From: Bacillota bacterium
Lineage (GTDB): Bacteria; Bacillota; Sulfobacillia; JAJZIM01
Length of the DNA stretch: 64,000 nucleotides
Direction of reading: 5' to 3'
Assembly: GCA_021810565.1 (NCBI GenBank)
Contig: JAJZIM010000003.1
Coordinates: 8,911 to 72,910, forward strand
Both the position numbers and the translations under genes were made by a program. The notes beneath the pieces are model-generated. The model was not told the origin of the DNA, did no database searches, and worked only from the letters and a program-made list of their open reading frames with translations. Shown here piece by piece: positions 1 through 64,000 of this stretch (positions within the stretch are counted from its first letter, which is position 1; each line of letters begins with the position of its first letter).

Positions 1-2649
1 GAGCAGGCGACGGTGTGGAACGCCTTCAACCAGATCCAGACTTACAAGAACGACATTCCATCCCTGTTTGCGTACAACGAGGTTTTGGTGATATCCGACG
101 GCCTGGAGGCGCGCGTCGGCTCCCTCACGGCCGACCGGGAGCGCTTCATGCCCTGGCGCACCATCGAGGGCGAGGACCTGGCGCCGCCGGGCCTGCCGCA
201 ATTGCAGGTGGTGATCCAGGGGGTTTTCGAGCGGAGCCGCTTCCTCGATCTGCTGAGGCATTTCATCGTATTCGAGACGGACGGGCCGGACGTCAGCAAG
301 AAGCTTGCCGGCTACCACCAGTTCCACGCCGTGAACCGGGCGGTGGAGGAGACGATCCGCGCGGCGCGGCTCCGTGCTGGGTACGGCATGGCGGCCGAGC
401 GTGAACCTGCGTACGAGGCGGGGGCCCGCATCGGCAGCGAGGCCGGAGACCGGCGCATCGGGGTGGTGTGGCACACCCAGGGGTCGGGCAAGAGCCTGAC
501 CATGGCCTTCTACGCCGGCAAGGTGGTGCAGCACCCGGCCATGGCGAACCCGACCATCGTGGTGCTCACCGACCGCAACGACTTGGACAGCCAACTATTC
601 GACAGCTTCGCCCTGGATCAGGAGCTCTTGCGGCAGGCGCCGGTGCGGGCGGAGAGCCGGGAGCACCTGCGCGTGCTCTTGCGGGTGGCTTCGGGCGGCG
701 TGGTGTTCACCACCATCCAGAAGTTCTTCCCGGAGGAGAAGGGGGCCCACCTGGCGGCGCTGTCCGAGCGGCGCAATATCGTGGTGATGGCCGACGAGGC
801 GCACCGGAGCCAGTACGACTTCATCGACGGGTTCGCCAGGCACATGCGTGACGCCCTGCCCAACGCCTCCTTCATCGGCTTCACCGGAACGCCCATCGAG
901 CTTGCCGACCGGAACACCCGTGCCGTCTTTGGCGACTACATCAGCGTGTACGATGTCCAGCGCGCCCAGGAGGACCATTTCACGGTGCCCATCTACTACG
1001 AGAGCCGCCTGGCGCAGTTGGCGCTGAGGGAGGAGGAGAAGCCGCGGGTGGACCGGGAGTTCGAGGAGGTTACGGAGCAGCAGGAGGAGACGGCCAAGGA
1101 GCGGCTGAAGAGCAGGTGGGCCGCCCTGGAGGCGCTGGTCGGCACCGACAAGCGCATAGACATGGTGACCCGGGACCTGGTGGAGCACTTCGAGCGGCGA
1201 TTGGAGGCCATGGACGGCAAGGCGATGGTGGTCTGCATGAGCCGGCGCATCTGTGTGCAGCTCTATGACGCCATCATGCGGCTGCGGCCGGAGTGGCACG
1301 ACGACGACGACCGCAGAGGCGTCGTCAAGGTGGTCATGACCGGCTCCGCCGACGATGCTGCGGAGTGGCAGCGGCACATCCGCAACAAGAAGCGGCGCGA
1401 GGAGTTGGCGAAGCGGTTCAAGGATTCGGAGGACCCCTTCAAGCTGGTTATCGTGCGGGACATGTGGCTCACCGGCTTCGATGCTCCGTGCCTGCACACC
1501 ATGTACGTGGACAAGCCCATGCGGGGCCACAACCTGATGCAGGCCATCGCCCGGGTAAACCGGGTGTTCCGGGACAAGCCCGGCGGCTTGGTGGTGGACT
1601 ACCTGGGGCTCGCCCCGCAACTGCAGGAGGCGGTGGCCGACTACACGGCGAGCGGCGGCAGGGGCAAGGCTGTGGTGAACCAGCAGGAAGCCGTGGCGAT
1701 CATGTTGGAACGGTACGAGGTCTGCCGGGACATGTTCCACGGCTTCGACTACTCAGGTTTCCTGACCGGCATGCCGGTGCAACGGCTGTCCATCCTGCCT
1801 GGTGCCCAGGAGCACATCCTGGCGCAGGAGAACGGCAGGGAGCGCTTCTTGACGGCGGTGTCCGCCCTGACCAAGGCGTTCGCCCTGGCGGTGCCGGAAG
1901 CGGCGACACTTCGCATCCGTGACGAGGTGGGCTTCTTCCAGACGGTGCGTGCGGCGTTGGCGAAGACGACCCGCGGCGCCGGCGCCGAGGAGGAGATGGA
2001 GCACGCCATCCGGCAGATCGTCTCGGGCGCGTTGGTTTCGGACAAGGTCATCGATGTCTTCGCCGCGGCGGGGCTCAAGAAGCCGGACATCTCGGTGCTG
2101 TCGGACGAATTCCTGGCCGAGGTGCGTGGCATGACACAGAAGAACCTGGCGGTGGAGCTTCTGCGGAAGCTTCTGAACGACGAGATCAGGATTCGCTCGC
2201 GCAAATTCCTGGTGCAGTCCCGCTCCTTCGCCGACAAGCTGGAGCAGGCCGTGCGGGCGTACCACAACCGGGCCATCAGTTCCGCCCAGGTGATCGAGGA
2301 GTTGGTGGCCATCGCGAAGGAGATGAGCGAGGCCAGGACAAGGGGCGAGAAGCTGTTCCTGAGCGACGACGAGCTGGCCTTCTACGATGCCCTGGAGGTC
2401 AACGACAGCGCGGTGAAGGTGCTGGGTGACGAGACGCTGCGGGCCATAGCCCGGGAACTGGTGGATACGGTGCGGCGGAACGTGACCATCGACTGGGCGG
2501 TGAAGCAGAGCGTGAAAGCCCGGCTGCGGGTCTTGACGAAGCGGATCCTGCGCAGGTACGGCTACCCGCCGGACAAGCAGGAGAAGGCCACGAAGACGGT
2601 GCTGGACCAGGCGGAGCTTCTGAGCGGGGAATGGATGCCTACCGAGTAA
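1..2649 (+). CDS. hsdR: Type I restriction enzyme R subunit (HsdR), 5'-truncated by window edge
   Basis: ORF 13..2649 has no upstream stop, so it continues off the window. Helicase motifs '[17 protein letters not shown]' (Walker A) and '[10 protein letters not shown]' (DEAH). C-terminal DUF3387-like tail '[32 protein letters not shown]'. Confidence 0.9.
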
Positions 2650-2673
2650 TGCCGGCAGAAGGGGGGCCAGCAA

Positions 2674-4830
2674 GTGAGGATCACCGGGATCCATGCGAGC
2701 AACTTTCTTTCCTTTGCTCCCGACAAGGAGGACGGCGGGCCGGGTGGCCTGCATCTGACAGGGCTTGTCCGCCCGCTCACCATCCTGGTCGGTCCGAATG
2801 GCGCGGGGAAAAGCAACGTGCTGCGCGTTGTGGAAATGATGATGGGTTTCTTGAAGGACAGACAACTGGACCAGGAAAGACTTGCGGAACTCAAAAGACT
2901 CTATCATCGGAATGCGAATTGTAGTCACATAGCCCTGAATCTTGATGTGATTTTTGATCGGCCAGAGGAGAGGGATCTGTTCGTACTCTTCTTCAGGAAT
3001 TTGTTGGTCGGACCGAGCAGCAAGACGACAAGCAATGCTTTTGGAGAACCAGGCCCAGCTGGAAAAGCCCTTATTCCAGACCGACTGGCGTCTCTTCAAG
3101 AACGGTTGAGCAATGATGTGGAAGAAAAAGATATAGAAGTATTATTTCAGGGACAGTTCAGATTGGAGGTCGATATTCGCAATCCACATAGTGATAGTTT
3201 AGCATTTATATGCCAAAACAGTCATGTGCCGCTTAGAGTGGACATACACCATCGTTATTGGGCAGGAATGATACGCTTACCTGCATCTGCGACCGAGGGT
3301 GCGGTTGAGAGACCGCTTCTTGAAGCTTGGATTATGGCTATTGACGCCAGCTGCCGGGAAAAGCTGGGGGAATATTTGACGGAGGAAACCGAAGTAAACA
3401 TGCCGGCTATTCCGCGATTTAGCTTCGCCAATCTAACAGCAAGCACGGGGATAATGCCTGTTCTATTGAACATCCAATTAGAGCAGCCTCAGCGTGTTTT
3501 GCCGATACGCATGGAGCTCAATCAACGATTGGGTAGAGAACCGACAAACACTGATTGGATGGGTTTAACCGAAGTATTTCGACGCTTGGTTCAGGGACAA
3601 GTGGTTTGCATAGATAACTGGTTTGTTGTTGACAAACCAGAACTCCCCGGTGCTGAAGATAGCCAAACGCTCTCAAGTGTACTATTATCTGAAGGAAATT
3701 TAGCAAGGTATCTGTTTGGGCTGAAGAACTCCCCCGACAAATCAGAGCGTGAGCTTTTAAAAGGCATGTTGGAAGATTATCGTGATTTAACTGGATCGCA
3801 GATTGACGCTGTTATGCACCATATACCAAGTAAACAGGTAATACGTCAACACAATCAAAAACCAGAAGTAGAACCCGGCAAGTATGTTATTTCGCTGATC
3901 ACTGATGAGGATATACCTCTCCGCTACAGCGGCTCGGGCAGGGCCCAAGCGGCCATGCTTTGCGCCCTGGCCCACCAGCACCAAGGGCGCGTGTTGATCC
4001 TGGATGAGCCCGAGACATTTCTTCATCCGACGCTGCAGTCCGTTTTTGCAGACCGCTTTATGAAGGGTGATGCTCAGTATATCGTCATAACACACTCGTC
4101 CAATATCATTCCAGCAGGCAAATTGGAAGTGGTCCGCCGTGTGTACAGCAAGCATGACAATGATTGGAGAATGTCCGAGATAACCCCCGCCATCGACGAT
4201 GACAAGTCCAAAGAACTCGCACTACGAAAGCGCGTCAGAAGGCCGGAGGAAGCTGCCTTTCTGTTTTCGAGATGCACGGTGTTTGTGGAGGGACCTAATG
4301 AGGCGGCCGCATTGCCGGTATGGTTTGATACATGGATAAAGGAAAAAGTCCATCTGAGCGCTGAAGCGTGCGGAGTTGTGTTTCAAGCTGCGAATGGCAA
4401 GAATGGCATTCTGCCGCTTCTTAAGATAGCAGACCTATTTGTAGTCAACTCCATTCCCCTATATGACGCTGATGTTTTAGGAACCGACAAGAAAGGAGAG
4501 AACGCAAATATTCTGAGGGGGTGGCAGGATTATGGCTTAATTTGCAGCAACGGAGGAAAGGTTGAGTTAGGTAAGGGGGCTTCGATAGCGCTATTCCCGA
4601 AGTGTACAAAATACCGAATATTTCTATGCGGCAAAAAGTTGACGGATGATTTTGAAAAACTGCCCGTTTGCAAGGACCACATTGAGGAGGCCAACAAAGA
4701 AACCGGTGGAGGCCCGTTGGCATACCGGTACATCGCGGAACATTATCCATGCCCCGATGAATTTGTGCCGCTGTTTGACAAAGCACTGGAGCTGGCAATG
4801 GATGCCCCTGGCCGGAGAATGGACAAGTAA
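2674..4830 (+). CDS. OLD-family ABC ATPase + Toprim nuclease (class-1 OLD or fused AriA/AriB PARIS-like)
   Basis: GTG start 24 nt after hsdR stop, preceded by GAAGGGGGG. Walker A 'ILVGPNGAGKSN', 'YSGSGRAQAAM', Walker B 'VLILDEPETFLHP', 'IVITHS'. C-terminal Toprim-like 'TVFVEGPNEAAALP' and 'LYDADVLGTD'. Middle of the gene is visibly AT-richer. Confidence 0.8.
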   Translation: MRITGIHASNFLSFAPDKEDGGPGGLHLTGLVRPLTILVGPNGAGKSNVLRVVEMMMGFLKDRQLDQERLAELKRLYHRNANCSHIALNLDVIFDRPEERDLFVLFFRNLLVGPSSKTTSNAFGEPGPAGKALIPDRLASLQERLSNDVEEKDIEVLFQGQFRLEVDIRNPHSDSLAFICQNSHVPLRVDIHHRYWAGMIRLPASATEGAVERPLLEAWIMAIDASCREKLGEYLTEETEVNMPAIPRFSFANLTASTGIMPVLLNIQLEQPQRVLPIRMELNQRLGREPTNTDWMGLTEVFRRLVQGQVVCIDNWFVVDKPELPGAEDSQTLSSVLLSEGNLARYLFGLKNSPDKSERELLKGMLEDYRDLTGSQIDAVMHHIPSKQVIRQHNQKPEVEPGKYVISLITDEDIPLRYSGSGRAQAAMLCALAHQHQGRVLILDEPETFLHPTLQSVFADRFMKGDAQYIVITHSSNIIPAGKLEVVRRVYSKHDNDWRMSEITPAIDDDKSKELALRKRVRRPEEAAFLFSRCTVFVEGPNEAAALPVWFDTWIKEKVHLSAEACGVVFQAANGKNGILPLLKIADLFVVNSIPLYDADVLGTDKKGENANILRGWQDYGLICSNGGKVELGKGASIALFPKCTKYRIFLCGKKLTDDFEKLPVCKDHIEEANKETGGGPLAYRYIAEHYPCPDEFVPLFDKALELAMDAPGRRMDK

Positions 4831-4875
4831 CGTGGAGTAGGTAAGAGAGGTGGTTCGCGGCCACGCAGATATGGG

Positions 4876-5109
4876 GTGTCTTCCTCGGAAGGCGGCCCTC
4901 CATTTGCGGGAGTGGTGCCGATGAGCCGCGATATCCTGGAGGCCGTGGAGACCCGCCTGGTGCTCGACTGGCACCGCAAGCGGGACCTTCAGCGGGACAT
5001 CCGCTCCGCCGTGAAGCACAGGCTGACGGACGCCGGCTGCCCGAGGGACAAACTTTCGCCCCTTGCCGATGAGATCATGAACCTGGCCCTCCGCCGGATC
5101 AAAGGGTGA
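4876..5109 (+). CDS. small ORF resembling an HsdR C-terminal (DUF3387-like) segment; possible gene remnant
   Basis: 'RLVLDWHRKRDLQRDIRSAVKHRLTDAGCPRDKLSPLADEIMNLALRR' parallels the hsdR tail '[43 protein letters not shown]'. It overlaps the DUF45 gene by 11 nt. Confidence 0.3.
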   Translation: MSSSEGGPPFAGVVPMSRDILEAVETRLVLDWHRKRDLQRDIRSAVKHRLTDAGCPRDKLSPLADEIMNLALRRIKG

Positions 5110-5803
5110 GGAACGGCCCGTTGCGCCGCAGCCAGTCCCGGCGCTGCTTTTGGTCCGGCAGCACGCACTCCACGGCATGCCAGAAGTCTTGGGAATGGGC
5201 CCGCACCTTGAGGTGGCAAAGCTCATGCACCACCAGGTAGTCCACCACGGACAGGGGGACCATGATGATGCGCCAGTTGAGGTAGATGGCCCCGTCACGG
5301 GCGCAGCTCCCCCAGCGCCGCTCCTGATGTTTGACCACCACGCGGGAGGGGGCGACGCCCATCCTGGCTGAGTAGAGGTCCACCCGCTCCGGCAGCCGCT
5401 CCCTGGCGCGTTCCTCGAACCACTTGACGAGAGCCGCCCGCACAGCGGATGCGTCGTCTTTTCCCGGCAGGGTGACGATGATCCGGTCTCCGCGCAGGGC
5501 GACCGACAACCTGTCGTCCTCCCGCACCTTCAGCCGATAGCGCCTGCCCAGGTAGGGGAACGACTCCCCGCTGACGAACTCCTTGGGTGCGGGTTGCGGT
5601 GCCGGCGGCGCCTCGCGCAGTTTGCGGATGATCCACGGCGCCTTGCGCAGAAGAATGCCTTCCAGCGCGGCGGAGGAAACCCCCTGCGGGGCGGCTACGA
5701 TCACCCCCCTGGCCGGCTCCACGGTGATGGATACCGTGGAGCGGCGGGGGCTCAGCCTGAGATCGTAGGCGATGGTCCTGGAGCCGAAGGACAGGACGGG
5801 CAT
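5099..5803 (-). CDS. DUF45/YgjP-like HExxH zinc metallopeptidase (M48-related), a common Type I R-M neighbour
   Basis: 'VVDYLVVHELCHLKVRAHSQDFW' HExxH motif. RBS GGAGGTG 5 nt upstream of the ATG. 234 aa. Confidence 0.8.
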   Translation of the reverse strand: MPVLSFGSRTIAYDLRLSPRRSTVSITVEPARGVIVAAPQGVSSAALEGILLRKAPWIIRKLREAPPAPQPAPKEFVSGESFPYLGRRYRLKVREDDRLSVALRGDRIIVTLPGKDDASAVRAALVKWFEERARERLPERVDLYSARMGVAPSRVVVKHQERRWGSCARDGAIYLNWRIIMVPLSVVDYLVVHELCHLKVRAHSQDFWHAVECVLPDQKQRRDWLRRNGPFLTL

Positions 5804-5943
5804 TGGAGCACCTCCACCGATACAGGTTCTACGCTGAGACGCAAATTCCTAGGCGGGTTCGGCCGGGATGGCGAAGGCGGCGGGTAGACCAGGGACTGCC
5901 CCGGGAGGAGTGTTGCCGCGTTGACGCAGGGACTGGCGCCTAC

Positions 5944-7014
5944 ATGAAAGCACCATCGGTAAACGGCGGCGAAGACCGCTCAAAGTGGCTCTTCGGTTTC
6001 CTAGGCGGCCTGATCGGCGGCATCGGCGCCGTGGCTGTCGCCGTCGTCCTGACGCCATATCTTCGCGGAACCACGGGCGCGGCGACTACCGGAGGGGCTG
6101 CGGGACTGGTGGCGGCAGTCTTCGGCGGGCTTGCCGCGCTGCTCGCGGTGGGCATAGCGGTGGTGGTGGCGATCCAGTGGATATTTTTAGACGAACGCGT
6201 CAAGGTAGCGATAACACGGCAGTCGGAGAAAATTGCCAGGGATATGGATGCGAAGGTGAATAGCGCAGTGCGTGGTATGGGAGAGTTCGTGTTGGCTTGG
6301 CAAGGTTTAGTACAGACGGAATGGGATGAATCTGGAATAAAAAAAGCGCTACAGCATTATCCACCCATTCCAAACGCCGCGGCTTTAACGGCTATGCATT
6401 TCATAAAGTTGGCTTATGACTACAAGAGACACATAAAGCAAGTCCAAAAGGGACAATATGCAGAAATTGCAACGAACTTAGCTGAATACTGGGCGGACGA
6501 AGCCATTCACTCGGTGGACAGCCACGATCCCGGGTATCCCGAGTATGTCAAGGCCTGTGTCCTGTCGCTGCGCAAAGAGCCTACGTCGGCAATGAACTAC
6601 CTGCGCCAAGCATTCAAGAAAAATCCCGGCTACACGGAGGAAATCATGTCTGACGAAGAATTATGGAACATAATTTTCGGCATGACACGTGGGGAGCAGG
6701 ACATAATAAAGCGCGTACTATCGCTATTCCGGCTGGAGCTACCAATAGACTCGGAGATACGCAATCACGCGGAGAACAGGGATCAGATGCAACGCTCGTA
6801 TTACTATGCCGTAAATAAGGAGACGGGCGATTCAGGAACAATATATATAGAGGGGATTCCTTCCGCAAACAAGTGGTCATATTTGGGATTCACTATTGAT
6901 GACCAATATAATAGCGACAATGTTGACGAGGTGTTGTCATATGCTTCAGATAAGTACATTATCACGAGAATAAAGCCGCACGAGGAATATGCCGCTCTGC
7001 ATTACGGCAAATAA
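5944..7014 (+). CDS. membrane-anchored protein of unknown function (two Gly/Ala-rich TM helices + AT-rich C-terminal domain)
   Basis: Internal ATG 'MKAPSVNGGEDRSKWLFGFLGGLIGGIGAVAVAVVLTPYL...GLVAAVFGGLAALLAVGIAVVVAIQWIF', followed by a ~270 aa hydrophilic domain encoded by AT-rich DNA. I recognised no family motif. Confidence 0.55.
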   Translation: MKAPSVNGGEDRSKWLFGFLGGLIGGIGAVAVAVVLTPYLRGTTGAATTGGAAGLVAAVFGGLAALLAVGIAVVVAIQWIFLDERVKVAITRQSEKIARDMDAKVNSAVRGMGEFVLAWQGLVQTEWDESGIKKALQHYPPIPNAAALTAMHFIKLAYDYKRHIKQVQKGQYAEIATNLAEYWADEAIHSVDSHDPGYPEYVKACVLSLRKEPTSAMNYLRQAFKKNPGYTEEIMSDEELWNIIFGMTRGEQDIIKRVLSLFRLELPIDSEIRNHAENRDQMQRSYYYAVNKETGDSGTIYIEGIPSANKWSYLGFTIDDQYNSDNVDEVLSYASDKYIITRIKPHEEYAALHYGK

Positions 7015-7164
7015 GGCGCAGGGGATCAGGCTCACGAATCGCTTGCCCCAAGCGGCACGCATGGATTCTGTACTTCACAAGGGCCAACGTGCTGCAAGGT
7101 GCCATGTCCTTACTGGAGCAGGAGGGCAGGCCTTCAATGGGCGTGTTCACGGCGCCGCCGGGCG

Positions 7165-8472
7165 TTAACGCGACGCCCTGAACACCCCCGTCCAGACACC
7201 CATGCCCGCCGGCATGGTGACGGGCGCGCCGTCCACCGTCAGGCCGGCGGCAGCCGGGGCGCCGAGCTTCAGGTAGAGTTGGCCCGTGGACTTCCAGGTG
7301 GAGATGTTCCCGGGATACCGCATTCCCGCGAACAGCGTGGTTCCGTTGCTGGCGACGTCTACCCAGCACTGCCCGGTGAAGCTGACCGTGGCGGCCACGC
7401 TCCCGGCGGAAACGTCGTAGTCGTAGACGCCGTTCGACGCGGACACGAGGCGCACCGCGGGAGCCTTCGGCGGCGCGGCCGTGGTCGGGTGCCCCGGCCT
7501 GTCCATGATTACGACGACGGCGACCGGCACCAGGACCACGATGGCGACGATGGGCAGTGCTCCCCGCAGGCGGGAAGGGACATGATGCGCGGGCGCGGCC
7601 GCCGGGACGGACGGTGTTGCGGTGGGTGGCGGGGGAGGGGGCGCCGCGGGCGATGGCGGCGCGGCCGCAGCCGGCGCGCCCGCGCGTCGTTCCGGGGGGA
7701 GCACGAAGCGCCGGAACACGTCGGCCAACTGTTCCGGCGTGACCCCGGCCGGCAGGACGCCCGGCGTGTTCTGGATGACCAGGGGCGCAACGTCGGCCTT
7801 CACCACGGGCGCGGCGTCCTGCCCATCGATCACGGCGGCCTTGTGGGCCATGGCCACCAGGGCGTGGACCGGAACCTGGGCGAAGCCGCGCTGGTCCAGC
7901 ACGCGGCGGACGACATCCGCGTTGCGCAGCGCCTGCGCCACGCCGCTTGCCGTGCCCTCCACCACGCCGCGCTTCTCCCGCGACCATCCGGCGGGGGAGA
8001 CGCGGATGCGCCCAGCCCAGTTCTTCACCTCCACCACGTGCACGCCGTTGGGCCCGAAGACCAGGGCGTCGATCTCCACGCCGACGGGCCCCGCGTGGAC
8101 GATGCTGGCCGGCAGCGTGACGAATTCCCGCGGCAGGAAAGAGAGGTGGTGCAGCGTCTCCTCTTCGCCCTGCCGCCTTGGCGGCAATTTCGGACTGTTC
8201 CGGAGTTTCAATGATTGTGCCGGCTGACGGTTCAGAAAACCACCTGTGGCCGCAACGGAGACACGTCCACTGCTTGGGATCGACGAACAGATAGCATTGT
8301 TTTTGTCGTGCCAACTCAACCACGGTACGCCTGGTATTTGTACTTCCGCATGCTGGGCAGGCAATATCTTGATATTGCAGATGACCTCCAGCGGATTCAT
8401 TGACTTCCCTGGAAATCCACTGCAGGCGATGGCGGATCCAATAGCAGGGCAAACCATAATCCGCCGCTCCAT
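7165..8472 (-). CDS. NERD-domain protein with central TM segment and RodZ-C/DUF4115-like C-terminus
   Basis: 'VGVEIDALVFGPNGVHVVEVKNWAGRIRV' is a NERD core. Pro-rich linker, TM 'LPIVAIVVLVPVAVVVIM', and C-terminal 'VSFTGQCWVDVASNGTTLFAGM'. Start is uncertain (M at 8472 or 8400). Cys pairs lie near the N-terminus. Confidence 0.65.
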   Translation of the reverse strand: MERRIMVCPAIGSAIACSGFPGKSMNPLEVICNIKILPAQHAEVQIPGVPWLSWHDKNNAICSSIPSSGRVSVAATGGFLNRQPAQSLKLRNSPKLPPRRQGEEETLHHLSFLPREFVTLPASIVHAGPVGVEIDALVFGPNGVHVVEVKNWAGRIRVSPAGWSREKRGVVEGTASGVAQALRNADVVRRVLDQRGFAQVPVHALVAMAHKAAVIDGQDAAPVVKADVAPLVIQNTPGVLPAGVTPEQLADVFRRFVLPPERRAGAPAAAAPPSPAAPPPPPPTATPSVPAAAPAHHVPSRLRGALPIVAIVVLVPVAVVVIMDRPGHPTTAAPPKAPAVRLVSASNGVYDYDVSAGSVAATVSFTGQCWVDVASNGTTLFAGMRYPGNISTWKSTGQLYLKLGAPAAAGLTVDGAPVTMPAGMGVWTGVFRASR

Positions 8473-8710
8473 CGGCCACGCCCGGTCCCCGTCCGCCACG
8501 GAACCCCCGGTTTCGCTTCCCGGCCAAAAAGACGCCGTCTCCGCAAGGAGGCGGCATCTTTTTTCACTGGGGTCTCTTTCGCCGTGATCCGGTCGTTCAA
8601 CCCACCTCCCGTTTCCCGGCGCCGGGAAAAGCAACGGCCAGATCCGCGGCGCCGCAAGTTGCCTCTCCTGCGGCCACCGCGACGCTCCGGCGCCAGGAGG
8701 AGGTGTTCCT

Positions 8711-8926
8711 ATGCCGCAAGAAAAGCCCCCGTCCCTGGCGGAAGCTCCCGAGTTCCTGCGGATCGAGGAGGCCGCGGCGATCCTGCGGGTGAGCCGCAGC
8801 ACGGTCCACGCGGCGGTGCGCCGGGGCATGATCCCCGTCGTCGACTTCGGCCGCAAGCTGCGCATCCCGCGCCTTGCCCTGGAGCGCATGGCCGGGTTGC
8901 ACCGCGACGGCAAGGAGGTGGACTGA
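8711..8926 (+). CDS. excisionase-family HTH DNA-binding protein
   Basis: 'LRIEEAAAILRVSRSTVHAAVRRGMIPVVDFGRKLRIP' is an HTH_17/Xis-like motif. Confidence 0.7.
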   Translation: MPQEKPPSLAEAPEFLRIEEAAAILRVSRSTVHAAVRRGMIPVVDFGRKLRIPRLALERMAGLHRDGKEVD

Positions 8927-8927
8927 G

Positions 8928-9245
8928 GTGCCGATCGGCAACAAAACGTACCGGCGGTTCCTGGCGGAAACCGATCCCGAAGCGTTGGCGCGGCTTGACG
9001 CCGGGCGGTGCGTCAACTGCGGCATGCCCGTCACGCCGGATCATTTCCGCGGCTGGCCGGAGGTGTTCGCCCGCGAGTACCCCATCAGCGGCCTCTGCCC
9101 CGCCTGCCAGGTGGACGTGTTCGCGCCCGCGCCCGACGAGGAGTGCCGGTGGCGGACCACACCGGGCTTCTGCGCCCGGTGCGCCGCGATCCGGGGCTTC
9201 GACCCCGCGGACTGCCCCTCCCGGCGGGAGGGCGATCCCCGATGA
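8928..9245 (+). CDS. Cys-rich hypothetical protein (mobile-element passenger)
   Basis: GTG 2 nt after the previous stop. Motifs 'CVNCGMPVT', 'CPACQ' and 'CARCAA' suggest zinc-ribbon-like CxxC pairs. Its end overlaps the next ATG (ATGA). Confidence 0.45.
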   Translation: MPIGNKTYRRFLAETDPEALARLDAGRCVNCGMPVTPDHFRGWPEVFAREYPISGLCPACQVDVFAPAPDEECRWRTTPGFCARCAAIRGFDPADCPSRREGDPR

Positions 9246-9580
9246 CGCCGCGATTGGAGGACCTGCCCGACGTGCTGACCGTGCGGGAGGTGGCCGACGT
9301 CCTGCGGGTTAGCCAGTCCACGGTCTACGAGCTGGTGCGCCGCCGGCGGCTGCGCGCCGTCCGGTGCGGCATCGGCCGGCAGGGGGGCGTGCGCATCACG
9401 CAGTCCGTCCTGCGGGAGTACCTGGGACTGCCCATACCCCCGCGCACGGCGGCGGACGCGGCGGCCGCCGATCGCGGCAAGCTGGTGTTCCTGCCGACCC
9501 GCGGGGAGGAGCCGCCGGGCGCCGCGGCGAAGTCTCCCGGCAGCCGAAGCCCCGCCCGGCCGGGGAGGGGAAGCCGGTGA
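9242..9580 (+). CDS. excisionase-family HTH (HTH_17) DNA-binding protein
   Basis: 'LTVREVADVLRVSQSTVYELVRRRRLRAVRCG'. Confidence 0.7.
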   Translation: MTPRLEDLPDVLTVREVADVLRVSQSTVYELVRRRRLRAVRCGIGRQGGVRITQSVLREYLGLPIPPRTAADAAAADRGKLVFLPTRGEEPPGAAAKSPGSRSPARPGRGSR

Positions 9581-10692
9581 GGGGAACGATCCGAAAGGTT
9601 CCGGGAAAGCGGGGCGTCAGCTATGAGGTGAGGCTGGACTACCCCAGAGGCCCCGACGGGAGGCGCCGCCAGGCGTGCCGCCGTTATAAAGGACGGCGCG
9701 AGGCGGAGGACGCCCTGGCGCACATGCTGGCGGAGGCGCGGGACGGCGTGCCGATCGCCACGGAGCGGCTGACGGTGAACCAATACCTGGATCAATACCT
9801 GGAGGCCGTGCGGGGAACCGTGCGGGAGTCCACCCTGCGGGGCAAGCGGCGGATGCTGTCCTATTGGCGGCCGTTGCTTGGCGCCGCGCCCCTGGCGAAA
9901 CTGCGCCCGATGGACGTGCAGCGCGCGGTCGGCGCCCTGCCGGAGCGGCTTGCCATGGCGACGCGCACGGAGGCGTTCCGCGTCCTGCGCACGGCGCTTC
10001 GCCAGGCGGTCCGCTGGGGCATGCTGGCGCGGGACCCCACCGACGGCGTGCGGCCGCCGAAGGGCCCCGTGCGGGAGATGCGCGTGTGGTCGAGGGACGA
10101 GGCGGCCGCCTTCCTCCGGAGCGCGAAGGGGCGCAGGCTGTACCCCCTCTTCGCGCTGGCGCTGGCCACCGGGATGCGGGAGGGCGAACTGCTGGCCCTG
10201 CGATGGGACGACGTGGACCTGGCGGCGCGGGAGGTGTCCGTGCTGCACACCCTGCACTACCCGGACGCCGGCCCGTGGAGCCTGGCGGAACTCAAGACGC
10301 GAAGCAGCCGCCGCAAGGTGGCCGTGAGCCGGGAGGTGGCGGACATGCTTCGCGCCTGGCGCAGGCGCCAGAACGCCGAGCGGCTGGCGGCGGGCCCGGC
10401 GTGGGAGGACGACGGCCTGGTCTTCTGCGGGCCCCGGGGGCGCCCCCTGCGGCCTTCCGACGCCATCCACGCCTTCCACCGCGCGGCCAAGGCGGCCGGC
10501 CTGCCGCGCATCCGGTTCCACGACCTGCGGCACACCCACGCGACCGACCTCCTGGCGCGGGGCGTTCCCGCGCCGGAGGTGGCGGCGCGGCTGGGACACT
10601 CCAACCCAGCCGTCACCATGAGGGTCTACGCCCACGCCACCGCCGAGACGCGCGACGCCGCGGTGCGCGCCCTGGACGGACTCCCGTGGTAG
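9577..10692 (+). CDS. tyrosine-type site-specific recombinase (phage integrase family)
   Basis: GTG after GGGGAGGGGA. Catalytic region 'RFHDLRHTHATDLLARG' and 'VTMRVYAHAT' (R..H..R..Y). N-terminal SAM-like core-binding domain. Confidence 0.85.
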   Translation: MRGTIRKVPGKRGVSYEVRLDYPRGPDGRRRQACRRYKGRREAEDALAHMLAEARDGVPIATERLTVNQYLDQYLEAVRGTVRESTLRGKRRMLSYWRPLLGAAPLAKLRPMDVQRAVGALPERLAMATRTEAFRVLRTALRQAVRWGMLARDPTDGVRPPKGPVREMRVWSRDEAAAFLRSAKGRRLYPLFALALATGMREGELLALRWDDVDLAAREVSVLHTLHYPDAGPWSLAELKTRSSRRKVAVSREVADMLRAWRRRQNAERLAAGPAWEDDGLVFCGPRGRPLRPSDAIHAFHRAAKAAGLPRIRFHDLRHTHATDLLARGVPAPEVAARLGHSNPAVTMRVYAHATAETRDAAVRALDGLPW

Positions 10693-10828
10693 CCGATTGA
10701 GGGAGAATACCTCCGCCCATACGGCCGCGAAGCCCCGCGCCGCCGGCGTCCGCGGCCGCCGAAACGCGCCGCGCGTGACAATGCGTGATAGAATGAGGGA
10801 GTTTTTCCAGAACGGTTCCACCGGGGAG

Positions 10829-12880
10829 TCAAGAAACCCAGTCCCCGTGCGGCTTTGTCGGCACCCGCTCCACCTGCACCAGGTTGGTGTGGAAGGTGGC
10901 GCCGCCGCCCAGGTCCGCCAGGGCGTCGGAGGTGGTGGCGTTGCAGCTCCGCCCCTCGGGGTGGGTTCCCAGGTGCCAGCCGCCGGGGCTCACGGCCACC
11001 CCGGGGCGGGTGTGGTCGCCCACCCGGGCCGTGGCCCGGAAGGCGCCGCGGTCGTTGTGGATCCGGATCGCGTCGCCGTCGGCGATGCCGCGCGCCGCCG
11101 CGTCGGCGGGATGCAGGAAGACGTGGGGCGTCCCTTCCCTTTCCCGCGCCCACGGGAGCTCCCCGTAGGTGGAGTTCAGGAAATGGTGGGCGGCGGGAGT
11201 CACCAGGTGCAGCGGATAGCGCTGGTGCAGGGCGGGGGATCCCTCCCGGCTCTCCGCCGGCGGCGCCCAGTCCGGCACCTGGGCGAGGTCCACCCGGCCG
11301 TCGGGGGTGGCGAAGCCGTCCCGAAAGGGGACGTGGGGGCGCTGGGGCGTGTTCAGGCGCACCCAGTATTCCCGGCGCAGCCGCTCCAGGGTGACGCCCG
11401 CGAGGAAGGGGTGTCCCGAGGACAGGGCCTGCTCCGCCAGGTCCCAGTCGGAGTCGGCGAAGGCGTCCTCGGTGAAGCCCATGGCCCGCGCCAGGAGGCG
11501 GAAGGCCTCGGTGTTGGGCTTGGCCTCGCCCCGGGGGGCGATGCACGGCTGGTTGAGTCCCAGGTACAGGTGCCAGTAGGAGGTGTGCAGGTCCAGGTGC
11601 TCCAGCTGGGTGGTGGCCGGCAGCAGCACGTCGGCGAAGCGTCCCGTGTCGCTGACCCACTGGTCGTGGACCACCATGAACAGGTCCTCCCGGGACAGCC
11701 CCGCCAAGACCAGGTTCTGGTGGGGAGCCACCACCGCCGGGTTGGCGTTGTACACGTGCAGGGCCCGCACCGGGGGCGAGGCCTGGGTGAGGGCCTCCCC
11801 CAGGCGGTTCATGTTGATGCTGCGCACCGGCCCCGGGGCCAGCTCGGGCCGCTCCAGGAGCGCCGTGTTCAAGGGGAAGGCGCCGGAGTTGGACAAAAGC
11901 AGGCCGCCGCCCGGATCCCGCCACGCCCCCGTCAGGGCGGGCAAGAGGCTGATGGCGCGCACGGCGGCGCCGCCGTGGGTGTGCCGCTGCACGCCGTAGC
12001 CCAGGCGGACCAGGGCGGGGCGGGTGTGGGCCCATAGGCGGGCCAGCTCGCGGATGTCCGCCGCGTCCAGCCCGCACCGCTCGGCGCAGCGCTCCACCGG
12101 GTGGGCGGCCAGGTGCCGGGCGAGCGCCTCCCGGCCGCGGGTGTGGCGGGCCAGGTAGTCCCGATCCTCCCAGCCCCGGTCCAATATCTCCCGCATGATC
12201 CCCAGGGCCAAGGCCACGTCGGTGCCGGGCAGCGGCGCCAGGTGCCAGTCGGAGCGGCGGGCGCCGGCGTGGCGGTAGGGGTCGATGGTCACCAGCAGGG
12301 CGCCGCCTTTTTGCGCCTCGCGGGCGGCGAGCCAGCCGTGCAGGTTGGTGGAGAAGGGGTTTTGGCCCCAGAAGACGATGAGGCGGTTGTCCGCCATGGC
12401 TTCTGGGTCGGCTCCCTGGCGCGTGCCCAGCACCCGGTTCAAGGCCTGCGAGCCGGCGGCAGAGCAGATGGTACGCTCCAGGCGGGAGGCGCCCAGGCGG
12501 TGGAAGAAGCGCCGGTCCATGCCGGCGGACTGCAAAACGCCGTGGGTACCGTAATAGCTGTAGGGGAGGATGGCCGCGGGGCCGTCTTGGGCCGCGATCC
12601 GCCGGTAGCGCCGGGAGATGAGCTCCAGGGCCTCTTCCCAGGAGGCCTCCCGGAACTCACCGGCGCCCTTGGGGCCGGTGCGGATGCGCGGGGTCAAAAG
12701 CCGCTGGGGTCCGTAGACCCGATCCAGGTAGCGGCGCACCTTGGCGCAGACCACGCCCCGGGTGACGGGGTGGTCGGGATCCCCCTCGATCCGGACGGCG
12801 CGGCCGTCGGACACCTCCACCCGCAGGGCGCAGGCATCCCAGCAGTCGTGGGGGCACACGGCGCTCAGGTGGCTGGTCAA
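10829..12880 (-). CDS. molybdopterin oxidoreductase (MopB superfamily; formate dehydrogenase/anaerobic dehydrogenase-like)
   Basis: N-terminal 4Fe-4S motif 'CPHDCWDAC'. 683 aa. MopB-like blocks throughout. Confidence 0.8.
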   Translation of the reverse strand: MTSHLSAVCPHDCWDACALRVEVSDGRAVRIEGDPDHPVTRGVVCAKVRRYLDRVYGPQRLLTPRIRTGPKGAGEFREASWEEALELISRRYRRIAAQDGPAAILPYSYYGTHGVLQSAGMDRRFFHRLGASRLERTICSAAGSQALNRVLGTRQGADPEAMADNRLIVFWGQNPFSTNLHGWLAAREAQKGGALLVTIDPYRHAGARRSDWHLAPLPGTDVALALGIMREILDRGWEDRDYLARHTRGREALARHLAAHPVERCAERCGLDAADIRELARLWAHTRPALVRLGYGVQRHTHGGAAVRAISLLPALTGAWRDPGGGLLLSNSGAFPLNTALLERPELAPGPVRSINMNRLGEALTQASPPVRALHVYNANPAVVAPHQNLVLAGLSREDLFMVVHDQWVSDTGRFADVLLPATTQLEHLDLHTSYWHLYLGLNQPCIAPRGEAKPNTEAFRLLARAMGFTEDAFADSDWDLAEQALSSGHPFLAGVTLERLRREYWVRLNTPQRPHVPFRDGFATPDGRVDLAQVPDWAPPAESREGSPALHQRYPLHLVTPAAHHFLNSTYGELPWAREREGTPHVFLHPADAAARGIADGDAIRIHNDRGAFRATARVGDHTRPGVAVSPGGWHLGTHPEGRSCNATTSDALADLGGGATFHTNLVQVERVPTKPHGDWVS

Positions 12881-13049
12881 CGGCTCACCTCCCGTCGCGC
12901 CCGGTCGCCGGGATCATTTCCCGGCGGCGGTCCCGATTTGTCGGCCCGAGCCCATTCTATCCCATGCCGATGGTGGGGACAAGCGGCTTGACAAGGGTCG
13001 CCTGCCGTGATATTTTAATCCCTGAAACTTTCAAAGGGAGAAATGTTCC

Positions 13050-13502
13050 GTGACAGAGCGGGAGCAGCTGATGGCGCAAGTGCTGGACGCCGTGTCCCGG
13101 TTGCGCCGCGGGTGGATCTGCCGGCTGAAGCAGCAGGGGAGCCGCCTGGGGGTGGGCGTGGGGCAGCTGGCCTTCCTGCGCTTTCTGGAGCAGCAGGGCA
13201 GCCTCACCGCCGGGGAGGTGGCGGAGCATGTGGGCGTGGCGCCCAGCGCCGTCACGGCCATGACGGACCGGCTTTGCGCCCAGGGGATCGTGGAGCGGGT
13301 GCGGGACACCGACGACCGGCGCCAGGTGCGCCTGAGCCTCACGAACCGGGGGCGCGAGGTGGTGGGACGCCTTATCCGGGAATTGCGGGAGAACACCTTG
13401 GATCGTCTGGACGATCGGGACCTGCGGGACCTGGAGCGCATCCTGGGCAAACTGGAGACGGGACTGCGGGGGGAAGGGAAGGGGAAGCACGATGCGGACT
13501 AA
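13050..13502 (+). CDS. MarR family transcriptional regulator
   Basis: wHTH 'LTAGEVAEHVGVAPSAVTAMTDRLCAQGIVERVRDTDDRRQVRLSLTNRG'. Confidence 0.8.
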   Translation: MTEREQLMAQVLDAVSRLRRGWICRLKQQGSRLGVGVGQLAFLRFLEQQGSLTAGEVAEHVGVAPSAVTAMTDRLCAQGIVERVRDTDDRRQVRLSLTNRGREVVGRLIRELRENTLDRLDDRDLRDLERILGKLETGLRGEGKGKHDAD

Positions 13503-14760
13503 GCTTATCGCGGGAGGAGTGGTGGCCCTCCTGGTGCTGGCTGGCGGCACGTGGGCGCTGCTGTCCAGGACGGCCGTGCCCGCGGACGGTCCCGTGTTCA
13601 CCGGCGGGGCGGTTCGGGCGGCGGCCTTGGTCCTGCCGGGCGAGGTCCAGGTGTCCTCCCACCGGCGGGCCGCCCTGTCCTTCCAGGTGAGCGGCACCCT
13701 GAAGACGATATACGTGCGGGTGGGCCAGCGGGTGAAGGCCGGCCAGGTGCTGGCTGTGCTGCACGCCGCGAACTACCGCCGCGCGGCGGCCCAGGCGGCG
13801 GCGGGTCTGACCCAGGCCCAGGCGCAGCTGGCCCGGGTGGAGGCGCCGCCCACCTCCCGGCAGCAGGCCCAGTATGCGGCGCAGCTGGCCGCGGCCAAGG
13901 CTGCCTTGGAGAACGCCCAGACGGGCTGGGCCGACGCCCAGGCCTCCTATGGGCAGGGGATGACCGACGCGAAGGACCAGCTGAGCTTGGCGCAGCAGAA
14001 TCTCGACGAGGCCCAGGCGGCATACAACGACGCGCAGCAGGGGGAGCAGGAGGCTAACCTACAGCTTACCCTGGCCCAGGAGGCCTACCCGGCCACGGCT
14101 TATCAGGTCGTCCAGGCCCAGGAGGCCTACGACCAGGCGGCGGGTGCCGCCTCCGGGGCGGCGGCGAAGCTGGCCGCCGACCAGACCGCCGTGCAGCAGG
14201 CCCAGGACGCGGTGAGCAACCCGGTGCAGTTGCAGGCCGCGCTGGACCAGGCCCGGGCCCAGTTGAACTCCGCTCAGCACGCCTACGACCAGGCCCAGGC
14301 CGCCTACGAGCTGGAGACGGGGCCGGCGCCCGCCACGGCGGTCGACGTGGCGCAGGCCGCGGTGAGCCAGGCCCAGGCGTCCTACGCGGCGGCCGAGCTG
14401 GCGGTGTCCGAGACGCGGCTGGTGGCGCCCTTCGCCGGTAGCGTCACCGCCGTGGACGGGGTGGTGGGAGGTTTTGCGGGTCCCCAGGCGCCCACGGTGG
14501 AGTTGGCGGCCATCAACCCGCACACCCTGCGGGTCTACGCCCAGGTGGCCCAGGAGAGCGTGGGGCAGGTGCACCCGGGGGCCCGGGTGGTCATCACCAG
14601 CCGCGACTTTCCGGGACGGCATTTCGCCGGACGGGTGCTCTCCGTGGCGCCGGCGGCCACGGCGGTGCAGGGGATCAGCACCTACCGGGTGAAGCTCGGC
14701 GTGGCGGGCAGGGGCGAACTGAAGCCGGGGATGAGCGTGGAGGTGCATTTCCCGTCGTGA
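13492..14760 (+). CDS. HlyD-family periplasmic adaptor (membrane fusion protein) with long coiled-coil
   Basis: N-terminal TM, Ala/Gln coiled-coil, C-terminal beta-barrel 'RLVAPFAGSVTAV'. Confidence 0.75.
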   Translation: MRTKLIAGGVVALLVLAGGTWALLSRTAVPADGPVFTGGAVRAAALVLPGEVQVSSHRRAALSFQVSGTLKTIYVRVGQRVKAGQVLAVLHAANYRRAAAQAAAGLTQAQAQLARVEAPPTSRQQAQYAAQLAAAKAALENAQTGWADAQASYGQGMTDAKDQLSLAQQNLDEAQAAYNDAQQGEQEANLQLTLAQEAYPATAYQVVQAQEAYDQAAGAASGAAAKLAADQTAVQQAQDAVSNPVQLQAALDQARAQLNSAQHAYDQAQAAYELETGPAPATAVDVAQAAVSQAQASYAAAELAVSETRLVAPFAGSVTAVDGVVGGFAGPQAPTVELAAINPHTLRVYAQVAQESVGQVHPGARVVITSRDFPGRHFAGRVLSVAPAATAVQGISTYRVKLGVAGRGELKPGMSVEVHFPS

Positions 14761-15398
14761 ACTTCAAGCAGGTGATGTTGCCGCTGCTCATCGGCCTTTT
14801 GGTCCTGGGGGCGGGAGTGGGCGGCTGGCTCTACTACCAAGGCTCCCACTACGTGACCACCTCCGACGCCCGGGTGGACGGCCACTTGGTGGCGGCGGTG
14901 CCCACCGCCGCCGGCAAGCTGCTTACCGTGCAGGCGCGGGTGGGGCAGGAGGTGACCGCCGGCCAGGTGCTGGCGGTGGAGCGGATCACCGGCGGGGGAG
15001 GCGCCCAGGCCGACGTGACCGCGCCGGTGTCCGGCACGGTGGCCACCGTGCCGGTGACGGCCGGGGAGGCGGTGGCCCCCGGGGAGACCGTGGTCACGGT
15101 GGTGGACCTGCGCCGCCTTTGGATCCAGGGGGACTTCAAGGAGACGGTGATCGCCCAGGTGCGCCCCGGACAGCAGGCGCTGATCAGCGTGGACGCCCTG
15201 CCCGGCAGGGTGCTGCACGGCGTCGTGGAGTACCTCCAGCCGGCCACCCAGTCGGTCTTCTCCCTGCTGCCGCCCATCCAGACCTCCGGCAACTACATCC
15301 CGGTGACGCAGCGGGTGCCGGTGCACATTCGGCTGGTCGACCCGCCGGCGGGGCTGGTGCCGGGAATGTCGGTCACCGTGCGGCTGGAACGTGGCTAG
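14757..15398 (+). CDS. HlyD/EmrA-family secretion protein
   Basis: GTGA overlap with the upstream gene. 'VTAPVSGTVATVPVTAGEAVAPGETVVTVVD' biotinyl-lipoyl-like hairpin. Confidence 0.7.
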   Translation: MNFKQVMLPLLIGLLVLGAGVGGWLYYQGSHYVTTSDARVDGHLVAAVPTAAGKLLTVQARVGQEVTAGQVLAVERITGGGGAQADVTAPVSGTVATVPVTAGEAVAPGETVVTVVDLRRLWIQGDFKETVIAQVRPGQQALISVDALPGRVLHGVVEYLQPATQSVFSLLPPIQTSGNYIPVTQRVPVHIRLVDPPAGLVPGMSVTVRLERG

Positions 15399-16032
15399 CC
15401 GGCAGCTGCCGGGGTGGCTGGCGGCCCTCCTGGTGGTGGTGGGCGCGGGAGTGATCGCTGGCTACTACTGGTACGAGGGGACCTACTTCGTGAGCACCGG
15501 CGCCGCCCACGTCTCGGTGCCGCGCCACGCCGTGCGGGCGCCGACCGCGGGCCGCCTGGTCTCCTTTGTCGCCCGGCCGGGGGAGGGGGTGGCCGCGGGC
15601 ACCGTGTTGGGGATCCTGGAAACCCGAGCGGGGACGGCGGAGCTGGCCGCCGGCAGCACTGGCACGGTGTTGGTTGCCTACGGCATCCGGGGGGAGACGG
15701 TGTCCCCGGGCCAGGTCCTGGCCTACGTGGGGGATCCCGCCCGGGCCTACGTCGTCGCGTGGGTCAGCGAGGACCGGCTGGCCGGGGTGCGCGTGGGCAT
15801 GCCGGCGCGGGTGAGCTTCCCCGCGCTGCCGGGCCGGAGCTTCCGCGGCACGGTTGAGGCCGTGGAGCGCAACACCCTCGGTGGCCAGTCGCCCCTTGTG
15901 CCCACCCCCGGCCCCTTCTCCAGCCGCGCCCAGTGGGTGCCGGTGCACATCGCCTTGCGGGGGGCGCCTTCCTTGGCGGCGGGGCTGTCTGCCCGGGTCA
16001 CCATCCTGCTGCACGGGGGTGGGGGCGCGTGA
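15391..16032 (+). CDS. HlyD/EmrA-family secretion protein (second paralog)
   Basis: Same architecture as 14757..15398. Overlaps its neighbours. Confidence 0.7.
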   Translation: MASRQLPGWLAALLVVVGAGVIAGYYWYEGTYFVSTGAAHVSVPRHAVRAPTAGRLVSFVARPGEGVAAGTVLGILETRAGTAELAAGSTGTVLVAYGIRGETVSPGQVLAYVGDPARAYVVAWVSEDRLAGVRVGMPARVSFPALPGRSFRGTVEAVERNTLGGQSPLVPTPGPFSSRAQWVPVHIALRGAPSLAAGLSARVTILLHGGGGA

Positions 16033-17534
16033 GCGAGGAGCGGCGCCTGCCCCTGGTGCCCCTGCTGGTGGCCCTCATCGGCGGCTTCATGGCCATCCTG
16101 GACGCCAGCATCGTCAACATCGCCATACCCACCATCATGAACGAGTTCGGGATCTCCCTGGACAAGGCGGAGTGGGTGATCACCGGCTACGCCCTGGCCT
16201 TGGGGGTGGTGGTGCCCCTGGCCGGCTGGCTGGGGGATCGCATGGGCTACAAGCAGCTGTACATCCTGTCCATCCTGGTGTTCACCGCCGGGTCGGCCCT
16301 TTGCGGGCTGTCCTGGAACATCTACGCCCTGATCTTCTTCCGGGTGCTGCAGGCCGTGGGGGGCGGCATGATCATGCCGGTGATCATGACCATGTCCTAC
16401 CGGATGGTCCATCCGGAGCGGCGCGGCGCGGCCATGGGCCTGTTCGGGGTGGCGGCCATGGTGGCCCCGGCCCTGGGTCCGACCCTGGGCGGTTACCTGG
16501 TGGAGTACGTGAACTGGCGCGCCATCTTCTACATCAATGTCCCCATCGGCATCATCGGGGTGATGCTGGCGGAGGAGTACCTGCCGGATCTGCCCCGGCC
16601 AGCGGCGGGCCCCTTCGACCTGAAGGGCTTCGTCACGGCGGGGGCGGGACTGTTCGCCCTGCTCTTCGCCCTGAGCGAGGGCCAGACCTACGGCTGGGGC
16701 TCGGAGCTCATCGTCTTGAGCTTCTATCTGGCGGCGGCCCTGCTGCTCCTCTTCGTGTATTATGAGCTGACCGCGGAGCACCCCATGTTGGACCTGCGAT
16801 TGTTCCGCTACCCCACCTTCACTCTGTCCCTGGTCCTGAGCGCGTTTGCCACCCTGGCCCTTTTCTCCGCCGTGTTCTACGTGCCGGTGTACCTGCAGAC
16901 CATTGCGGGGGTGGGGGCCATGCAGACGGGGCTGATCCTGATGCCCGCGGCCTTGGTGACGGCGGTGGCGATGCCCGTGGGGGGAGCCCTCTACGACCGC
17001 TTCGGGCCCAAGCTGCTGGCCTTTCTGGGATTTGCGGCCATGGCCTGGGGCACCTTCCTGCTGCACGGCATGGGCACCGCCACCCCGCTTTTGCTCATCG
17101 TCTGGTGGCTGGTGATCCGGGGGATCGGGATGGGCCTGGCCATGCCCATCCCCATGACCGCCGGCATGTCCGTGCTGCCCCTGGACCAGGTGAGCAGGGC
17201 CTCGTCCATCAGCAACATCGTGCAGCGCAGCGCCGCCGCCTTCGGTATCGCCGCCCTGACGGCCATGCTGCAGAACCAGCAGGCGGGCTTCGAGAACGAC
17301 CTGGCGGGCAGGCTCAATCCCGGCAGCCCCCAGGCCCAGGGTTTCCTGCAGGCCCTGGGCGGACCGGCGGGGGTGGCCCTGACCCGGCTCAGCCAACTGG
17401 TCCAGCAGCAGTCCTTCACCCAGGCCATGGACAACCTGTTCATCCTGACGGCCCTGGTGGCGGCTCTGGGCGGGGTGCTGGCCGTGTTCCTCAAGGCCCC
17501 CAAAAGGCGGCGCATGCCCATGGCTGGCGACTGA
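16029..17534 (+). CDS. MFS transporter, DHA2 (EmrB/QacA) family
   Basis: GTGA overlap. 'ILDASIVNIAIPTIMNEFG', 'LAGWLGDRMGYKQ', 14-TM-like layout. Confidence 0.85.
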   Translation: MSEERRLPLVPLLVALIGGFMAILDASIVNIAIPTIMNEFGISLDKAEWVITGYALALGVVVPLAGWLGDRMGYKQLYILSILVFTAGSALCGLSWNIYALIFFRVLQAVGGGMIMPVIMTMSYRMVHPERRGAAMGLFGVAAMVAPALGPTLGGYLVEYVNWRAIFYINVPIGIIGVMLAEEYLPDLPRPAAGPFDLKGFVTAGAGLFALLFALSEGQTYGWGSELIVLSFYLAAALLLLFVYYELTAEHPMLDLRLFRYPTFTLSLVLSAFATLALFSAVFYVPVYLQTIAGVGAMQTGLILMPAALVTAVAMPVGGALYDRFGPKLLAFLGFAAMAWGTFLLHGMGTATPLLLIVWWLVIRGIGMGLAMPIPMTAGMSVLPLDQVSRASSISNIVQRSAAAFGIAALTAMLQNQQAGFENDLAGRLNPGSPQAQGFLQALGGPAGVALTRLSQLVQQQSFTQAMDNLFILTALVAALGGVLAVFLKAPKRRRMPMAGD

Positions 17535-17541
17535 TCGGTTG

Positions 17542-17571
17542 TTGACAACAGGCCGTGGGGCCGGATAAAAT
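17542..17571 (+). promoter_or_regulatory. sigma-A type promoter of pyrG (TTGACA - 18 nt - TAAAAT)
   Basis: Read directly in the sequence. ~75 nt upstream of the pyrG ATG. Confidence 0.6.
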
Positions 17572-17597
17572 GAAAAGGGCCGCTGGAACGGCAAGGT

Positions 17598-17625
17598 GCC
17601 CCCGCCATCGGGGGCTTTTTGTTTT
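17598..17625 (+). terminator. pyrG leader intrinsic terminator/attenuator (GCCCCCG-CCAT-CGGGGGC + TTTTTGTTTT)
   Basis: Hairpin plus U-tract between the promoter and the pyrG start. The leader begins ...AAAAGGGCC. Confidence 0.6.
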
Positions 17626-17637
17626 ACCATTACATAA

Positions 17638-20692
<3,055 letters not shown>

Positions 20693-20706
20693 GGGAGGGA
20701 GCGGGG

Positions 20707-21324
20707 ATGGACGAGGCCTTCCGGGAGGCGGTCACCCCCTACGAGGATGCAGCGGCGGGCGTGCCCTGGCCCTGGAGCGTGCCCGACGGGGCTTGGAGCT
20801 GGGAGCTCTTCTGCGCCCTGCCCGAGGACGGCAACCGCTACGAGGTGGTCGGGGGGAGGCTGGAGATGGGCCCGCCGCCGCGAGTGATCCACCAGAGAGT
20901 GAGCGACAACCTATATGCCTTGGTGCGGGAATGGTCCCGGCGCACCGGGGCCGGAGAGGTCTTCGTTGCCCCCCTGGCGGTGATCCTCCCGAACACGGCA
21001 AGCTATTTGGAACCGGACCTCCTCTTCGTCGCCCGGGAGCACCGGTCAATCATCACCCCCGACCACGTGCAGGGGCCACCGGATTTGGTGGTGGAGATCC
21101 TGTACCCCGGCAGCGTCCGGGCCGACTGGGTGGACAAGAAGGCGGTGTACGAAAAGGCGCTCGTCCCCCGCTACTGGGTGGTGGATCCCGAGGCGAAAAC
21201 CCTGACCGCCTTCCGGTTGGCCGAGGGCAGGTACCAACTGGAGGGGCGGTGCACCGGCGAGGCATCCTTCACGCCGGAGGGCCTCCCGGACCTCGCGGTG
21301 GATCTGGCCGCGGTGTGGGACTGA
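20707..21324 (+). CDS. Uma2-family (DUF820) endonuclease, copy 1
   Basis: 'WSWELFCALPEDGNRYEVVGGRLEMGPPP ... PDLVVEILYPGS ... DKKAVYEKALVPRYWVVDP'. Confidence 0.8.
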   Translation: MDEAFREAVTPYEDAAAGVPWPWSVPDGAWSWELFCALPEDGNRYEVVGGRLEMGPPPRVIHQRVSDNLYALVREWSRRTGAGEVFVAPLAVILPNTASYLEPDLLFVAREHRSIITPDHVQGPPDLVVEILYPGSVRADWVDKKAVYEKALVPRYWVVDPEAKTLTAFRLAEGRYQLEGRCTGEASFTPEGLPDLAVDLAAVWD

Positions 21325-21334
21325 CGGGGAGCCC

Positions 21335-21661
21335 ATGAGTTCCGCCTGCCGCGGCGGGCGCGGGGACCATGGTTTACACGTGGATGATATGATCGTGGGG
21401 GGAGGTGCGTCGGCGATGGACGAGGAGGACCGCGCGGCGATCGCAGAAAAGTACCCCGAGGAATGGATAGCGCGCGCAGTCACGGCCGAAGACGAGATCG
21501 GGCAGACCTTGCGGGGGCGGGTCATAGCCCACGGCAAGGATCGGCAAGCAGTCAGCGCAGCCGAGCTTAGCTTCAGCAGGGATCACCTGGAAGCACTGAC
21601 CCACCTCTTTTTCAACGGACCGGTTCTCGACCAGGGCGCGGATGGGGTGGTGGGTTTCTAG
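21335..21661 (+). CDS. DUF5678-like small protein (likely start at ATG ~21416)
   Basis: 'AEKYPEEWIARAVTAEDEIGQTLRGRVIAHGKDRQAV' fits the DUF5678 pattern. RBS GGAGGTG lies 8 nt before the ATG at 21416. Confidence 0.45.
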   Translation: MSSACRGGRGDHGLHVDDMIVGGGASAMDEEDRAAIAEKYPEEWIARAVTAEDEIGQTLRGRVIAHGKDRQAVSAAELSFSRDHLEALTHLFFNGPVLDQGADGVVGF

Positions 21662-21674
21662 CGTGCACCACCGC

Positions 21675-22053
21675 ATGCCGTTCATGGCGGCCCGCGACAT
21701 GGTGCTGCTCGAGGTGACCTTCGGCGCATCTGCCAGGCGCCCCCTGCTGGTGGATACCGGGGGCTTTGTTGACCACCATCTGCTGCCTGACCGCCCGGAG
21801 GCTGGGGTTGGATATCGAAAGGCCACGGCGATGGAGGCAACTGATGGGGATCGATGGGCAAAGCCAGCGGGTGCCGGTGGTGGATCCGGGTCGTGTGGTC
21901 ATCGGCTCTTTGGTACTGCCGCTGTCGGAAGTCGTGGTTACGGATCTGTTGGCAGTTTTCAGGGCGGACGGCTTGCTGGGCCTCGATGCGTTGCAGCACT
22001 TTCGTGTCACCTTGGAGTTTGACACTCGCTATCTGGTGCTGCGGCCTCTTTGA
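21675..22053 (+). pseudogene. retropepsin-like (clan AA) aspartic protease interrupted by a +1 frameshift in a G5 run at the catalytic DTGA motif
   Basis: Frame A reads '...ARRPLLVDTGG'. Frame B reads 'LLTTICCLTARRLGLD...VVIGSLVLPLSEVVVTDLLAVFRADGLLGLDALQHFRVTLEFDTRYLVL'. Deleting one G of GGGGG (21759-21763) gives 'LLVDTGALLTTICC...'. Confidence 0.7.
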
Positions 22054-22116
22054 CTGCCTTGAAAAACGGCAACTTTGCATCGGCGGTGACATTCACTGGA
22101 CTGCGGGGAGGGATGA

Positions 22117-22740
22117 GTGGTGGACGAGGGCTTCCGGGAGGCGGTGACCCCTTACGAGAGCGGTGAGGCGGGAGGGATTCCCTGGCCTTGGAGCGTGCCC
22201 GACGGGGCGTGGAGCTGGGAGCTCTTCTGCGCCCTGCCCGAGGACGGCAACCGCTACGAGGTGATCGGGGGGAAGCTGGTCATGAGTCCGCCGCCGAAGA
22301 CGGGGCATCAAGCGGTGAGCATGCAGTTGGCGCTGCAGTTGGGCCACTGGGCGAAGCGCACCGGGGCCGGGAAGGTCTTCGCCGCGCCGTTGGCGGTGGC
22401 CCTCCCGAACACGGGGAGCTACCTGGAGCCGAACCTCCTCTTCGTCGCCCGGGAGCACCGGTCGATCATTACCCCCGACAACGTGCAGGGGCCACCGGAT
22501 TTGGTGGTGGAGATCCTGTCCCCCGGCAGCCTCCGGGCCGATTGGGTGGACAAGAAGGCGGTGTACGAAAAGGCGCTCGTCCCCCGCTACTGGGTGGTGG
22601 ATCCCGAGGCGAAAACCCTGACCGCCTTCCGGTTGGCCGAGGGCAGGTACCAACTGGAGGGGCGGTACACCGGCGAGGCATCCTTCACGCCGGAGGGCCT
22701 CCCGGACCTCACGGTGGATCTGGCCGCGGTGTGGGACTGA
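22117..22740 (+). CDS. Uma2-family (DUF820) endonuclease, copy 2 (paralog of 20707..21324)
   Basis: Near-identical 3' half at the nt level. N-terminal half diverged. Confidence 0.8.
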   Translation: MVDEGFREAVTPYESGEAGGIPWPWSVPDGAWSWELFCALPEDGNRYEVIGGKLVMSPPPKTGHQAVSMQLALQLGHWAKRTGAGKVFAAPLAVALPNTGSYLEPNLLFVAREHRSIITPDNVQGPPDLVVEILSPGSLRADWVDKKAVYEKALVPRYWVVDPEAKTLTAFRLAEGRYQLEGRYTGEASFTPEGLPDLTVDLAAVWD

Positions 22741-22757
22741 AGGAGGGGGGGAAACAA

Positions 22758-23363
22758 ATGAGCAAGAAGCGGGGCGCGGATCTGGTGTATCAGTTCAAGG
22801 TGACTTTGCAGGGCGTCCGGCCGCCCATCTGGCGGCGCATCCAGATCTTAGGGGACTGCACCTTCTGGGACCTGCACGTGGCGATTCAGGACGCCATGGG
22901 CTGGGAGATGGAGCACCTGCACGCCTTCAACCTGCCCTCCCTGGGCCGCGACACGGACATCGGCGTGCCGGAGGAAGAGGAGGGCTCCTTCGGCGCGTTC
23001 TTGGACGGGGTGTGGGGGCGAAGGACGCTGCCCGGCTGGAAGGTGCGCGTGGCCGACTACTTGAACTTGAACCAACCCGTGGCTTTTTACACCTACGATT
23101 TTGGCGACGACTGGGTGCACAAGCTGAAGCTGGAGAAGATCCTGCCGCGGGAGGAGGGGCCATATCCCCGCTGCCTGGCCGGCAAGCGGGCCTGCCCGCC
23201 CGAAGACTGCGGGGGCGTGGGAGGATATGCGGCGCTGGTGGCGGGGGAGTACGAGGAGGGTGAGGAGCTGTTCGGGACTTTTGATCCGGAGGCCTTCGAC
23301 CCGAACGGCGTGTCCTTCAACGATCCGGCGGCGATGCTCCAGTTCGTGCTTGCCGAGAGGTAG
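22758..23363 (+). CDS. plasmid pRiA4b ORF-3-like family protein
   Basis: 'LVYQFKVTLQGVRPPIWRRIQILGDCTFWDLHVAIQDAMGWEMEHLHAF' and 'CPPEDCGGVGGY' are characteristic of this family. Confidence 0.7.
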   Translation: MSKKRGADLVYQFKVTLQGVRPPIWRRIQILGDCTFWDLHVAIQDAMGWEMEHLHAFNLPSLGRDTDIGVPEEEEGSFGAFLDGVWGRRTLPGWKVRVADYLNLNQPVAFYTYDFGDDWVHKLKLEKILPREEGPYPRCLAGKRACPPEDCGGVGGYAALVAGEYEEGEELFGTFDPEAFDPNGVSFNDPAAMLQFVLAER

Positions 23364-23371
23364 CCGACGGT

Positions 23372-23587
23372 GTGCCGGGCGGGCCGCCTGTCGGCGTCCG
23401 GGGGAAGCGGGGGATTCCCCGGCCTTGGAGTGTGTCCGACGGGGCGTGGACTTGGGAGCTCTTGTGTGCCCTACCCGATGGCCCCGACCGCTGGGAGACG
23501 ATCGGCGGAGGCAGGGGAGATGAGCCAGCCGCCGCAGGTGAGCCACCGGAGGGCTTCGCGCCAAGCCATGATGTAGGTATATTATGA
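23372..23587 (+). pseudogene. Uma2-family endonuclease N-terminal remnant
   Basis: 'GIPRPWSVSDGAWTWELLCALPDGPDRWETIGG' matches the N-termini of the two Uma2 genes, then degenerates. Confidence 0.5.
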
Positions 23588-23595
23588 GGTGAGCA

Positions 23596-23832
23596 ATGAT
23601 GGATAAAGGGATGGTCCGCAAGCAGCTGTATCTTGCCGCGGAGCAGGAGATGGCCCTGAAGCGGCGGGCCACGGAGGAGAGGACGTCGGAAGCGGCGGTT
23701 GTCCGCAAGGCCTTGGGCCTGTATTTGGCCCGCAGGCCTCGGGGGAGGCGAAACCCACTGCGGGAACTGGTGGGAGCGGTGAGGTTGGGTGGCCAACACG
23801 CCTCCGAACGGCATGACGACGCCATCTATTAG
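23596..23832 (+). CDS. ribbon-helix-helix antitoxin (VapB/CopG-like)
   Basis: 'KQLYLAAEQEMALKRRATEERTSEAAVVRKAL'. Overlaps the downstream PIN gene. Confidence 0.65.
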   Translation: MMDKGMVRKQLYLAAEQEMALKRRATEERTSEAAVVRKALGLYLARRPRGRRNPLRELVGAVRLGGQHASERHDDAIY

Positions 23833-24262
23833 CCAGGCGATCTTCATCTACACCTCCGCCTTCGTTGCCCTCTTGGCGGCGGACGACGAACATCACGAGG
23901 CTGCAGGGAGCTTTTGGGCGCCTTTGGCGGACACGGTGGTGCAGGAAACCACCTGGGGTGCGGTCAGCGAGACCTATACCGGGTGCCGGGTGCGGACGCG
24001 GGATGACCGATTGGCTGGGCGGTGGCTGGATCAGGTGGAGGCGGGGGAGAGCATCGGTTATCCGCAGGCGCTGCTTCCGGATCAACCCAGGGATCGACTG
24101 GCTCGTTCCTCGCCGCGAAAGTTCAGCGACCAGAACCCATCGTACGTGGACGCCGTCAGCTTGGCCGTGCCGCAGGTGCAAGAGATCGACGCGGCTTTTC
24201 CCTTCGATCGGCAGCTTTCCTTGGGCGGCGTGCCCCTGCTGCCGGGCTCCCTCGGCTCGTGA
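23813..24262 (+). CDS. PIN-domain toxin (VapC-like)
   Basis: 'IFIYTSAFVALLAADDEHH' and 'SYVDAVSLAV...IDAAFPFD' show the conserved acidic residues. Confidence 0.65.
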   Translation: MTTPSISQAIFIYTSAFVALLAADDEHHEAAGSFWAPLADTVVQETTWGAVSETYTGCRVRTRDDRLAGRWLDQVEAGESIGYPQALLPDQPRDRLARSSPRKFSDQNPSYVDAVSLAVPQVQEIDAAFPFDRQLSLGGVPLLPGSLGS

Positions 24263-24295
24263 CCCCGACCGGTTTTTCGGCAAGGAGGACACTGC

Positions 24296-24682
24296 GTGAA
24301 CCGGGAGGACGTGCTGACGGAATTTTTGACCTCTTGGGAAAGACGGCTGGCGGCGCACCGTGCCCAACTGCGGGCCGAGGCCAAACGGCTGGCCGCAGGC
24401 TTCGCCCGGGCGGGGGCCCAAAGGGTGCTGCTCTTCGGTTCGACCGCCTGCGGCCGGGCCGGTTTCGCCAGCGACCTGGACCTGGTGGTGGTAGCCCCGG
24501 TGGACCCTGAAATTCCCGTGCCGCACCGCATGAGAGACGTCTTGACCGCATTGAACCCGCGGTCCCCGGTGGACCTTTTGGTCTACACGCCCTCGGAGTG
24601 GGAGCGGCTGCAAGACGAGCGGCGTTTCGTGCGGGAGGAGTTGGCGGAGAAGGGAGTGGTGCTCTACGAGCGAGCTGGATGA
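24296..24682 (+). CDS. nucleotidyltransferase-domain protein (MNT-type antitoxin)
   Basis: 'VLLFGSTACGRAGFASDLDLVVV' is a GS...DxD pol-beta NTase motif. Confidence 0.75.
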   Translation: MNREDVLTEFLTSWERRLAAHRAQLRAEAKRLAAGFARAGAQRVLLFGSTACGRAGFASDLDLVVVAPVDPEIPVPHRMRDVLTALNPRSPVDLLVYTPSEWERLQDERRFVREELAEKGVVLYERAG

Positions 24683-24686
24683 CGCG

Positions 24687-25127
24687 TTGCGCTGGGTCGA
24701 GCAGGCGGCCATGGACCTGGAAGTGGCGACGAAGCTTGCGGAAACGCATCCCAACGTGGGCTGCTTCATGGCCCAGCAGGCCGCCGAGAAGGCGATGCAA
24801 GGGGTGCTGCTGGCCTTGGGGGAGAAGCCTGCGCGCACCCACTCCGTGGTCGATCGGTATGACCGGCTGCCCGAACTGCAGGGGCTTCTGGGTGAGCGGG
24901 ACGGCTTTTTGCTGCTCGACCTGTACTACATCCCCACCCGCTATCCGGACGCCTTGCCGGGGGCGATCCCCGCCCGGCACTTCTCCGCTGGCCAGGCCAG
25001 GCAGGCGGCGCGCCTGGCGGAGCAGGCGGTGGGCGCCTGTGCTCAGGCGCTGGAGCGCATGCGGGAACGCTTCACCGCCGGTTCGCCTCAAGGTGGGGAA
25101 ACCACCGAAACCTCGGGCCCGGGATAG
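24687..25127 (+). CDS. HEPN-domain protein (partner of MNT)
   Basis: 'DLEVATKL...GCFMAQQAAEKAMQGVLLALG...HSVVD' is a HEPN helical core. Directly downstream of the MNT gene. Confidence 0.7.
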   Translation: MRWVEQAAMDLEVATKLAETHPNVGCFMAQQAAEKAMQGVLLALGEKPARTHSVVDRYDRLPELQGLLGERDGFLLLDLYYIPTRYPDALPGAIPARHFSAGQARQAARLAEQAVGACAQALERMRERFTAGSPQGGETTETSGPG

Positions 25128-25368
25128 CGCCGGCGGCTTTCGGGTGACCGGAGGCTCCCAACGCGGGGCGGTGGCCGTGATCACGGCCTCGCTCGGCAGG
25201 GGCCCGGGGGGCCGAAGCGGCGGCAGCGGCCTGCCCGCCGGGCCTATCCGGCCATCGACCGCGCGTTCCTCACCCAGGACCGCCGGGCCGCATGCGTTGC
25301 GGCAGGGGCTAATAAGCCGGGAGGAACCGGTTCGGCAAGGCCCCAAGGCGCCGCGGCGGATCGGACGC

Positions 25369-25777
25369 CTACAGGGGCTCCAGCTCGGCGCCCAAGCGTC
25401 GGAAATGCGTTTCGTCGAAGGTGCAGATGCGGGGCTTGCCCGAAGCCTGGGCGTGACGAAAGAGGTAGGTGTCGACGAAGTCCAGGTTGTGGCGGCGAAA
25501 GTCCTCCAGGGCGGCCAGCAGCACCTCCCGCTCCTCCGGCTGCACCCCTGCCGCGCCGCGGAAGTCGCCGAGGGTGGTCGAGATCGCGTCGCGCTCATGC
25601 CCGTAAAAGGAGTCCAGCACCCACACCACCTCCGCCACGGTCAGGGGAGAAACGAGCAGGATGAGGGTGCCATCTTCCGCCCGGTGAAGAGGCCGGCGGC
25701 GCGCCGGAAGCGGTCCGCCTGATCCCGCAGCAGGTACCGGAGGATCACGTTGGCGTCCAGCCAGAGCGTCGCCTTCA
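25369..25777 (-). pseudogene. PIN-domain (VapC-like) gene with an internal frameshift
   Basis: N-terminus 'MKATLWLDANVILRYLLRDQADRFRRAAGLF' in one frame. 'AEDGTLILLVSPLTVAEVVWVL...NLDFVDTYLFRHAQASGKPRICTFDETHFRRL' in another. Junction ~25665-25695. No antitoxin ORF between it and panB. Confidence 0.55.
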
Positions 25778-25908
25778 TCCGCCTCGTTCCGGCTGGGCGG
25801 CCACCCTTCGCCGGGTCCGTTGTGCTTCGGGAAACGCCCGTGGTCCATTACCTGCGGTCGGCATGCCCGCCGCCCCGGCGCATATCTTGCAAGGTGGGAG
25901 TGATCAGG

Positions 25909-26760
25909 ATGGACAAGAAGGTGACCCTGCCCGGCCTTAGGGACCTCAAGCGGGCCGGGAAGAAGCTGCGCATGGTGACCGCCTACGACTTCGCCCAGGC
26001 TGGAGTGGTGGACCGAAGCGAGGTGGAACTGATCCTGGTGGGCGACTCCTTGGGCAATGCCGTCCTGGGCTACGCCGACACGGTGCCGGTGACCCTGGAG
26101 GAGATGCTGCACCACACCCGGGCGGTGGTGCGGGGGGCCGCCCGGACGCCGGTGGTGGCGGACCTGCCCTTCCTCTCCTATCAGGTGAGCATCGAGGAGG
26201 CGGTCAGAAGCGCCGGCCTTCTGATGAAGGCGGGGGCCGCGGGGGTGAAGCTGGAGGGGGGAACGCCCTTCTTGGAGACGGTGGCCCGGCTCACCGCCGT
26301 GGGCATCCCGGTGATGGGGCACCTGGGACTCACTCCCCAGCGGGTGCACGAATTCGGGGGGTACAAGGTGCAGGGGAAGGCGGCCTCCCAGGCCGAGGCC
26401 ATTCTCGACGACGCCTTGGCCCTGGAGCGGGTGGGGATTTTCGCCTTGGTGCTGGAGTGCGTGCCGGCTCCCGTGGCGAGGATCATCACCGAGCAGCTGG
26501 CCATCCCCACCATCGGCATCGGGGCGGGGCCGCATTGCGACGGGCAGGTGCTGGTGCTGCACGACCTTCTGGGCCTGACCCAGGGGATGCGGCCGAAATT
26601 CGTCAAGCGCTACCTGCAGGGGGCGGACCTGGCGGGCAAGGCCCTGGCGGACTACTGCCGGGAGGTGGCCGAAGGGATCTTTCCGGGCCCGGAGCACTCC
26701 TTCACCATGCCCGAGGAGCAGGAGCGGCTTTTGCGTGACGTCCTGGACGGGCGGCGCTGA
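25909..26760 (+). CDS. panB: 3-methyl-2-oxobutanoate hydroxymethyltransferase
   Basis: 'LRMVTAYDFAQAGVVD...ELILVGDSLGNAVLGY...GAAGVKLEGG'. Confidence 0.9.
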   Translation: MDKKVTLPGLRDLKRAGKKLRMVTAYDFAQAGVVDRSEVELILVGDSLGNAVLGYADTVPVTLEEMLHHTRAVVRGAARTPVVADLPFLSYQVSIEEAVRSAGLLMKAGAAGVKLEGGTPFLETVARLTAVGIPVMGHLGLTPQRVHEFGGYKVQGKAASQAEAILDDALALERVGIFALVLECVPAPVARIITEQLAIPTIGIGAGPHCDGQVLVLHDLLGLTQGMRPKFVKRYLQGADLAGKALADYCREVAEGIFPGPEHSFTMPEEQERLLRDVLDGRR

Positions 26761-27686
26761 TGCGGATCGGCGTGGTGGGGGTGGGGGCCCTGGGCACCCT
26801 CTTCGCCGTGAAGCTGATCGCGGCGGGACACGAGATGGTGCTCCACGTTCCCCGGGAAACCACCCGGGAGCTGATCCTGCGCCGCGGCCTGGTCCTGCAG
26901 CGGGGGAGGTCGAAGGAGGCGGCACGGCCGGCGGCCGTGGTGGCCGACCCCGCCCAGGCCGCCCCCGCCCAGCTGGTGCTCTTCTTGGTCAAGGCCTGCG
27001 CCACGCAGGAGGCGGCCCCGGCGGCGGCCAAGCTTCGTGCCGCGGACGGGGTGGTGCTGTCCCTGCAAAACGGCCTGGGCAACCTGGAGATCCTGGAGCG
27101 GCGCGTGGGCGCGGGAGGGGTGCTGGGCGGGGTCACGGCCCAGGGGGCCTACCTGCGGGAGCCGGGCTGGGCGGTGCACGCCGGGGAGGGGCCCACGGTG
27201 CTGGGGGAGCCGGCGGGCAAGGCGTCCCCCCGGGTGGAGCGCGTCGTCCAAGTTCTTACGGCGGCCGACCTACCGGCCCAGGTCACGAACGACTTGGAGG
27301 GACAGCTTTGGGAGAAGGTTTTGCTGAACGGCGGGATCAACCCCCTCACCGCGCTGCTTCGCGTGCGAAACGGTATGCTGCGGGAGGGCCCGGCGGCCGA
27401 GCTTTTGGCCCTGGCGGTGGCCGAGGGGGCCGCGGTGGCCCGGGCCCGGGGAGTGGAGCTTCCCCACCCGGATCCGGTGGCCCTGGCCCGGGAGGTGGTG
27501 GCGGCCACGGCGCGCAACCGCTCCTCCATGCTGCAGGATTTGACCCGGGGACGGCCCACGGAGGTGGAGCAGATCTCGGGGGTCATATGCCGGGAGGGGG
27601 AGCGTCTGGGGGTGCCCACCCCGGTGAACCGGGTGCTGGCGCTCCTGGTGCGGGCCGCAACGCGAAAAACCGGCAACTTTTTTTAA
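26760..27686 (+). CDS. panE: 2-dehydropantoate 2-reductase (ketopantoate reductase)
   Basis: 'MRIGVVGVGALGTLFAVKL' Rossmann N-terminus. ApbA C-terminal domain. Adjacent to panB. Confidence 0.8.
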   Translation: MRIGVVGVGALGTLFAVKLIAAGHEMVLHVPRETTRELILRRGLVLQRGRSKEAARPAAVVADPAQAAPAQLVLFLVKACATQEAAPAAAKLRAADGVVLSLQNGLGNLEILERRVGAGGVLGGVTAQGAYLREPGWAVHAGEGPTVLGEPAGKASPRVERVVQVLTAADLPAQVTNDLEGQLWEKVLLNGGINPLTALLRVRNGMLREGPAAELLALAVAEGAAVARARGVELPHPDPVALAREVVAATARNRSSMLQDLTRGRPTEVEQISGVICREGERLGVPTPVNRVLALLVRAATRKTGNFF

Positions 27687-27932
27687 TGAAGGCGCTGTCG
27701 GCAGCAGGTTTTTCCGAGTTCGACAGCGAAGAGAACCCGCAAGAGAGGGAGCAATCGCTCCCGGAGGGAGGGGTTGGGAGGCGTTAATAAAAAGTTCACG
27801 GTTTCCGGCCCAAAAAAACCGGCATTTTCTTCGTGGGACGGAAGGATTCCACCGCAGTTTACCGAAAGGTATAATGCTAGGGAGGCTGGGCGGAGGGGAA
27901 AAAAATCCCCCTCCACCTGATTGTGGTTTATA

Positions 27933-27961
27933 TTGACCTGCGAGGAAGGGCGTGGTACAAT
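27933..27961 (+). promoter_or_regulatory. strong sigma-A promoter with extended -10 (TTGACC - 17 nt - TGgTACAAT) for the S-layer gene; ~230 nt leader
   Basis: Read in the sequence upstream of 28195. Confidence 0.55.
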
Positions 27962-28194
27962 GTACGTTGCGCCGGAAGACCGGGTGCGGCCGCCCTAGAG
28001 GATCCAGCGATTACCGCCGGGAATCCGTCGCGGCCGGGGAGGAGAAAACGTGTCCGTCACGAAACACCTCCAAGGCTGAAAGATTATGTCTCTTGGATCT
28101 GTAGGGAGGCGCGAAAGGGGGGATTACCCAGAACCCAGGGAGGAGATGAGCAACCTCTTGGCTCCAATGTCGCGAGAGGAGGAGGATTAAAGGT

Positions 28195-31098
28195 ATGAGA
28201 CGTTATCGCAAGGCCCTGGTGATCGTCACGGCGATCGCCATGGTTCTTGGGTCGATGGGGATGGCCTTCGCCCAGACGACGACCACCACCACGACCACGT
28301 CCACGTCGAGCAGCGGGGCGCTGAGCTTCTCTGATGTGAACAGCTCTACCCCCCACTACGCCTCGATCATGGATCTCGCCGCGCTGGGCGTGGTCCATGG
28401 CTATCCCAACGGCACCTTCGATCCGACCGGGGACATCACCCGGGCGGAGTTTGCCACGATGATCGATGCCGCTACGGGGCTTGCCAGCGCGGCGGCCCTG
28501 GAGCAGAACACGCCCAGCAAGTACTCCGACGTTCCGGTGGGCCAGTGGTACACGGGGGACGTTAACGTGGCCACCGCCCAGGGGTACTTCCACGGCTATC
28601 CCAACGGCACGTTCCAGCCCAACGCCAACATCACCTACGACGAGGTCCTGACCGTTCTGGTCAACGCCCTCGGCTACGGCCCGGCGGTTACCGGGGCTTG
28701 GCCGGCGGGGGATGTGGCGGCTGCGGCCACCCTCGGGCTCATGAGTGGCGTGACCATCACCGACGGCAGCGCTCCCGCCACCCGCGGCGACGTGGCTAAA
28801 CTGGTCAACACTTCTCTGAACACCAAGACGTGGTCCATGGTTAGCGGTAGCCTGCAGCAGGGTGCCAACACCCTGGCCTACAACGATCTGAAGTACCAGT
28901 ACAACAACGTGAGCTCGACCACTCCCGACACGGGCGTGGTTGTCGCCACGCCGGGAACAAACCCGAGCGCCGGCAGCAACGCCATCAAGGTGACCACTTG
29001 GAGTAGCGCCACCAGCTCGTACAGCGCCGCCACCTACACCGTGGCCAGCAACGCTGAAATCATGGGTGCTTCCAGCCTGGATAGCCTGATCGGAGAGCAG
29101 ATCGACTACATCCTGAACACCAACAACAACCAGATCCTCGCGATCAATGTGGTCACCACGCCGGCGGAAACGGTGACGGGAGCCACCTACAACTCCTACT
29201 CCGGCACGACCATCAACGTGACTTTGAGTGGCGCCACCACTACTAGCAACCTGACGGCCACCCCGGCGGCCGGGCTCCCAGTGGTTGATGTGGGCGGTAC
29301 CCTCACCACCGGCAGCGCGGCTCCGGGAATGAGCGCCGGTGACACGATCAACGTCTACGAAGACAGCGCCGGCAACGTCATCGGTATCATCGACACCAGC
29401 GTCGGCCAGTTCACGGTGAACAATGCCGTGATCACCGCCATCGGCACCAACACCATCAGCTACGAGTATGTGAGCACCACCAACGTGCTGACGCCGGGGG
29501 CCAATATCCCGGTATCCTCCAGCGCGGTGGTCACGCTGAACGGCAGCGCAAGCTCACTGTCTTCGCTGGCGGTGGGAGACGTGGCCAACATCGACGTGGT
29601 CAACGGCAGCGCTACTGACATCGCGGCTTTCAACAAGAACACCACGGGTACCATCAGCGGCATTTCCGAGAATAGTGCGGGCACCGTGACGGGGGTCACG
29701 GTGAACGGCACCACCATCTCGGTGGACTCCAACGGGATCATCAGCATCAACGGCACGATGTATCCGGGATACGGGTTCGGTAGCACCGCCAATAGCCTGT
29801 TCGGATCTTCGGCCACTATCGATTACGATGCCGGTGGAACCAACGCCGCCTACATCAACGCTACCTCCACCAGCACACCGAGTGGCATCCTGCAGGGGCC
29901 GATCTACGGTACCTCTACCAGCATCAGCGTGGATGTGAAGGGTACGGTCAACAGCTACACCCTGGCTCCTGGAGCAACCTTCAATGGAGTGTCGATCCCG
30001 GGAGCCATTGCTGCCCTGGCCATTAACGGTGTAAGCACCATCGGAGATCCTATGGTGAGTGTCAACAGCGGCAGTCCGACCCAGGCCTACGACTTCGTCA
30101 AGCTGACGTTGAACCTCAACGGCCAGGTGACGGCGATCAGCGACCTGAACTATAACGCCACCTGGGGATATGACGCCACTGTTTCGCCCTATAGTGCCGT
30201 CTCTGGTCTGGCCCAGCTACCGAATGTCCAGGTCAACACCACGGCGGGTACGCTGACCTCTAACAACCAGAACTCGAACACCTCTACTGTGGTGACCGGG
30301 ACATCGTCTGGCACTGCCAACGCCAATGGCTCTGCTCAGTACCCGCAGACTACGGGGGCCGCGGGCGGTACTGGCCAAACGTGGAACGTGAGTTCCACCA
30401 CGCCCATCTACAACATGAGTGGCGCGCCACAGAGCACCCTCTCCGGCCTGTCGGCCTTGGTCAATGGCGAGACGGTGGAAGTGGTTCCGGGAGCCACGCC
30501 GGGTTATGCGGCGGCAGTCCTGGTAACTCAGGGTGTGTCTAGCTTCGCGACCGGCGTGGTGACTGGCAGCTCCACTTCCTACAGCACCGGATCCAACGGG
30601 AGCCCTCAGGCCACCACCCAGCTTACCATGGATGTGGCGGGCACATCTAACACGTACACTGTGCCGTCTACTCTCAGTCCCCCCAGCGGCTACAACACGA
30701 AGGGCGCTGTGGTAAAGCTGACCCTGAGCGGAACCTCAGTGACCGATGTGGCGGAGCCTACTGGAATCAACAGCGTAATAGCCTACGTCTACAATCTGCA
30801 AACGGTGAATGGTGTGACTGAGTTCGAGCTAGGAAACAATGCAACGCCGGCTGACGTAACTCAGGTTCTCGCAGGCGACGCGTGGGTTACACCTACTACG
30901 CTTCCTACGGCTCCTAACTACTCTGAGTTCTACCTCACCGGGACCACGGTGGTCTGGGATGAAACGGTGGGTGCCATCAGCACCACTGCCGACATCCAGA
31001 CCGGCAAGCAGGTCTGGGTCTGGGGTGCTCTGGCTGGTAGTAGTTCCCTCAACTACAACGCCAACGATATCCAGGTAGGAAGCACACTAATCCCGTAG
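28195..31098 (+). CDS. S-layer protein with three N-terminal SLH domains and a long Thr/Ser/Gly/Asn-rich beta-rich region
   Basis: Signal peptide 'AIAMVLGSMGMAFAQ', then a poly-Thr tract. SLH motifs 'FSDVNSSTPHYASIMDLAALGVVHGYPNGTFDPTGDITRAEFATMI' occur three times. Confidence 0.85.
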   Translation: MRRYRKALVIVTAIAMVLGSMGMAFAQTTTTTTTTSTSSSGALSFSDVNSSTPHYASIMDLAALGVVHGYPNGTFDPTGDITRAEFATMIDAATGLASAAALEQNTPSKYSDVPVGQWYTGDVNVATAQGYFHGYPNGTFQPNANITYDEVLTVLVNALGYGPAVTGAWPAGDVAAAATLGLMSGVTITDGSAPATRGDVAKLVNTSLNTKTWSMVSGSLQQGANTLAYNDLKYQYNNVSSTTPDTGVVVATPGTNPSAGSNAIKVTTWSSATSSYSAATYTVASNAEIMGASSLDSLIGEQIDYILNTNNNQILAINVVTTPAETVTGATYNSYSGTTINVTLSGATTTSNLTATPAAGLPVVDVGGTLTTGSAAPGMSAGDTINVYEDSAGNVIGIIDTSVGQFTVNNAVITAIGTNTISYEYVSTTNVLTPGANIPVSSSAVVTLNGSASSLSSLAVGDVANIDVVNGSATDIAAFNKNTTGTISGISENSAGTVTGVTVNGTTISVDSNGIISINGTMYPGYGFGSTANSLFGSSATIDYDAGGTNAAYINATSTSTPSGILQGPIYGTSTSISVDVKGTVNSYTLAPGATFNGVSIPGAIAALAINGVSTIGDPMVSVNSGSPTQAYDFVKLTLNLNGQVTAISDLNYNATWGYDATVSPYSAVSGLAQLPNVQVNTTAGTLTSNNQNSNTSTVVTGTSSGTANANGSAQYPQTTGAAGGTGQTWNVSSTTPIYNMSGAPQSTLSGLSALVNGETVEVVPGATPGYAAAVLVTQGVSSFATGVVTGSSTSYSTGSNGSPQATTQLTMDVAGTSNTYTVPSTLSPPSGYNTKGAVVKLTLSGTSVTDVAEPTGINSVIAYVYNLQTVNGVTEFELGNNATPADVTQVLAGDAWVTPTTLPTAPNYSEFYLTGTTVVWDETVGAISTTADIQTGKQVWVWGALAGSSSLNYNANDIQVGSTLIP

Positions 31099-31112
31099 AG
31101 TGCCGAAGAACT

Positions 31113-31146
31113 GAGGGAGGAACTTCGGTTCCTCCCTCTTTCAACT
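31113..31146 (+). terminator. intrinsic terminator after the S-layer gene (GAGGGAGGAAC-TTCG-GTTCCTCCCTC + TTTCAACTTT)
   Basis: Perfect 11-bp stem seen in the sequence. Confidence 0.6.
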
Positions 31147-31167
31147 TTCCGAGGAAGGAGCATACTT

Positions 31168-31989
31168 GTGCCTAGGATTGAACGATCACTCCTAAAGGCC
31201 ATTGCTCCGGTCGCCTTCGCGACGAGCCTGCTGGCGCTCTTCGCCGCAGGGGCGGCGGCATTCACGCCACCTGCTGCCCCCGTGGCCTATCTGTCTTCTC
31301 CGCGAGCTTCCGCTATGCAGGACTACAACTCCTGGGCCACCTCCTGGGCGGGGCCGTACATCGGCTACGACTTGGTGAAGGGGATTGCTGCCGGCTATCC
31401 CGACGGGTACTTCCACCCCAACCGCTCTCTAACTAAGGCGCAGTTCGCCGTGCTCCTGAACAAGGCGGCGCTCTTGGGCACCTATCCCGACCAGGACCTG
31501 GCGGCGGTCTCCGCCTACCAGTGGCAGCAGGCGGGGCTTTCTCCCACGGCGGTGAGCCTGCCGTCCACGGACTGGTACGTCGCGGCAGTGGAGGCCCTGG
31601 CGGCGCGGGGGATCCTGCACTCCGCTGCCGGCTTGGACCAGCCCATCACCCGCCTGCAGGCAGCCACCTGGGTGGGCAGGCTGGTGCGCTATCAAGTGTA
31701 CTTCCGCAACGACAACTACCCGCCCTTCGTATCCGAGTTCGTGCTGGTCCACGACCCCCTGCACCCTCTGGACGAGGTGCCCCCGCCGGGCTTTGCCGAC
31801 TACTCCTCTACCGATCCCCACTACCGCAGCGTGTGGGATGCGGCGGTGAACTGGATCGTGCGGGGCCTGCCCCCGGCGACGGACAGCTCCCACCCGTACC
31901 TGGACCCGGGCGGGGTTTTGACCCGCGCTCAGGGGGCCACGTTGGTCTACCTGTTCCGGGCCGAGATGGAGGCGGGGCCGCTGCCGTAG
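31168..31989 (+). CDS. SLH-domain protein
   Basis: Signal peptide, then SLH-like repeats 'DLVKGIAAGYPDGYFHPNRSLTKAQFAVLL'. Confidence 0.7.
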   Translation: MPRIERSLLKAIAPVAFATSLLALFAAGAAAFTPPAAPVAYLSSPRASAMQDYNSWATSWAGPYIGYDLVKGIAAGYPDGYFHPNRSLTKAQFAVLLNKAALLGTYPDQDLAAVSAYQWQQAGLSPTAVSLPSTDWYVAAVEALAARGILHSAAGLDQPITRLQAATWVGRLVRYQVYFRNDNYPPFVSEFVLVHDPLHPLDEVPPPGFADYSSTDPHYRSVWDAAVNWIVRGLPPATDSSHPYLDPGGVLTRAQGATLVYLFRAEMEAGPLP

Positions 31990-32107
31990 CGACCCCGCTC
32001 CTTTTTATTAACCTTTCGTTCACACTTTCGCAAAAACTCCCTGGTATAATACTCCCCGGGTAGATGAATCGGGCGCGGGTTAGCTACCCGGAGGAGGCAA
32101 AGCCGAA

Positions 32108-33691
32108 TTGCGACGGATATGGATCCTGGTGGGGGCGGTGTTGGTACTGGCGGGGGTTGGCTGGTGGCTGCATTCCCGGGCGGTGGCCAACAGCACGGAC
32201 GGAAAGGTCCTGACTTACACCGTGCGCCTGGGGACGGTCTCGCAGAGCGTGTCGGCAGCTGCTGCGGTGGAGCAGCCTTCCACGGCCAACCTGGCGTTCT
32301 CCGGCCCGGGCCGGCTGATCTCCCTGCCGGTGCAGCTCGGCAGCAAGGTGCAGGCGGGGCAGGTCATCGCCCAGGAGGACACCGCCTCCCTGCAGCAGAC
32401 TGTGGCTCAGCAGCAGGCCAATCTGGCGGCGGCCCAGGCCAAGCTGGCACAGCTCACGGAGGCGCCCTCGTCCCAGCAGGTGGCGGCATGGAAGGCTCAG
32501 GTCGCCTCGGCCCAGACGGCTTTGAACAACGCGAAGTCTGCCTACGCGGATGCCCAGGAACAGTACCAGCAGGGCATGCAGGGGGCGCAGCTTGCAGTCA
32601 CGCAAGACCAGGCCGCACTCAGCAAGGCGCAGACTCAGTTGCAAAGCGACGAGGCAACCCTCCAGACCGATGAGACGCTCCTGACCAGAGCTGAGAATGC
32701 CGCAGGCTATGACTCGAATGGCCAACCTTTTCAAACTCCGCAGGTGATCAGCGCCCAGCAGACGGTGCAGCAGGCCCAAGCTGCGGTGGCCAGCGATCAG
32801 CAAAGCGTGCAGGTGGCCCAGGCCAACATAAGTCAGGCTCAAGCGCAGGTAAACTCCCCGGTTGCCCTGAATGCTCAGCTGGATCAAGCCAAGGCCGCGC
32901 TCCAGAGCGCCGAGAGCAGCTACGCCCAGGCTGAGGCCACCTACAACCTGAACACCGCCCCGCCGGATCCAGCTGCCGTGGCCGCAGCCCAGGCGGCCGT
33001 TCAGCAGGCCCAGGCCGCATTGGCGAGCGCTCAGGTTGACCTTTCTAACGCCACCCTCACCGCGCCTTTCTCCGGGGTGATCGGTGCCGTGAACTACACC
33101 GTGGGGGAGATGGTGGGCGGGGGCGCGCCGGTGGTCACTCTGGTGAACAACTCGTCTGGATCTTTGGAGGCGCAGGTGCAGGTGGCCGAGACGGACATCG
33201 CCCAGGTCAAGGTGGGCGAGTCGGCGGTGTTCGTGCCCGACGCCAACACCAACGAGAGCTTCCAGGGCCAGGTGCTGGCTGTGGCGGCCACTGCCACCAC
33301 CCAGTCCAACGTCACCTTCTACTACGTCACCTGCTCCCTGCAGGGCGCTGCGGGCAAGCTGGTGTCCGGGATGACCGGCACCGAGACCATCACCACGGCC
33401 ACGGCCCAGAACACCCTGTATGTGCCCGACACCGCCGTACACCTGAAGAACGGCCACACCGAGGTCTACCTGCAGGAGACCATGCACGGCCAGACGGCAT
33501 ACAAGCATCAGCGGATCAAGACCGGCCTGTACAACGAGAACGACATCCAGGTGCTGCGCGGGCTGAAGGCGGGCGACGTGATCATCGCCTCGGGCGGCAT
33601 CCCGGGCGGCAAGGCGGCGGCGGCCACGGGCTTCAAGTTCGGCCCCCTGGGTGGCAGAGGCAAGGGCGGCGCGCGAGGGCTGAAAAAATGA
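32108..33691 (+). CDS. MacA-like periplasmic adaptor subunit (HlyD family) of an ABC exporter
   Basis: TM anchor, Gln/Ala coiled-coil, '[21 protein letters not shown]' lipoyl-like motif. TTG start after an RBS. Confidence 0.75.
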
Positions 33692-34413
33692 CCGCTGTAA
33701 TCCGCCTGGAGGAACTCAAGAAGATCTACCGGCTGGGCAGCGTGGAGGTGCCCGCCTTGCGGGGGGTGAACCTGGTGGTGGAGCCAGGCGAGTTCCTGGC
33801 CATCATGGGTCCCTCGGGATCGGGCAAGTCCACCATGATGAACATGCTGGGCTGCCTCGACCAGCCCACCTCGGGTCGGTACTTCCTGGACGGGGAGGAG
33901 GTCAGCCGCCTGTCCGACGACCAACTGGCCGCCATCCGCAACAAGAAGATCGGCTTCGTCTTCCAGGGCTTCAACCTGCTGCCCCGCACCACCGCCCTGC
34001 AGAACGTGGAGTTGCCCCTTTTGTACGCGGGGCTGGGGGGGCGCCAGCGCCGGGACCGGGCGGTGGCGGCGCTGAACGCCGTGGGGTTGGGGGACCGGCT
34101 TGCCAACCGCCCCAATGAACTTTCCGGCGGACAGCAGCAGCGGGTGGCCATCGCCCGCGCCCTGGTCACCGAGCCCTCGATGATGCTGGCCGACGAGCCC
34201 ACGGGGAATTTGGACACCGCCTCCAGCGAGGAGATCATGGGCATCTTCCAGCGCCTGAACGACACCGGCAAGACGGTTATCTTGGTGACCCACGAGCACG
34301 ACATCGGCCAGCACGCGAAAAGGATCATCCACTTCCGGGACGGCCTGGTGGTGGGTGACGAGCCGGTTGAGGGACGGATCGTGGCGCAGCCCAAGGCGGA
34401 GGTGGCGATATGA
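33688..34413 (+). CDS. ABC transporter ATP-binding protein (MacB/FtsE-like)
   Basis: 'GPSGSGKST', '[15 protein letters not shown]', '[11 protein letters not shown]'. Confidence 0.9.
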
Positions 34414-35630
34414 ACCTCCTCGAGGCCCTGCGCGTCTCCTGGGGAGCCATCCAGGCCAACAAGCTGCGCTCTTTTTTGACCATGCTGGGGGTGATCATCG
34501 GGGTGGCGGCGGTCATCGCCATGGTCTCGGTGGGCCAGGGGGCCAGCGCCATGGTCACTCAGCGCATCAACTCCCTCGGCACCAACCTGCTCATCGTCAT
34601 GCCTGGGGCGGCCAACGTGGGCGGCATCAGCCAAGGCCAGGGCAGCGTCAACGCCCTGACCCTGTCCGACGTCACGGCCATTCAGCAGAAGGCCTCCGCC
34701 GTGGCCGAGGCGGCCCCCAACGCCCGGCGGCCGGTCCAGGTGGTGTGGCGAGGCAACAACGCCGCCACTACCGCCGAGGGGACCACCCCCGCCTTCACCT
34801 CCATCCGCGACTGGCCGGTTCAATATGGGCGGTTCTTCAACCAGCTGGAGGTGGACGCCTCGGCCCGGGTGGTGGTCCTGGGCACCACGGTGGTCCAGGA
34901 GCTTTTCGGCAGCGCCAGCGCCGACCCGGTGGGGCGCACGGTGCTGATCAACGGGATGCCCTTCAGCGTCATCGGGGTGATGACCTCCAAGGGCAATCAG
35001 GGGTTCGCCAACGCCGACGACGTGGTCATCCTGCCCGTGACCACCCTGATGCACCGGCTGTTCGACTTCAAGTACGTCGGCGGCATCTTCGTTTCGGCCA
35101 AGAGCACCCAGGACATGAACCTGGCCACCTCCCAGATCGATAACATCCTGCACTACCAGCACAACCTGCCCCCCACGGCCCCCAACGACTTCACGGTGCA
35201 GAACCAGCAGAACATCATGAGCATGGCCCAGGGGGTGACCAGTACCCTCACCTTCCTCCTGGGGGGCATCGCGGCCATCTCCCTTTTGGTGGGCGGCATC
35301 GGGATCATGAACATCATGCTGGTGTCGGTGACCGAGCGCACCCGGGAGATCGGCATCCGCAAGGCCATCGGCGCCCGCCGCGCGGATGTCATGACCCAGT
35401 TCCTCATCGAGGCGGTGATGTTGTCCCTGATGGGCGGCGTGCTGGGGGTGGCGGGAGGGGTGGCCCTGTCCCACTTAGTGGCGCGCATAGGGCACCTGCC
35501 CTCGGTGGTGTCGCCCCTGGCCATAGCGGTGGCCTTCGGCTTCGCGGCCCTCATCGGCATCGTCTTCGGGGTCTTCCCGGCCTTCAAGGCCTCGCGCCAA
35601 AGCCCCATCGAGGCCTTGCGCTACGAGTGA
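34410..35630 (+). CDS. ABC transporter permease (FtsX/MacB-like)
   Basis: N-terminal TM, MacB periplasmic domain, C-terminal FtsX 4-TM '[33 protein letters not shown]'. Confidence 0.85.
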
Positions 35631-35685
35631 GGCCTGCAAAAATGCTCGGCAACGCACGAAGTTATAGGGTGAGGAGGGATGACGG

Positions 35686-36519
35686 ATGCGGCTACTTCCT
35701 CTGGTCTTGATCGGCTGCTTGGTGGGCGCCCCCGCCGTGGCGGCCACCACCTATACCGCCGCCAGCAGCAACTGGGCCGGTTACGCCGTGGAGACGGGAG
35801 GAGTGACCGGGGCGGCGGCCACCTGGACGGTGCCCGCGGTCACCACCGACGGCTACTCCTCCACCTGGGTGGGCATCGGCGGCATCCGCGGCGGCAGCCT
35901 CCTGCAGGTCGGCACCGAGCAGAACCTGACTCCCGCCGGTCCCCGCTACTTCCTCTGGTGGGAGGCCCTGCCCCAGGCGCAGCGCCCCGTCCTGGAGGTG
36001 AGCCCCGGCGACACCGTCCACGCCTCGGTGCGGCAGGCGGGCAGCGACCTGTGGCGGGTGCGCGTCATCGACCAGACCACCGGCCAGCGCTTCACCCGGC
36101 TGGTGCGCTACCGCCTCAGCCGCACCTCCGCCGAGTGGGTGGAGGAGGATCCCACCCAGGTGGGGGCAGGGCTCTTGCCCCTGGCCGACTTCGGCTCGGT
36201 GACCTTCCAGAACGCCACCGTGTCGCTTGACGGCAGGACCTACTCTCCCGCTCAGCTGAACAACCTGGCCCTGACCCTGGGCAGTCCCTACGGCCAGGCC
36301 CAGGCCGCGCCCGGCCCCCTGAGCTCCTCGGGCGGGTTTACCGTCCAGTACGCCGCGGTGCCGGCCCCTGTCCCGACCTACGCGCCGCCCCAGTTCCAGG
36401 TGCAGGTGGCGCCCTACCCGCCGCCCGACACGGCGCGCCTGCTGCGGGAACTGCGCCGGGAGATCCGCCTCTTGCGCCAACTGCAGCGGGAAATGTACAG
36501 CTACGGCTACGGATACTGA
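35686..36519 (+). CDS. secreted peptidase G1 (eqolisin/scytalidoglutamic peptidase)-like protein
   Basis: Signal peptide. 'SSNWAGYAV', 'TWTVPAV' and 'STWVGIGG' signature blocks. Pro-rich C-terminal tail. Confidence 0.6.
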   Translation: MRLLPLVLIGCLVGAPAVAATTYTAASSNWAGYAVETGGVTGAAATWTVPAVTTDGYSSTWVGIGGIRGGSLLQVGTEQNLTPAGPRYFLWWEALPQAQRPVLEVSPGDTVHASVRQAGSDLWRVRVIDQTTGQRFTRLVRYRLSRTSAEWVEEDPTQVGAGLLPLADFGSVTFQNATVSLDGRTYSPAQLNNLALTLGSPYGQAQAAPGPLSSSGGFTVQYAAVPAPVPTYAPPQFQVQVAPYPPPDTARLLRELRREIRLLRQLQREMYSYGYGY

Positions 36520-36533
36520 CCATGATGCGAGTG

Positions 36534-36569
36534 CTCCCCCCGGCATCTGCCGGGGGGAGTTGTGTTGTG
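36534..36569 (+). terminator. intrinsic terminator (CTCCCCCCGG-CATCTG-CCGGGGGGAG + TTGTGTTGTG)
   Basis: 10-bp perfect stem after the peptidase gene. Confidence 0.5.
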
Positions 36570-36881
36570 CCGCCATATCAAGAGGCGCGGGGGCAGCGGG
36601 ATGTCAGACCCACATGGCCCGGGAGCGGGGGGCAGCGGGGTGTTCGCTTCGCCAATCCACCTGCCGGGCTTGGCGCCAAACAGGATCGATCTTTGGCTGG
36701 CAACGGTGTGACGCCGTGCCCCCGCCGACACGGGCGAGGGGGAGGAAACTCCTCCGGCCCTTCTTGTTGGGTGGTCCAGAGCTTCCCGCGGCAGGGCGGA
36801 AGTCAGGTCCTCCCGGGCGGATCCGGACGCCAACACCGTGGCCACCTTTCGGCTCACCTCAGGTGCGGCAAAGGGCCAAGA

Positions 36882-37475
36882 TCATTCGCGACGTGATTGT
36901 GAGCGCCAAGTAGATAACGCTAAATGGGAAAACTTTGGAGTTGTCCGCATTAAAGCGGAGAGGATGGCTTGTACTGAGTTCATTGGCTCGTGACGTTCTC
37001 GCGACAAGTTGTCTAATAATACCAGGAACCTATCAGGTGCCAATTCGAACTGGAAAAGCAAGAAGATATCCGGAGTTTGCACCTCAATTCCATATCTGCA
37101 GCAGATATCCGGTGGGAAGTGTTTAATATTGCATGTTACCAATACATCGGCACGAGCAGCGATGGCCGCCGCAAGAACGTGCCGATCATCCGCGTGGTTA
37201 CCGACATATGGTTCCAAGTTAGCATATGAGTATTTCTCAACCATTGCCTCCGGAAAGGCATCCTCCATGATGCCACGAAGGTACTTTGCTCCGGCAAGTG
37301 CCTCTTTAGGATTGGTGACGGTGGTGCGGCTGACGAGTGCTTTTTCCACTTCATCTAGGACGTCAGCGCTCCATTTGATTTGGCATATGCCAGCTTCGGC
37401 AATGGTAAGCAAAACATCCCGTAAAGTCGCTGGATATAAAACACATGAGTCGAGAAATGCTACGAATGCTGGCAT
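36882..37475 (-). CDS. PIN-domain toxin (type II TA)
   Basis: 'AFLDSCVLYPATLRDVLL...DDRHVLAAAIAARADVLVTCNIKHF'. Lies in an AT-rich patch. Confidence 0.65.
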   Translation of the reverse strand: MPAFVAFLDSCVLYPATLRDVLLTIAEAGICQIKWSADVLDEVEKALVSRTTVTNPKEALAGAKYLRGIMEDAFPEAMVEKYSYANLEPYVGNHADDRHVLAAAIAARADVLVTCNIKHFPPDICCRYGIEVQTPDIFLLFQFELAPDRFLVLLDNLSRERHEPMNSVQAILSALMRTTPKFSHLALSTWRSQSRRE

Positions 37476-37481
37476 AACCCG

Positions 37482-37958
37482 CTACTCATGTCCTTTGTCA
37501 TCTTTAACTGCCACCTCATTCTCATACAGTCCCAAAGACTCGGTGGCCCTGATCAACTCTCCCAACTGAGCATGACGCAGGGCGTCGCGCCGCTCCCCGA
37601 AGCGCACAAGGTCCTGTAGGCGGATCCTCCGGTGGGTGCCCACCTTGCGGTAGGCGATCTTGCCCTGCTCCAGGAGGCGCACCACATAGGGGCGCGACAC
37701 CTGCAAGATTTCGGCCGCCTGTTGGGTGGTCAGTTCCTGGCCCAGGTGAAGGATCATCACGGAGCAGCCTTGGGCCAGACGCTGGGCCGCCTCGGCGAGG
37801 ATGCTAAACAAGGTTTGGGGGACGGCATACCGCTCCCCGGTTTCCTCATTGACCAAGAAGCAGGAGGCCGTGCCGGCGCCAGACAGTTTGCCGGCCAAAC
37901 GGCGCAGTTGCTCGAGCTCCTGGGCGTCGGCGACCAGGGGACGACTGGTGGGTGACAT
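37482..37958 (-). CDS. HTH (excisionase-family) DNA-binding antitoxin partner of the PIN toxin
   Basis: 'LTTQQAAEILQVSRPYVVRLLEQGKIAYRKVGTHRRIRLQDL'. 6 nt upstream of the PIN gene. Confidence 0.6.
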   Translation of the reverse strand: MSPTSRPLVADAQELEQLRRLAGKLSGAGTASCFLVNEETGERYAVPQTLFSILAEAAQRLAQGCSVMILHLGQELTTQQAAEILQVSRPYVVRLLEQGKIAYRKVGTHRRIRLQDLVRFGERRDALRHAQLGELIRATESLGLYENEVAVKDDKGHE

Positions 37959-38513
37959 TTCGAAGCACCTCCTCGGCACCGCCGCTATTCCCGCCGGTGC
38001 TATTATACCCGATAAACGCAATAAACGCAATGATGCCTGCGAATCCTTGGCCCGTCCCCGGGGGGAGCCTTGGCCTGGGTGTTCCGAGACGGCGCTGCTT
38101 TGGCTGGCCCTCCGGAGCGAACCTGCCCGGGGAGCCATTACCACCCTGAGGGATCCCGTCACCGGGAACCTGTCGTCACCGGCCCATCAGGGCTTTCAAA
38201 ACTAGCTGTCCGACCGGTGGGGGAACATCGGACGCAAACCGGCCCAGGAGCACGCCGTCGCGGCGGTGACCCGCACTCCCGGGCCCGCTGAGATCGACCG
38301 GAAGCCCGCGCCGTACCTGAAGCCGGGGAGGAGGTGGCCTTCTCGGACAGCCGTGGGCGACCTGGGCGGCGCCGGCGGCGGGTCCACGAGCGCCGCCGGG
38401 TGGCGGACTTCCCGGGGCCCGCTTTTTTTATGCGCCGGCAGGAGGAGCCGCACCGTCGGTAGAAGTGATGAGGGGAGGAAGGAACCGGAAGCGGGAGAAG
38501 GAGTGGATGAGCT

Positions 38514-39983
38514 TTGCGCAGGAAGCGCTGGTGGACGGTCCCGACGGCTCTGGTGTTGGTGGTCCTCCTGAGCGGTCTGGCCCTGGGTCAGGGCACGGTG
38601 CCGGGGTTCGGCGTGGTGCAGCAGGTATACGACGACCTGATGCAGGGGTACGTGGACCACCTGAGCGGGAGCACCCTGGCCCAGGGGGCCATCGACGGCA
38701 TGCTGGCCACCCTGCACGATCCCTTCACCGAGTACCTGTCGCCCCAGGCCTATCAGGGCTTTCAGAACGAGCTTTCCAACCAGTTCGTGGGCATCGGGGT
38801 GGAGCTGGCCCAGGAAAACGGCGCCGTGGTGGTGACCCACGTGTTTCCGAACAGTCCCGCCTCCCAGGCGGGCGTTCAGCCCCAAGACCGCATCACGGCC
38901 GTGAACGGCGAATCCGTGCAGGGGATGAGCCTGTCCCAGGTGGCCGACCTCATCCGCGGCTCGGCGGGCACACCGGTGACCCTCCAGATCGGCCGGGGCA
39001 CGGTGCAGCTGAGCTTCACCCTGACCCGCTCGTCGGTCACCGTGCCCGAGGCTACCTACCAGCTGCTGCCCGGGAGCATCGGGTACATCCAGCTCTCGGT
39101 GGTGGGCGCCGCCGCGCCGTCTCAGCTGCAATCGGCCCTGAGCGCCCTCCAGGCGCAGGGAGCCCGCGGATACATCCTGGACCTTCGGGGCAACCCCGGG
39201 GGCTACGTCAGCGCCGCGGTGGCCATGGCCCAGGACTTCATTCCGTCGGGCACGGTGGTCAAGCTGGTGGGCCGCGACGGGGTGAGCCAGACCCTCAGCG
39301 CCAGCCAGGGGCGAAGCGTGGGACCCCTGGTGGTGCTGGTGGACGGCGGGACGGCCAGCGCGGCGGAGATCCTGACCGCGGCCTTGGAGGAGGACGTGGG
39401 GGCCACGGTGGTGGGCACCCGCACCTACGGCAAGGGCTCCGCCCAGACGGTGCTGCCCCTCCAAAACGGCGGCGTCCTGAAGATGACCATCGCCAGGTGG
39501 TACACCCCCGACGGCCAGAACGTGAACGGCGTCGGGATCCCGGCCCAGTACGTGGTCACGGGGGACCGGCCGCCCATCGATGTGGCCTTGAACCTGTTGG
39601 GCGTGACCAAGACCTGGTCGGTCGACCTCACGCTGGGATCCACCGCCGGAACGGCGGAGGGCGGCTCCCTAACCCTGCCGGCGGCTCCCTACCTGGCCGA
39701 CGGTCAAGCGTACCTGCCCCTAGCCGCCACGGCTGGGGCCCTGGGAGCCCAGGTGCAGTGGGACGCCACGGCGGGAGCGGTGGTGCTCAAGTTCAAACGC
39801 AGCAAGGCGGTGCTGCCGGTGGGCGGCAGCGCGGGGTTGGTGGACGGCGCCTCGGTGAGCCTGCCGAGCCCGGTGGTGGTGCGCCACGGCATGTCCTTCG
39901 CCCCCCTGGGGGCCTTCCGGGCGGCGCTGGGGGCGACGGTGTCCTTCGATCCCACCACGGGGGTGGTCACCCTCACCGAGTAG
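38514..39983 (+). CDS. ctpA: S41 carboxyl-terminal processing protease with PDZ domain and C-terminal copper-amine-oxidase-N-like stalk domain
   Basis: Signal peptide. PDZ 'ITAVNGESVQGMSLSQVADLIRGSAGTPVTLQI'. 'LDLRGNPGG' and 'VVLVDGGTASAAEIL' catalytic blocks. Confidence 0.85.
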   Translation: MRRKRWWTVPTALVLVVLLSGLALGQGTVPGFGVVQQVYDDLMQGYVDHLSGSTLAQGAIDGMLATLHDPFTEYLSPQAYQGFQNELSNQFVGIGVELAQENGAVVVTHVFPNSPASQAGVQPQDRITAVNGESVQGMSLSQVADLIRGSAGTPVTLQIGRGTVQLSFTLTRSSVTVPEATYQLLPGSIGYIQLSVVGAAAPSQLQSALSALQAQGARGYILDLRGNPGGYVSAAVAMAQDFIPSGTVVKLVGRDGVSQTLSASQGRSVGPLVVLVDGGTASAAEILTAALEEDVGATVVGTRTYGKGSAQTVLPLQNGGVLKMTIARWYTPDGQNVNGVGIPAQYVVTGDRPPIDVALNLLGVTKTWSVDLTLGSTAGTAEGGSLTLPAAPYLADGQAYLPLAATAGALGAQVQWDATAGAVVLKFKRSKAVLPVGGSAGLVDGASVSLPSPVVVRHGMSFAPLGAFRAALGATVSFDPTTGVVTLTE

Positions 39984-40157
39984 GGCCCAAGAGACCGCGG
40001 GGCCGTCCTCGCCGGAGGACGGCCCCGCCCTTGTCTACCCCCAGAAATCCTCGCGCGGAAGCGATTGGATATAGCGCGAGAGGGGCTAGCAAGCACGGGC
40101 GGGGGTGGTCTTGCAGGGAAGCGAGAAAGCCTTTAAAATCTAATCTTTTCGAGAGAG

Positions 40158-41660
40158 GTGATCAAGATGCGCAAAGCGCACCGCAAGCTGGTGGTCCTGT
40201 TGGTGGTGCTGGCCATGGCCCTGAGCTTCGGCGGCAGCGCCCTGGCTTGGCCGGGCGGGCCAGGACCCTTCCCCGGCGGGCCGCAGATCCAGGCGGCAGG
40301 TCAGGTGGGCGGCTTCGTGGACCTGGGGCACGCCTCCTGGGCCAGCCGGTACATCATCGTGCTGAACCTGGAGGGGGTGCTGCACGGGGTCGGGGGCGGG
40401 CGGTTCGAGCCCAACCACCACCTGACCTGGGGCCAGGCCGTAACCATGATCGACCACTACCTGCACGTCAGGCTCACGGTGGGGCCGCCCCCGCCGCTGC
40501 CGCCGGTGCAGCCCCTGGTGTCGTCCGGGCCACCCTACGGGCCGGGAGGAAAGCACCTGCGCAAGCTGGAGCGCAAGGCTGAGAAGGCCTTCGAGCACGA
40601 GTGGTATCGCCACTACGTGAACCAGGCCCTGCGCTACGGCTGGGTGACCAAGGGACACCACTGGAACCAAAACATCGATCGGGCCGACTTCGCCCGGCTG
40701 GTGGTGCGGGCCCTGAAGCTGCCCGCCCTGTCCCAGGCCCAGATCAGCCAGATCCTCTCCGTGTATCCTGACGCCAGCCGCATCCCGGCCAACGGCGACC
40801 GCAACGCGGTGGCCATCCTGACCCAGGCCGGGGTCATCACCGGCTTCCCGAGCGGCAACTTCCGGCCCTTCCATCTGCTGACCCGGGCCCAGGCCGCGGT
40901 CATCCTGGTCAAGGCCCAGAAGCTGGAGGGCAACCAGACCGGCCAGGGCAACGTGCTCCACGGCACGGTGACCGCCGTCTCCACGGTGGCCGGAGCCACC
41001 TACCAGGGCACCGTGACGGTGCAGCTGAACGCCGGGGCCGCCCAGACCTACAACGTGGACAGCAACGCCGCCATCTTCGTGAACGGCCAGGCGTCCACCC
41101 TGTCGGCGGTGCCCACGGGGGACCAGGTGACCTTGTTCCTGGATCCCAGCGGCAACGTGGCCTATCTCAGCGCCACGGCGGCGCCCGCGGCACCGCTGCA
41201 AAGCGAAGGCGTCGTGGTGCAGACCGTGTACGCCGGCACCACGGGCAACCAAGTGCAGATCTTCAACCCGTCCACGGGGGTGACCACGGCGACCCTGTCC
41301 GCCACGGTGGTGGTGAGTCAGGGGAACAACTTCCTGAGCCCCTCCCAGATCGGGGTGGGGGATAAGGTGCACCTGAAGATCAACCAGAGCCTGAACGAGG
41401 TCACCTGGGTGATCATCCAGCAGGCCACCACCGCCTACGCCGGCACGGTGCAGAACGTGACCTCCGGCGGGTTCACCCTGGTGGGCTCCAACGGCACCAA
41501 CTACCCCATCCAGATGGGACCGTGGACCTACATCGAGTCGGGCGGCACCCGGACCACCTCCGCCAGCCTCACCGACGGCACCGCCGTCAGCGTCGACGGC
41601 TGGAACATCGGCGGGACGGGGAACCCGCAGATCCACGCCTCGGTGATCCAGATCGGCTAG
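40158..41660 (+). CDS. SLH-domain cell-surface protein
   Basis: Signal peptide 'VLAMALSFGGSALA'. SLH-like 'FVDLGHASWASRYIIVLNLEGVLHGVGGGRFEPNHHLTWGQAVTMI'. Thr/Gly-rich beta repeats. Confidence 0.7.
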   Translation: MIKMRKAHRKLVVLLVVLAMALSFGGSALAWPGGPGPFPGGPQIQAAGQVGGFVDLGHASWASRYIIVLNLEGVLHGVGGGRFEPNHHLTWGQAVTMIDHYLHVRLTVGPPPPLPPVQPLVSSGPPYGPGGKHLRKLERKAEKAFEHEWYRHYVNQALRYGWVTKGHHWNQNIDRADFARLVVRALKLPALSQAQISQILSVYPDASRIPANGDRNAVAILTQAGVITGFPSGNFRPFHLLTRAQAAVILVKAQKLEGNQTGQGNVLHGTVTAVSTVAGATYQGTVTVQLNAGAAQTYNVDSNAAIFVNGQASTLSAVPTGDQVTLFLDPSGNVAYLSATAAPAAPLQSEGVVVQTVYAGTTGNQVQIFNPSTGVTTATLSATVVVSQGNNFLSPSQIGVGDKVHLKINQSLNEVTWVIIQQATTAYAGTVQNVTSGGFTLVGSNGTNYPIQMGPWTYIESGGTRTTSASLTDGTAVSVDGWNIGGTGNPQIHASVIQIG

Positions 41661-41674
41661 GCTGACCATCGGCA

Positions 41675-41706
41675 GGGAGGGCTTCCGCCAGGAGGCCCTC
41701 CCTTTT
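41675..41706 (+). terminator. intrinsic terminator (GGGAGGGC...GCCCTCCC + TTTT)
   Basis: Hairpin plus T-run after the SLH gene stop. Confidence 0.5.
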
Positions 41707-41744
41707 AGATTCCAGGAGGGGGTGTGGTATAATCGGTTGGGGAG

Positions 41745-42131
41745 GTGGGCGGGTTGAAGAAGGCCTCGCGGCGGTGGATGGACATAGCCGAGGAAGAGCT
41801 GGCGGTCGCGGACAGCCTGCTGGCCGCGGGCCGTTATCTGTACGCCGGGTTCATGGCGCAGCAGGCGGCGGAGAAGGCCCTGAAGGCGGTGCTCCAGGAG
41901 ACGATGCCCGTGCCGCCCAAGATTCATGCGCTGCAGGTGTTGGCAGAGCGCGCAGGCCTGAGTGACAATCGCCTGGTGGAGGAACTCACTGCCTTGTCTG
42001 CATACTATATTGCGACTCGTTATCCTGACCAGCGAGAGGAAATCGGAGCAAGGACCACCAAGGAAGTGGCGCAACGGCTTGTGGGCACGGCCCGGGAGGT
42101 GTCGGCATGGGCGACCAAGCGGCTGAGCTAG
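41745..42131 (+). CDS. HEPN-domain protein
   Basis: 'YLYAGFMAQQAAEKALKAVL' parallels the HEPN at 24687. An extended -10 (TGgTATAAT) lies ~15 nt upstream. Confidence 0.65.
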   Translation: MGGLKKASRRWMDIAEEELAVADSLLAAGRYLYAGFMAQQAAEKALKAVLQETMPVPPKIHALQVLAERAGLSDNRLVEELTALSAYYIATRYPDQREEIGARTTKEVAQRLVGTAREVSAWATKRLS

Positions 42132-42496
42132 AACGCATCGTGAGCACCTTCGTGGCGGCCCTGCGGCAAAAGGTGCGGCTGGAACGCGTGCTGCTCTTCG
42201 GCTCCCATGCCCGCGGCGAGGCCACGGTGGACAGCGACGTGGATCTCTTGGTGATCTCCCCCGACTTGGGCCGGGACATACTGAAGGACTGGATGGTCAT
42301 GCAGCGCTGCCTGCCGCCCCGGGACGTGGATGTGGACACCTTCGCCTATGCGCCGGAAGCCTTGATCGATCCCGACCCGGACAGCCTGCTGGCGGCGGCC
42401 CTGCGGGAAGGCAAGGTGGTGTATGCCGCGGGGGAAGGGGAGGAAGCCGGGGAGCCGGGTGCCGACCCGCCCACGGTCCTCGAGCGCCACGGATAG
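42107..42496 (+). CDS. nucleotidyltransferase-domain protein (MNT-type)
   Basis: 'VLLFGSHARGEATVDSDVDLLVI'. Confidence 0.75.
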   Translation: MGDQAAELERIVSTFVAALRQKVRLERVLLFGSHARGEATVDSDVDLLVISPDLGRDILKDWMVMQRCLPPRDVDVDTFAYAPEALIDPDPDSLLAAALREGKVVYAAGEGEEAGEPGADPPTVLERHG

Positions 42497-42623
42497 GGCC
42501 GGCGACGGCGATCAAGAACCGGGGCTTTCCGCTCAGGCCTGGGCGGGATGCCCCTTTTTTTGGGGAGGCCGCGCCCGGGGACGACCCGGGCGGCCCCTGG
42601 ATCCGAGGGTGGACACGAAACGG

Positions 42624-42652
42624 TTGACACAAAAAAAACACTGAGGTAAAAT
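42624..42652 (+). promoter_or_regulatory. sigma-A promoter (TTGACA - 17 nt - TAAAAT) upstream of the ATPase gene
   Basis: Read directly in the sequence. Confidence 0.55.
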
Positions 42653-42708
42653 GTCCGTTGCAAGCGTGCGGTTTGTTTCAGTTGTTCCAAGAGGGGGCGG
42701 TGGTGTCT

Positions 42709-43851
42709 ATGGTCAACCCGTTCAATCCCTACTATCCGGCGGAGGCGGCATTTTTCGCCAACCGGCGGCGGGAACAGGAATGGTTCAGGCGTGGGCTGCT
42801 GCCGAGCCTGCGTCCGGAAAGTGCGGGACCCTGGAACGCGGCTATTTTGGGCCCGTGGGGCATCGGCAAGAGCAGCCTGGTTCGTAGGCTCAGGGAATTG
42901 GCCCGGGAGACGGAGGTTCCGCCGGGGGTGGTGGTCGTCGGCTGCACCACGGGCTACGGCTCCCTGCTGGGGTTCACCCGCTCGCTCATAGGGAGCATGA
43001 AGGAGGAGATGTTGAGCCTGGCCGGTTGGTCGGAAGCCGTTCGCACCGAGTTGGAGCGTTGGTCGGTGCAGATCCAGCTACCGGGGGTGGCGCTGCGCCG
43101 GGGACAGCGTCAGGCTCCCGAGGAAGCGGCCAACGTGGCGGAGCTGCTTCGCTCCACCCTGCGGCGTTACTGGGAGCAAATCCTGGAGCCGGCCGGAAAG
43201 ACCCTGCTGTTCGTTTTGGATGACGCGGACCTCTTGCAGGTCATGGATCCAAACGCCTTGATGATCTTGCGGGCGGTGTTCCAGGATCTGCATATGTATC
43301 GGGCTCGCTATGGTTTGGTCATCACCGGTCCCTCGAACCTGTTCGGCGAGGTCAGGGAGGTGGCGGAGCCGGTCACCCGATTTTTCGAGCACCTGCCTTT
43401 GCGGGAGTTCGACCTGGACGACACCACCGATGCCGTAAGACACCCACTGCAGCAGGTTCATGCCCCTATCCGGGTATCCGACGAGGCGGTGGGCTGGGTG
43501 TGGGAACAAAGCCATGGCCATCCCTATTTTGTTGCTTTCATCATGCGCGATGTAGTGGATGAGGCCATGAAACAAAAATGGGATCGGATCGATATTGAGC
43601 ATTTACAAAAATGCTGGCCATATGTGAGTGCGCATCTGGAAACCGAGAAATTTCTGGCAGAATGGACTTATGCCACCCCGGCAGAGCGGCAAATTCTCCA
43701 AGCTCTAGCCACAGGCAAGCACATCGGAGAAGGAAAAAGCGCACTGATGTCCAGGCTGGTGAGAAAAAACCTAATATATCGAATAGAGCGCGGACAATAC
43801 GCTATTTACCATCCATTATTTGCAGAATTCGTGAGAAATCAAGCCGAATAG
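42709..43851 (+). CDS. AAA ATPase (archaeal-ATPase/AAA_16-like P-loop NTPase) with C-terminal winged-helix-like domain
   Basis: Walker A 'ILGPWGIGKSSL', Walker B 'LLFVLDDADLL'. The last ~100 codons are AT-rich. Confidence 0.65.
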   Translation: MVNPFNPYYPAEAAFFANRRREQEWFRRGLLPSLRPESAGPWNAAILGPWGIGKSSLVRRLRELARETEVPPGVVVVGCTTGYGSLLGFTRSLIGSMKEEMLSLAGWSEAVRTELERWSVQIQLPGVALRRGQRQAPEEAANVAELLRSTLRRYWEQILEPAGKTLLFVLDDADLLQVMDPNALMILRAVFQDLHMYRARYGLVITGPSNLFGEVREVAEPVTRFFEHLPLREFDLDDTTDAVRHPLQQVHAPIRVSDEAVGWVWEQSHGHPYFVAFIMRDVVDEAMKQKWDRIDIEHLQKCWPYVSAHLETEKFLAEWTYATPAERQILQALATGKHIGEGKSALMSRLVRKNLIYRIERGQYAIYHPLFAEFVRNQAE

Positions 43852-43974
43852 CTGAAGACGGCCTTGGAGTGCCCGCCGCCGGCGGCGCAGCGGCCTTCCT
43901 GGCCCCACGAAGTGCGGCCACGGGACGCGACGATGTCCGGGGGGGTGTGACCCGGGGGGAAATGCCGCTAGGGC

Positions 43975-44480
43975 ATGAGGGATGACCACCAACAGCATGA
44001 AGGTAAGATCACCGGAGCGCCCTTCGCCTATCTGCCGGTAACGGGGCTGACCGGCTTGGGGAAGGTGGGCAAGAGTGCCTTGGGACGATCTCAGTCCGAG
44101 TCGCGGGGTCGGCGTCGTGCCACCCCGGATGCCGTCGCCCGGTTGGAGGCTACCCGTGCCGATCCGGAGGGTTCCCTGGCCGGCCGAGCGGTGTACTCCA
44201 TCCTGCATCCCTTCAGCCGCCGGAAGGTGTCGGGGGCGTTGAACGGCGAACCATTCATGCGGCACCTCTTCCGCGGCGGCCACTTCCGGCCGCCTCAGAG
44301 GCCGTCCGACCGGCGGAAGCCCGGGAAGGTGCCGCGGGGGGACGTCCTTGGTCTGCCTGGGGGAGGTAGCCGATCCCGCCATCTGGCGCCAGGGCGGGGC
44401 CAAACTCGGTGAGCAGGTCGGACCAAAATTGCCATCGCATGCGGCTTTTCCTCTCGGGGTCCGCGGCGGCGGTTCCCGCA
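43975..44480 (+). pseudogene. internally deleted, frameshifted copy of the AAA_14/DUF4143 ATPase (paralog of 48208..49434)
   Basis: 'VTGLTGLGKVGKS...EATRADPEGSLAGRAVYSILHPFSRRKVSGALNGEPFMRHLF' matches 'VALTGMRQVGKST...EAARADPEGFLAGR[~55 aa]SLAGRAVYFTLRPFSRREVSGALNGEPFIRRFF'. Next frame 'VCLGEVADPAIW'. Confidence 0.6.
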
Positions 44481-44643
44481 CCGCCTCGGCTCTGGGCGGG
44501 GCAAGCAGCGGAGGGAGGGCAAGCGTCGGTACCCGGCCACCTCGAAATGGCGATCCAGGGAGAGGGCTTTGCTGATGCCCTGCTCCTGCATCACCACCAA
44601 GGAGATAGCGTCGGCCAAGGAGAAGTCCTGGTCCCGATAACGG

Positions 44644-44922
44644 TTATAGAAGCTCCCAGGCCTGGTCCCAACGGCGGCGATCGGTGAACCGCAATTCCAA
44701 CCGGGGGGAGGCCAACAAGCGCCTCCACCACTGATTCACTTTCAGGACGGACCAACTGACGCGCAATAGGATCTGGGTTTCCGCCAGCACCATGTCGGTG
44801 GTGACCAAGGCTCCATAGTCGGCGGCGGCCATACGGAACGAAGCTGCCACCGCCTCATGATGGAGCTCGTCGGTAAAACTCCGGGCGATCCAAGCGGAGG
44901 TATCGATGAAGAGCCTTCTCAA
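44644..44922 (-). CDS. PIN-domain toxin (VapC-like), short/possibly degraded
   Basis: 'LFIDTSAWIA...GALVTTDMVLAETQ'. Only 92 aa. Confidence 0.5.
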   Translation of the reverse strand: MRRLFIDTSAWIARSFTDELHHEAVAASFRMAAADYGALVTTDMVLAETQILLRVSWSVLKVNQWWRRLLASPRLELRFTDRRRWDQAWELL

Positions 44923-45182
44923 CGAATGCCCCGACCGACCAGAAGCTGGAGGTAGCGGTCGTGGCGGTCGGCGGCATCGGTCTTGACGCCAGTGCCCATT
45001 CCGATGATCTGCAACAGCGGATCTTCATCCGGGGGTACGGACTGGAGCAAGGCGTCGGTCAGGATCGACCGAACCAGCTCGGATCGGCTCAAACGGCGCT
45101 GCTCGGCGACTTGGGCCAGCCTGATCGCCAAGGGGCGATCCAGATAGACCTGCAGCGGCACCCGTGCCTTGGTGGCGCTCAT
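44919..45182 (-). CDS. VapB-type antitoxin (RHH/SpoVT-AbrB-like)
   Basis: 'VPLQVYLDRPLAIRLAQVAEQRRLSRSELVRSIL'. Overlaps the PIN gene by 4 nt. Confidence 0.55.
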   Translation of the reverse strand: MSATKARVPLQVYLDRPLAIRLAQVAEQRRLSRSELVRSILTDALLQSVPPDEDPLLQIIGMGTGVKTDAADRHDRYLQLLVGRGIR

Positions 45183-45382
45183 GCCACCCCCCCCTCCCGA
45201 GGCAATGTTCATGAACATCGTGCATGATAACGGGGCGATCGTCAAGCTCCGCCTCTCCCCTGGCGCCAGCGGGCGAGCCGTATTCCCGAAGGAAATCAGG
45301 TTACCGGAAGCCTGCCGCGGGCGGACCGTAAAGCAAATAAAGGGGAAGCTTCCGGGCGCCACGACCAAGATCGGAGGGGATT

Positions 45383-45760
45383 TTGGTGCCAGACGACCGT
45401 GAGGTGTTGGCCTTTCGCCTGGGCGAGGGCCGCGTGGGTCTGACGGTGCGGGCACTGCGGGCGGGCGGCGACTGGGTGGTGGTGGTAACCGGGGGGGACG
45501 TCCCCCACGTGGGCGCCCTGGCCCTGGCCGCCCCGGGGGAGCCGCCCCGGGTGCTGGGCCGCCCCGGCCATCGAGAGGCGGAGCCGGCCGTGCCCCTGGC
45601 GGGGGAGCTGGCCGCCCTGCTGGGCGCGGCCGTGGCGGTGGCCGTGGGGGTGCACCTGGACGCCATTACCCCCTCCGAGCTGCAGGAGGTGGTGGCCTTG
45701 CTGGAAGACGTGCCGGGGGAGTTGGCCGAGCGCCTGGGCCGGGGCGGACGGCGGCAATGA
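45383..45760 (+). CDS. hypothetical protein; its 3' end is part of a segmental duplication
   Basis: ORF with Gly/Ala/Val-rich sequence. The C-terminal 'GVHLDAITPSELQEVVALLEDVPGELAERLGRGG' recurs at 47972-48100. Confidence 0.35.
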   Translation: MVPDDREVLAFRLGEGRVGLTVRALRAGGDWVVVVTGGDVPHVGALALAAPGEPPRVLGRPGHREAEPAVPLAGELAALLGAAVAVAVGVHLDAITPSELQEVVALLEDVPGELAERLGRGGRRQ

Positions 45761-45970
45761 GCCACTTCCTCCCCGGGCGCTGGCAGCATACCGCAGCGGC
45801 CAGGGAGGAGGTCCCGAGCATAGAGGCTCCGGCGAAGCTTTCCTTCCCGAATTTGGAGCAGCCGCACCGTCATGCCCCTGAGTATCCGTCAAAACGCCAC
45901 TATCCTACGATGCGTTATGACCAACGGATGACGCGAGCGAGAGATCCCGACATTGGGGGCGATGCTGGTG
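45646..45970 (+). repeat. ~300-bp segmental duplication, copy A (partner 47972..48262)
   Basis: Long stretches of near-identity, e.g. GGGGTGCACCTGGACGCCAT(T/C)ACCCCCTCCGAGCTGCAGGAGGTGGTGGCCTTGCTGG and ...GTCAAAA(C/T)GCCACTAT...GCGTTATGACCAA. Confidence 0.7.
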
Positions 45971-46303
45971 AAGCGCCTGGGCAAGTTCTGGCTGAGGGTG
46001 GCCGAGGAGGAGACCGGGCTTGTGCTCTTTGGCCGGAAACACCGGCGCAAGGGCGAGCCCCATCCCCACCACTTCGGCTTCCTGGGCTTGCGCCACTACC
46101 TGGGAACGGGCCGGAAGGGCCGCATGGCCTTCATCCGGATACCGAGCTCCAAAGGCGTGGCGAAGTTCCTGGCGGAAACGAAGGAGGGGCTGCAAGAGCA
46201 CTGGCACGACCGGCCGCAGGAGCAGCGGCAGGCCGTGGCTTCTACGAGTATTTCTCTCCATAGTTTGCCATCTACAAATGGAGAATGGTGCGCCGCGAGG
46301 TGA
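45953..46303 (+). pseudogene. group II intron-type reverse transcriptase fragment (RT domain 7 / thumb region only)
   Basis: 'HHFGFLGLRHYLGTGRKGRMAFIRIPSSKGVAKFLAETKEGL' resembles the F-x-F-L-G-[FY] RT motif 7 followed by the K..I.PS.K.V..FL thumb start. No YADD block upstream. Confidence 0.4.
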
Positions 46304-46861
46304 CGAAACATTGGTTCTGGACACTCAGGCGCCGCAGCCAAACCGCCGACCGCCCCGGGGCGAAATGGGCGCGCAGGCCGCGGTTCAGACCGCCCGAGCC
46401 GACACTGCTGCACCGTGGGGGGTAAGCGGCCGGGGAGGGATCGGAAGCCCGGTGCGGGAAATCCGCACGCCGGGTGCTGGCGGGGGGTGCGGCACAACGT
46501 GACTCCGCCGGCTCACCAAGGACACCGGCCCCGAAGGGACGGAAACAGAGACTGGTGCCATGGCTCCGGTGCCGAGGCCATGCTCCACCTGCAGGAGGAT
46601 GGCCTCAAAGCCGTGCAGTTACCGGCGTCGTCGACATCCTGCTCATGATGACCAGGAAACCACCGCTAGGATACGCATCCCGCGGATCCGGGTCCTCTCC
46701 GGTCTCCCGCCGGCGGACGTGGGGCGGGCAGTCCACGCGGGAAACCGGCCGGCTGCGGTTAGGAGCAAGGCGTCGCCTGCCGGAGGGATCACGCACGCCG
46801 CAGAAACCGAACTTGCAACGCACTCCGGAAAGGTACCGGAGTGCTATGATATTCTTCGCCA

Positions 46862-47413
46862 TCAGCGCCCTTTCGGATCAAGCCGGTGCCGCCGACTTGT
46901 GCGCCCCGCCGGCCGTGCAGCGGCATGCACCGCCAGCAAGAAGGTGCGGAATCGTTCCAGATCTTGGTGCAAGGCCGCCATGCAGTCCGGGATCGAGCCC
47001 GTCACGTCGGCCATCTTCCGCCATTCTAACCGTTCTTGATAGGCGTGGACTAAGCGATGGCGGAAGGAGCGCATCTGATCCAGGTGATAGAAGGTCTCCT
47101 CCGAAATCACCGGCGGGCGAACATCGGGCAATTCGACGGCCATCTGGCGCAGCAGGGAGATGTGCGACTGTTCCCCCGTGGGCAGGGAGTGGTCCACCAC
47201 CCGGGCGATGCGCGACAGTGCGTCTTCCACGCATACGTAGAAGTGCAGGGCATTCAAAGCGATGTGCGACACCATCTCCTCGGGGACATTTTGCGGGGTG
47301 ATCTTACGGGTGCTTTCCACCACCAGATCCGCCGAGTGCTGCGCCGCGCGCTCGATAAAGGTCAGTTCCTGGGCCAATGCCCGGAACTCATCGGTTTCCG
47401 GCAAGCAGCACAC
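46862..47413 (-). CDS. HepT-like HEPN toxin (R-x4-HxY motif)
   Basis: 'RSFRHRLVHAYQE' is an Rx4-6H HEPN RNase motif. Overlaps the upstream MNT gene. Confidence 0.6.
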   Translation of the reverse strand: MCCLPETDEFRALAQELTFIERAAQHSADLVVESTRKITPQNVPEEMVSHIALNALHFYVCVEDALSRIARVVDHSLPTGEQSHISLLRQMAVELPDVRPPVISEETFYHLDQMRSFRHRLVHAYQERLEWRKMADVTGSIPDCMAALHQDLERFRTFLLAVHAAARPAGRTSRRHRLDPKGR

Positions 47414-47798
47414 CTTCTTCCTCCACCCGCTGCCTCAGGAGATCCGGGCAGTGCTCCAGGGTCAAAAGATCCACCGCGAATTCCGGGGCCGCGAAGCCGG
47501 TGATACGGGCGGTGGCGGCCAACTCGCGTTCCGGCGGGATACCTTCGGCGGCCAAGTCGATGTCCGAATGCAGGTCATAGTGATGGCCGGTGGCCGTGGA
47601 CCCGAAAAGAAAGACGGTGCGGGCGCCGAATTCCTTTTGCAACAAGGCGGCCAGCCGCAGGGCCATGGCCTTGGCCCTGCGGCGGTGTCGCCGGATCGCG
47701 GCTCGCTCCTGTTGCGCCCGCCGCCGCCACGCATCAAGGTAGGTTTGCAGTTTGGGGTCCACCTTCGTTAGGCGTCCTTCCTCCGGCTGGTTCGGCAT
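47388..47798 (-). CDS. nucleotidyltransferase (MNT-type antitoxin)
   Basis: 'VFLFGSTATGHHYDLHSDIDLAA'. Confidence 0.75.
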   Translation of the reverse strand: MPNQPEEGRLTKVDPKLQTYLDAWRRRAQQERAAIRRHRRRAKAMALRLAALLQKEFGARTVFLFGSTATGHHYDLHSDIDLAAEGIPPERELAATARITGFAAPEFAVDLLTLEHCPDLLRQRVEEEGVLLAGNR

Positions 47799-47971
47799 GC
47801 ATACCGCATCCTTTCCGAAGCCATTCTACCAGGTACCTCGGTCGATCCGCAACTGGGGATGCCATGGAGCACGGCTGGGCAGGTGCGGGCGGCGGATGGA
47901 TGCTCCCGGGACGCTCCGCCGGGAAGGTGCTGCGGAGCGGAATCCCCCGGAGATGGTTTGCGGGGGCAGGG

Positions 47972-48262
47972 TGATCAAGAGGGGGTGCACCTGGACGCCA
48001 TCACCCCCTCCGAGCTGCAGGAGGTGGTGGCCTTGCTGGGAGGCGTACCGGGGGAGTTGGCCGCCCGTCTGGGCCGGCGCGGATGGCAGCGGCCAGGGAG
48101 GAGATCCCGAGCATGGTAGCGCTGGCGGAGCTTTCGCTCCCGAATTCGGAGCCTGAGCCGTCATCCCCTTGACTATCTGTCAAAATGCCACTATTATATG
48201 AAGCGTTATGACCAATATCTATCGCGAGCGAGAGATCACGGGGATGCTCCTGGCGGCCTTGG
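47972..48262 (+). repeat. ~300-bp segmental duplication, copy B (partner 45646..45970)
   Basis: See copy A. This copy carries the intact ATPase start. Confidence 0.7.
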
Positions 48263-49434
48263 CCGACATGCCGGTGGTGGCGCTGACCGGTATGCGGCAG
48301 GTGGGCAAGAGCACTTTGCTGCAGCACCAGCCTCAGTTTACAGGCCGGCGCTACGTCACTTTGGACGACTTCGCGCAGTTGGAGGCAGCCCGTGCCGACC
48401 CGGAGGGCTTCTTGGCCGGCCGCGATCCCCTCACGGTGGATGAGGCGCAAAAGTGTCCGGAGCTTCTTCCCGTCATCAAGCAACTGGTTGATCGGGACCG
48501 CACGCCGGGGCGCTTTCTCCTGTCCGGTTCAGCCAGCTTCACGCTGCCGCACCGCATTACCGAGAGCCTGGCCGGTCGGGCGGTGTACTTCACCCTGCGT
48601 CCTTTCAGCCGCCGGGAGGTGTCGGGGGCGCTGAACGGCGAACCATTCATACGGCGCTTTTTCCGCGACGGCCTCCTTCCTGCCGCCGCCCAGTCCGTCC
48701 GGCCGGTGGAAGCCCGGGAGGTGCTGCGCGGGGGGATGCCCTCAGTCTGCCTGGGGGAGGTAGCCGATCCCGCCATTTGGTACAAGGGCTTCGAGCAGAC
48801 CTATTTGGAACGGGACGTGCGGGAACTGTCCCAGGTTGGGGACCTGTCGGCTTTTCGCCGCATGTTGGTGCTGACGGCTCTGCGGACCGGGCAGGTGCTG
48901 AGGGTGAGCGAGTTGGCGCGCGACGCGAAGCTCAACGCCACCACCTGCGGTCGCTACCTGGATCTGTTGGAGGCGTCCTTCGTGGCGGAGCGGCTCCCGC
49001 CCTTCCTGGGCAACCGGGCCTCCCGGCTGATCAAGTCGCCCAAACTGTATTTCGCGGACCCCGGCTTGGCCGCCCATCTGGCCGGCGTTTCCTCCTTGGG
49101 GATGTCCGAGCCGTTGCGGGGCGCGCTCTTCGAGACCTTTGCGGCTTGCAACCTGGCCGGCATTCTGGAGGCCCGGTGGCCGGAAGCCAAACTGCACTAT
49201 TGGAACGTGCAGGGGCGCCACGAGGTGGACTTCGTGGTGGAGGTGGGACGGGAGACCCTAGCCATGGAGGTCAAGGCGGCCAGCCGTTGGGATCGGCGGG
49301 ATCTGGCGGGACTCAAGGCCTTCCTGAGCGTCACGCCGTCTTGCCGCGCGGCGGTGCTGGTCCACAACGGCACCCAAGCGGTGGCGCTGGGGCCGCGGCT
49401 TTGGGCCCTGCCCCTGGGGCTGGTGCTCTCCTGA
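48208..49434 (+). CDS. AAA_14 / DUF4143-family ATPase
   Basis: Walker A 'VALTGMRQVGKSTLL'. DUF4143-like C-terminal 'KLYFADPGLAAHLAG...HYWNVQGRHEVDFVV'. Confidence 0.75.
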   Translation: MTNIYREREITGMLLAALADMPVVALTGMRQVGKSTLLQHQPQFTGRRYVTLDDFAQLEAARADPEGFLAGRDPLTVDEAQKCPELLPVIKQLVDRDRTPGRFLLSGSASFTLPHRITESLAGRAVYFTLRPFSRREVSGALNGEPFIRRFFRDGLLPAAAQSVRPVEAREVLRGGMPSVCLGEVADPAIWYKGFEQTYLERDVRELSQVGDLSAFRRMLVLTALRTGQVLRVSELARDAKLNATTCGRYLDLLEASFVAERLPPFLGNRASRLIKSPKLYFADPGLAAHLAGVSSLGMSEPLRGALFETFAACNLAGILEARWPEAKLHYWNVQGRHEVDFVVEVGRETLAMEVKAASRWDRRDLAGLKAFLSVTPSCRAAVLVHNGTQAVALGPRLWALPLGLVLS

Positions 49435-49968
49435 AGCCAGGTTTGTCCGGCGCTCCGGCTCGGTCTTGGAGGATGACGGTGCTCGGCTGCGATGAGCAGG
49501 TGTCCGCCGCCCGGCCCCGCGGTTTGGCCCTCCGGGGCGCAAGCCGGGCCGTCGCCGCCGGATCGAAGCGCGAATTCGCCTCCAGGCCTGGGTTGCCGAG
49601 CGGTTTCCCGGAGGGAAGTTTCCGCGTTCCCCGGCGGGCCGGCAACGCGGCGGTTGTTCCGATGTCCAGGTGCAACTCGATCGCGTCCCCGGGGACCAGG
49701 CGGCGCCCGCCTGGCCGCCCATGGATGAGGCGAAAGTCCTTGAGCCGTTCCGGAAGGTGCGCCGCGGGGTGCCGGAGGCGAAGTCGGGCCGCAGGGCGGT
49801 CCCCGGGATGCGCACGCCTTGGATCCCATGCTTTCCGCTCGGCGAGCCGCCGGTGCCGCCCGCGGCCGAAGAACGCGTGGTTTCCCAGCGCCGGGAAGGT
49901 CCGCGGTGCGGGCCCCCGGCCCGCCGCGGCCCCCGGCCCGCCGGGGGCCGCGGGAGCCGGCTTCGCGC

Positions 49969-51285
49969 CTAGCCGGTGACCAAGGGCAAGAGCCAGCTTA
50001 GCAGCACCACCGCCCACAGCCCCCCGGCCACCAACAGGCGGGGCAGCCGGCCGGCGGTGGGCCGGACGGGACCGGCCCCGGCCGCCGTGAGCACCAGGGG
50101 CAGGGAGGGGGCCAAGAAGCGCATGTCCCCCAGGAAGGGAGCCATGGAGGCGGTCCAAAGGACGATCATCCAGGTGAGGATCGACCAGCCCTCCCCCTGC
50201 CGGGTGGCCAGGGCGGCGAAGGCGGCGGCGTCCGCGGCCAGGGTCAGGTAGGGTACCGCCGTGGCGTTGAACCACTCCGGCGGGTGCACCCAGCCCCAGA
50301 ACCACACCGGGACGGGGTTCCACATCTGGACCGCCTTGTACAGGGCGAGGGCCAGGAAGCGGGCCGGGTCGGCGGCGATGAAGCGCAGGGCCTGGGCCTG
50401 CCAGGCGGCGTTGCGGGCGATCTCCCCCCGGATCCCGGCCACCGCCCGCTGCACCGCGGGGCCGAAGTCGGGGGCCCAGCCGTGGGCCAGGAAGCTGGGG
50501 CTGTTGCCGAAATAAAGGGTGACCCCGCCGTCGGAGACCACCGGCACGAAGGTGTGGAACACGGCCCAGTCCCGCGCTATCCAAAGGCCGGCCAGGAGCA
50601 CGGCGGGCAGGGCGTAGGCGGCGAGCCGCCGCAGGTAGGGCCGCCAGGGGGCCAGGGGAGCGGCACCCAGGAGGCCCAGGGCGGTCAGGGGGAGGACCGT
50701 TCCCGGCTGGGTCAGCACCGCCAGCCCGGCCGCGGTGCCGGCCAGGGCCAGGGACTGCTCAGGGCGGGCACCGGCGCGGGCGCGCACCGCCAGGAACACC
50801 GCCGCCAGCAGCAGGGGAATCAGCAGGTTCTCGGTGAGCAGGAGGCTGGAGTAGATGAGCAGGTTGGGCCAGATCCCCACCAGGATCCCCGCCGCCAGGG
50901 CGCCGAGGGGACGGGCGCCCAGCTGCCGCGCCAGCAGCCAGGCCAGCACCGCGGTGGCGCCGCCCAGGACGGACTGGACCGTGTAGACGGCGGCGCGGGA
51001 GAAGTCCGTGATCAGGTAGATGGCGGCCAAGAGGACCGGGTAAAGGGGCGGGCGAAAAGCGGTGGGACCCCGGTTGGCGGGATAGAAGGTGTCGGCGTGC
51101 TGGCCCGGGAGGTAGGCGAAGCCGTGGCCGGTGGCCAGGTTGCGGGCCAGGGTGTCGTAGGCCAGCATGTCCTGGACCACCGGCAACTGATGGTAGGCCG
51201 CGAACCAGGCCCGCAGCGCCGTGGCCAGGACGAAGACGAAAAGGGGGGCGCCCACCTCCCACAGCCCAAAGCCGTTGCGGCGCAT
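49969..51285 (-). CDS. membrane glycosyltransferase (GT39/ArnT-PMT-like, polytopic)
   Basis: ~11 predicted TM helices. N-terminal loop 'VVQDMLAYDTLARNLATGHGFAY' resembles a PMT/ArnT-type DxD loop. Confidence 0.55.
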   Translation of the reverse strand: MRRNGFGLWEVGAPLFVFVLATALRAWFAAYHQLPVVQDMLAYDTLARNLATGHGFAYLPGQHADTFYPANRGPTAFRPPLYPVLLAAIYLITDFSRAAVYTVQSVLGGATAVLAWLLARQLGARPLGALAAGILVGIWPNLLIYSSLLLTENLLIPLLLAAVFLAVRARAGARPEQSLALAGTAAGLAVLTQPGTVLPLTALGLLGAAPLAPWRPYLRRLAAYALPAVLLAGLWIARDWAVFHTFVPVVSDGGVTLYFGNSPSFLAHGWAPDFGPAVQRAVAGIRGEIARNAAWQAQALRFIAADPARFLALALYKAVQMWNPVPVWFWGWVHPPEWFNATAVPYLTLAADAAAFAALATRQGEGWSILTWMIVLWTASMAPFLGDMRFLAPSLPLVLTAAGAGPVRPTAGRLPRLLVAGGLWAVVLLSWLLPLVTG

Positions 51286-51312
51286 CGTCCACCTCCCCCG
51301 GAAGGCCGGGTC

Positions 51313-51729
51313 TCAGCCCAGAAGCCGCTGGTGCTCCTTCAGCATGCAGCGGTCCATGACCACCGTCAGCCCGTGGTCGGCGGCCCAGCGGGCGGCCGCC
51401 TCGTTCACCACGCCCTCCTGCAGCCACAGGGCGCGGGCGCCGATGCGCACCGCCGCCTCGGCCACGGGCAGGGCCTGGGCCGGGTTGCGGAACACGTCCA
51501 CCACGTCCACCGGCTCGGGGATCTCCTCCAGGGAGGACCAGGCCCGCTCCCCCAGGACCTCGGCCACGGCGGGGCGCACGGGGATGATCCGGTAGCCGTG
51601 GGCCTGGAGGTAGCGGGCCACGCCGTGGCTGGGCCGCGCCGCATTGGGGGACAGGCCCACCACGGCCACGGTGCGCCAGGAGGCCAGGAGGGAGCGCAGC
51701 TGCTCGTCGGAGGGAACGAACTCTTCCAT
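51313..51729 (-). CDS. CoA-binding domain protein (YccU-like)
   Basis: 'LRSLLASWRTVAVVGLSPNAARPSHGVARYLQAHGYRIIPVRP'. Only the last 138 codons of ORF 51313..52167 are used. Confidence 0.7.
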   Translation of the reverse strand: MEEFVPSDEQLRSLLASWRTVAVVGLSPNAARPSHGVARYLQAHGYRIIPVRPAVAEVLGERAWSSLEEIPEPVDVVDVFRNPAQALPVAEAAVRIGARALWLQEGVVNEAAARWAADHGLTVVMDRCMLKEHQRLLG

Positions 51730-52219
51730 GGGGACCACCTTTCCGCACCGGACCGCCTGGGCGGTCGGCAGAATCGCGCAGGAGGGGACGAACCCCCCTC
51801 CTGCGCAAAATAAAGGCCTCGGGATCGATCCGTACCCCCGCCGTCTGGAATTGCTGGACTTACGTCCGTCGGCGTCTCCGGTGAAGCACACCGGATGCTG
51901 ACCTTGCGCATCTTCCGACTGTCGCCGGGTTAAGCGGTGGTCGCGCCGGGAAGTGATCCGAGGCGCTCGGTCCCCGCTCGCTGGAGGACTGCCTTTCCTC
52001 GTGGATGTTTCCCGCTCCACGCGACTCCTGGCGTTCCGGACCCTTCGATCCCGTGGAGTTTGCTTCCCGACAACTCTCCTGCGCTCCCTTCGGGGACCGC
52101 CGATCTGCTTGCCGGGACCTTCCCGCGATCTACTCGATCCGGATACCGGACCTCTCCCGAGGTTCAATTTAATTATACCCCGGAACCGCGGGAAGTCAAG
52201 GGGGTGGGCGGAATTTTTG

Positions 52220-52252
52220 CAAAAAAAGCTCCCCCCGGAAGGGGGGGAGCTC
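52220..52252 (-). terminator. intrinsic terminator for the minus-strand thioredoxin-nifU operon (AGCUCCCCCC-UUCC-GGGGGGGAGCU + U7)
   Basis: Hairpin immediately after the NifU stop, followed by a U-tract on the minus strand. Confidence 0.65.
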
Positions 52253-52260
52253 TCCTTGGC

Positions 52261-52479
52261 TCAGATGGCCTCGACGCTCTTCACCTCGGGCACCAGTTGC
52301 TTCAGCGCCGCCTCGATGCTGTAGCGCAGGGTCATGGTGGACATGGGGCAGCCGCCGCAGGCGCCCACCAGCCTCACCTGCACCTTGCCGTTGTCGATTC
52401 CCACCAACTCCACGTCGCCACCGTCGGCCTGCAGGCCGGGACGGATGGTGTTTAGGGCCTGCTCCACCTTCTCTTCCAT
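52261..52479 (-). CDS. NifU-like (Nfu C-terminal domain) Fe-S assembly protein
   Basis: 'VELVGIDNGKVQVRLVGACGGCPMSTMTL'. Confidence 0.75.
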   Translation of the reverse strand: MEEKVEQALNTIRPGLQADGGDVELVGIDNGKVQVRLVGACGGCPMSTMTLRYSIEAALKQLVPEVKSVEAI

Positions 52480-52808
52480 TAAAGGGAACCTCCTTCGTCC
52501 AAATGAGCGGCCAGGAAACGGCGCACCGCCGTCGGGGTCTTGGCGTCCCGGCTGGGGAGCCGGGCCACCTCCCGCCCCTCCCGGAAGACCAAGAAGGTGG
52601 GGATGCCCTTGACCCCCAGGCGTCCGGCCACGGTCTTGGCCTCGTCGGCGTTGATGCGGGAGAAGTGGGCCGGGAACTCCTGGGCATATTGGGCGTAGGC
52701 CTGCTCCACGGCCCGGCAGTCGGGACACCAGTCGGTGTAGAACTCCACCACCGCCGTGGTGGCGGCCGCCACCACCCGCTCGAACTCGTCCTCCTGCAGC
52801 TGCTGCAT
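52479..52808 (-). CDS. thioredoxin-family protein (WCPDC motif)
   Basis: 'VVEFYTDWCPDCRAVEQAY...GIPTFLVF'. Stop overlaps the NifU start (TAATG). Confidence 0.75.
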   Translation of the reverse strand: MQQLQEDEFERVVAAATTAVVEFYTDWCPDCRAVEQAYAQYAQEFPAHFSRINADEAKTVAGRLGVKGIPTFLVFREGREVARLPSRDAKTPTAVRRFLAAHLDEGGSL

Positions 52809-52969
52809 GTTGTCCCTCCCAATACCCCGCAGGGAAGTCGGATTTAGGCCCATTTTACCCCACGCCGCCCGGCGCGTCAATAGATCAGGATGGTTTTCCT
52901 CCGGCGGCGCACCGGCAGGATAGCACCCAAAGGCCGGCGAATCCACGAATCATTCTACAGGAGGGGCGA

Positions 52970-53702
52970 GGTGGATCGCTTGCCGCAGGAGGTGCTGGGG
53001 CATCTCGCGGCCCGGGCCCGCGCCGGGGACGGGGGGGCCAGGGAGAGGCTCTTGTCCGAGGGCAGGGAGTTCGTCCGCCAAGTGGCCTGCGCGGTGTGCC
53101 GCCGACCCCTGGACTGGCGCAACGACGACGAACTAAGCGTCGGCCTGATCGCTCTGAACGAGGCCGTGGACTCCTTCGACCCGGAGCACGGCGTTCCCTT
53201 CCCCGCCTACGCCCGGGTGGTGATCAGCCGCCGGCTGGTGGATCACTTCCGGCGGGAGGAGCGCCACCGCGGCCAGGTCTCCCTGGAGGACACCGACGCG
53301 GCGGGTCGGGCCTTTCGCGAGGACGAGGGGGCCTGGTCCCGCTACACCGCGGAGCGCGAGGCGGCGGAGCGCGCCGCCGAGGTGGCGGAGTTCGCCCGCC
53401 GTCTCGGGGAGTACGGCATGGATCTGGCCGACCTGGTCCACGCCTCCCCCAAGCACCGGGACACCCGCCGGGAACTCATCCGCATCGCCCGGGTCCTGTC
53501 CGGGGATCCGCAGCTCTTGGAACTTCTGCACCGACGCCGGGCGGTGCCGGTGGGGGAGTTGGCGCGGCGCACCGGGGCCAGCCGCCGGGTGCTGGAGCGG
53601 GGCCGCCGCTACATCCTCGCCCTGACCGTGATCCTGGAGCATGACGACCTGCCGCACCTGTGCCACCACCTGCGCGCCGCCACGGAGGAGGTTGGGTCAT
53701 GA
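52970..53702 (+). CDS. sigI: RNA polymerase sigma factor SigI
   Basis: GTG 6 nt after AGGAGG. 'DELSVGLIALNEAVDSFDPEHGVPFPAYARVVISRRLVDHFRRE' region 2. C-terminal 'RELIRIARVL' SigI-type domain. Followed by rsgI. Confidence 0.7.
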
Positions 53703-54760
53703 AGGACGAGCTCTTGGTGCTCCAGGTGGAGAAGCGGCACTTCGTGGCCGTCACCTCCCGGGGGGAGTTCCTGCGCCTGCCCCTGGCGGGCCGGCGGCTG
53801 GCCCCCGGGGACCGGGTGACCAGGGAAGCGGAGCCCGCCCGGGCACCCCGGCTGCGCTGGGCGGCGGCCCTGATCCTGGCCGCGGTGCTGGCGGGGGGGC
53901 TGTGGTGGTCCCGCGCCAGCGCCGCGCCCGCCGCGTACCTGGCCGTGGACATCAACCCCAGCCTGCAGCTGGCCCTCACCGCCCGCGGCACGGTGCAGGG
54001 GGCCGTCCCCCTGGACGCCGACGGCGCGCGGGTGCTGGCGGGGCTGAAGCTGGCCGGGCTGTCCGCACCGGCGGCCCTGCGCTCGGTGCTGGAGCGCACC
54101 GTGTCCCTGGGCTACCTGCACCGGGGCGCCCCGGGCCTGGTGATGGTGTCCCTGGTGAGCGTGTCCCCGGCCTTCCGCGGTGCCAGCGTGTCCGGGCTGC
54201 GCAGCGAGGCCGCCGCGTGGCTGCGCTCCCGGGGTGTGGCGGCCTACCTGGTGACCGGAGAACTCAGCCGGAAGCTCGCCCGCCAGGCGTGGGCGGCGGG
54301 CATGAGCGTGAACCGCTACTACGCCTACCTGCGCCTCAAGGGCCGGGAGCCGTCCCTGACCCTTGCGGCGGCGCGCTCGGGCACCCTGGCGTCCCTGCTG
54401 CGCGGCGCGGGAGCCACCCCGGCCATCCTGGCGGGGCATCGGGAGGACGTGGGGGAGGTGGGCCCGCCCCAGGAGCCGCCCGCGGCTGCACCGCAGCGGG
54501 CAGTGCCGCGGCGCACCGGCGAGGAGCGCCCGCAGCACCGCTCGTCGGCGCCGCACAGGATGCCCGTGCGCCGCACGGGTGAGCCGTCTCGGACCGAGGG
54601 ACCGTCCTCCGGGGCCGGCGAGCCGGCGTCGGGCGTGAACTCCCCTGCTGCCGGGGCCCCCGAGGGGACCGCTCCCTCCGGGGGTGCCACCGTCCCGACC
54701 ACCGGCGGCATGGGCCAGGGCGCGCCGGGGGGCATGTCCGGCGTCGGAATGGGCCGCTAG
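53699..54760 (+). CDS. rsgI: anti-sigma-I factor RsgI (N-terminal RsgI domain, TM, Pro/Ala/Gly-rich extracytoplasmic tail)
   Basis: 'LLVLQVEKRHFVAVTSRGEFLRLP' RsgI_N motif. TM 'LRWAAALILAAVLAGGLWW'. Start overlaps the sigI stop. Confidence 0.7.
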   Translation: MKDELLVLQVEKRHFVAVTSRGEFLRLPLAGRRLAPGDRVTREAEPARAPRLRWAAALILAAVLAGGLWWSRASAAPAAYLAVDINPSLQLALTARGTVQGAVPLDADGARVLAGLKLAGLSAPAALRSVLERTVSLGYLHRGAPGLVMVSLVSVSPAFRGASVSGLRSEAAAWLRSRGVAAYLVTGELSRKLARQAWAAGMSVNRYYAYLRLKGREPSLTLAAARSGTLASLLRGAGATPAILAGHREDVGEVGPPQEPPAAAPQRAVPRRTGEERPQHRSSAPHRMPVRRTGEPSRTEGPSSGAGEPASGVNSPAAGAPEGTAPSGGATVPTTGGMGQGAPGGMSGVGMGR

Positions 54761-54779
54761 CGGCAGGGGGCCGGGAGCA

Positions 54780-55178
54780 TCAGCTCCCGGCCTCCAGGGC
54801 GTCCAGGGCCCGGCGCAGGCGGGTCTTGGCCTCCGCGGCGATGGGGGTGAGGGCGGCGTTGCCCACCAGGCCCAAGGCCGTCTCGGGGTCCAGGGCGGCC
54901 ACCACCGAGTGGTCGCCCTCCTCGTAGACGATGACGTTGCAGGGCAAAAGCAGCCCGATCTCCTCCTCGGCCTGGAAGGCCCGGTGCGCCAGTTGGGGGT
55001 TGCAGGCCCCCAGGATGACGTAGCGCTTGAACTTTGCCCCCAGCTTCTCCTTTAGGGTCTTTTGCACGTCGATCTCCGTCAGCACCCCGAAGCCTTGGCC
55101 CTTGAGGGCCTCCCGCGCCCTGGCGACGGCGGCGTCGTAGGGTGCCTGCAGGCGCACGGCCATGCCGTAGGCGGCCAT
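54780..55178 (-). CDS. DUF302 domain protein
   Basis: 'FGVLTEIDVQKTLKEKLGAKFKRYVILGACNPQLAHRA'. Confidence 0.65.
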   Translation of the reverse strand: MAAYGMAVRLQAPYDAAVARAREALKGQGFGVLTEIDVQKTLKEKLGAKFKRYVILGACNPQLAHRAFQAEEEIGLLLPCNVIVYEEGDHSVVAALDPETALGLVGNAALTPIAAEAKTRLRRALDALEAGS

Positions 55179-55192
55179 TCTCCCCGCCTCCC

Positions 55193-55546
55193 TCAGTCCG
55201 CCGCGTAGCTGGCGGCGCCAGCTCCGGTGGCCACGGGGCCGCGCCAGGCCAGCATGCCGCCCAGGACGTTCTTCACCCGCGGGAAGCCTTGCCGATGGAG
55301 GAACTCCGCCGCCTGGGCGCTGCGGTTGCCCGAGTGGCAGATCAGGTACAGCTCCTCCTCGCGGTCCAGCTCATGGGCGCGGTGGGGGAGCTCGTGCAGG
55401 GGCAAAAGCTCCGCCTGGGGCACCCGAAAACGGTGGTACTCGTGGGGCTGGCGCACGTCGATCAGCCGGATCTGGTGCCCGGCGCGCAGCCGCTCGAAGA
55501 CATGGTCCGCAGTGACGTTCTCGAAGGCAGAACCGTATCCCATCAT
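55193..55546 (-). CDS. rhodanese-like domain protein (single-domain sulfurtransferase)
   Basis: 'IRLIDVRQPHEY...LYLICHSGNRSAQAAEFLHRQGF' with an active-site Cys. Confidence 0.75.
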   Translation of the reverse strand: MMGYGSAFENVTADHVFERLRAGHQIRLIDVRQPHEYHRFRVPQAELLPLHELPHRAHELDREEELYLICHSGNRSAQAAEFLHRQGFPRVKNVLGGMLAWRGPVATGAGAASYAAD

Positions 55547-55881
55547 CGTGCCGCGACCTCCTCGCTCAAGAATTCCTGCACCTTGCGCCGCAAGGCGTCC
55601 TGGGGCAGGTAGCCCACCACCCGCTGGGCCAGCCGGCCGTCCCGGAAAAAGCCCAGGGTGGGGATGCTCATGACCCCGTAGTCCATGGCCGTGCGCGGAC
55701 TCTCGTCCACGTTGACCTTGACCACGTCCAGCGATCCGGCGAACTCCTGCGCCACGGCCTCCACCACCGGAGCCACCATGCGGCAGGGTCCGCACCAGGG
55801 AGCCCAGAAGTCCACCAAGACCGGTCGCGCGGCGCTCAGCACCTGGGCGTCGAAATCGGCGTCGCTCACCTCTCTAGCCAC
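55543..55881 (-). CDS. trxA: thioredoxin
   Basis: 'VLVDFWAPWCGPCRMVAPVVE...GVMSIPTLGFF'. Confidence 0.9.
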   Translation of the reverse strand: MAREVSDADFDAQVLSAARPVLVDFWAPWCGPCRMVAPVVEAVAQEFAGSLDVVKVNVDESPRTAMDYGVMSIPTLGFFRDGRLAQRVVGYLPQDALRRKVQEFLSEEVAAR

Positions 55882-56052
55882 GGATCCACCTCCCTATTGT
55901 CGCTTCGCCGCACCCCCATATACCCTGGGGGGTACGGTATGGATTATAGCCGGAGCGGGCAGCTTTGTCAATAGCCTGCCCAGGATTTTTTTGCGCTCTT
56001 GCCGCCACGCAAAAACGGGGAGCCCGAGGGCTCCCCCGAGGGGAGGCTCATG

Positions 56053-56925
56053 CTACTGGGTCACGACCACCGTGCGGCTGGTGCCGTCCCACTGCACCTG
56101 GTCCCCCAGGACCTGGCTCAAGAAGTACAGGGGCACGATGGTGCGGCTGTCCACGATGGTGGGGGCCGCGTCCAGGGTCACGCCGCTGCCGTCGACGACG
56201 GCGGTGCGGCTGTCGATGGTGAGTTGGACCGTGCCGCCGGCGGTGGCGATGGTCACGGTGCGGGTGGCCCCGTTCCAGCTGACCTGGGCGCCCAGGGTCT
56301 GCTCCACGACCGCCAGGGGCACCATGGTGCGGCTGTGTTCGATGAAGGGGGCCACCGGGAAGCTGGGCTGGCTACCCTGGACGAACACCTTGATCCCGGT
56401 CTGGCCCTGCTGGTTCAGCAGGCCACCCACCTGGGCGTAGCTGGAAAGGGGCAGGTAGGGGTTGTTGGCCAGGGCCTGCTCCAGACTGCTCAATGCCGCG
56501 GCGTCCTCGCCCAGCTTGAGCAGCGCCTCGCCCTTGAGCTGCCAGGCGGCGAAGTTGTGCGGATGGGCCGTCAGCACGCCCTGCGCCTGCTGGAGCGCCG
56601 CGGCGGCGTCGCCGGAGTCCAGCTCGGAAAGCAGGTTCTCCACGGTGCTGCCCGTGGCAGCGGTGAACTCCTGGTTCTCGTGGGCCTCCTTGGCCGCCCA
56701 TCCTTGCTCGATGCCCGCGTTGCCGTAGGTTTGGCCGGTGACCGAGGCGTGCTCGTTAACCGCCGGCTCCTGGGGCTCGTAGACCTGGTGGGAGACGGTG
56801 GCGGGCGGGCCGCCCGGCGCATGGCCGGAGCCCATGCCTCCCCCGTCGTCGGCCCACGCCGTGGCCGCCGTTCCCAGGGTCAGGGCGAGGGTCAGGAGCA
56901 GGGGGACCAAACGCGTCTTCCTCAT
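56053..56925 (-). CDS. secreted protein with TPR-like region and two copper-amine-oxidase-N-terminal-like (stalk) domains
   Basis: Signal peptide 'LLLTLALTLGTAATAWA'. 'TMVPLAVVEQTLGAQVSWNGATRTVTI' and 'TIVPLYFLSQVLGDQVQWDGTSRTVVV'. Confidence 0.6.
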   Translation of the reverse strand: MRKTRLVPLLLTLALTLGTAATAWADDGGGMGSGHAPGGPPATVSHQVYEPQEPAVNEHASVTGQTYGNAGIEQGWAAKEAHENQEFTAATGSTVENLLSELDSGDAAAALQQAQGVLTAHPHNFAAWQLKGEALLKLGEDAAALSSLEQALANNPYLPLSSYAQVGGLLNQQGQTGIKVFVQGSQPSFPVAPFIEHSRTMVPLAVVEQTLGAQVSWNGATRTVTIATAGGTVQLTIDSRTAVVDGSGVTLDAAPTIVDSRTIVPLYFLSQVLGDQVQWDGTSRTVVVTQ

Positions 56926-57196
56926 CTCGTTTCGACCTCCTCGCGGGTCCGCCGCGACGGTCGCAGGGCCCGGCAACCGGCTGTCCTGGCCGCGCCGCGG
57001 CTTTAGACCCATGGCTTTGCGTCCCCGCCTTTCGGCGGGTTTGCCCTTGGCAGGCTCACCTGATATTTCGTGCGCGACCGGCGAATTTGGGTGGGTGGCG
57101 CCGGGACGGTCGAAATCCGATCTTGACAAAAACCGCGGCGCAGGGCAGAATAAGCGGTAGCATACCGCGTAGGGTATATGAAGGAGGATTCTCGGG

Positions 57197-57394
57197 ATGC
57201 CCAGCTATGATTTTCAGTGCCGGGAGTGCGGCGAGCGCTTCGACGTGCGCTGCGCCTGGCAGGACAAGGCCCAGGTGCGCTGCCCCAAATGCGGGGGGGA
57301 GGAACTGCAGGAGATCTTCAGCGGCTTCACCTTCCTCACCGCCGGCGGCGGCGGGGGAGGCGGCTGCGCCCCCAGTTCCAGCGGCTTCAGCTGA
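57197..57394 (+). CDS. FmdB-family zinc-ribbon putative regulatory protein
   Basis: 'MPSYDFQCRECGERFDV...RCPKCGGEE'. Confidence 0.75.
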   Translation: MPSYDFQCRECGERFDVRCAWQDKAQVRCPKCGGEELQEIFSGFTFLTAGGGGGGGCAPSSSGFS

Positions 57395-57452
57395 GGCTAA
57401 ACGGGCGCGGCCGGCGGCCGCGGCAAACACAGGAAGAAGGAAGGTGCGGCGG

Positions 57453-57791
57453 ATGGCGGAAGTGGAGGTCCGGGCCACGGTGACCGTGGTGGGGTCGCGG
57501 CTGGAGGACAGCTGCAGTGCCGGGGGGTGAGGCCCCACGCAATCTCTGGAGGAGATTACGCTGTTCTACCGGCGCTTTTTGCGCCAGGACTTCGGCGACC
57601 AGGTGCTCATGGAGTACGTGGACGTGGACGACGAGCGGCTCGGCGACTACCCGCAGGCCAAGGAGGCCCTGCAGCAGGGGCGCTACCTGCCCCTGGTGCT
57701 GATCAACGGGGCGGTGACCTTCGAGGGGGGCCTGCCCTGGCGGTACCTGCTGGAGGAGCTGGAGCAGATGGGCATCAGGCGGGTGGGCTAG
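57453..57791 (+). CDS. YuzD/DUF1462-like thioredoxin-fold small protein interrupted by an in-frame TGA (57528-57530)
   Basis: The same frame reads 'MAEVEVRATVTVVGSRLEDSCSAGG*GPTQSLEEITLFYRRFLRQDFGDQVLMEYVDVDDERLGDYPQAKEALQQGRYLPLVLINGAVTFEGGLPWRYLLEELEQMGI'. Family assignment is from memory and tentative. Confidence 0.4.
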
Positions 57792-57820
57792 TCGGACCGC
57801 CGGGTCCGCGGGAGAGGATT

Positions 57821-58093
57821 TTGAAGTTGTACCTCAAAGACACCAAGGACCTGGTGGAGCGCATGAAGCGCATCGAGGGGCAGGCCCGGGGTATCCAGCG
57901 GATGATTGACGAGCAGCAGGAATGCGAGGCCATCGTCATCCAGCTGGCGGCCATGAAGGCGGCCCTGAACAAGGTGGCCATGGTGGTGATCGGCTGCCAC
58001 ATGGCCGAGCAGCTGCGGGGGGAGGAGGCCGACCAGGCGGCGGAGGACCAGGCCGTGGACTCGGCCATCCGCATCTTCACCAAGTTCTCATGA
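57821..58093 (+). CDS. CsoR/RcnR-family metal-sensing transcriptional repressor
   Basis: 'MIDEQQECEAIVIQLAAMKAALNKVAMVVIGCHMAEQL' (C...H...C ligand pattern). TTG start. Confidence 0.7.
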   Translation: MKLYLKDTKDLVERMKRIEGQARGIQRMIDEQQECEAIVIQLAAMKAALNKVAMVVIGCHMAEQLRGEEADQAAEDQAVDSAIRIFTKFS

Positions 58094-58158
58094 GGAAGAG
58101 CACAGGCCCGGCGGAACCCGCCGGGCCTGATCATTTCCCCGCTGCGGCCTGCTCCAGG

Positions 58159-60546
58159 TCAGGCCCACAGGAGATCTTCCTGGGCGGGCGCGGGCTCGCG
58201 CCGGGGCAGCCGGACGCCCTGCAGCCGGACCAGGCGCGCCTCTCCCGCCGCCAGGGATACCCGGTGCTCCCGGTCGGATCCCGGCAGCCGCCAGGTGGCG
58301 ACGCCTCCCTCGGCGCTGGCCAAGAAGAGGGCGACCTCGTTGCCGCGGGCCAGGGCCAGCCGGAAGCCCTGTCCCGGGAACAGCTCCGTCACCTCTTCGG
58401 GGAACACCTCCACCGGCAGGGGCGAGCGCACCGGGGCGGTGGCGTAGAGGGTGCCCTGGTGCAGGAACCAGGAGAGGCGGCCACCTGCCAAGGGTACCCG
58501 GCCCGCCGCCAGCCAGGTCCACTGGGGCGGCAGGTGAGGCTGGATAAGCGGGCCGTCGACGGCGGGCTCCAGACCCGCCAGGCCCTCCAGCCCCAGCCAC
58601 AGGTAGGTGGGCGGCATCCAGGGGGACAGGGCCATGCCGCAGCTCTCGAAGGTCTCGCCGTGCAGCCGCTCCGGGAACTGACCGGGGCACACCCGCCCGT
58701 AGTCCCGGGGGCGGGCCACCTCGCTCAAGGAGTAGATCTGCTCCATGGCCCGGGCCACCAGGGCGGGACGCACGCGGCGGGCGGCATAGGCCACCCAGGC
58801 CGTGAGGTTGGCCCACACGCCGCCCATGAGCTGCGCACTGCCCGCGGGGTCGTAGCCGGGCTCGTCCCGGCCCACGGTGCGGCAGCCGAAGGGGCTCCAA
58901 AAATCCGGGCCGGTCAAAAGATCCAGCACCCGGCCTTTCAGCTCCTCGTCCGCCAGGTCGTACAGCAGGGGGAAGACCTGGTCGCCCGTGCGGTCGTGGC
59001 GCTCCCGGCCCTGACCGTCCCGGGCCAAAAGGTACAGGCCGGTCCGGGGGGAGATGAGCTGGGAGCGGATGTTCTCCCGCAGGGCGACCGCGGCGGCGGC
59101 GTAGCGCTGGGCCCCGGCGGGGTCGGACGCGTGCCGGCACAGCTCGGCCAGCCGAAACAGGGCGGCGGCGCAGGCGGCGTTGATCTCGGTCACCGCCCCA
59201 TCCAGGCGGTAGCCGGGAATGACGTTGCGCCAGCCGGCGATGCCCCGGACGTTGGTGCCGGGGGCCTCGCAACGCACCAGGCCGCCGCGCGTCTGGGAGA
59301 TGATGCGGTCGGCGGCCCGCCGCAAGGACGGCAGCACCTGGACCAGGAAGTCCCGGCCGGCCGTAGCGGCCCAGTGGTGGTGGCAGGCCAGGATGAAAAG
59401 CGGCGTGTCGTCGTTGAGGGACAGCCCGTAGTCGTCGCGGCTCACGGGCCGGTCGGCCAGGCGCAGGAACTCCGCCAGCTTGCCGTCCTCCATGGCCGCC
59501 TCCTGGCCCACCAGCTGCAGCATGCGGCGAGTGAAGGCGGGGGTCAGGTAGTCGGCTCCCAGGGCGTACCAAGCCGCGTCCCGCACCACCAGGATGTCCT
59601 GGGGCGGGTCGTTGGTGAAGCCGGGTCCCCCCGGGTAGTGGTGCTGCACCCGCAGCAGGTTCACCTTGGCCCAACGTACCCCCCGGTTGATCACCGGGCT
59701 GGGGGTATACAGGTCCGAGAGCTCGAGCAGCCGCTCCAGGATGCGGCGGCTCTCCCGGAAGACGGCGCGGCACTCCCCGATCCGGGCCAAATCCTCCAGG
59801 GCGGCCGCCTCCCCTTCCCGGGACATGGCCAGGGAGAAGGGGATCTCCCGGCGGCTCTCGGGCGGCAGGTCGAAGCGGTAGACCAGCCGGAAGCGTCCCG
59901 GGTCGGCGAAGTCATATTCCGCCGGCGGCTGCGGGCAGCCGAAGGCCCGGTGCTCCTCGGCCTGGCGGCCCGGCCCGGGCAGGGTGGCGGCCACCACCGC
60001 GGTGTCCAGGAGCTTCAGTTGGAACTCCTTCTCCTGCTGGTGCCCCGGCACGGGGAGGAACACCTCGCCGGGGGAGGGAGCCCTGAAAGATCCTTGCACC
60101 CTGACCTCCAGCCGACGGGCTTTGGGCGAGGCGTTGCGCGCCGTGAGCACCAGGTATACCAGGCGCTGCGGCCCCGATCGAAAGGGGACGAAGAAGGTCT
60201 TGGCCACCAGCACGCCGTCCCGGCGGTGCTCGGTGGTCTGATGCAGGGGAGCGAAAAGGGTGTCCCGGGGCGCCAGGGGTTCCCCGTCCAGGCTGAGGTC
60301 GAGGCGGATGGCGCCGGCGTAGTACTGGCCGTCGCTGCACCAGGCGGCCGCCAGGTCGGAGGCGCGGTCCGCCACGGCGAAGGTCTCCCGGTTGCCCAGG
60401 CTGGCACCGCCGGCCAGCTGCTCCACCGAGTAGCGGTAAGTCAGGCGCTCTTGATCGATCAGGTCCCAAAGATCGGCGGTGGGGATGACGAGCAACTCCT
60501 TTCCCGATGGACGACCGGGGATCGTATCCGCCGCAAAGCATTTCAC
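58159..60546 (-). CDS. six-hairpin glycosidase (amylo-alpha-1,6-glucosidase / glycogen-debranching-like, GH63/GDE_C-like)
   Basis: 795 aa. '(alpha/alpha)6' region 'FGCRTVGRDEPGYDPAGSAQLMGGVWANLTAWV...'. Start uncertain. Confidence 0.55.
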   Translation of the reverse strand: MKCFAADTIPGRPSGKELLVIPTADLWDLIDQERLTYRYSVEQLAGGASLGNRETFAVADRASDLAAAWCSDGQYYAGAIRLDLSLDGEPLAPRDTLFAPLHQTTEHRRDGVLVAKTFFVPFRSGPQRLVYLVLTARNASPKARRLEVRVQGSFRAPSPGEVFLPVPGHQQEKEFQLKLLDTAVVAATLPGPGRQAEEHRAFGCPQPPAEYDFADPGRFRLVYRFDLPPESRREIPFSLAMSREGEAAALEDLARIGECRAVFRESRRILERLLELSDLYTPSPVINRGVRWAKVNLLRVQHHYPGGPGFTNDPPQDILVVRDAAWYALGADYLTPAFTRRMLQLVGQEAAMEDGKLAEFLRLADRPVSRDDYGLSLNDDTPLFILACHHHWAATAGRDFLVQVLPSLRRAADRIISQTRGGLVRCEAPGTNVRGIAGWRNVIPGYRLDGAVTEINAACAAALFRLAELCRHASDPAGAQRYAAAAVALRENIRSQLISPRTGLYLLARDGQGRERHDRTGDQVFPLLYDLADEELKGRVLDLLTGPDFWSPFGCRTVGRDEPGYDPAGSAQLMGGVWANLTAWVAYAARRVRPALVARAMEQIYSLSEVARPRDYGRVCPGQFPERLHGETFESCGMALSPWMPPTYLWLGLEGLAGLEPAVDGPLIQPHLPPQWTWLAAGRVPLAGGRLSWFLHQGTLYATAPVRSPLPVEVFPEEVTELFPGQGFRLALARGNEVALFLASAEGGVATWRLPGSDREHRVSLAAGEARLVRLQGVRLPRREPAPAQEDLLWA

Positions 60547-60740
60547 ATTATGTAGCAGCCTTCGTAGTCGGGCAAACCCGGCGAGTCGGCGCCAGCCGTC
60601 CTGGCGGTGGATCAGGGTTGCCTCGGGCGGGTTGGGGCGTCCCGGCGGGTATTTTCGGCGGCTTGGCGCGTTCTGGCGCCTATAAAGGTCGGCTTCGGTG
60701 CAGTATAATCTGGTCAGACGGCAAAAGGGAGGGAACCGGC

Positions 60741-62522
60741 TTGGACGGCTTCATCCTGGGCACCAACTACTGGCCGCGCCGGACCGGGGTGAACATGTGG
60801 GAGCGCTGGGATCCGGCGGCGGTGGACGCGGAGCTGGGCGAGGTGGCCGCCCTGGGCCTGGGCGCGGTGCGCATCTTCCTATTGTGGCGGGACTTCCAGT
60901 CCGGCCCGGTGGCGGTGGATCCCGCGGCCCTGGCCAAGCTGGACCAGTTCCTGGCCTTGGCCCAGCGCTGGGGCCTGGGGGTGGTGCCCACCTGCTTCAC
61001 TGGACACATGTCCGGGGAGAATTACGACGTGCCCTGGCGGCAGGGGCGCTGTCCCTACACCGACCCTGAGCTGCTGCGCGCCCAGGCCTTTCTGCTGGCC
61101 ACCCTGGGCCGGCGCTACCGGGAGCACCCCGCCCTGCTCTTTTGGGACCTGGCCAACGAGCCGGACATCTTCCGGCGCCCGCCCTCGGCCGCGGCGGGCT
61201 GGCTGTGGGCGCGCTTCCTGGCCGGCGAGCTGCGCCGGGCCGACCCGCACCATCCGGTGACGGTGGGGCTGCACCTGGGCTGCCTCACCGCCGACGTGGG
61301 CCTGCGGCCCGCGGACCTGGCCGAGGCCTGCGACTTCCTGAGCCTGCACGCCTATCCCATGTACACCTCCCTGTGCCCGGACCCGCCCGAGGCCCTGCGT
61401 CCCGGCTATCTGGCCGCCTTCGCGGCGCGCCTGGCCGCGGGGATGACCGGGAAAGGGGTCCTGATGGAGGAATTCGGGACCTCCAGTCAGCTTTGGGGGG
61501 CGGCGGCGGAGGGAGCGCACCACGGCACGGTGCTGGGCAGCCTCTTGGCCAACGGCGCCCGGGGCGCCTTCGGCTGGTGCTTCGGCGACTTCGCCTGCGA
61601 CGAGGAGCCCCCCTACGAGGCCACCCCTTACGAGGCGGCCTTCGGGCTGACGGATGCGGCGGGGCGGGTGAAGCCCTCCGGGGAGGCCTGGCGAGGCTTC
61701 GCCGCCTTCCTGGCGGGGTCGGGACTTTCCGGCGCGACCCCGGAGCCGGCCGGGGCCGCCGTCCTGATCCCCGACGCCTACTACGACCACCCCGACGGCC
61801 TGACCCCCGAGCGTCACGCCGGGGTGCTCTTCAACGCCTTCGTCCTGGCCAAGCAGGCCGGGCTGGACGTGGACTTCCTGCCGGCCCGAGCGGCTCCCGG
61901 CCCCTACCGCCTGCTGATCATGCCTTCCTGGCCGCGCCGGGGTGGTCTGGGCGCCGCCGCCTGGCGGCGGGTGCGGGAGTTCGTCCGCGGCGGCGGCGTG
62001 CTGTACCTGTCCTACGACGGCTTCGCCGCCGCCGAACTGGCCGAGCTGGCCGGCGCCCGGCTCTTGGGTCCCCGGCCGGGGCCCGGGGGCGTCAGCTTCG
62101 CCGACCGGGGGTTGGGGACCGATCTTTCCTGCTCCCCCGGCGTTCCCTGGCACCTGGGGGTGCAGCCGGGGGCGGGACGGCTCCTGGCGGCGGACCCGGC
62201 GCTGGCGGGGGGGCTTTTGGAGCACCATCCCGGCCGGGGCGGCGTGCTCCTGGCCACCTGGCCCCTGGAGTGGGATCTTGGTCGGCGGTCGAACCCGTAC
62301 CCGACCGATCGAAGTTATCTCGTGTATCGGCGCGCGGGGGAACTGGCCGGCCTGGCGCCGCCGGTCCGCCCGCCTTCCCTGGAGGTCAGGGGCTGGCGGC
62401 GCGGCGAGGGGCGGCGGCTCCTGGCGGTGAACCATGGGGCGCAGCCGGTGGCGGTGGAACCCGGCGGTGCGGGGGAGCTGGCCCCCGGGGAGACCCGGGT
62501 GCTGTCCGGGGAGGTGGCGTAG
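60741..62522 (+). CDS. glycoside hydrolase, TIM-barrel (GH5/GH113-like) with C-terminal GH42-trimerisation-like domain
   Basis: TTG after AGGGAGGG. 'LLFWDLANEP' (NEP acid/base motif) and 'LMEEFG' (nucleophile region). Confidence 0.6.
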   Translation: MDGFILGTNYWPRRTGVNMWERWDPAAVDAELGEVAALGLGAVRIFLLWRDFQSGPVAVDPAALAKLDQFLALAQRWGLGVVPTCFTGHMSGENYDVPWRQGRCPYTDPELLRAQAFLLATLGRRYREHPALLFWDLANEPDIFRRPPSAAAGWLWARFLAGELRRADPHHPVTVGLHLGCLTADVGLRPADLAEACDFLSLHAYPMYTSLCPDPPEALRPGYLAAFAARLAAGMTGKGVLMEEFGTSSQLWGAAAEGAHHGTVLGSLLANGARGAFGWCFGDFACDEEPPYEATPYEAAFGLTDAAGRVKPSGEAWRGFAAFLAGSGLSGATPEPAGAAVLIPDAYYDHPDGLTPERHAGVLFNAFVLAKQAGLDVDFLPARAAPGPYRLLIMPSWPRRGGLGAAAWRRVREFVRGGGVLYLSYDGFAAAELAELAGARLLGPRPGPGGVSFADRGLGTDLSCSPGVPWHLGVQPGAGRLLAADPALAGGLLEHHPGRGGVLLATWPLEWDLGRRSNPYPTDRSYLVYRRAGELAGLAPPVRPPSLEVRGWRRGEGRRLLAVNHGAQPVAVEPGGAGELAPGETRVLSGEVA

Positions 62523-63464
62523 GTGGGCTACCTTTTGGGGGTGGACCTGGGCGGCACCAAGATCGAGGTGGGGGTGGTCAGCCGGGAGGGCGTGCTGGGG
62601 CAGCGCCTGCGCGTGCCCACGCCCCGGGGCCAGGGAACGGCGGCGGTGGTGGACCACATTCGGGCGGCCATGGGGGAGGTGCTGCGGCGGGCCGAGGTGG
62701 CGTGGGGCGCGCTGGACGGCGTCGGCGTGGGCGCCCCGGGGCCGCTGGACCGGCAGGCTGGGGTGATCCTGGAGGCGCCCAACCTGCCGGAGCTCAACGG
62801 CTTTCCCCTGGCCGCGGCCCTGGCGGAAGGCGGCGTGCCCCTGTACCTGGAGAACGACGCCAACGCGGCGGCCCTGGGCGAGTACCGCTTCGGGGCCGGA
62901 CGGGGGAGCGCCGACCTGGTGTACGTCACCGTGAGCACCGGCATCGGCGGCGGGATCATCCTGGGCGGTCGTCTGTACCGCGGCGTGTCGGGGACGGCGG
63001 GGGAGGTGGGCCACACGGTGGTGGAGGTGGAGGGTCCGCCGTGCGCCTGCGGCAGCCGCGGCTGCCTGGAGACCCTGGCCTCGGGTACCGCCATCGCCCG
63101 CCAGGCGGCGGCGGCCCTGGCGGCGGGCCGGGAAAGCGTGCTCGCGGCGGAGGGCCTGGATGCGGCCGCGGTCTACCGGGCGGCCGGGGCGGGGGACGTC
63201 CTGGCCCGGGAGATCACCGAGCGCGCGGGCTACTACCTGGGAGTGGGCATCAGCAACCTGATCAACCTGTTGAACCCCGAGCGGGTGATCCTGGGCGGCG
63301 GGGTGGTGCAGGCGGGTCGGGACCTGTTCGATCCGGTGGAGCGCGCGGTGCGGGAGCGCGCGCTGAAGGTGCCGGCCGCGGCCTGCCGCATCCTTCCCGC
63401 CGGCCTCGGCCAGGACGCCGGGGTGCTGGGCGCGGCGGCGGTGGTGCTGGAGCAGGCCGGATAG
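62523..63464 (+). CDS. ROK-family sugar kinase (glucokinase-like)
   Basis: 'LLGVDLGGTKIEVGVV' and 'CACGSRGCLETLASG' zinc motif. Confidence 0.85.
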   Translation: MGYLLGVDLGGTKIEVGVVSREGVLGQRLRVPTPRGQGTAAVVDHIRAAMGEVLRRAEVAWGALDGVGVGAPGPLDRQAGVILEAPNLPELNGFPLAAALAEGGVPLYLENDANAAALGEYRFGAGRGSADLVYVTVSTGIGGGIILGGRLYRGVSGTAGEVGHTVVEVEGPPCACGSRGCLETLASGTAIARQAAAALAAGRESVLAAEGLDAAAVYRAAGAGDVLAREITERAGYYLGVGISNLINLLNPERVILGGGVVQAGRDLFDPVERAVRERALKVPAAACRILPAGLGQDAGVLGAAAVVLEQAG

Positions 63465-63494
63465 ACGGGGACGATCGGAGGGGGAGGTGCCGGA

Positions 63495-64000
63495 ATGATC
63501 CTGACCGTGGGGGAAGCCCTGGTGGACCTGTTGGCCACCCGACCGGGGGAACTGGCGACCGGCAGCACCCTGCAGCTTTTTCCCGGGGGGGCGCCGGCCA
63601 ACGTGGCGGTGGCGGCCATCCGCCTGGGGATGCGCGCGGGGATTCTGGCCCGGGTGGGGGACGACCCCCTGGGGCGAGTGCTGGAGCGGACCCTTAGGGA
63701 GGAAGGAGTGGACGTGCGGTGGCTGGCCTGGGACCGGGCGCACCCCACGGCCCTGGCCTTCGTGACCCTGGGCCGGGGCGGCGAGCGCTCCTTCTTCTTC
63801 CCCTGGCGGGAGACCGCCGACGCCTTCCTGTCGCCCCAGGACGTGCCGGGGCGGCTGCCGGCGGACGCCCGGGTGCTGCATTTCGCGGGGGTCAGCCTGG
63901 CGCGGGAGCCCGCCCGTTCGGCCACTCGGCAGGCCGTGGCGCTGTTTCGCGCCGGAGGGCGCCTGGTGAGCTTCGATCCCAACCTGCGCCTGGGGCTTTG
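63495..64000 (+). CDS. PfkB-family carbohydrate kinase (fructokinase/KDG kinase-like), 3'-truncated by window edge
   Basis: 'MILTVGEALVDLL...LFPGGAPANVAVAAIRLG'. No stop before the window end. Confidence 0.75.
   Translation, partial: MILTVGEALVDLLATRPGELATGSTLQLFPGGAPANVAVAAIRLGMRAGILARVGDDPLGRVLERTLREEGVDVRWLAWDRAHPTALAFVTLGRGGERSFFFPWRETADAFLSPQDVPGRLPADARVLHFAGVSLAREPARSATRQAVALFRAGGRLVSFDPNLRLGL

What the first reader, a model, noticed from the sequence alone, without database searches (positions are those of the whole stretch)
2674..4830. OLD-family ATPase/Toprim nuclease co-transcribed with hsdR: a PARIS-like backup to Type I restriction?
The ORF starts with GTG 24 nt after the hsdR stop on the same strand, behind a G-rich RBS. 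No terminator is visible between the two genes, so they are probably one transcription unit. The N-terminal ~500 aa is an ABC/SMC-like ATPase with Walker A 'LVGPNGAGKSN', 'YSGSGRAQ', Walker B 'VLILDEPETF' and His 'IVITHS'. The C-terminal ~200 aa carries Toprim-like acidic blocks 'VFVEGPNE' and 'LYDADVLGTD'. At 718 aa it is clearly longer than Gabija GajA or class-1 OLD proteins, because a ~250 aa insert sits between Walker A and the signature block. That size and layout are also compatible with a fused AriA-AriB (PARIS) protein. PARIS is known to trigger when phage DNA mimics such as Ocr inhibit Type I R-M, so a PARIS/OLD-like gene wired into the hsdR operon would be a coherent 'anti-anti-restriction' arrangement. 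Nucleotides ~2900-4830 are visibly AT-richer than the ~70% GC flanks, arguing for horizontal insertion into a pre-existing R-M locus.
Basis: partly seen in the sequence, partly recalled or inferred. Interest (0 to 1): 0.75.

Follow-up and report, generated by a model that had tools for sequence, protein, structure and literature searches.

The report
Stand-alone OLD nuclease gene after hsdR
The gene is a real but ordinary member of the OLD family of ATP-driven anti-phage nucleases. It was acquired horizontally and sits at the tail of a Type I restriction operon in a Thermaerobacter defence island. It is not PARIS-like, and nothing in the sequence shows that it works together with the restriction enzyme.

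Summary
Window 2674-4830 (+) is an intact 718-aa ORF with a GTG start 24 nt after the hsdR stop. All quoted ATPase and Toprim motifs are present, and GC is clearly lower (0.49 against 0.66 for hsdR).

Profile, sequence and structure comparisons all place it in the OLD family. It is closest to the Class 1 enzyme of Thermus scotoductus (PDB 6p74). All ATPase and two-metal nuclease residues are conserved. No helicase, retron or AriB partner lies nearby.

The PARIS reading fails. The C-terminal domain matches only OLD/GajA Toprim models, with no DUF4435 or AriB hit. The fused AriAB model covers only part of the ATPase.

The length comes from about 130-155 extra residues in the ATPase inserts. This is shared by a rare subfamily of 650-750 aa proteins.

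None of five independent homolog contexts with readable flanks contains hsd genes. In the sister Thermaerobacter lineage the gene is 5'-truncated.

Related hsd operons carry many different accessory defence genes. Embedding of ABC-ATPase/Toprim defences in Type I R-M is already published (Payne et al. 2024; PrrC).

Verdict: a new member of a known kind, of low to moderate interest. The backup idea is untested and unlikely, at roughly 10%.

The parts
13..2649 (+). hsdR, the Type I restriction endonuclease subunit R. The window start cuts its 5' end; the full gene is 1047 aa in L009.
   Evidence: Pfam T1RH-like_C 6.3e-133, SWI2_SNF2 1.7e-77, ResIII and HSDR_N. PADLOC REase_I 3e-299. TIGR00348 3e-153. 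The full operon hsdM-hsdS-DUF4357-hsdR is seen in L009.
2650..2673 (+). 24-nt hsdR-OLD spacer with a G-rich ribosome-binding site (GAAGGGGGG) 7 nt before the GTG.
   Evidence: Sequence read directly. No promoter- or terminator-like site here. No stable hairpin, z +1.25.
2674..4830 (+). OLD-family nuclease gene of Class 1 type: 718 aa, 80.5 kDa, GTG start.
2791..2817 (+). Walker A / P-loop GPNGAGKSN (residues 40-48; K46).
   Evidence: Located. G40, N42, G43, G45 and K46 are invariant in 25 homologs. Aligns with the TsOLD P-loop.
2962..3798 (+). Enlarged, mostly helical inserts of the ABC ATPase (about residues 97-158 and 215-375). They include the predicted dimerisation region and account for the extra length.
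   Evidence: Secondary structure of the AF2 model. No Pfam match for residues 93-375. Walker A to Walker B is 398 aa against 242 aa in TsOLD. The assignment as dimerisation domain is by analogy with TsOLD and is an inference.
3925..4098 (+). Signature-like block YSGSGRAQ (418-425), Walker B D444/E445, D-loop H451 and H-loop H474.
   Evidence: for positions. One search aligns D444/E445 with TsOLD E276/E277 and H451 with H283. H474 is matched to the TsOLD H-loop H310 by the shared THS motif. The function of the Ts residues is given. G420, G422, D444 and E445 are invariant.
4261..4662 (+). OLD-type Toprim nuclease domain. Metal A ligands are E539, D598 and D600; metal B ligands are E543, D659 and E661.
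   Evidence: Pfam OLD-like_TOPRIM at residues 530-600. One search aligns E539/E543 with TsOLD E377/D381 and D598/D600 with D431/D433. The catalytic roles are given. D598 and E661 are invariant in A1. The D659/E661 equivalence to Ts S478/E480 and P2 D541/E543 is by motif position and is an inference.
2850..4830 (.). Low-GC tract (0.42-0.55) covering all but the first ~180 nt of the OLD gene.
4921..5109 (+). 62-aa relic of the C-terminal end of a T1RH-like_C protein (another hsdR or a PDC-S15-type gene). It marks a recombination scar between OLD and ygjP.
   Evidence: Pfam T1RH-like_C positions 268-321 of 329, E 1.8e-5, just below cut-off. PADLOC PDC-S15 C-end, E 5e-5. No DNA or close protein similarity to the resident hsdR 3' end. 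Partly deleted in the sister lineage.
5099..5803 (-). Convergent YgjP-like metallopeptidase gene, which bounds the OLD insertion on the right.
   Evidence: Pfam YgjP-like 1.6e-63. 94% nt identity to the sister lineage against 82% for OLD. dS 0.16 against 0.49.

Best explanation
Window 2674-4830 encodes a catalytically intact, stand-alone (Class 1-type) OLD-family nuclease from a rare long subfamily.

Likely mechanism, by analogy with TsOLD, P2 Old and V. cholerae OLD (inferred):
- It probably forms a homodimer through the enlarged helical insert of its ABC ATPase.
- ATP binding and hydrolysis at the SMC/Rad50-like heads probably license the C-terminal Toprim domain.
- The Toprim domain would cut nucleic acid by two-metal catalysis, using E539/D598/D600 and E543/D659/E661.
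- The result would be to stop phage replication, or to kill the infected cell.
- The substrate cannot be read from sequence. Vc OLD and TsOLD act on DNA; P2 Old acts on tRNA.

Likely history and context:
- The gene is a horizontally acquired, low-GC cassette.
- It landed in the variable slot between hsdR and a convergent ygjP-like gene, in a Thermaerobacter integrase-bounded defence island. It left a relic of an earlier T1RH-like_C gene.
- It is probably read through from the hsdMS-DUF4357-hsdR operon (inferred).
- It most likely acts as an independent second layer of defence whose linkage to the R-M genes is genetic (co-transfer, co-expression) rather than mechanistic.
For: Family and class:
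- Pfam AAA_21, AAA_15 and OLD-like_TOPRIM above cut-off.
- PADLOC GajA and Old models span the ATPase C-part plus Toprim.
- The ATPase and metal A/B residues checked are present and conserved.
- The tail after the metal-B glutamate is 57 aa, close to 48 aa in TsOLD.
- No UvrD-like helicase, reverse transcriptase or AriB is in the neighbourhood.

Functional gene: intact ORF, with dN/dS 0.31 against the sister copy.

Foreign origin and slot:
- GC 0.49 against 0.66-0.68 for its neighbours.
- A T1RH-like_C relic lies downstream.
- dS is three times that of ygjP.
- The neighbouring NERD gene is swapped for another block in the sister lineage.

Independence from R-M:
- Homologs sit alone among nSTAND, NACHT, integrase/AbiEii, AICE-like or IS contexts, with no hsd genes.
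- Related hsd operons carry many unrelated accessory genes: Fic, SIR2, FRG, PD-(D/E)XK and AriAB-like.

Operon: 24-nt spacer, RBS, no terminator.

Defence role of Class 1 OLD: papers read.
Against: - No expression or phenotype data exist. Co-transcription is inferred only from spacing.
- Defence activity, oligomeric state and substrate are extrapolated from relatives that are only 14-20% identical over the structure-based alignments.
- The sister lineage carries a 5'-truncated copy lacking Walker A, so the gene is dispensable.
- The survey of homolog contexts is small: five informative loci and four short contigs. It could miss a recurrent hsd link.
- One review states that Class 1 OLD genes are not usually found near other defence genes. 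This locus, and several homolog loci, depart from that.
Confidence: 0.75

Rival explanations
1. Functional guard of the Type I enzyme, like PrrC or in the spirit of PARIS. The OLD protein would be held inactive by, or would monitor, the HsdMSR complex. It would fire when a phage anti-restriction protein (Ocr, ArdA, Stp-like) disables restriction.
For: - Tight same-strand linkage with hsdR, a 24-nt spacer and no terminator.
- Precedents exist: PrrC/EcoprrI, Ocr-triggered PARIS and Gabija, and Old triggered by RecBCD inhibitors. The published hypothesis is that embedded ABC-ATPase defences back up the surrounding system.
- A different ABC-ATPase/Toprim gene (AriAB-like) sits after a related hsdR in Croceicoccus.
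Against: - Adjacency is not conserved in any of five independent homolog contexts with readable flanks (64/66).
- The gene lies after hsdR, in a slot that elsewhere holds unrelated genes or IS elements.
- Compositional and dS mosaicism indicate a recent cassette insertion rather than co-evolution.
- There is no sequence similarity to PrrC, and no AriB-type domain.
Confidence: 0.12
2. A fused AriA-AriB (PARIS, Class 4 OLD) protein.
Against: - These hits cover only residues ~374-481 of the ATPase.
- The C-terminal domain matches only OLD-like_TOPRIM, GajA and Old, with no DUF4435 or AriB hit at E<=10.
- A true AriAB-like protein (L023) behaves differently in the same test.
Confidence: 0.03
3. 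A decaying passenger: an inactive or silenced remnant of a mobile cassette with no current function.
For: In the sister Thermaerobacter lineage the gene has lost its first ~209 codons, including Walker A. It sits in a recombination scar. Homologs are very rare.
Against: In this lineage the 718-codon frame is intact, with all catalytic residues and a good RBS. dN/dS is 0.31. Identical copies are found in at least 13 contigs from several samples.
Confidence: 0.08
4. An orphan Gabija GajA (Class 2 OLD) that has lost GajB.
For: The best PADLOC models are GajA (8.5e-21). GajA structures rank high.
Against: No UvrD-like helicase gene is nearby, here or next to any homolog. TsOLD (Class 1) scores far better than GajA with the family profile, 1.7e-29 against 3e-14. 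The C-terminal tail is short, like Class 1.
Confidence: 0.02

Closest known systems
Class 1 OLD family nucleases (Thermus scotoductus OLD, PDB 6p74; phage P2 Old; Vibrio cholerae OLD; E. coli YbjD)
   Same: Single polypeptide with an N-terminal ABC ATPase carrying an inserted helical domain and a C-terminal OLD-type Toprim. It has the same Walker A/B, D-loop His and H-loop His, and the same metal A (E, DxD) and metal B ligands. There is no partner gene. It is the best sequence and structure match.
   Different: It is 718 aa against the 528-aa 6p74 chain and ~586 aa for P2 Old (own knowledge), because the ATPase inserts are ~130-155 aa larger. It is only 14-20% identical to TsOLD over the structure-based alignments. 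It sits directly after hsdR in a defence island, whereas a review describes Class 1 genes as not proximal to other defence genes. Substrate and trigger are unknown.
Gabija GajA (Class 2 OLD)
   Same: Same two-domain architecture, and the top PADLOC models.
   Different: No GajB helicase is present. The family-profile score is weaker than for TsOLD. The tail after the Toprim core is short, 57 aa.
PARIS AriA/AriB (Class 4 OLD), including fused AriAB
   Same: An ABC ATPase of the same broad clade. The conceptual link to anti-restriction sensing is shared.
   Different: The nuclease domain is OLD-type Toprim, not DUF4435/AriB. The AriAB model covers only residues 434-481.
PrrC anticodon nuclease embedded in the EcoprrI hsd operon
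   Same: An ABC-ATPase-containing nuclease genetically wired into a Type I R-M operon. It is the classic precedent for a latent backup triggered by an anti-restriction factor.
   Different: PrrC lies between hsd genes, has a different nuclease domain, and is almost always found embedded. This OLD lies after hsdR, and its homologs are not hsd-linked.
HEC-04 and other ABC-ATPase/TOPRIM defences found by 'guilt by embedding' (Payne et al. 2024, bioRxiv 10.1101/2024.01.29.577857)
   Same: An ATPase fused to a TOPRIM with an OLD-like metal site, located within or next to Hma, BREX or Type I R-M operons. The backup hypothesis is the same. The DUF4357 gene in this very operon is their candidate PDC-S14.
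   Different: HEC models are not among the best PADLOC hits for this protein, apart from weak HEC-01A P-loop matches. This gene is terminal in the operon rather than nested.

Membership tests
OLD family nucleases | N-terminal ABC-type ATPase with Walker A, Walker B, D-loop and H-loop | tested here: met
OLD family nucleases | C-terminal OLD-type Toprim domain with metal A (E + DxD) and metal B acidic ligands | tested here: met
   PF20469, 30.5 bits against a 23.2 cut-off. E539, D598, D600 and E543 align with TsOLD E377, D431, D433 and D381. The D659-x-E661 motif is conserved.
OLD family nucleases | Helical dimerisation domain inserted in the ATPase; homodimer or tetramer | tested here: inconclusive
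   The AF2 monomer model shows a helical insert at about residues 215-375, where TsOLD has its dimerisation domain. The oligomeric state was not modelled.
Class 1 OLD | Stand-alone gene with no adjacent UvrD/PcrA/Rep-like helicase, retron RT/ncRNA or AriB | tested here: met
   Neighbours are hsdR, a T1RH-like_C relic, ygjP-like, a hypothetical gene and a NERD gene. The same absence is seen around homologs.
Class 1 OLD | Toprim lacks the Class 2 insert helix and C-terminal helical domain | tested here: inconclusive
   The model has a low-confidence loop at 620-649 and a 57-aa helical tail, against 48 aa in TsOLD. No explicit superposition with a Class 2 C-terminal region was made.
Gabija (Class 2 OLD) | GajB UvrD-like helicase encoded next to GajA | tested here: not met
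   No helicase gene other than hsdR lies within 10 kb.
PARIS (AriA/AriB, Class 4 OLD) | DUF4435/AriB-type Toprim nuclease, separate or fused | tested here: not met
   The C-terminal 219 aa give no DUF4435 or AriB hit at E<=10. The AriAB model aligns only to 434-481. The positive control L023 aligns over 315-562.
PARIS (AriA/AriB, Class 4 OLD) | Activation by anti-restriction proteins such as Ocr; tRNA cleavage | not testable with these tools
   Needs phage or Ocr expression assays.
PrrC-type R-M-embedded latent nuclease | Recurrent embedding in hsd operons across homologs | tested here: not met
   0 of 5 independent homolog contexts with readable flanks have hsd genes (64/66). Four further contigs are too short to judge.
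PrrC-type R-M-embedded latent nuclease | Physical masking by the Hsd complex and release by an anti-restriction factor | not testable with these tools
   Requires biochemistry and genetics.
Type I R-M operon (context) | hsdM, hsdS and hsdR present and intact on one strand | tested here: met
   L009, the same contig extended upstream, carries hsdM 580 aa, hsdS 455 aa, DUF4357 291 aa and hsdR 1047 aa.

The most novel reading that the evidence does not exclude
The OLD nuclease is a dedicated guard of the adjacent Type I enzyme. It would be co-transcribed with hsdR, kept silent by the intact HsdMSR complex or by ongoing restriction, and unleashed when a phage DNA mimic or other anti-restriction factor blocks it. 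That would be the first Class 1 OLD with a defined R-M-linked trigger, and a thermophilic analogue of PrrC/EcoprrI that uses a Toprim nuclease.
Probability: 0.1. Interest if true: 0.6.

Novelty: new member of a known kind. Interest (0 to 1): 0.27.

Why it matters
The locus adds a divergent, long-insert Class 1 OLD nuclease from a thermophilic Firmicute (Thermaerobacter) to a family whose stand-alone members have only recently been shown to defend against phage. A thermostable enzyme could be useful for structural work on the still unresolved ATP-engaged state.

The locus also illustrates how the 3' flank of hsdR acts as a swap site for accessory defence genes. Here that site holds OLD and a relic of an earlier gene; in Croceicoccus it holds an AriAB-like gene.

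It does not open a new question. Embedding of ABC-ATPase/Toprim defences in Type I R-M operons, and the backup hypothesis, are already published.

Tried and rejected
- Recent duplication of the hsdR 3' end as the origin of the downstream 62-aa ORF: rejected. There is no DNA similarity and only family-level protein similarity. It is a relic of a different T1RH-like_C gene, either hsdR or PDC-S15-type.
- The 662-aa gene call in other assemblies as evidence of a damaged 5' end: rejected, because the DNA is identical.
It was uninformative for context statistics.
- Clade-specific DNA pattern (FVEGPx[DE]AxALPxWF) on metagenome contigs: one locus only. It had IS elements and a DUF2971 gene, but no hsd genes.
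- tblastn against plasmid and phage collections: no close homolog. There were two weak ATPase-only plasmid hits and none in phages.
- Search for att-like direct repeats bounding the island: none convincing.
- The DNA upstream of the truncated sister copy matches nothing in the window or in L009/L018, so the deletion or insertion that truncated it could not be characterised.
- Residues 93-375 (the inserts) have no Pfam match.
Full report
**Observation.**
- The upstream ORF ends with TAA at 2647-2649. The 24-nt spacer carries GAAGGGGGG 7 nt before the GTG.
- The upstream gene is HsdR (T1RH-like_C 6e-133, SWI2_SNF2 2e-77, TIGR00348 3e-153, PADLOC REase_I 3e-299). The window begins inside it.
- The same JGI contig extended upstream (L009) shows the full operon: hsdM, hsdS, a DUF4357 gene, hsdR (1047 aa), then this ORF.
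- The GTG start is validated by homologs that begin with the same MR(I/L)T..A.NFLSF strand. A 662-aa call of the same gene in other assemblies is only a different start choice on identical DNA.
- GC falls to 0.42-0.55 from ~2850 to ~4800, against 0.62-0.69 on either side. By gene it is OLD 0.49, hsdR 0.66 and ygjP 0.68.
- No promoter-like or terminator-like site lies on the + strand at the junction, and the junction RNA has no stable hairpin (z +1.25). Co-transcription is therefore plausible but not demonstrated.

**What the protein is.** All lines of evidence place it in the OLD family, closest to the stand-alone Class 1 enzymes.
- Pfam gives AAA_21 (2.3e-16), AAA_15 (7e-15) and OLD-like_TOPRIM (5.4e-7, above cut-off).
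- In PADLOC, the GajA and Old models span both the C-terminal half of the ATPase and the Toprim.
- A profile of 12 homologs finds the Class 1 enzyme of Thermus scotoductus (6p74) at 1.7e-29. That is far ahead of PtuA, GajA (~3e-14), retron Eco8 OLD and AriA (1.6e-9, ATPase only).
- An AlphaFold2 model (pLDDT 80.9, pTM 0.83) has 6p74 as its top Foldseek hit (8.7e-12).
- Aligned with or matched to TsOLD, the functional residues described by Schiltz et al. 2020 are all present:
  - Walker A K46, Walker B D444/E445, D-loop H451 and H-loop H474.
  - Metal A ligands E539, D598 and D600.
  - Metal B ligands E543 and, by motif position, D659/E661.
  - Most of these are invariant or nearly so among homologs.
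- No UvrD-like helicase, reverse transcriptase or AriB gene is nearby. By the published context-based scheme it is therefore Class 1.

**Length.**
- The distance from Walker A to Walker B is 398 residues here, against 242 in TsOLD. About 130-155 residues are extra.
- In the model they lie in two helical inserts, about 97-158 and 215-375, which have no Pfam match.
- The size is not a one-off. An exhaustive search of 1.84 billion representatives finds 40 clusters at E<=1e-30 and 288 at E<=1e-10, most of the best hits being 650-750 aa.
- The subfamily is nevertheless rare. There are 14 word-indexed hits among 5.8 billion proteins, nothing close in plasmid or phage collections, and one hit for a clade-specific pattern in JGI metagenomes.

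**PARIS test.**
- The C-terminal 219 residues searched alone match only OLD-like_TOPRIM in Pfam and only GajA/Old in PADLOC. There is no DUF4435, AriB or RloB hit even at E<=10.
- The fused AriAB model aligns only to residues 434-481.
- The test can detect a real case. A 684-aa AAA_21 protein encoded after a related hsdR (55% identity) on a Croceicoccus marinus plasmid matches the AriAB model across residues 315-562.
- The window protein is thus OLD-type, not PARIS-type.

**Is the link to hsdR more than an accident of insertion?** The evidence points to a mosaic, fast-turnover defence island rather than a co-evolved pair.
- I looked at every homolog context I could fetch. None has hsd genes.
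  - L002: next to an nSTAND NTPase.
  - L003/L004: integrase, FRG, AbiEii.
  - L006: NACHT, DUF4238.
  - L013: a Streptomyces FtsK/SpoIIIE element.
  - L020: IS3/IS110 and an overlapping DUF2971 gene.
  - Four short contigs were uninformative.
- The organism is a Thermaerobacter. Identical copies of the hsd-OLD locus occur in at least 13 contigs.
- In the sister Thermaerobacter lineage the homologous gene (82% nt identity) is cut off at window position ~3300. It has lost Walker A, and unrelated DNA lies upstream where all contigs end.
- dN/dS between the two copies is 0.31, so the gene has been under purifying selection.
- Its dS (0.49) is three times that of the adjacent ygjP (0.16). The other low-GC gene of the island behaves like OLD, with dS 0.57.
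- Downstream of OLD lies a 62-codon relic of the C-terminal end of a T1RH-like_C protein (Pfam positions 268-321 of 329, E 1.8e-5; PADLOC PDC-S15 C-end, 5e-5). It overlaps the convergent ygjP-like gene and is unrelated at the DNA level to the resident hsdR end.
- The hsd operon itself is compositionally mosaic, with hsdS at 0.50 and DUF4357 at 0.58. The neighbouring NERD gene is replaced by a different five-gene block in the sister lineage.
- An HTH_17/integrase module bounds the island on the right.

**Comparison with what is known.**
- Plasmid-borne operons with the same hsdR family (53-57% identity) embed Fic, PD-(D/E)XK, SIR2, FRG and nucleotidyltransferase genes. After hsdR they are followed by IS elements, HNH, hypothetical genes or the AriAB-like gene.
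- This is the phenomenon described by Payne et al. (bioRxiv 10.1101/2024.01.29.577857):
  - Type I R-M, BREX, DISARM and Hma systems frequently carry embedded defence genes.
  - Diverse ABC ATPases paired or fused with TOPRIM are prominent among them, and HEC-04 was validated.
  - The authors explicitly propose that such genes back up the surrounding system when anti-defence proteins such as Ocr or Stp act, citing PrrC/EcoprrI.
- The DUF4357 gene in this very operon is their candidate PDC-S14 (5e-90).
- TgvAB embedded in the V. cholerae Type I operon is another example.
- Class 1 OLD enzymes have now been shown to defend. V. cholerae OLD nicks DNA, P2 Old severs tRNA anticodon stems after ATP hydrolysis, and E. 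coli YbjD gives phage phenotypes.
- The one mild departure is that a 2023 review describes Class 1 OLD genes as not lying near other defence genes. This locus, and several homolog loci, clearly lie in defence or mobile contexts.

**Mechanism.**
- Shown: an intact ORF encoding an OLD-type ATPase-Toprim with all catalytic residues; tight same-strand linkage to hsdR; foreign composition; no conserved hsd linkage among homologs.
- Inferred: dimerisation through the enlarged insert; ATP-controlled two-metal cleavage of DNA or tRNA; a phage-defence role; read-through transcription from the hsd operon; action independent of the R-M enzyme.

I put the identity as an OLD-family nuclease at about 0.95. 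The whole best explanation, an independent stand-alone defence cassette co-expressed with hsdR, is at about 0.75. A PrrC-like guard relationship with the Type I enzyme is at about 0.1, and PARIS membership at 0.03 or less.

**Verdict.** This is a real feature and was correctly spotted. It is correctly assigned to the OLD family and wrongly likened to PARIS. The functional story attached to it is a published general hypothesis, and this locus does not specifically support it. It is a new member of a known kind, with interest of about 0.27.

Noticed in passing
window 4921-5109 (+): A 62-aa ORF that is a relic of the last ~55 residues of a T1RH-like_C protein (hsdR or PADLOC candidate PDC-S15). 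It overlaps the 3' end of the convergent ygjP-like gene and is partly deleted in the sister lineage. It marks an earlier occupant of the slot now holding OLD.
   Followed up: partly
window 5944-7014 (+): A 356-aa protein with two N-terminal transmembrane helices and an unknown soluble domain. It forms a second low-GC patch (0.51). There is no Pfam or PADLOC match. Its dS to the sister lineage is 0.57, like OLD. It may be another uncharacterised defence cargo gene.
   Followed up: partly
window 7165-8400 (-): A NERD plus RodZ_C protein of 411 aa. In the sister Thermaerobacter contigs (L001, L014-L016) this position holds a different block instead: DUF1257, DUF2997, Fer4_12, a 921-956 aa double-AAA ATPase and a 639-aa protein. 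It is a variable defence slot.
   Followed up: partly
L009 5961-6836 (upstream of the window start): A DUF4357 gene nested between hsdS and hsdR matches PADLOC phage-defence candidate PDC-S14 (E 5e-90). The operon already carries one embedded candidate besides OLD. hsdS is also low-GC (0.50).
   Followed up: partly
L009 1873-1935 (upstream of hsdM, outside the window): Three tandem 21-nt repeats (AAAGTGACGTGGGCTTCCAAC and variants) in the region upstream of hsdM. They may be an operator or iteron.
   Followed up: no
window 8711-10692 (+): Two HTH_17 (excisionase-like) genes and a tyrosine integrase bound the hsd-OLD island on the right, followed by a molybdopterin oxidoreductase gene. No tRNA gene was found in the window, and no convincing att repeats were found in L009.
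   Followed up: partly
window 56969-57055 (-): A c-di-GMP-I riboswitch aptamer (Rfam RF01051, 77.7 bits, full length).
   Followed up: no
L023 10265-12319 (Croceicoccus marinus plasmid pCME4A9II): A 684-aa AAA_21 ATPase about 570 nt after a related hsdR matches the fused AriAB (PARIS) model across both ATPase and nuclease parts. This is a genuine PARIS-like gene in the post-hsdR position in another phylum.
   Followed up: partly
L020 5048-5860: In a low-GC metagenome contig, the OLD homolog (686 aa) is followed by a DUF2971 gene whose start overlaps the OLD stop. This may be a two-gene variant of the subfamily.
   Followed up: no

Follow-up and report, generated by a model that had tools for sequence, protein, structure and literature searches.

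The 64-kb stretch of DNA analysed here (the window) carries a gene for a membrane-anchored protein of an unnamed family at positions 5944..7014 of the plus strand. The complete open reading frame starts with ATG at 5944, ends with TAA at 7014 and comprises 356 codons, giving a protein of 356 aa. An identical copy of this product in the database is labelled "hypothetical protein". A putative ribosome-binding site, AGGGA, was read 11 nt upstream of the ATG. The intergenic region 5804..5943, which separates the gene from a divergent YgjP-like gene on the minus strand, presumably holds the gene's own promoter; a sigma-70 scan of this region found no promoter-like site. Comparison with the sister allele P0002 gave dN/dS values of 0.18-0.37 along the whole length of the gene, which indicated that it is functional. 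The gene at 5944..7014 is real and is under purifying selection.

The gene lies in an integrase-bounded island whose cargo varies between strains, and its neighbours are those named in a preliminary description of the locus, a restriction-modification/OLD block upstream and a NERD gene downstream. The 5' end of the window cuts a gene for a type I restriction subunit HsdR (13..2649, plus strand; Pfam T1RH-like_C, SWI2_SNF2 and HSDR_N; PADLOC REase_I, E 3e-299), which is followed by an AT-rich gene (2674..4830, plus strand; GC3 0.51) for an OLD-family ATPase-TOPRIM nuclease, GajA-like according to Pfam and PADLOC. The divergent gene at 5099..5803 (minus strand) encodes a YgjP-like metallopeptidase (PF01863, E 1.6e-63) and adjoins the target gene in the sister strain too. 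Convergent with the target gene is a gene at 7165..8400 (minus strand), the product of which combines a NERD domain, one transmembrane helix and a RodZ_C domain. A tyrosine integrase gene (9364..10692, plus strand; Pfam Phage_integrase, E 1.3e-31), the true start of which is probably downstream of 9364, forms the right end of the island and is adjoined by a molybdopterin oxidoreductase gene (10829-12880, minus strand). The integrase end of the island is 92% identical in DNA to the HTH/integrase/oxidoreductase segment of the sister island L001, from which the NERD gene is absent; on this comparison the NERD protein is strain-specific cargo and not a conserved partner. The target gene shares the island with hsdR, which ends 3.3 kb before it; it stands alone, divergent from YgjP, and is not in an operon with the restriction gene here. 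With gaps of 140 nt and 150 nt to its neighbours it is not translationally coupled in the window, as described before. No paralogue of its family was found within the 64 kb.

The first 85 or so codons had been described as GC-rich and as encoding two Gly/Ala-rich transmembrane helices, and both features were confirmed (GC 0.655; two hydropathy peaks). Predicted helix 1 covers about residues 16-40 (5989..6063, plus strand; Kyte-Doolittle peak 2.26) and predicted helix 2 about residues 52-81 (6097..6186, plus strand; peak 2.74), the 19-residue maxima lying in windows 18-36 and 59-77. The Kyte-Doolittle profile has no hydrophobic segment after residue 95. The conserved glycines of helix 1, G22, G25 and G26, occupy positions that hold small residues in 82-94% of 17 full-length members. 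Conservation in the N-terminal half is highest in helix 2, where a ladder of small residues (G54, A57/58, G61, A64/65, G68, A72 and A76) precedes Q78-W79; these positions are conserved at 76-100% among the 17 full-length members, which are 25-40% identical. Three lysine or arginine residues precede helix 1, one is present in the 12-residue loop and seven are found in the 29 residues past helix 2. This charge distribution suggests that the N-terminus lies inside, that a short loop is exposed outside and that the last 275 residues are cytoplasmic.

Small-residue ladders of this sort allow tight helix packing. The strict conservation of the ladder in helix 2 implies that the hairpin is more than an anchor, and it is probably a helix-packing or oligomerising element. 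In the AlphaFold2 (AF2) model the hairpin has low confidence (pLDDT < 50). Its two hydrophobic helices supply the transmembrane segments expected of a pore-forming or membrane-disrupting effector. Membrane-damaging toxins depend on comparable glycine-zipper motifs for their toxicity (PMC10434224, PMC12955049), and the T7SS toxins TelE and LXG-T2 likewise place small residues at every third to fourth position of a hydrophobic helix. This likeness is at the level of the motif, without homology, and whereas these toxins are secreted, the window protein is predicted to reside in the inner membrane and to have a large domain in the cytoplasm. A match of the hairpin to TolQ in a PDB sequence search (E 0.34) was not significant and is a lead at most. 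Matches to tape-measure proteins in PHROGs (E about 0.007) were confined to the Gly/Ala-rich hairpin, and this identity was rejected as compositional.

The remainder of the protein had been described as a soluble domain of about 270 aa with no motif that could be placed. The lack of enzyme motifs held, since a motif scan of the 356-aa protein found no P-loop, HExxH, PD-(D/E)xK or GxSxG, but this part is not featureless: a long helix leads into a TPR-like repeat, and a compact alpha/beta domain follows. For the full protein, an AF2 model made from a 4-sequence alignment reached a pLDDT of 72.5 overall and > 90 for residues 200-345. It contains a 40-residue helix (residues 84-125; 6193..6318), which opens with a conserved L-D-x-R-V motif, a stack of paired helices (residues 130-262; 6331..6729) and a C-terminal domain of alpha-beta4-alpha-beta order (residues 263-345; 6730..6978) with conserved G295, W311 and I339, all encoded on the plus strand. 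The C-terminal domain modelled alone from 21 sequences gave a pLDDT of 92.1 and a pTM of 0.79. Conserved columns in the helical stack include the motifs P-x-x-P-N-A-A, A-E-Y-W-A, S-H-D-P-G-Y-P-E, K-E-P and G-M-T-H-G-E.

Within this stack, residues 201-243 (6544..6672, plus strand) match the NCBIfam model NF047558 (TPR_END_plus), the sole named family recognised in the sequence, with E 5.6e-9 and 35.8 bits, above the curated cut-off of 32 bits, and 13 of 25 aligned family members match it as well. This assignment is to be read at the domain level only and implies no function. The hairpin and the C-terminal alpha/beta domain fall outside the TPR_END_plus domain, which one short stretch of the protein matches. 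The best matches of the full model to the PDB in Foldseek were also TPR proteins, at weak scores (E 0.07-0.6, TM-scores 0.2-0.47). No Pfam TPR model was matched, nor was any Pfam family at E <= 0.01 by the 356-aa protein, and "TPR-like" is therefore a description and not membership in the canonical TPR families. The fold comparison proposed in the preliminary description came out empty: Foldseek gave no match at E <= 0.001 for the full model against PDB and BFVD or for the C-terminal domain against PDB (best E 0.3), and a sequence search of the PDB with the protein and a 25-sequence profile found nothing below E 0.16. Only L220, G250 and G295 are invariant among 25 diverse members, and K211, A223, W311 and I339 are nearly so. 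Such sparse invariant columns, without a polar set typical of enzymes, indicate that the conservation is not that of an enzyme. TPR-like repeats are typical protein-binding scaffolds. Judged from its sequence and model, the cytoplasmic part is most likely a binding or sensing module.

The DNA changes in composition at the start of the helix of residues 84-125. The GC content falls from 0.655 in codons 1-85 to 0.469 in codons 86-357, against a mean of 0.67 for the window, and the AT-rich runs quoted for the part from about 6200 onwards were both found, at 6182 and 6336. The DNA of the soluble part (6200-7014, 815 nt) has a z of -3.5, within the lowest 0.4% of equal-sized windows in the 64 kb, and only the adjoining OLD-like gene is comparably AT-rich. 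The gene had been called chimeric for this reason, and that description stands in part. Much of the step is driven by amino acids: the first 85 residues contain 19% Gly, 18% Ala and 13% Val, and the steps in GC1 (0.72 vs 0.52) and GC2 (0.53 vs 0.35) are due to the Gly+Ala content of the hairpin of 36%. A purely amino-acid effect was rejected because GC3 also changes at the junction (0.72 in codons 1-85, 0.54 in the rest) and synonymous divergence does so as well. In homologues from other hosts the GC difference between the N-terminal part and the rest is usually just 0.02-0.11. The host genes hsdR, ygjP and molybdopterin oxidoreductase have a GC3 of 0.87-0.94. The GC3 of both parts of the gene (0.54-0.72) is far below this, so that the whole gene appears foreign, and it looks imported.

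The closest relative, P0002, is 72% identical and comes from a Thermaerobacter sp. metagenome-assembled genome, in which the island has the same backbone as in the window (OLD, YgjP on the minus strand, then the gene). The DNA identity between the two islands is 0.9-0.98 over ygjP and the hairpin-coding part, drops to 0.6-0.85 past about 6300 and disappears after the stop codon, the cargo from there on differing between the two strains. In the comparison with the P0002 allele, dS rises from 0.16 for ygjP and 0.28 for codons 1-85 to 0.74 for codons 86-356 and 1.1 for codons 263-356, and this step coincides with that in GC3. The composition junction is the boundary between the conserved island backbone and a variable cargo slot. 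A junction at this edge is, on the comparison of the two islands, a recombination signature and not a mis-called open reading frame. The step is present in both Thermaerobacter alleles and is therefore older than their split, for which reason it was rejected as proof of a recent chimera. The hairpin and the soluble part form one open reading frame in 17 full-length homologues from hosts with a GC content of 44-67%. A separate gene in the AT-rich part, which the preliminary description had named as a finding that would overturn it, was accordingly rejected.

The family is very rare: a word-indexed search across 5.8 billion proteins brought up four members, and exhaustive profile searching of 1.84 billion cluster representatives yielded 38 family representatives. 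When the C-terminal module alone served as the profile query, no further architectures appeared. Genomic context could be compared in a small sample of about 10 lineages, which are 25-53% identical to one another. Besides the lineage of the window and L001-4 (HsdR, OLD-like, YgjP-like on the minus strand, gene), the family occurs in type I, type III and Mrr surroundings. In L006/7 it follows NTase_sub_bind and MNT::HsdS, the start of the gene overlapping the stop of hsdS by 4 nt, and precedes HsdR; in L018-20 it comes after HsdM and HsdS with a 12-nt gap; in L016/17 an MNT::HsdS gene lies on the opposite strand at a distance of about 1.2 kb. In L005 and L008 it follows a type III Mod gene after 2-3 nt and is itself followed by HicBA or an ORF6N gene and type III Res. 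In L022/23 it follows Mrr after 48 nt, beside a kinase-helicase and a PLD protein. Two lineages have no adjoining restriction gene: L014/15, in which the gene lies amid resolvase and unknown genes, and L024, in which integrases and resolvases surround it and a type II system is 3.8 kb off. The L026 gene overlaps an unidentified neighbour on its upstream side; L025 is too short for its context to be read.

Of the eight diverged lineages whose context can be read, six thus have the gene within or next to restriction genes (type I, type III, Mrr), and the window gene is in the same island as hsdR. A sister clade (P0025 and P0040-42; loci L009-L013) shares only the C-terminal module, equivalent to about residues 195-345, and has a different N-terminus with three to four hydrophobic segments. 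In all four of its loci a TIR_2 gene lies immediately upstream, with either a 4-nt overlap or a gap of a few bases. These TIR partners are membrane-anchored; they combine transmembrane helices and a coiled coil with a TIR domain at the C-terminus, in which W-x-x-x-E is retained. The lack of coupling described for the window therefore does not extend to the family, since most homologues are closely packed within restriction or TIR operons, often with a gap of just a few bases to the gene upstream.

The survey of neighbourhoods proposed in the preliminary description points to defence, but the recurrent partners are not OLD or NERD. Both were rejected as functional partners: the sister strain carries other cargo in place of NERD, and neither gene was found close to distant homologues. 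No housekeeping family or context was found. "Guilt by embedding" in restriction operons is an accepted predictor of a defence role and has been applied systematically (Payne et al., bioRxiv 10.1101/2024.01.29.577857), with PrrC in EcoprrI (PMC12707154) and TgvAB in a Vibrio type I system (PMC11411939) as examples. The family falls into the same class as the genes embedded in BREX, DISARM and type I restriction systems (PADLOC HEC and PDC; Payne et al. 2024). Unlike those candidates, the window protein is matched by none of the 5027 models of PADLOC-DB v2.0.0, HEC and PDC included, and P0006, P0010, P0019, P0040 and P0041 gave no match either. On the strength of the neighbourhoods, the defence linkage of the family is well supported and the gene at 5944..7014 is a good candidate anti-phage gene; that it is immune-related we consider likely. 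We read its product as a new family of defence-associated membrane protein, which fits the restriction-embedded and Thoeris patterns by position and, as far as the searches indicate, belongs to neither by sequence.

From context and architecture we infer, as did the preliminary description, an abortive-infection or sensor protein. Our preferred, still tentative reading is that a cytoplasmic sensing or partner-binding module controls the assembly of the hairpin into a membrane-compromising oligomer, so that the protein would act in abortive infection or as a guard; the topology, the sensing, the oligomerisation and the damage to the membrane are all inferred. The protein would stay dormant in the membrane next to an immune enzyme of the front line (in this island the type I restriction system), and its cytoplasmic module would detect infection or the failure of that enzyme. 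The hairpins would then assemble and compromise the membrane, the outcome being abortive infection or growth arrest. The variety of partners (type I, III, IV and TIR) argues against one specific physical partner. Plain co-location in defence hot spots would also fit this variety.

The main rival, to which we give a smaller though appreciable chance, is a membrane adaptor or guard that works by physical contact, the TPR-like and alpha/beta module binding the restriction complex or, in the sister clade, the TIR protein. As an adaptor it would keep the enzyme at the membrane, the site of phage DNA entry; as a guard it would monitor the enzyme and fire upon its inactivation by an anti-restriction protein, as PrrC does for EcoprrI. 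The protein-binding character of TPR-like repeats is in favour of such a role, as is the packing of the gene against, or its overlap with, hsdS, mod, mrr and TIR genes in most lineages, and the membrane anchoring of the TIR partners themselves suggests a membrane complex. Moreover, restriction-embedded genes of the PrrC kind act as a second line when restriction fails, and guard logic is established for restriction systems with PrrC and PARIS (PMC12707154). The position of the gene is like that in PrrC/EcoprrI and RloC, as an extra gene between or beside hsdS and hsdR (L006, L018-20; after hsdR in the window). However, the partners are unrelated classes of enzyme, for which a single conserved interface is hard to picture, and the window gene is not co-transcribed with restriction genes. 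PrrC is a cytoplasmic ATPase-like anticodon nuclease, whereas the window protein is membrane-embedded, has neither an ATPase nor a nuclease motif and belongs to a family that also occurs with type III, Mrr and TIR partners. No homology to PrrC or RloC was found (no P-loop; no such match in Pfam, NCBIfam or PADLOC).

A further reading is improbable in our estimate: the TPR-like and alpha/beta module might be a new, portable immune "coupler" that joins unrelated front-line enzymes (restriction enzymes of types I, III and IV, and TIR proteins) to a membrane killing device, a PrrC-like guard that would act on the membrane instead of on tRNA and fire when phage anti-restriction proteins block the partner. 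We regard it as equally unlikely that the gene is non-immune island cargo, such as a membrane-stress or mobile-element maintenance protein travelling with restriction genes. L014 and L024 would suit this, since there the gene lies amid integrases and resolvases with no adjoining restriction gene, as would the absence of any matching PADLOC defence model, and the family is too rare for robust statistics. Yet in several lineages less than 45% identical the gene is inserted between type I or III subunit genes with gaps of a few bases or overlaps, and the TIR coupling in four of four loci is hard to explain by hitch-hiking. Searches of IMG/VR viral contigs, GenBank phages and PLSDB plasmids, which likewise speak against this reading, found no homologue.

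Lower still in probability is a Thoeris-type effector, in which the C-terminal module binds a small signal derived from a nucleotide and the membrane part kills the cell. The transmembrane effectors of Thoeris (type II TM-Macro; ThsF, ThsG and ThsH) are alike in having N-terminal membrane helices and a cytoplasmic non-enzymatic domain, and the sister clade, always the second gene of a TIR operon with W-x-x-x-E retained in the TIR domain, follows the Thoeris pattern of a TIR gene with a transmembrane effector; for ThsI, perception of cADPR by a TPR domain has been proposed (bioRxiv 10.64898/2025.12.03.692087). Unlike those effectors, the protein has no Macro, SLOG, SLATT, DUF2270 or DUF6650 domain (Pfam, 0 matches), the PADLOC Thoeris models did not match it, and Foldseek recognised no nucleotide-binding fold in the full model or the C-terminal domain. 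An adjacent TIR gene is present in the sister clade only (L009-L013): tblastn with four TIR partners found no TIR-like sequence in the 64-kb window (best E 0.49), and neither a TIR gene nor another signal-producing enzyme was found adjoining the members of clade A. A Thoeris-like signal receiver is thus plausible for the sister clade, and implausible for the window because no signal producer is there. Finally, a gene-calling artefact at 5944..7014, in which two genes or a decayed fusion appear as one open reading frame through recent recombination at the GC/AT junction, could account for the sharp change in composition at about 6200 and the roughly threefold rise in dS across the junction, but is essentially excluded by the frame common to the 17 homologues from hosts of such different GC content, the conserved junction motif Q-W-x-x-L-D-x-R-V and a dN/dS < 0.4 on either side.

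If the gene is not defensive, it is another hypothetical membrane protein in an island. If it is defensive, it would add a new protein family and a new C-terminal fold to the restriction-embedded genes, and it would be unusual in spanning restriction operons of three types as well as TIR operons. Most members of the family are from thermophile and soil metagenomes, sources that defence screens have sampled too little, and the family offers a single 1-kb gene in which the ladder of helix 2 provides clear mutational targets. Its sharing across operon types would help to show how second-line responses connect to the enzymes of the first line.

The NERD gene beside the target is encoded on the minus strand (window 7165-8913) and is listed as a 582-aa ORF with a TTG start. 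The first ~170 codons of this ORF are Arg/Pro-rich and non-coding in appearance, and if translation is taken to begin at M172 (window 8400) instead, the product is 411 aa long and retains both Pfam domains. In this protein a Pro-rich linker joins the NERD domain to a single TM helix, which is followed by a RodZ_C domain; this layout makes it a membrane-anchored nuclease-like protein.

The NERD gene is missing from the sister Thermaerobacter island (L001), which carries the closest relative of the target. Its slot is occupied there by a cassette (L001 4412-10394) encoding DUF1257, DUF2997, a Fer4_12 protein, a 933-aa double-AAA ATPase (Cdc48-like) and a 640-aa protein for which no Pfam match was found. 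This cassette represents a different cargo in the same slot and possibly has a defensive role. Window 8694-11548 shows 92% identity to the L001 segment with HTH_17, integrase and molybdopterin-oxidoreductase genes. The right end of the island is formed by the tyrosine integrase (ORF 9364-10692), which abuts the oxidoreductase gene; no tRNA genes were found in the entire 64-kb window. The OLD-family (GajA-like) gene (window 2674-4830, plus strand) is as AT-rich as the target, with a GC3 of 0.51, and is a mosaic when compared with the sister allele (64-93% identity per 100 nt). No GajB-like helicase gene adjoins it in the window.

A second low-GC patch (window 36882-38162, minus strand) encodes two proteins, one PIN_3 and one HTH_17, which may be a toxin-antitoxin-like pair. 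A further region of low GC overlaps a STAND-like ATPase gene in its 3′ part (window 42658-43851, plus strand). The ATPase has AAA_16 and AAA_22 matches, together with a NACHT match that falls below the Pfam threshold for that family, and its gene may also be of the immune type. The window also contains a full-length c-di-GMP-I riboswitch aptamer at 56969-57055 on the minus strand (Rfam RF01051, 77.7 bits, E 1.4e-13), which is without relation to the target finding.

Near distant family members, the type I specificity subunits in L006 (530-2164) and L017 (10130-11788, minus strand) appear as fusions to an N-terminal nucleotidyltransferase (Polbeta/NTP_transf_2), and in L006 an NTase_sub_bind gene precedes the nucleotidyltransferase-hsdS fusion. 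These fusions suggest that hsdS has taken up an MNT/HEPN-type module, the alternative being a gene-calling artefact. In L008 (6912-9941), the type III Mod methylase contains an insertion of Hint/intein-like type that includes a DUF559 endonuclease, and it terminates in a PKD-like segment directly before the family gene.

In the sister clade, which bears the C-terminal module of the family on a different membrane N-terminus, the TIR partner genes (L009 4515-6032, L010 8835-10004, L012 1175-2608 and L013 1560-3050) encode membrane proteins in which TM helices at the N-terminus are followed by a long coiled coil, with the TIR domain at the C-terminus. In the PADLOC collection of defence models these partners gave weak matches to PDC-S66 and bSEFIR. 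The TIR partner and the downstream family member are carried on Tn3, integrase or resolvase elements, and together they make up an undescribed two-gene, all-membrane TIR module.

What the first reader, a model, noticed from the sequence alone, without database searches (positions are those of the whole stretch)
7165..8472. Membrane-tethered NERD-domain protein with RodZ-like C-terminal domain
A clear NERD nuclease-related core 'GVEIDALVFGPNGVHVVEVKNWAGRIRV' is followed by a Pro/Ala-rich linker ('AAPPSPAAPPPPPPTATPSVPAAAPA'). Then comes one TM helix and a C-terminal beta-rich domain, 'SFTGQCWVDVASNGTTLFAGM...LKLGAPAAAGLTVDG', that resembles RodZ-C/DUF4115. The N-terminus contains Cys pairs (C-x6-C ... 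C-x29-C) within an AT-rich stretch (~8160-8420), possibly a zinc ribbon. A NERD domain on the cytoplasmic side with a RodZ-like extracytoplasmic domain is an unusual topology for a putative nuclease. It lies next to the xis/int module.
Basis: partly seen in the sequence, partly recalled or inferred. Interest (0 to 1): 0.55.

Follow-up and report, generated by a model that had tools for sequence, protein, structure and literature searches.

The report
NERD nuclease fused to RodZ anchor
A Thermaerobacter mobile island carries a one-of-a-kind gene that joins a cytoplasmic NERD-type nuclease domain to the membrane anchor and outer domain of the cell-shape protein RodZ, but where the gene starts is unresolved and its function is only inferred.

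Summary
The core observation holds. The minus-strand ORF ending at 7165 encodes, in order:
- a NERD domain (Pfam E=1.7e-13) with an intact E79/D111/E124/K126 nuclease tetrad;
- a 45-residue Pro/Ala linker;
- one TM helix;
- a RodZ_C beta domain (E=3.3e-11).

AlphaFold models both folded domains confidently.

NERD homology and native codon usage begin only at 8175. Upstream lies a 52% GC segment. In another frame it encodes a canonical CPxCG...CxxCG zinc ribbon, which is out of frame with NERD.

Membrane tethering is common among the closest NERD relatives, usually through an N-terminal TM. The RodZ_C fusion is not common. Among 1.84 billion representative proteins, no listed hit matched both halves.

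The host is a Thermaerobacter MAG. The gene is the only occupant of a variable cargo slot between a conserved xis/int module and a backbone gene. The island also carries type I R-M and an OLD nuclease.

Best reading: a membrane-tethered nuclease placed at the cell-wall elongation machinery by a RodZ-derived anchor, probably defensive cargo. A SmdA-like morphogenetic role and a non-functional chimera remain live rivals.

The parts
7165..8400 (-). ORF as called in public assemblies (P0001, 411 aa, ATG at 8400, TAA at 7165-7167). Only the part from 8175 downward is supported as coding in this frame.
7696..8178 (-). NERD / PD-(D/E)xK nuclease module, residues 75-235. The Pfam match covers 7849-8175. 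It includes a C-terminal helical extension shared with relatives.
   Evidence: Pfam E=1.7e-13. 37-42% identity to P0002-P0009. AlphaFold pLDDT 94.6. Foldseek top hits are all PD-(D/E)xK nucleases, but weak.
8023..8166 (-). Span holding the catalytic tetrad codons: E79 (8164-8166), D111 (8068-8070), E124 (8029-8031), K126 (8023-8025).
   Evidence: E79, D111 and K126 are invariant and E124 is nearly invariant in alignment A1. The 32/13/2 spacing equals that of ZwsA E535/D567/E580/K582. Coordinates.
7561..7698 (-). Pro/Ala-rich cytoplasmic linker, residues 235-280 (about 15 Pro and 13 Ala), ending in the basic juxtamembrane stretch SRLRG.
   Evidence: RodZ relatives align from residue 245 onward.
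7504..7560 (-). Single transmembrane helix, residues 281-299.
   Evidence: Kyte-Doolittle 19-mer mean of 3.09. It lies within the region aligned to canonical RodZ P0027.
7456..7503 (-). Short Pro-rich extracytoplasmic linker, residues 300-315.
7168..7455 (-). Extracytoplasmic all-beta RodZ_C domain, residues 316-411. The Pfam core is 7207-7389.
   Evidence: Pfam E=3.3e-11. Invariant CW, G, G columns in A3. AlphaFold pLDDT 96-98. 37% identity to RodZ P0027.
8176..8445 (-). Low-GC (52-53%) 5' segment with no frame-B GC3 signal. Two reading frames are open across it.
8234..8362 (-). Zinc-ribbon coding potential in a different frame (frame A): ACPACGS...x29...CLRCGHRWFS. It is out of frame with NERD.
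   Evidence: Pfam DUF7340 E=1.2e-5, 25.4 bits against a cutoff of 27. Several Zn-ribbon models match in NCBIfam. CPxCG..CxxCG occurred in 0 of 20,000 shuffles. Coordinates.
8385..8389 (-). GGAGG, the only strong Shine-Dalgarno-like site in the low-GC 5' segment. It precedes the frame-A CTG at 8380, not an ATG/GTG/TTG. A second strong site lies further upstream, before the frame-B GTG at 8499.
   Evidence: -10.0 kcal/mol here, against -5.0 for ATG 8400, -3.5 for TTG 8187 and -9.3 for GTG 8499
8156..8176 (-). Frame junction. Frame A reads AAGRRGD (GGG-CGA-AGA-GGA, with rare Arg codons). Frame B reads RQGEEET, which is the NERD GE.ET motif. A +1 shift is needed to pass from A to B.
6982..8508 (.). 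Variable cargo slot of the island family. This gene is its only occupant here. Related Thermaerobacter islands carry about 7 kb of unrelated genes in the same place.
8534..8555 (.). Hairpin with T-runs on both sides, conserved in the island backbone, between the cargo slot and xis.

Best explanation
**What is shown.** The gene encodes a bitopic membrane protein. Its cytoplasmic part is a NERD-family PD-(D/E)xK nuclease domain with the complete E-D-ExK catalytic tetrad. A 45-residue Pro/Ala linker and one TM helix connect it to an extracytoplasmic RodZ_C beta domain.

The protein is a chimera of two recognisable parents:
- A clade of small NERD proteins, about half of which carry one or more TM helices before the domain (a 37% identical member occurs in Thermaerobacter itself).
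- The linker-TM-RodZ_C part of RodZ, here lacking RodZ's MreB-binding HTH.

It is the sole gene in a swappable cargo slot of an integrase-borne island. That island also carries type I R-M and an OLD-family nuclease.

**What is inferred.**
- The RodZ-derived TM and outer domain hold the nuclease at the inner face of the membrane, at or near the cell-wall elongation machinery. RodZ's periplasmic part contacts that machinery in E. coli.
- There the nuclease cuts foreign DNA or RNA as it enters or replicates. Alternatively it is switched on when the envelope is disturbed.
- Under this reading it is a single-gene defence or exclusion cargo.
- Translation most likely starts in the NERD frame (GTG 8499, ATG 8400 or TTG 8187). 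The out-of-frame zinc ribbon is most likely a recombination remnant.
For: **Domains.** Pfam NERD and RodZ_C are both above gathering. AlphaFold gives pLDDT 94.6 for the NERD module and 96-98 for the beta domain.

**Active site.** E79, D111 and K126 are invariant and E124 nearly invariant among 20 relatives. Their 32/13/2 spacing is identical to the residues whose mutation impaired ZwsA defence; the K582A protein served as the inactive control in the RNA-cleavage assay. Foldseek top hits are all PD-(D/E)xK nucleases: Bax1, AF1548, R.BspD6I, Can2, R2 endonuclease, Hjc and McrC.

**Coherent gene body.** Frame-B GC3 is 0.8-0.97 from 8175 to the stop, across both halves.

**Clean domain-boundary fusion.** NERD relatives align to residues 75-235, RodZ relatives to 245-409. 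The latter include a canonical HTH_25-TM-RodZ_C protein that sits next to cell-wall genes.

**Membrane association is a trait of the clade.** 46 of 99 NERD hits have one or more TM helices before the domain, and 7 have a TM after it.

**Not an assembly artefact.** An identical 1601-nt stretch occurs in NCBI, JGI and Logan assemblies, and 13 contigs carry the gene.

**Context.**
- hsdMSR, an OLD nuclease and a YgjP-like gene, with xis/int adjacent.
- The slot holds different cargo in sister islands.
- NERD domains occur in PglW, MAD6 and MkoA.
- The Thermaerobacter relative P0006 sits next to a VWA-PP2C-kinase module and CRISPR-associated-type genes.

**RodZ biology.** RodZ's periplasmic part interacts with elongasome components (PMC13584716).
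Against: - No activity, expression or phenotype data exist.
- The architecture is a singleton, so there is no evolutionary evidence that selection maintains it.
- The 5' end is irregular: weak Shine-Dalgarno sites for ATG 8400 and TTG 8187, a low-GC patch, and an out-of-frame zinc ribbon.
- Two widely conserved NERD histidines are replaced: DH is DA at A112 and RH is RN at N160.
- The RodZ beta domain is dispensable for RodZ function in S. pneumoniae. Its binding partner is not established, so localisation through RodZ_C is an assumption.
- Genomic contexts of several small membrane-NERD relatives are housekeeping-like or uninformative.
- Foldseek matches are weak (E>=1e-3, TM<=0.42).
Confidence: 0.45

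Rival explanations
1. Morphogenetic or scaffold role, like S. aureus SmdA. The NERD domain would act not as a defence nuclease but as a cytoplasmic interaction module of the cell-wall synthesis machinery. The island-borne protein would then be a RodZ-like accessory or competitor that modulates elongasome activity of the host rod.
For: - SmdA is a membrane-anchored protein with a cytoplasmic NERD-like domain. It binds PBP1, PBP2 and PBP3 through its TM and EzrA through its cytoplasmic part, and it controls morphology (PMC9040797).
- The C-terminal half here is clearly RodZ-derived.
- RodZ's outer part contacts elongasome components.
- Some membrane-NERD relatives sit in housekeeping contexts, for example next to FtsK.
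- Two conserved NERD histidines are lost.
Against: - The full E-D-ExK tetrad is retained, whereas SmdA lacks several of the most conserved NERD residues.
- The gene is a singleton cargo in a swappable slot of a defence-rich mobile island, not a conserved chromosomal gene.
- The MreB-binding HTH of RodZ is absent.
- Homology to SmdA itself could not be tested.
Confidence: 0.2
2. Non-functional evolutionary accident. A recent illegitimate recombination or frameshift produced a chimeric, 5'-damaged gene that is not made into a working protein. One route is a former Zn-ribbon-NERD fusion broken by a 1-nt insertion in the GGG run at 8168-8170. Another is a 5'-truncated NERD gene abutting a foreign fragment.
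For: - The architecture and the protein are singletons. The 90% identity cluster has one member and there is no relative with both halves.
- Composition breaks sharply at 8175-8190, coinciding with the frame change and with the first residues of the NERD domain.
- A statistically non-random zinc ribbon with its own GGAGG lies in the wrong frame.
- Frame A upstream of the junction (EIAAKAAGRRG) resembles the A..AG..GE lead-in of relatives better than frame B does (KLPPRRQ).
- The annotated start has a weak Shine-Dalgarno site, in a genome where 13 of 17 neighbouring genes have strong ones.
Against: - Both folded domains are complete, begin and end at domain boundaries, keep the catalytic residues, and show uniform native codon usage with no internal stops or frameshifts over 1 kb.
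- Frame B stays open across the 270-nt low-GC patch, which happens in only 1.7% of synonymous resamplings. This leaves usable in-frame starts, including GTG 8499 with a -9.3 kcal/mol Shine-Dalgarno site.
- None of the 149 listed relatives (the best of 333 hits) has an N-terminal zinc ribbon.
Confidence: 0.25
3. Frameshift-dependent expression. Ribosomes start at the strong GGAGG site in frame A, translate the zinc ribbon, and shift +1 at GGG-CGA. The P-site Gly tRNA slips onto GGC while the rare CGA and AGA codons stall the A site. The product would be a Zn-ribbon-NERD-TM-RodZ_C protein.
For: - The strong Shine-Dalgarno site in the low-GC segment serves frame A.
- The junction in frame A is GGG followed by the two rarest Arg codons of this genome, CGA at 2.8% and AGA at 1.4%. 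A purine-rich GAGGAG sequence lies at the site.
- The zinc ribbon is non-random.
Against: - There is no canonical start codon after the Shine-Dalgarno site, only CTG at 8380.
- The unshifted frame has no nearby stop and would yield more than 450 residues of nonsense down to 6962, unlike known programmed +1 sites.
- There are no homologues in which to test conservation of the site.
- No Rfam frameshift element reaches significance.
Confidence: 0.05

Closest known systems
Small membrane-anchored NERD proteins (uncharacterised; e.g. P0002-P0009, including Thermaerobacter P0006)
   Same: 37-42% identity across the whole NERD module including its C-terminal helices. They share the motifs GE.ET..HL.FLP, EIDh.v.GP.G, E.KNw.G.I, GW and AQ. 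About half of the NERD relatives carry one or more TM helices before the domain.
   Different: Where a TM anchor is present it usually lies N-terminal to the domain, followed by a basic stretch. They have no extracytoplasmic domain of RodZ type. Here the anchor is C-terminal and RodZ-derived, and the N-terminal anchor is absent.
RodZ (cytoskeleton/elongasome protein; HTH_25 - TM - RodZ_C)
   Same: The layout is the same from the juxtamembrane linker onward: Pro/Ala-rich linker, single TM, Pro-rich outer linker, RodZ_C beta domain. It is 36-37% identical to a canonical RodZ (P0027) over about 165 residues, down to the C-terminal FRA motif.
   Different: RodZ's defining MreB-binding HTH is replaced by a nuclease domain. 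The score is far below the NCBIfam RodZ cutoff, 27 against 208 bits. The gene is on a mobile island rather than in a cell-wall gene neighbourhood.
SmdA of Staphylococcus aureus (PMC9040797)
   Same: [quoted passage not shown]
   Different: SmdA's TM is N-terminal, it has no outer domain, it lacks several of the most conserved NERD residues, and it is a conserved chromosomal gene reported as essential in transposon studies. Sequence relatedness to this protein was not testable here.
NERD domains of defence proteins: ZwsA (RNA endonuclease), PglW (BREX/Pgl kinase), MAD6 (MADS), MkoA (Mokosh)
   Same: Domain-level similarity: MAD6 model E=9.5e-13, PglW 4e-6. The catalytic spacing is identical to ZwsA. 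The gene sits in a defence-island setting.
   Different: Those are large soluble multidomain proteins with kinase, helicase or RNA-binding modules. All scores here are far below the family cutoffs. None has a TM or RodZ_C.

Membership tests
NERD (PF08378), PD-(D/E)xK superfamily | Match to the family profile above the curated threshold | tested here: met
   51.5 bits against a gathering score of 22.1, E=1.7e-13, profile positions 3-110 of 111
NERD (PF08378), PD-(D/E)xK superfamily | Catalytic E ... D ... E-x-K residues | tested here: met
   E79, D111, E124 and K126. E79, D111 and K126 are invariant and E124 nearly invariant in A1. The spacing equals ZwsA E535/D567/E580/K582. The conserved His after D and the His of the RH motif are replaced (A112, N160).
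NERD (PF08378), PD-(D/E)xK superfamily | Restriction-endonuclease-like alpha/beta fold | tested here: inconclusive
   The model is confident (pLDDT 94.6). The best PDB matches are all PD-(D/E)xK nucleases but are weak (best E=1.2e-3, TM<=0.42). There is no sequence match to any solved structure.
NERD (PF08378), PD-(D/E)xK superfamily | Nuclease activity | not testable with these tools
   Needs biochemistry
RodZ | N-terminal cytoplasmic HTH (HTH_25/XRE type) that binds MreB | tested here: not met
   There is no HTH family hit in any candidate N-terminus. NERD occupies that position. Only 12 of 44 RodZ_C relatives have HTH_25.
RodZ | Single TM with N-in/C-out topology | tested here: inconclusive
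   There is one hydrophobic helix at 281-299, with no signal peptide or other TM. The flanks carry +2 (SRLRG) and a net +1, which is only weak positive-inside support. Topology is inferred mainly from homology to RodZ across the TM.
RodZ | C-terminal RodZ_C / DUF4115 domain (PF13464) | tested here: met
   43.4 bits against 23.9, E=3.3e-11. Invariant CW, G, G columns with 44 relatives. The beta domain has pLDDT 96-98. Foldseek against the PDB was uninformative.
RodZ | Whole-protein equivalog score (NCBIfam NF008109 / NF041534) | tested here: not met
   27.4 bits against a cutoff of 208
SmdA-like membrane NERD morphology determinants | N-terminal TM followed by a cytoplasmic NERD-like domain; sequence homology to SmdA | not tested
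The layout differs, because the TM here is C-terminal to NERD.
Zinc ribbon DUF7340 (PF24029) as N-terminal domain of this protein | Profile match above threshold and in frame with the rest of the protein | tested here: not met
   25.4 bits against a cutoff of 27, and it lies in a frame offset by one base from NERD. There are no homologues. None of the 149 listed relatives has an N-terminal CxxC..CxxC.
Known anti-phage systems (PADLOC-DB 2.0) | Match to a defence-protein model over most of its length | tested here: not met
   Only domain-level hits to the N-terminal NERD of PglW (22.8 bits) and MkoA (13 bits)

The most novel reading that the evidence does not exclude
The fusion is a functional 'Rosetta stone'. 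It would indicate that the widespread small membrane-anchored NERD proteins work at the peptidoglycan elongation or division machinery, as SmdA does in S. aureus. In this island the RodZ-type outer domain would serve as an envelope-side docking or sensing module. That module would position or trigger a cytoplasmic nuclease against incoming nucleic acid, giving a single-protein, envelope-coupled defence nuclease.
Probability: 0.15. Interest if true: 0.75.

Novelty: new variant of a known kind. Interest (0 to 1): 0.42.

Why it matters
NERD is a very common but poorly understood nuclease-like domain. The only experimental handles found here are SmdA (cell-wall and division phenotypes) and ZwsA (an anti-RNA-phage endonuclease). 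A natural fusion of an apparently active NERD domain to the membrane and outer half of an elongasome protein gives a concrete, testable link between those two strands. The questions it raises are whether membrane NERD proteins act at sites of wall synthesis, and whether RodZ_C can serve as a portable localisation or sensing module.

It also shows that one slot next to xis in Thermaerobacter islands exchanges cargo. That makes the slot a place to look for further single-gene defence candidates.

The significance is limited by the gene being a singleton in uncultured genomes with an unresolved 5' end.

Tried and rejected
1. **Word-indexed homology searches.** Searches with the full fusion, the N-terminal half and the zinc-ribbon peptide found only the protein itself or nothing. 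The Pro/Ala linker probably swamped the first search.
2. **Zinc-ribbon peptide against other collections.** tblastn against phage and plasmid collections gave no hit.
3. **Scans for relatives.** The genome contigs and viral-contig scans with P0001 found no close relative, and the locus itself is not in the species-representative set.
4. **Mixed alignment A2.** MAFFT failed to place the RodZ hits on the RodZ_C region. I abandoned A2 and made separate alignments A1 and A3.
5. **Codon-usage likelihoods.** Models were trained on low-GC and high-GC island genes to decide between frames A and B in 8176-8445. The result was indecisive, -4.146 against -4.171 per codon.
6. **Sigma-70 promoter scan.** No minus-strand promoter lies upstream of the gene.
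7. **Rfam at a permissive E-value over 8000-8800.** Only chance hits, including a sub-threshold 'frameshift site' at 20 bits against a cutoff of 40.
8. **Repeat search over 1-13000** for att-like or IS-like repeats around the junction. Only chance GC-rich matches.
9. **PDB comparisons.** Sequence search gave nothing. Foldseek of the C-terminal model returned only generic beta-sandwiches.
10. **A +1 slip at the UUU-C further downstream.** The product would lack three residues of the GE.ET..HL motif, so I rejected it. This is reasoning.
11. **Literature search for the assembly and run accessions.** Nothing found.
12. **tRNA scan for an attachment site.** None in the window.
Full report
**1. What is in the sequence**

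On the minus strand, one frame (frame B) is open from 8913 to the TAA at 7165-7167. Public gene callers start it at the ATG at 8400, giving P0001 of 411 aa.

Pfam gives two matches well above gathering:
- NERD (PF08378): E=1.7e-13, 51.5 bits against 22.1, residues 76-184 of P0001.
- RodZ_C (PF13464): E=3.3e-11, 43.4 bits against 23.9, residues 338-398.

Between them lie a 45-residue linker (about 15 Pro and 13 Ala) and one very hydrophobic helix at residues 281-299. The 1601 nt around the gene are identical in assemblies from NCBI, JGI and Logan, and 13 contigs carry the gene. The fusion is therefore not an assembly artefact.

**2. The two folded halves**

A search of 1.84 billion representative proteins gave 333 hits. 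Every listed hit matches either the NERD part (query residues about 75-235) or the RodZ part (about 245-409), never both. A local re-analysis confirmed this. The one two-stretch case, P0118, matches only the linker and TM, and Pfam finds no RodZ_C in it. None of the 44 RodZ_C relatives has NERD.

*NERD half.*
- The best NERD relatives (37-42% identity) are small proteins.
- Of 99 NERD hits, 46 have a TM before the domain and 7 have one after it. Many of the closest ones show one or two N-terminal TM helices and a basic stretch before a C-terminal NERD module.
- In a 20-sequence alignment E79, D111, K126 and Q156 are invariant and E124 is nearly so.
- The E-D-E-K spacing of 32/13/2 is the same as E535/D567/E580/K582 of ZwsA. 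Substitutions at those four residues impaired ZwsA defence, and the K582A protein served as the inactive control in its RNA-cleavage assay (bioRxiv 10.64898/2026.04.06.716636).
- Two commonly conserved histidines are replaced (A112, N160).
- AlphaFold models the module at pLDDT 94.6.
- Foldseek finds only weak matches, but they are all PD-(D/E)xK nucleases. No solved structure matches by sequence.

*RodZ half.*
- It aligns from the linker through the TM to the last residues with canonical RodZ proteins. One example is P0027 (HTH_25-TM-RodZ_C), which is encoded next to a D,D-carboxypeptidase.
- Its beta domain (residues 316-411) is modelled at pLDDT 96-98.
- The PDB fold search for it was uninformative.

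Frame-B GC3 is 0.8-0.97 across both halves. The body from 8175 to 7168 therefore behaves as one native-style coding region.

**3.

NERD homology begins at 8175, and the first helix of the model starts at residue 74. Immediately upstream, 8176-8445 is 52-53% GC with no frame-B periodicity.

*Frame A.* A different frame encodes ACPACGS-x29-CLRCGHRWFS, a canonical zinc ribbon.
- It matches DUF7340 at E=1.2e-5, just below threshold, and several zinc-ribbon models in NCBIfam.
- CxxC...CxxC arises in 1.2% of dinucleotide shuffles, and CPxCG...CxxCG in none of 20,000.
- The only strong Shine-Dalgarno-like site inside the low-GC segment (GGAGG, 8385-8389) serves this frame, but it is followed by CTG rather than a canonical start.
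- Frame A is one base out of register with NERD and has no stop until 6962.
- At the junction it reads GGG-CGA-AGA-GGA, with the two rarest Arg codons of this genome. Frame B reads the family motif GEEETLHHLSFLP.

*Both frames together.*
- Both frames are open across the low-GC patch. This is unusual: 0.25% of shuffles, or 1.7% given the frame-A peptide.
- Codon-usage likelihoods cannot choose between them.
- None of the 149 listed relatives has an N-terminal zinc ribbon, and the ribbon itself has no detectable homologue.

*My conclusions.*
- The ribbon is or was coding, but it is not joined to NERD in the present sequence.
- The NERD-RodZ_C protein can be made only from a frame-B start: GTG 8499 (Shine-Dalgarno -9.3 kcal/mol), ATG 8472, 8457 or 8400 (-5 to -6), or TTG 8187 (-3.5). 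The alternative is a +1 shift.
- Which of these happens cannot be settled computationally.

**4. Host and genomic setting**

Neighbouring genes cluster at 90% identity or more with proteins named Thermaerobacter sp.. This is a high-GC Firmicute.

The gene lies between a divergent HTH_17 xis-like gene (8711-8926), itself followed by a tyrosine integrase (9364-10692), and a convergent TM/TPR_END protein gene (5803-7014). Further on are a YgjP-like metallopeptidase, an OLD-family nuclease and a type I R-M system.

Sister Thermaerobacter genomes show the following:
- They carry the same int/xis module at the same chromosomal site (93.8% identity, window 8694-12896).
- They share a short conserved hairpin segment (8509-8567).
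- They have a homologue of the TM/TPR_END gene (72% identity, 6355-6981).
- Between these they hold about 7 kb of unrelated genes: a 639-aa protein, a double-AAA ATPase, and Fer4_12, DUF2997 and DUF1257 proteins.

The NERD-RodZ_C gene is thus the single occupant of a swappable cargo slot, about 6982-8508.

**5. How it most likely works**

*Shown.* A cytoplasmic NERD domain with a complete catalytic tetrad, a RodZ-type linker, TM and outer domain, and mobile defence-rich surroundings.

*Inferred.*
- The topology is N-in/C-out. There is no signal peptide, there is a single TM, and the region is homologous to RodZ across the TM. Positive-inside support is only weak.
- The RodZ-derived part probably fixes the nuclease at the membrane, plausibly near the elongasome. 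RodZ's periplasmic part interacts with elongasome components (PMC13584716).
- The enzyme then acts on foreign nucleic acid at the membrane, or after envelope perturbation.

The fusion restores membrane anchoring, a feature of roughly half of its NERD relatives, by a different route. That is mild evidence that membrane location matters for this clade.

Against over-reading the anchor: the RodZ beta domain is dispensable in S. pneumoniae (PMC9804626), and its ligand is unknown.

**6. Rivals**

- *SmdA-like morphogenetic role.* S. aureus SmdA is a membrane NERD-like protein that binds PBPs and EzrA (PMC9040797). This makes a wall-synthesis role credible. The intact active site and the mobile singleton status argue against it.
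- *Non-functional recent chimera or frameshifted gene.* The singleton status and the scarred 5' end support it. The clean domain boundaries, uniform codon usage and preserved frame-B openness argue against it.
- *Programmed +1 frameshifting.* It is mechanistically conceivable at GGG-CGA-AGA. It lacks a canonical start, a nearby zero-frame stop, and any conservation.

**7. Comparison and novelty**

- It is a member of the NERD family: profile and catalytic residues are met, and the fold is consistent.
- It is not a RodZ: the HTH is absent and the equivalog score is not met. It carries a RodZ-derived C-terminal half.
- It matches no known defence system beyond domain-level similarity to the NERD modules of PglW, MAD6 and MkoA.
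- Membrane-tethered NERD proteins are common. The RodZ_C fusion was not found anywhere else.

I rate it a new variant of a known kind. Interest is moderate: it is a neat, testable link between NERD and cell-wall machinery, tempered by singleton status and the unresolved start.

Noticed in passing
window 8234-8362 (minus strand, frame offset by one base from the NERD ORF); Shine-Dalgarno-like site at 8385-8389: An orphan zinc-ribbon coding remnant (CPACG-x29-CLRCG) with its own GGAGG sits inside a 52% GC patch. It is out of frame with the downstream gene and has no detectable homologue anywhere. Both this frame and the NERD frame stay open across the patch, which is statistically unusual.
   Followed up: yes
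window 8534-8555 (conserved segment 8509-8567); L016 14149-14211: A GC-rich hairpin flanked by T-runs on both strands looks like a bidirectional terminator. It lies between the cargo slot and the divergent xis gene and is conserved (85.7%) in sister islands. It could be an insulator or an operator for the HTH_17 proteins.
   Followed up: partly
L016 14984-22070, L017, L019 (sister Thermaerobacter islands): The same int/xis backbone carries an alternative cargo in the slot. The cargo is a 639-aa protein with no Pfam hit, a 921-aa double-AAA ATPase, and Fer4_12, DUF2997 and DUF1257 proteins. It may be an uncharacterised multi-gene conflict system.
   Followed up: no
window 2674-4830 (+) and 4876-5109 (+): A low-GC (about 48%) OLD-family ATPase-TOPRIM nuclease gene lies directly after hsdR. 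It is followed by a 62-77 aa fragment matching the C-terminus of a type I restriction R subunit (T1RH-like_C). This suggests the OLD gene was inserted at, or displaced, an hsdR 3' end.
   Followed up: partly
window 5803-7014 (+): A membrane protein with N-terminal TM helices and an NCBIfam TPR_END_plus match (35.5 bits against a cutoff of 32). Its 5' part is about 66% GC and its 3' half about 48% GC. It is conserved at 72% in sister islands as backbone, and its function is unknown.
   Followed up: partly
L006 280-8256 (Thermaerobacter MAG GCA_027420715.1): P0006, a 37% identical NERD relative from the same genus, heads a cluster of Cas_VVA1548, VWA, PP2C phosphatase, Ser/Thr kinase and Cas_NE0113 genes. 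This is a TerY-P-triad-like conflict module with CRISPR-associated-type proteins.
   Followed up: no
window 56969-57055 (-): A c-di-GMP-I riboswitch aptamer, 77.7 bits against a gathering score of 35.
   Followed up: no
window 8929-9246 (+), from L001 9156-9473 by the L001-to-window offset used here; between the two HTH_17 genes: A 105-aa ORF with no Pfam hit lies between two HTH_17 (xis-like) genes. It is 88 aa in sister islands, so it is part of the conserved recombination module.
   Followed up: no

What the first reader, a model, noticed from the sequence alone, without database searches (positions are those of the whole stretch)
21675..22053. Retropepsin-like aspartic protease broken by a G5 homopolymer exactly at the catalytic DTGA motif
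Reading frame A gives '...ASARRPLLVDTGG' then runs out of sense. Frame +1 continues with 'LLTTICCLTARRLGLD...GLLGLDALQHFRVTLEFDTRYLVL', a textbook clan-AA (Asp_protease_2) body. Removing one G from the GGGGG run at 21759-21763 yields '...PLLVDTGALLTTICC...', restoring the canonical V-D-T-G-A active-site motif and a single ~125 aa ORF. So the slip site coincides with the catalytic Asp-Thr-Gly. The locus is preceded by a DUF5678-like small gene and flanked by Uma2 endonuclease paralogs. The alternatives are a sequencing error in a homopolymer, a recently inactivated gene, or a slippage-prone contingency switch that controls a potentially toxic protease.
Basis: seen in the sequence. Interest (0 to 1): 0.65.

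Follow-up and report, generated by a model that had tools for sequence, protein, structure and literature searches.

The report
Dead retropepsin-like protease gene (frameshift)
A small bacterial aspartic-protease gene in a Thermaerobacter genome was killed by one extra G inserted in its catalytic Asp-Thr-Gly codons; the lesion is real, inherited by all related strains, and the gene is decaying, so it is an ordinary pseudogene and not a genetic switch.

Summary
At window 21759-21763, a G5 run in GAT ACC GGG GGC splits a retropepsin-like protease into a frame-0 head (21663-21761, ...PLLVDTG) and a +1-frame body (21763-22053, ALLTT...LVLRPL*). Deleting one G gives a 125-129 aa protein that passes the Pfam cut-offs for gag-asp_proteas and Asp_protease_2.

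It is not a sequencing error. Nineteen related records, forming four allelic lineages of a Thermaerobacter sp., all carry G5. No intact allele appeared in a 5.8-billion-cluster protein search.

It is not a switch or a programmed frameshift. About 30 distinct homologues read DTG[A/S/C] in frame, and the nearest have ACC GGG GCN (G4). G5/G6 runs in the same phase occur in pyrG. The next 0-frame codon, GGC, is the commonest Gly codon. Substitutions in the protease and its upstream 81-aa partner are neutral (19N:5S, 22N:2S), against 4N:31S in the neighbouring OADA gene, and they hit conserved residues.

The locus is therefore a fixed, decaying pseudogene. The ancestral unit was a widespread two-gene cassette (small α/β protein plus free-standing retropepsin-like protease). 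It resembles the untested PADLOC defence candidate PDC-M08 and breaks independently in other lineages. Interest is low.

The parts
21416..21661 (+). Intact 81-aa ORF, the small partner gene of the cassette (ATG 21416, stop TAG 21659-21661). It is predicted as an α-β-β-α-β domain with a disordered hydrophobic C-terminal tail. It is under relaxed selection.
   Evidence: A homologous ~80-88 aa gene lies directly upstream of the protease in nearly all related loci. The AF2 model has pLDDT 83 and no PDB fold match. Substitutions are 7N:0S and 13N:1S between lineages. Lineage-specific changes hit consensus positions.
21663..21761 (+). Pseudogene head in frame 0: VHHRMPFMAARDMVLLEVTFGASARRPLLVDTG. 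It includes the catalytic Asp-Thr-Gly (GAT ACC GGG, 21753-21761). The probable original start is GTG 21663, two bases after the partner gene's stop.
   Evidence: It aligns with the N-termini of intact homologues. It hits family HMM positions 4-36.
21759..21763 (+). G5 run. One of these G is a derived insertion into an ancestral G4 (ACC GGG GCN), and it causes the frameshift.
   Evidence: G5 is present in the window and in 19 related loci. The nearest intact homologues L020 and L022, and L025 (intact at this site but broken elsewhere), have G4. L023/24 have GGT GCG. All other homologues are in frame.
21763..22053 (+). Pseudogene body in the +1 frame: ALLTTICCLTARRLGLD...DGLLGLDALQHFRVTLEFDTRYLVLRPL*. 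It carries the DGLLGL and RVTxEFD motifs of the family. Gene callers annotate only its last 69 codons (ATG 21844).
   Evidence: (P0001-P0004 are 69-aa fragments). It hits family HMM positions 35-129 with E 2e-34.
21642..22022 (+). Spurious 126-aa frame-0 ORF that runs on after the frameshift. It is not a gene.
   Evidence: It has no Pfam match (protein 6). Long open alternative frames are expected at 67% GC.
20707..21324 (+). Uma2 paralogue a (context, not part of the cassette).
   Evidence: Pfam Uma2 E 2.2e-35. It forms a direct repeat with paralogue b at a spacing of 1416 nt. No Uma2 gene lies next to the cassettes elsewhere.
22117..22740 (+). Uma2 paralogue b (context, not part of the cassette).
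   Evidence: Pfam Uma2 E 1.8e-34. It shares 83% aa identity with paralogue a.

Best explanation
The locus is a fixed, decaying pseudogene. An ancestor of this Thermaerobacter sp. population carried a two-gene cassette: an ~81-aa α/β protein followed immediately by a ~129-aa free-standing retropepsin-like (clan AA, homodimeric) aspartic protease. A single G was inserted into the G4 run formed by the Gly and Ala codons of the catalytic D-T-G-A motif (ACC GGG GCT became ACC GGG GGC T). This separates the catalytic Asp segment from the rest of the fold, so no active protease can be made.

The lesion was inherited by all sampled descendants. Since then both cassette genes have drifted neutrally.

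Shown: the frameshift, its fixation, the ancestral G4 state, the neutral substitution pattern, and the conservation of the cassette elsewhere.

Inferred: the intact cassette is a toxin-antitoxin-like or anti-phage module, with the protease as effector and the small protein as its partner or inhibitor. On that reading this copy decayed 'effector first'.
For: (1) The break is exact, and the repaired protein passes two Pfam gathering cut-offs. The family profile hits solved retropepsin-like domains: DDI1 2e-10 and ApRick 3e-9.

(2) G5 is present in all 19 related loci, from NCBI MAGs, ENA, JGI and Logan assemblies of many samples. They form four allelic lineages, one of which has a synonymous ACC>ACT change next to the run.

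(3) Searching the repaired protein against 5.8 billion protein clusters returned only 69-aa C-terminal fragments for this orthologue. The nearest intact protein has 48% identity.

(4) About 30 distinct homologues read DTG[A/S/C] in frame. The closest use ACC/ACT GGG GCN, which is G4.

(5) Cassette substitutions are 19N:5S (window vs L011) and 22N:2S (vs L014). These do not differ from the neutral expectation of 74% N. They differ from the neighbouring OADA gene (4N:31S, Fisher p=2e-7) and from Uma2 (p=0.02).

(6) Each lineage has its own replacements at family-conserved positions. In the protease, L011 has LLVDTG>LPVDTG and TLEFDTRY>TWEFDICC. In the small protein, L014 has H39>N, and the window has LE>RA and HP>HL.

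(7) Independent breaks occur at other sites in other lineages. L025 has a 1-nt deletion in a C4 run relative to L020. L035/36 and one copy in L053 are also broken. L033, L034 and L041 are remnants.

(8) GC3 of the cassette is 0.72-0.76, against 0.95 in housekeeping neighbours.

(9) The cassette sits in a ~4.4-kb accessory island between OADA and panB. The island also holds 2.3 Uma2 copies, PRiA4_ORF3 and an MNT/HEPN pair.

(10) The protease hits PADLOC PDC-M08B (1.8e-7; the intact homologue P0005 scores 5.4e-10). Eight of 14 small-partner homologues hit PDC-M08A.
Against: No second disabling mutation (stop or further indel) has accumulated in either segment in any of the four lineages. At only 3-5% divergence this is expected and not informative.

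The small partner ORF is full length in all lineages.

Consensus assemblies cannot exclude a minority G4 allele within populations.

No expression data are available.

The defence or TA role of the intact cassette is inference only. PDC-M08 is an untested candidate, and the window's own small protein does not hit PDC-M08A.
Confidence: 0.88

Rival explanations
1. Programmed +1 ribosomal frameshift (or transcriptional slippage) on GGG GGC. Peptidyl-tRNA-Gly re-pairs from GGG (21759-61) to GGG (21760-62), and decoding resumes at GCU. This would yield exactly ...VDTGALLTT... and so a low dose of a possibly toxic protease.
For: A +1 slip on G GGG G allows perfect re-pairing and would restore the canonical DTGA. 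G5 is retained without further disabling mutations in four lineages. A GGUGGA Shine-Dalgarno-like stretch lies 3 nt upstream of the ACC GGG codons, although it is dictated by the Val-Asp codons.
Against: None of about 30 homologues uses a frameshift at this site; all are in frame. The 0-frame A-site codon GGC is the commonest Gly codon (43.5 per thousand), so there is no hungry or stop codon. Identical-phase GGG GG(G) runs occur in pyrG, Uma2 and PRiA4 without consequence. The downstream RNA fold is unremarkable, z=-1.2. Substitutions on both sides of the run are neutral and hit conserved residues. Five G is far below the run length known for transcriptional slippage (established knowledge).
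Confidence: 0.04
2. Phase-variable contingency locus. The G tract expands and contracts during replication and toggles the protease ON (G4/G7) and OFF (G5).
For: The break is in a homopolymer. The gene lies in an accessory island of TA or defence-type genes.
Against: Tract length is invariant (G5) in 19 assemblies across four lineages, and no ON allele appeared in a 5.8-billion-cluster protein search. The window contains 165 G5 and 78 C5 runs, including runs in essential genes, so G5 is not a specialised hypermutable tract here. Known contingency tracts are usually 7 or more bases (established knowledge). Neutral evolution of the coding sequence shows that no ON state is being selected.
Confidence: 0.04
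3. Sequencing or assembly error in a homopolymer; the real gene is intact (G4).
For: Homopolymer indels are a common artefact of some platforms.
Against: The same G5 is seen in 19 loci assembled separately from different samples and projects, on four diverged haplotypes. Gene callers in all of them produce only the 69-aa fragment. The coding sequence shows the decay expected after true inactivation.
Confidence: 0.02

Closest known systems
Pfam PF13650 Asp_protease_2 / PF13975 gag-asp_proteas (clan AA retropepsin-like, single-domain bacterial members; solved relatives are ApRick/APRc of Rickettsia conorii, 5c9b, and the DDI1/DDI2 RVP domains)
   Same: The repaired protein is a full-length ~125-130 aa retropepsin-like domain. 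It has hydrophobic-hydrophobic-D-T-G-A, a second DGLLGL motif and a C-terminal β-strand. It passes both Pfam cut-offs. The family profile hits DDI1 and ApRick at E about 1e-9 to 1e-10.
   Different: As encoded, the window copy is frameshifted between Gly and Ala of DTGA and cannot fold. It is free-standing and lacks the membrane or UBL/UBA modules of APRc and DDI1. It always has a small upstream partner gene, which those proteins lack.
PADLOC 'phage defence candidate' PDC-M08 (two-gene cassette CAS_00054, FAM_03167>>FAM_00414; Payne et al., bioRxiv 10.1101/2024.01.29.577857)
   Same: The architecture and order are the same: a small protein (A) followed by a ~127-aa protease-like protein (B). 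The repaired protease hits PDC-M08B at 1.8e-7 and the intact homologue P0005 at 5.4e-10. Eight of 14 small-partner homologues hit PDC-M08A, the only PADLOC family they hit.
   Different: The matches are weak and remote. The window's own small protein does not hit PDC-M08A. PDC-M08 itself is untested. The window copy is a pseudogene.
NCBIfam TIGR02281 clan_AA_DTGA
   Same: It has the same DTGA-type active-site motif and domain length. The hit spans profile positions 25-108 of 121.
   Different: The score is 27.6 bits against a cut-off of 57.95, so it is not a member.
Pfam PF18929 DUF5678
   Same: There are recurrent sub-threshold hits over the 'RGRVIAHG' stretch. One family member, Osc7112_5500 of Oscillatoria nigro-viridis, is named 'DUF5678 domain-containing' by UniRef.
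   Different: No member passes the gathering score. Only 5 of 56 reach E<=0.1, and the best is 0.0067. The family is longer (~80-88 aa against a 49-position model). It is effectively unmodelled in Pfam.
Type II toxin-antitoxin modules decaying 'toxin first'
   Same: It is a compact two-gene operon with the small gene first and stop and start adjacent or overlapping. Its distribution across phyla is patchy. It occurs as isolated inserts between housekeeping genes and as tandem arrays. It is frequently pseudogenised. In four independent broken copies the protease is broken and the small gene is intact.
   Different: No toxicity or neutralisation has been shown. No protease-type toxin family of this kind turned up in the literature searches. 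Four of four 'protease first' is not significant, because the protease gene is the larger mutational target.

Membership tests
Clan AA retropepsin-like aspartic protease (Pfam Asp_protease_2 / gag-asp_proteas) | Sequence passes the Pfam gathering threshold over the whole domain | tested here: met
   The repaired 125-aa protein scores 37.0 bits on PF13975 (cut-off 28.2) and 34.4 bits on PF13650 (cut-off 24.3). The unrepaired C-terminal ORF alone falls below both cut-offs (22.8 and 19.7 bits).
Clan AA retropepsin-like aspartic protease (Pfam Asp_protease_2 / gag-asp_proteas) | Catalytic hydrophobic-hydrophobic-Asp-Thr/Ser-Gly-Ala/Ser motif contiguous with the rest of the fold in a single reading frame | tested here: not met
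   As encoded, the frame changes between Gly and Ala of L-V-D-T-G-A. The motif is restored only by deleting one G. All homologues have it in frame.
Clan AA retropepsin-like aspartic protease (Pfam Asp_protease_2 / gag-asp_proteas) | Homology to structurally solved retropepsin-like domains | tested here: met
   The family profile A1 hits DDI1 3s8i at 2e-10 and ApRick 5c9d/5c9b at 3e-9 across positions 12-128.
Clan AA retropepsin-like aspartic protease (Pfam Asp_protease_2 / gag-asp_proteas) | Homodimerisation and proteolytic activity | not testable with these tools
   This needs biochemistry on an intact homologue such as P0005 or the L020 protein.
NCBIfam TIGR02281 clan_AA_DTGA | Score above the curated cut-off (57.95 bits) | tested here: not met
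   27.6 bits.
PADLOC PDC-M08 (candidate defence cassette) | Component B (protease-like) matches the PDC-M08B model | tested here: met
   E 1.8e-7 and 29.2 bits for the repaired protein; 5.4e-10 for the intact homologue P0005.
PADLOC PDC-M08 (candidate defence cassette) | Component A (small upstream protein) matches the PDC-M08A model | tested here: inconclusive
   The window's 81-aa protein has no hit even at E<=10. Eight of 14 homologues of it do hit, best E 8e-4, and this is the only family hit.
PADLOC PDC-M08 (candidate defence cassette) | Anti-phage activity | not testable with these tools
   The authors themselves list the PDC systems as untested.
Pfam DUF5678 (upstream gene) | Score above the gathering cut-off (23.2 bits) | tested here: not met
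   15.3 bits, E 0.018. Only 5 of 56 family members reach E<=0.1, and none passes the cut-off.
Programmed +1 frameshift site (prfB/antizyme type) | Slow 0-frame A-site codon (stop or rare codon) next to a slippery P-site codon, with the shift conserved in homologues | tested here: not met
   The A-site codon GGC is the commonest Gly codon. No homologue has the shift. Same-phase G5/G6 runs occur in pyrG.
Phase-variable homopolymer (contingency) locus | Tract-length polymorphism among strains or assemblies, with ON and OFF alleles both present | tested here: not met
   G5 is present in the window and all 19 related loci. No ON allele was found in the protein database. Within-sample read heterogeneity was not testable.

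The most novel reading that the evidence does not exclude
The G5 at the catalytic codons is a retained translational throttle. Rare +1 slippage of tRNA-Gly on GGG-G would give trace amounts of an otherwise toxic retropepsin-like effector, in a two-gene TA or defence cassette of the PDC-M08 kind. What does not exclude it: perfect +1 re-pairing is possible, and no second disabling mutation is seen in four lineages. What argues strongly against it: neutral substitutions, in-frame homologues, and the absence of any stimulatory context.
Probability: 0.03. Interest if true: 0.7.

Novelty: new member of a known kind. Interest (0 to 1): 0.14.

Why it matters
The frameshift itself matters little. It is a textbook homopolymer-indel pseudogene. 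Its position in the catalytic motif follows from Gly (GGG) plus Ala (GCN) codons forming one of only five homopolymer runs of 4 or more bases in the gene. For annotation, the 69-aa 'hypothetical protein' called in all these MAGs should be labelled as a fragment of a frameshifted retropepsin-like protease pseudogene.

The side result is of modest wider interest. The ancestral unit is a conserved, uncharacterised two-gene cassette, consisting of an ~80-88 aa α/β protein with no Pfam model or PDB fold match plus a free-standing retropepsin-like protease. It is spread across Bacillota, Cyanobacteria and Armatimonadota. It sometimes occurs in tandem arrays, it is often broken, and it is remotely related to the untested PADLOC candidate PDC-M08. 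An intact copy, not this one, would be the place to test whether bacterial retropepsin-like proteases act as TA or defence effectors.

Tried and rejected
(1) Sequencing error: rejected by 19 concordant assemblies.

(2) Programmed frameshift or transcriptional slippage: rejected. I looked for conservation of the shift in homologues, a rare or stop A-site codon, avoidance of same-phase G runs in essential genes, a stable downstream RNA structure and purifying selection, and found none of them.

(3) Phase variation: no tract-length variation was found.

(4) An RNA element or tRNA at the site: there was no Rfam hit at E<=1 in 20500-25500 and no tRNA in the window. The single 'terminator-like' hairpin reported at 21747-21760 is below the chance expectation.

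(5) Uma2 as part of the cassette: rejected, because no Uma2 gene lies next to cassettes in other loci.

(6) DUF5678 membership of the small gene: not met.

(8) Mobile-element carriage: there were no tblastn hits in plasmid or phage collections, no PHROG hit, and no relative among viral contigs.

(9) Literature: searches for DUF5678, PF13650/PF13975, and retropepsin-like plus toxin-antitoxin found nothing relevant to this bacterial cassette.

(10) A genome-contig scan with the 22-sequence alignment failed for lack of a conserved stretch. It was rerun with six sequences.

(11) L060 looked like another truncated protease (96 aa called), but on reading the DNA it is intact.

Full report
OBSERVATION

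The sequence is as described. At window 21750-21767 the + strand reads GTG GAT ACC GGG GGC TTT, with exactly five G at 21759-21763.

Frame 0 has candidate starts at GTG 21663, ATG 21675 and ATG 21684. It encodes ...FGASARRPLLVDTG and then runs on to 22022 as a 126-aa ORF with no Pfam match (protein 6). The +1 frame encodes ALLTTICCLTARRLGLD...DGLLGLDALQHFRVTLEFDTRYLVLRPL*, ending at 22053.

Deleting one G gives a 125-aa protein, or 129 aa from GTG 21663. It passes the Pfam gathering cut-offs for gag-asp_proteas (37.0 against 28.2 bits) and Asp_protease_2 (34.4 against 24.3). An HMM built from 22 family members matches the frame-0 piece at profile positions 4-36 and the +1 piece at positions 35-129. 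The break is therefore exactly at D-T-G|A. The family profile also hits solved retropepsin-like domains: DDI1 at 2e-10 and Rickettsia ApRick at 3e-9.

IS IT AN ARTEFACT?

No. A search with the repaired protein against 5.8 billion protein clusters returned only 69-aa C-terminal fragments for this orthologue. These are P0001-P0004, at 90-100% identity, and one is named Thermaerobacter sp. There was also one intact 131-aa relative at 48% identity.

Fetching the DNA behind those fragments gave 19 loci from NCBI MAGs and from ENA, JGI and Logan assemblies of many different samples. They fall into four allelic lineages:
- window/L016-19
- L001-10
- L011-12
- L014-15

All share the synteny pyrG - OADA - Uma2 - 81-aa gene - protease - Uma2 - PRiA4_ORF3. 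Every one has the same G5 at the same place. In L014/15 the adjacent Thr codon has changed synonymously (ACC>ACT) while the G5 is retained.

The frameshift is therefore real. It is fixed at consensus level and is older than the divergence of these lineages, which have pS of 0.07-0.09 at the adjacent OADA gene.

ANCESTRAL STATE

Scans of GTDB genomes and JGI metagenomes with a family alignment gave 36 further loci. In about 30 distinct homologues the motif is read in frame as D-T-G-A/S, or D-T-G-C in one locus (L031).

The nearest intact relatives use ACC GGG GCG (L020, 56% identity) and ACC GGG GCA (L022). L025 has ACT GGG GCG at this site, although it is broken elsewhere. All three have a G4 run. 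L023/24 (61% identity) use ACT GGT GCG. Their peptide PLLVDTGAL(I/M)TT matches the repaired window peptide PLLVDTGALLTT.

The window state is therefore a derived single-G insertion into a G4 run formed by the Gly and Ala codons. The repaired gene has only five homopolymer runs of 4 or more bases (C5, G4 three times, T4). An indel at a homopolymer thus had roughly a one-in-five chance of landing in the catalytic motif, so the coincidence is not remarkable.

IS THE GENE STILL UNDER SELECTION?

No. Nei-Gojobori counts between lineages give pN/pS of:
- 0.04-0.05 for OADA
- 0.25-0.35 for the Uma2 genes
- 0.5-1.1 for the two protease segments
- above 1 for the upstream 81-aa gene (7N:0S and 13N:1S)

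Pooled over the cassette, the counts are 19N:5S (window against L011) and 22N:2S (window against L014). These are indistinguishable from the neutral expectation of 74% non-synonymous sites (binomial p=0.82 and 0.06). They differ significantly from OADA (4N:31S, Fisher p=2e-7) and from Uma2 (p=0.02).

The replacements hit family-conserved positions, and different ones in each lineage:
- L011, protease: LLVDTG>LPVDTG and TLEFDTRY>TWEFDICC.
- L014, protease: FDTRY>FDPRY. Small protein: H39>N, a nearly invariant residue.
- Window, small protein: EWIALEVT>EWIARAVT, DHP>DHL, LDP>LDQ and VVVVF>GVVGF.

GC3 of the cassette is 0.72-0.76, against 0.95 in the housekeeping neighbours. This fits foreign origin, drift, or both.

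RECODING OR PHASE VARIATION?

A +1 slip of tRNA-Gly on G-GGG-G would re-pair perfectly and would yield DTGA, so I tested this idea.

The evidence against recoding is:
- No homologue has a shift at this site.
- The 0-frame A-site codon GGC is the most frequent Gly codon, at 43.5 per thousand.
- G5 and G6 runs in the same codon phase occur in pyrG (18076, 18706), in both Uma2 genes and in PRiA4_ORF3.
- The 97 nt downstream fold no better than shuffled sequences, z=-1.2.
- There is no purifying selection on either side of the run.

The evidence against phase variation is:
- The tract never varies among the window and the 19 related loci.
- The window holds 165 G5 and 78 C5 runs.
- No ON allele exists in the protein database.

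No Rfam family or tRNA lies in the area.

WHAT THE GENE WAS PART OF

The 81-aa ORF at 21416-21661 stops 2 nt before the protease's probable GTG start. It has homologues directly upstream of the protease, usually with overlapping stop and start, in nearly all related loci.

A profile search found at least 500 members of 80-88 aa, all labelled 'hypothetical', in Armatimonadota/Fervidibacter, Cyanobacteria (Microcoleus, Oscillatoria, Microcystis) and Bacillota. In the three long genomic records I looked up, each is followed by an Asp_protease_2 gene, and the pair sits alone among unrelated housekeeping genes. In Oscillatoria PCC 7112, for example, it lies inside the men gene cluster. L052-L055 carry tandem arrays of three pairs, and L021 has two small genes before one protease.

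The small protein is predicted with confidence (pLDDT 83) as α-β-β-α-β with a disordered hydrophobic C-terminal tail. It has no PDB fold match (best Foldseek E 0.5). It does not belong to DUF5678 by Pfam's threshold, and only 5 of 56 members reach E<=0.1.

In PADLOC, the protease hits PDC-M08B (1.8e-7; the intact homologue scores 5.4e-10), and 8 of 14 small proteins hit PDC-M08A as their only match. PDC-M08 is a two-gene cassette (CAS_00054, FAM_03167>>FAM_00414, with a tabulated count of 381). It is one of 145 untested 'phage defence candidates' derived by guilt-by-embedding (Payne et al., bioRxiv 10.1101/2024.01.29.577857).

Nothing related was found on plasmids, on phages, in PHROGs or in viral contigs.

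DECAY IS RECURRENT IN THIS FAMILY

Several other copies are broken, each at a different site:
- L025 differs from its 95%-identical relative L020 by a 1-nt deletion in a C4 run, which splits the protease at profile position ~75.
- L035/36 are frameshifted near the C-terminus relative to L030.
- The third copy in L053 is split relative to L052.
- L033, L034 and L041 retain only C-terminal remnants.

In each of the four independently frameshifted cassettes (window, L025, L035/36, L053) the small gene is still a full-length ORF. This pattern resembles 'toxin-first' decay of TA modules. It is not statistically significant, because the protease gene is the larger target.

MECHANISM (COMMITTED VIEW)

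Shown: a +1G insertion in the DTGA codons, fixed in the lineage; neutral drift since then; and a conserved two-gene ancestral cassette.

Inferred from established knowledge: retropepsin-like proteases are obligate homodimers, and each monomer supplies one DTG (as in the DDI1 and ApRick structures). A polypeptide that changes frame after DTG lacks the flap, the second hydrophobic-Gly motif and the C-terminal interface strand. The 69-95-aa C-terminal ORF lacks the catalytic Asp. No active enzyme can therefore be formed.

Inferred with lower confidence (~0.3-0.4): the intact cassette is a TA-like or abortive-infection-type module. In this view the small protein restrains or partners the protease. 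The copy here lies in a ~4.4-kb accessory island between OADA and panB, which also holds two Uma2 paralogues plus a fragment, PRiA4_ORF3 and an MNT/HEPN pair. It was disarmed by loss of the effector.

VERDICT

The feature is an ordinary pseudogene of a known protein family, so interest is low (0.14).

The uncharacterised cassette it derives from is the more interesting object, and it should be studied in an intact copy.

Noticed in passing
L013, L020-L032, L035-36, L040, L043-L060 (e.g. L056 4001-4662; L058 4001-4712): A conserved, unannotated two-gene cassette occurs across Bacillota, Cyanobacteria and Armatimonadota. It pairs an ~80-88 aa protein (no Pfam model, no PDB fold match) with a ~130-155 aa free-standing Asp_protease_2 protein. 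It sits as isolated inserts among housekeeping genes and is remotely related to the untested PADLOC candidate PDC-M08.
   Followed up: partly
L052 2090-4349; L053, L054, L055 likewise: Three small-gene and protease pairs lie in tandem in one locus. In L053 the third protease copy is itself frameshifted relative to L052.
   Followed up: partly
L025 2043-2560 vs L020 2866-3384: An independent pseudogenisation of the closest intact relative. A 1-nt deletion in a C4 run (CAACCCCGG>CAACCCGG) splits the protease mid-domain, while the small partner gene stays intact. L035/L036 are similarly frameshifted near the C-terminus.
   Followed up: yes
L021 2241-2992: Two diverged copies of the small partner gene lie in tandem upstream of a single intact protease gene.
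   Followed up: no
window 20707-21324, 22117-22740 and 23405-23533: Two full Uma2 paralogues (83% aa identity) flank the cassette as direct repeats 1416 nt apart. One 300-nt stretch is 93% identical, which may reflect gene conversion. A third, degraded Uma2 N-terminal fragment lies downstream of PRiA4_ORF3. Both full copies hit the PADLOC single-gene candidate PDC-S03.
   Followed up: partly
window 22758-25127: The rest of the accessory island between OADA and panB holds several genes. These are a PRiA4_ORF3-family gene (22758-23363), two overlapping ORFs without Pfam hits (23596-23832 and 23789-24262, which may be a small TA-like pair), and a nucleotidyltransferase/HEPN (MNT-HEPN) pair (24296-24682 and 24687-25127).
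   Followed up: partly
L011 5706-6210: In one allelic lineage an IS200/IS605-type element (Y1 transposase plus OrfB/TnpB) lies just downstream of the island. The window lineage has the MNT/HEPN pair in this region.
   Followed up: no
L058/L059 758-4712 vs window 17650-22053: In a Fervidibacter (Armatimonadota) contig the intact cassette also lies a gene or two downstream of pyrG (CTP synthase), as in the window. This is probably coincidence and was not tested.
   Followed up: no
window 21416-22053: GC3 of the cassette (0.72-0.76) is far below that of neighbouring housekeeping genes (0.95). This fits horizontal acquisition, AT-biased drift after inactivation, or both.
   Followed up: partly
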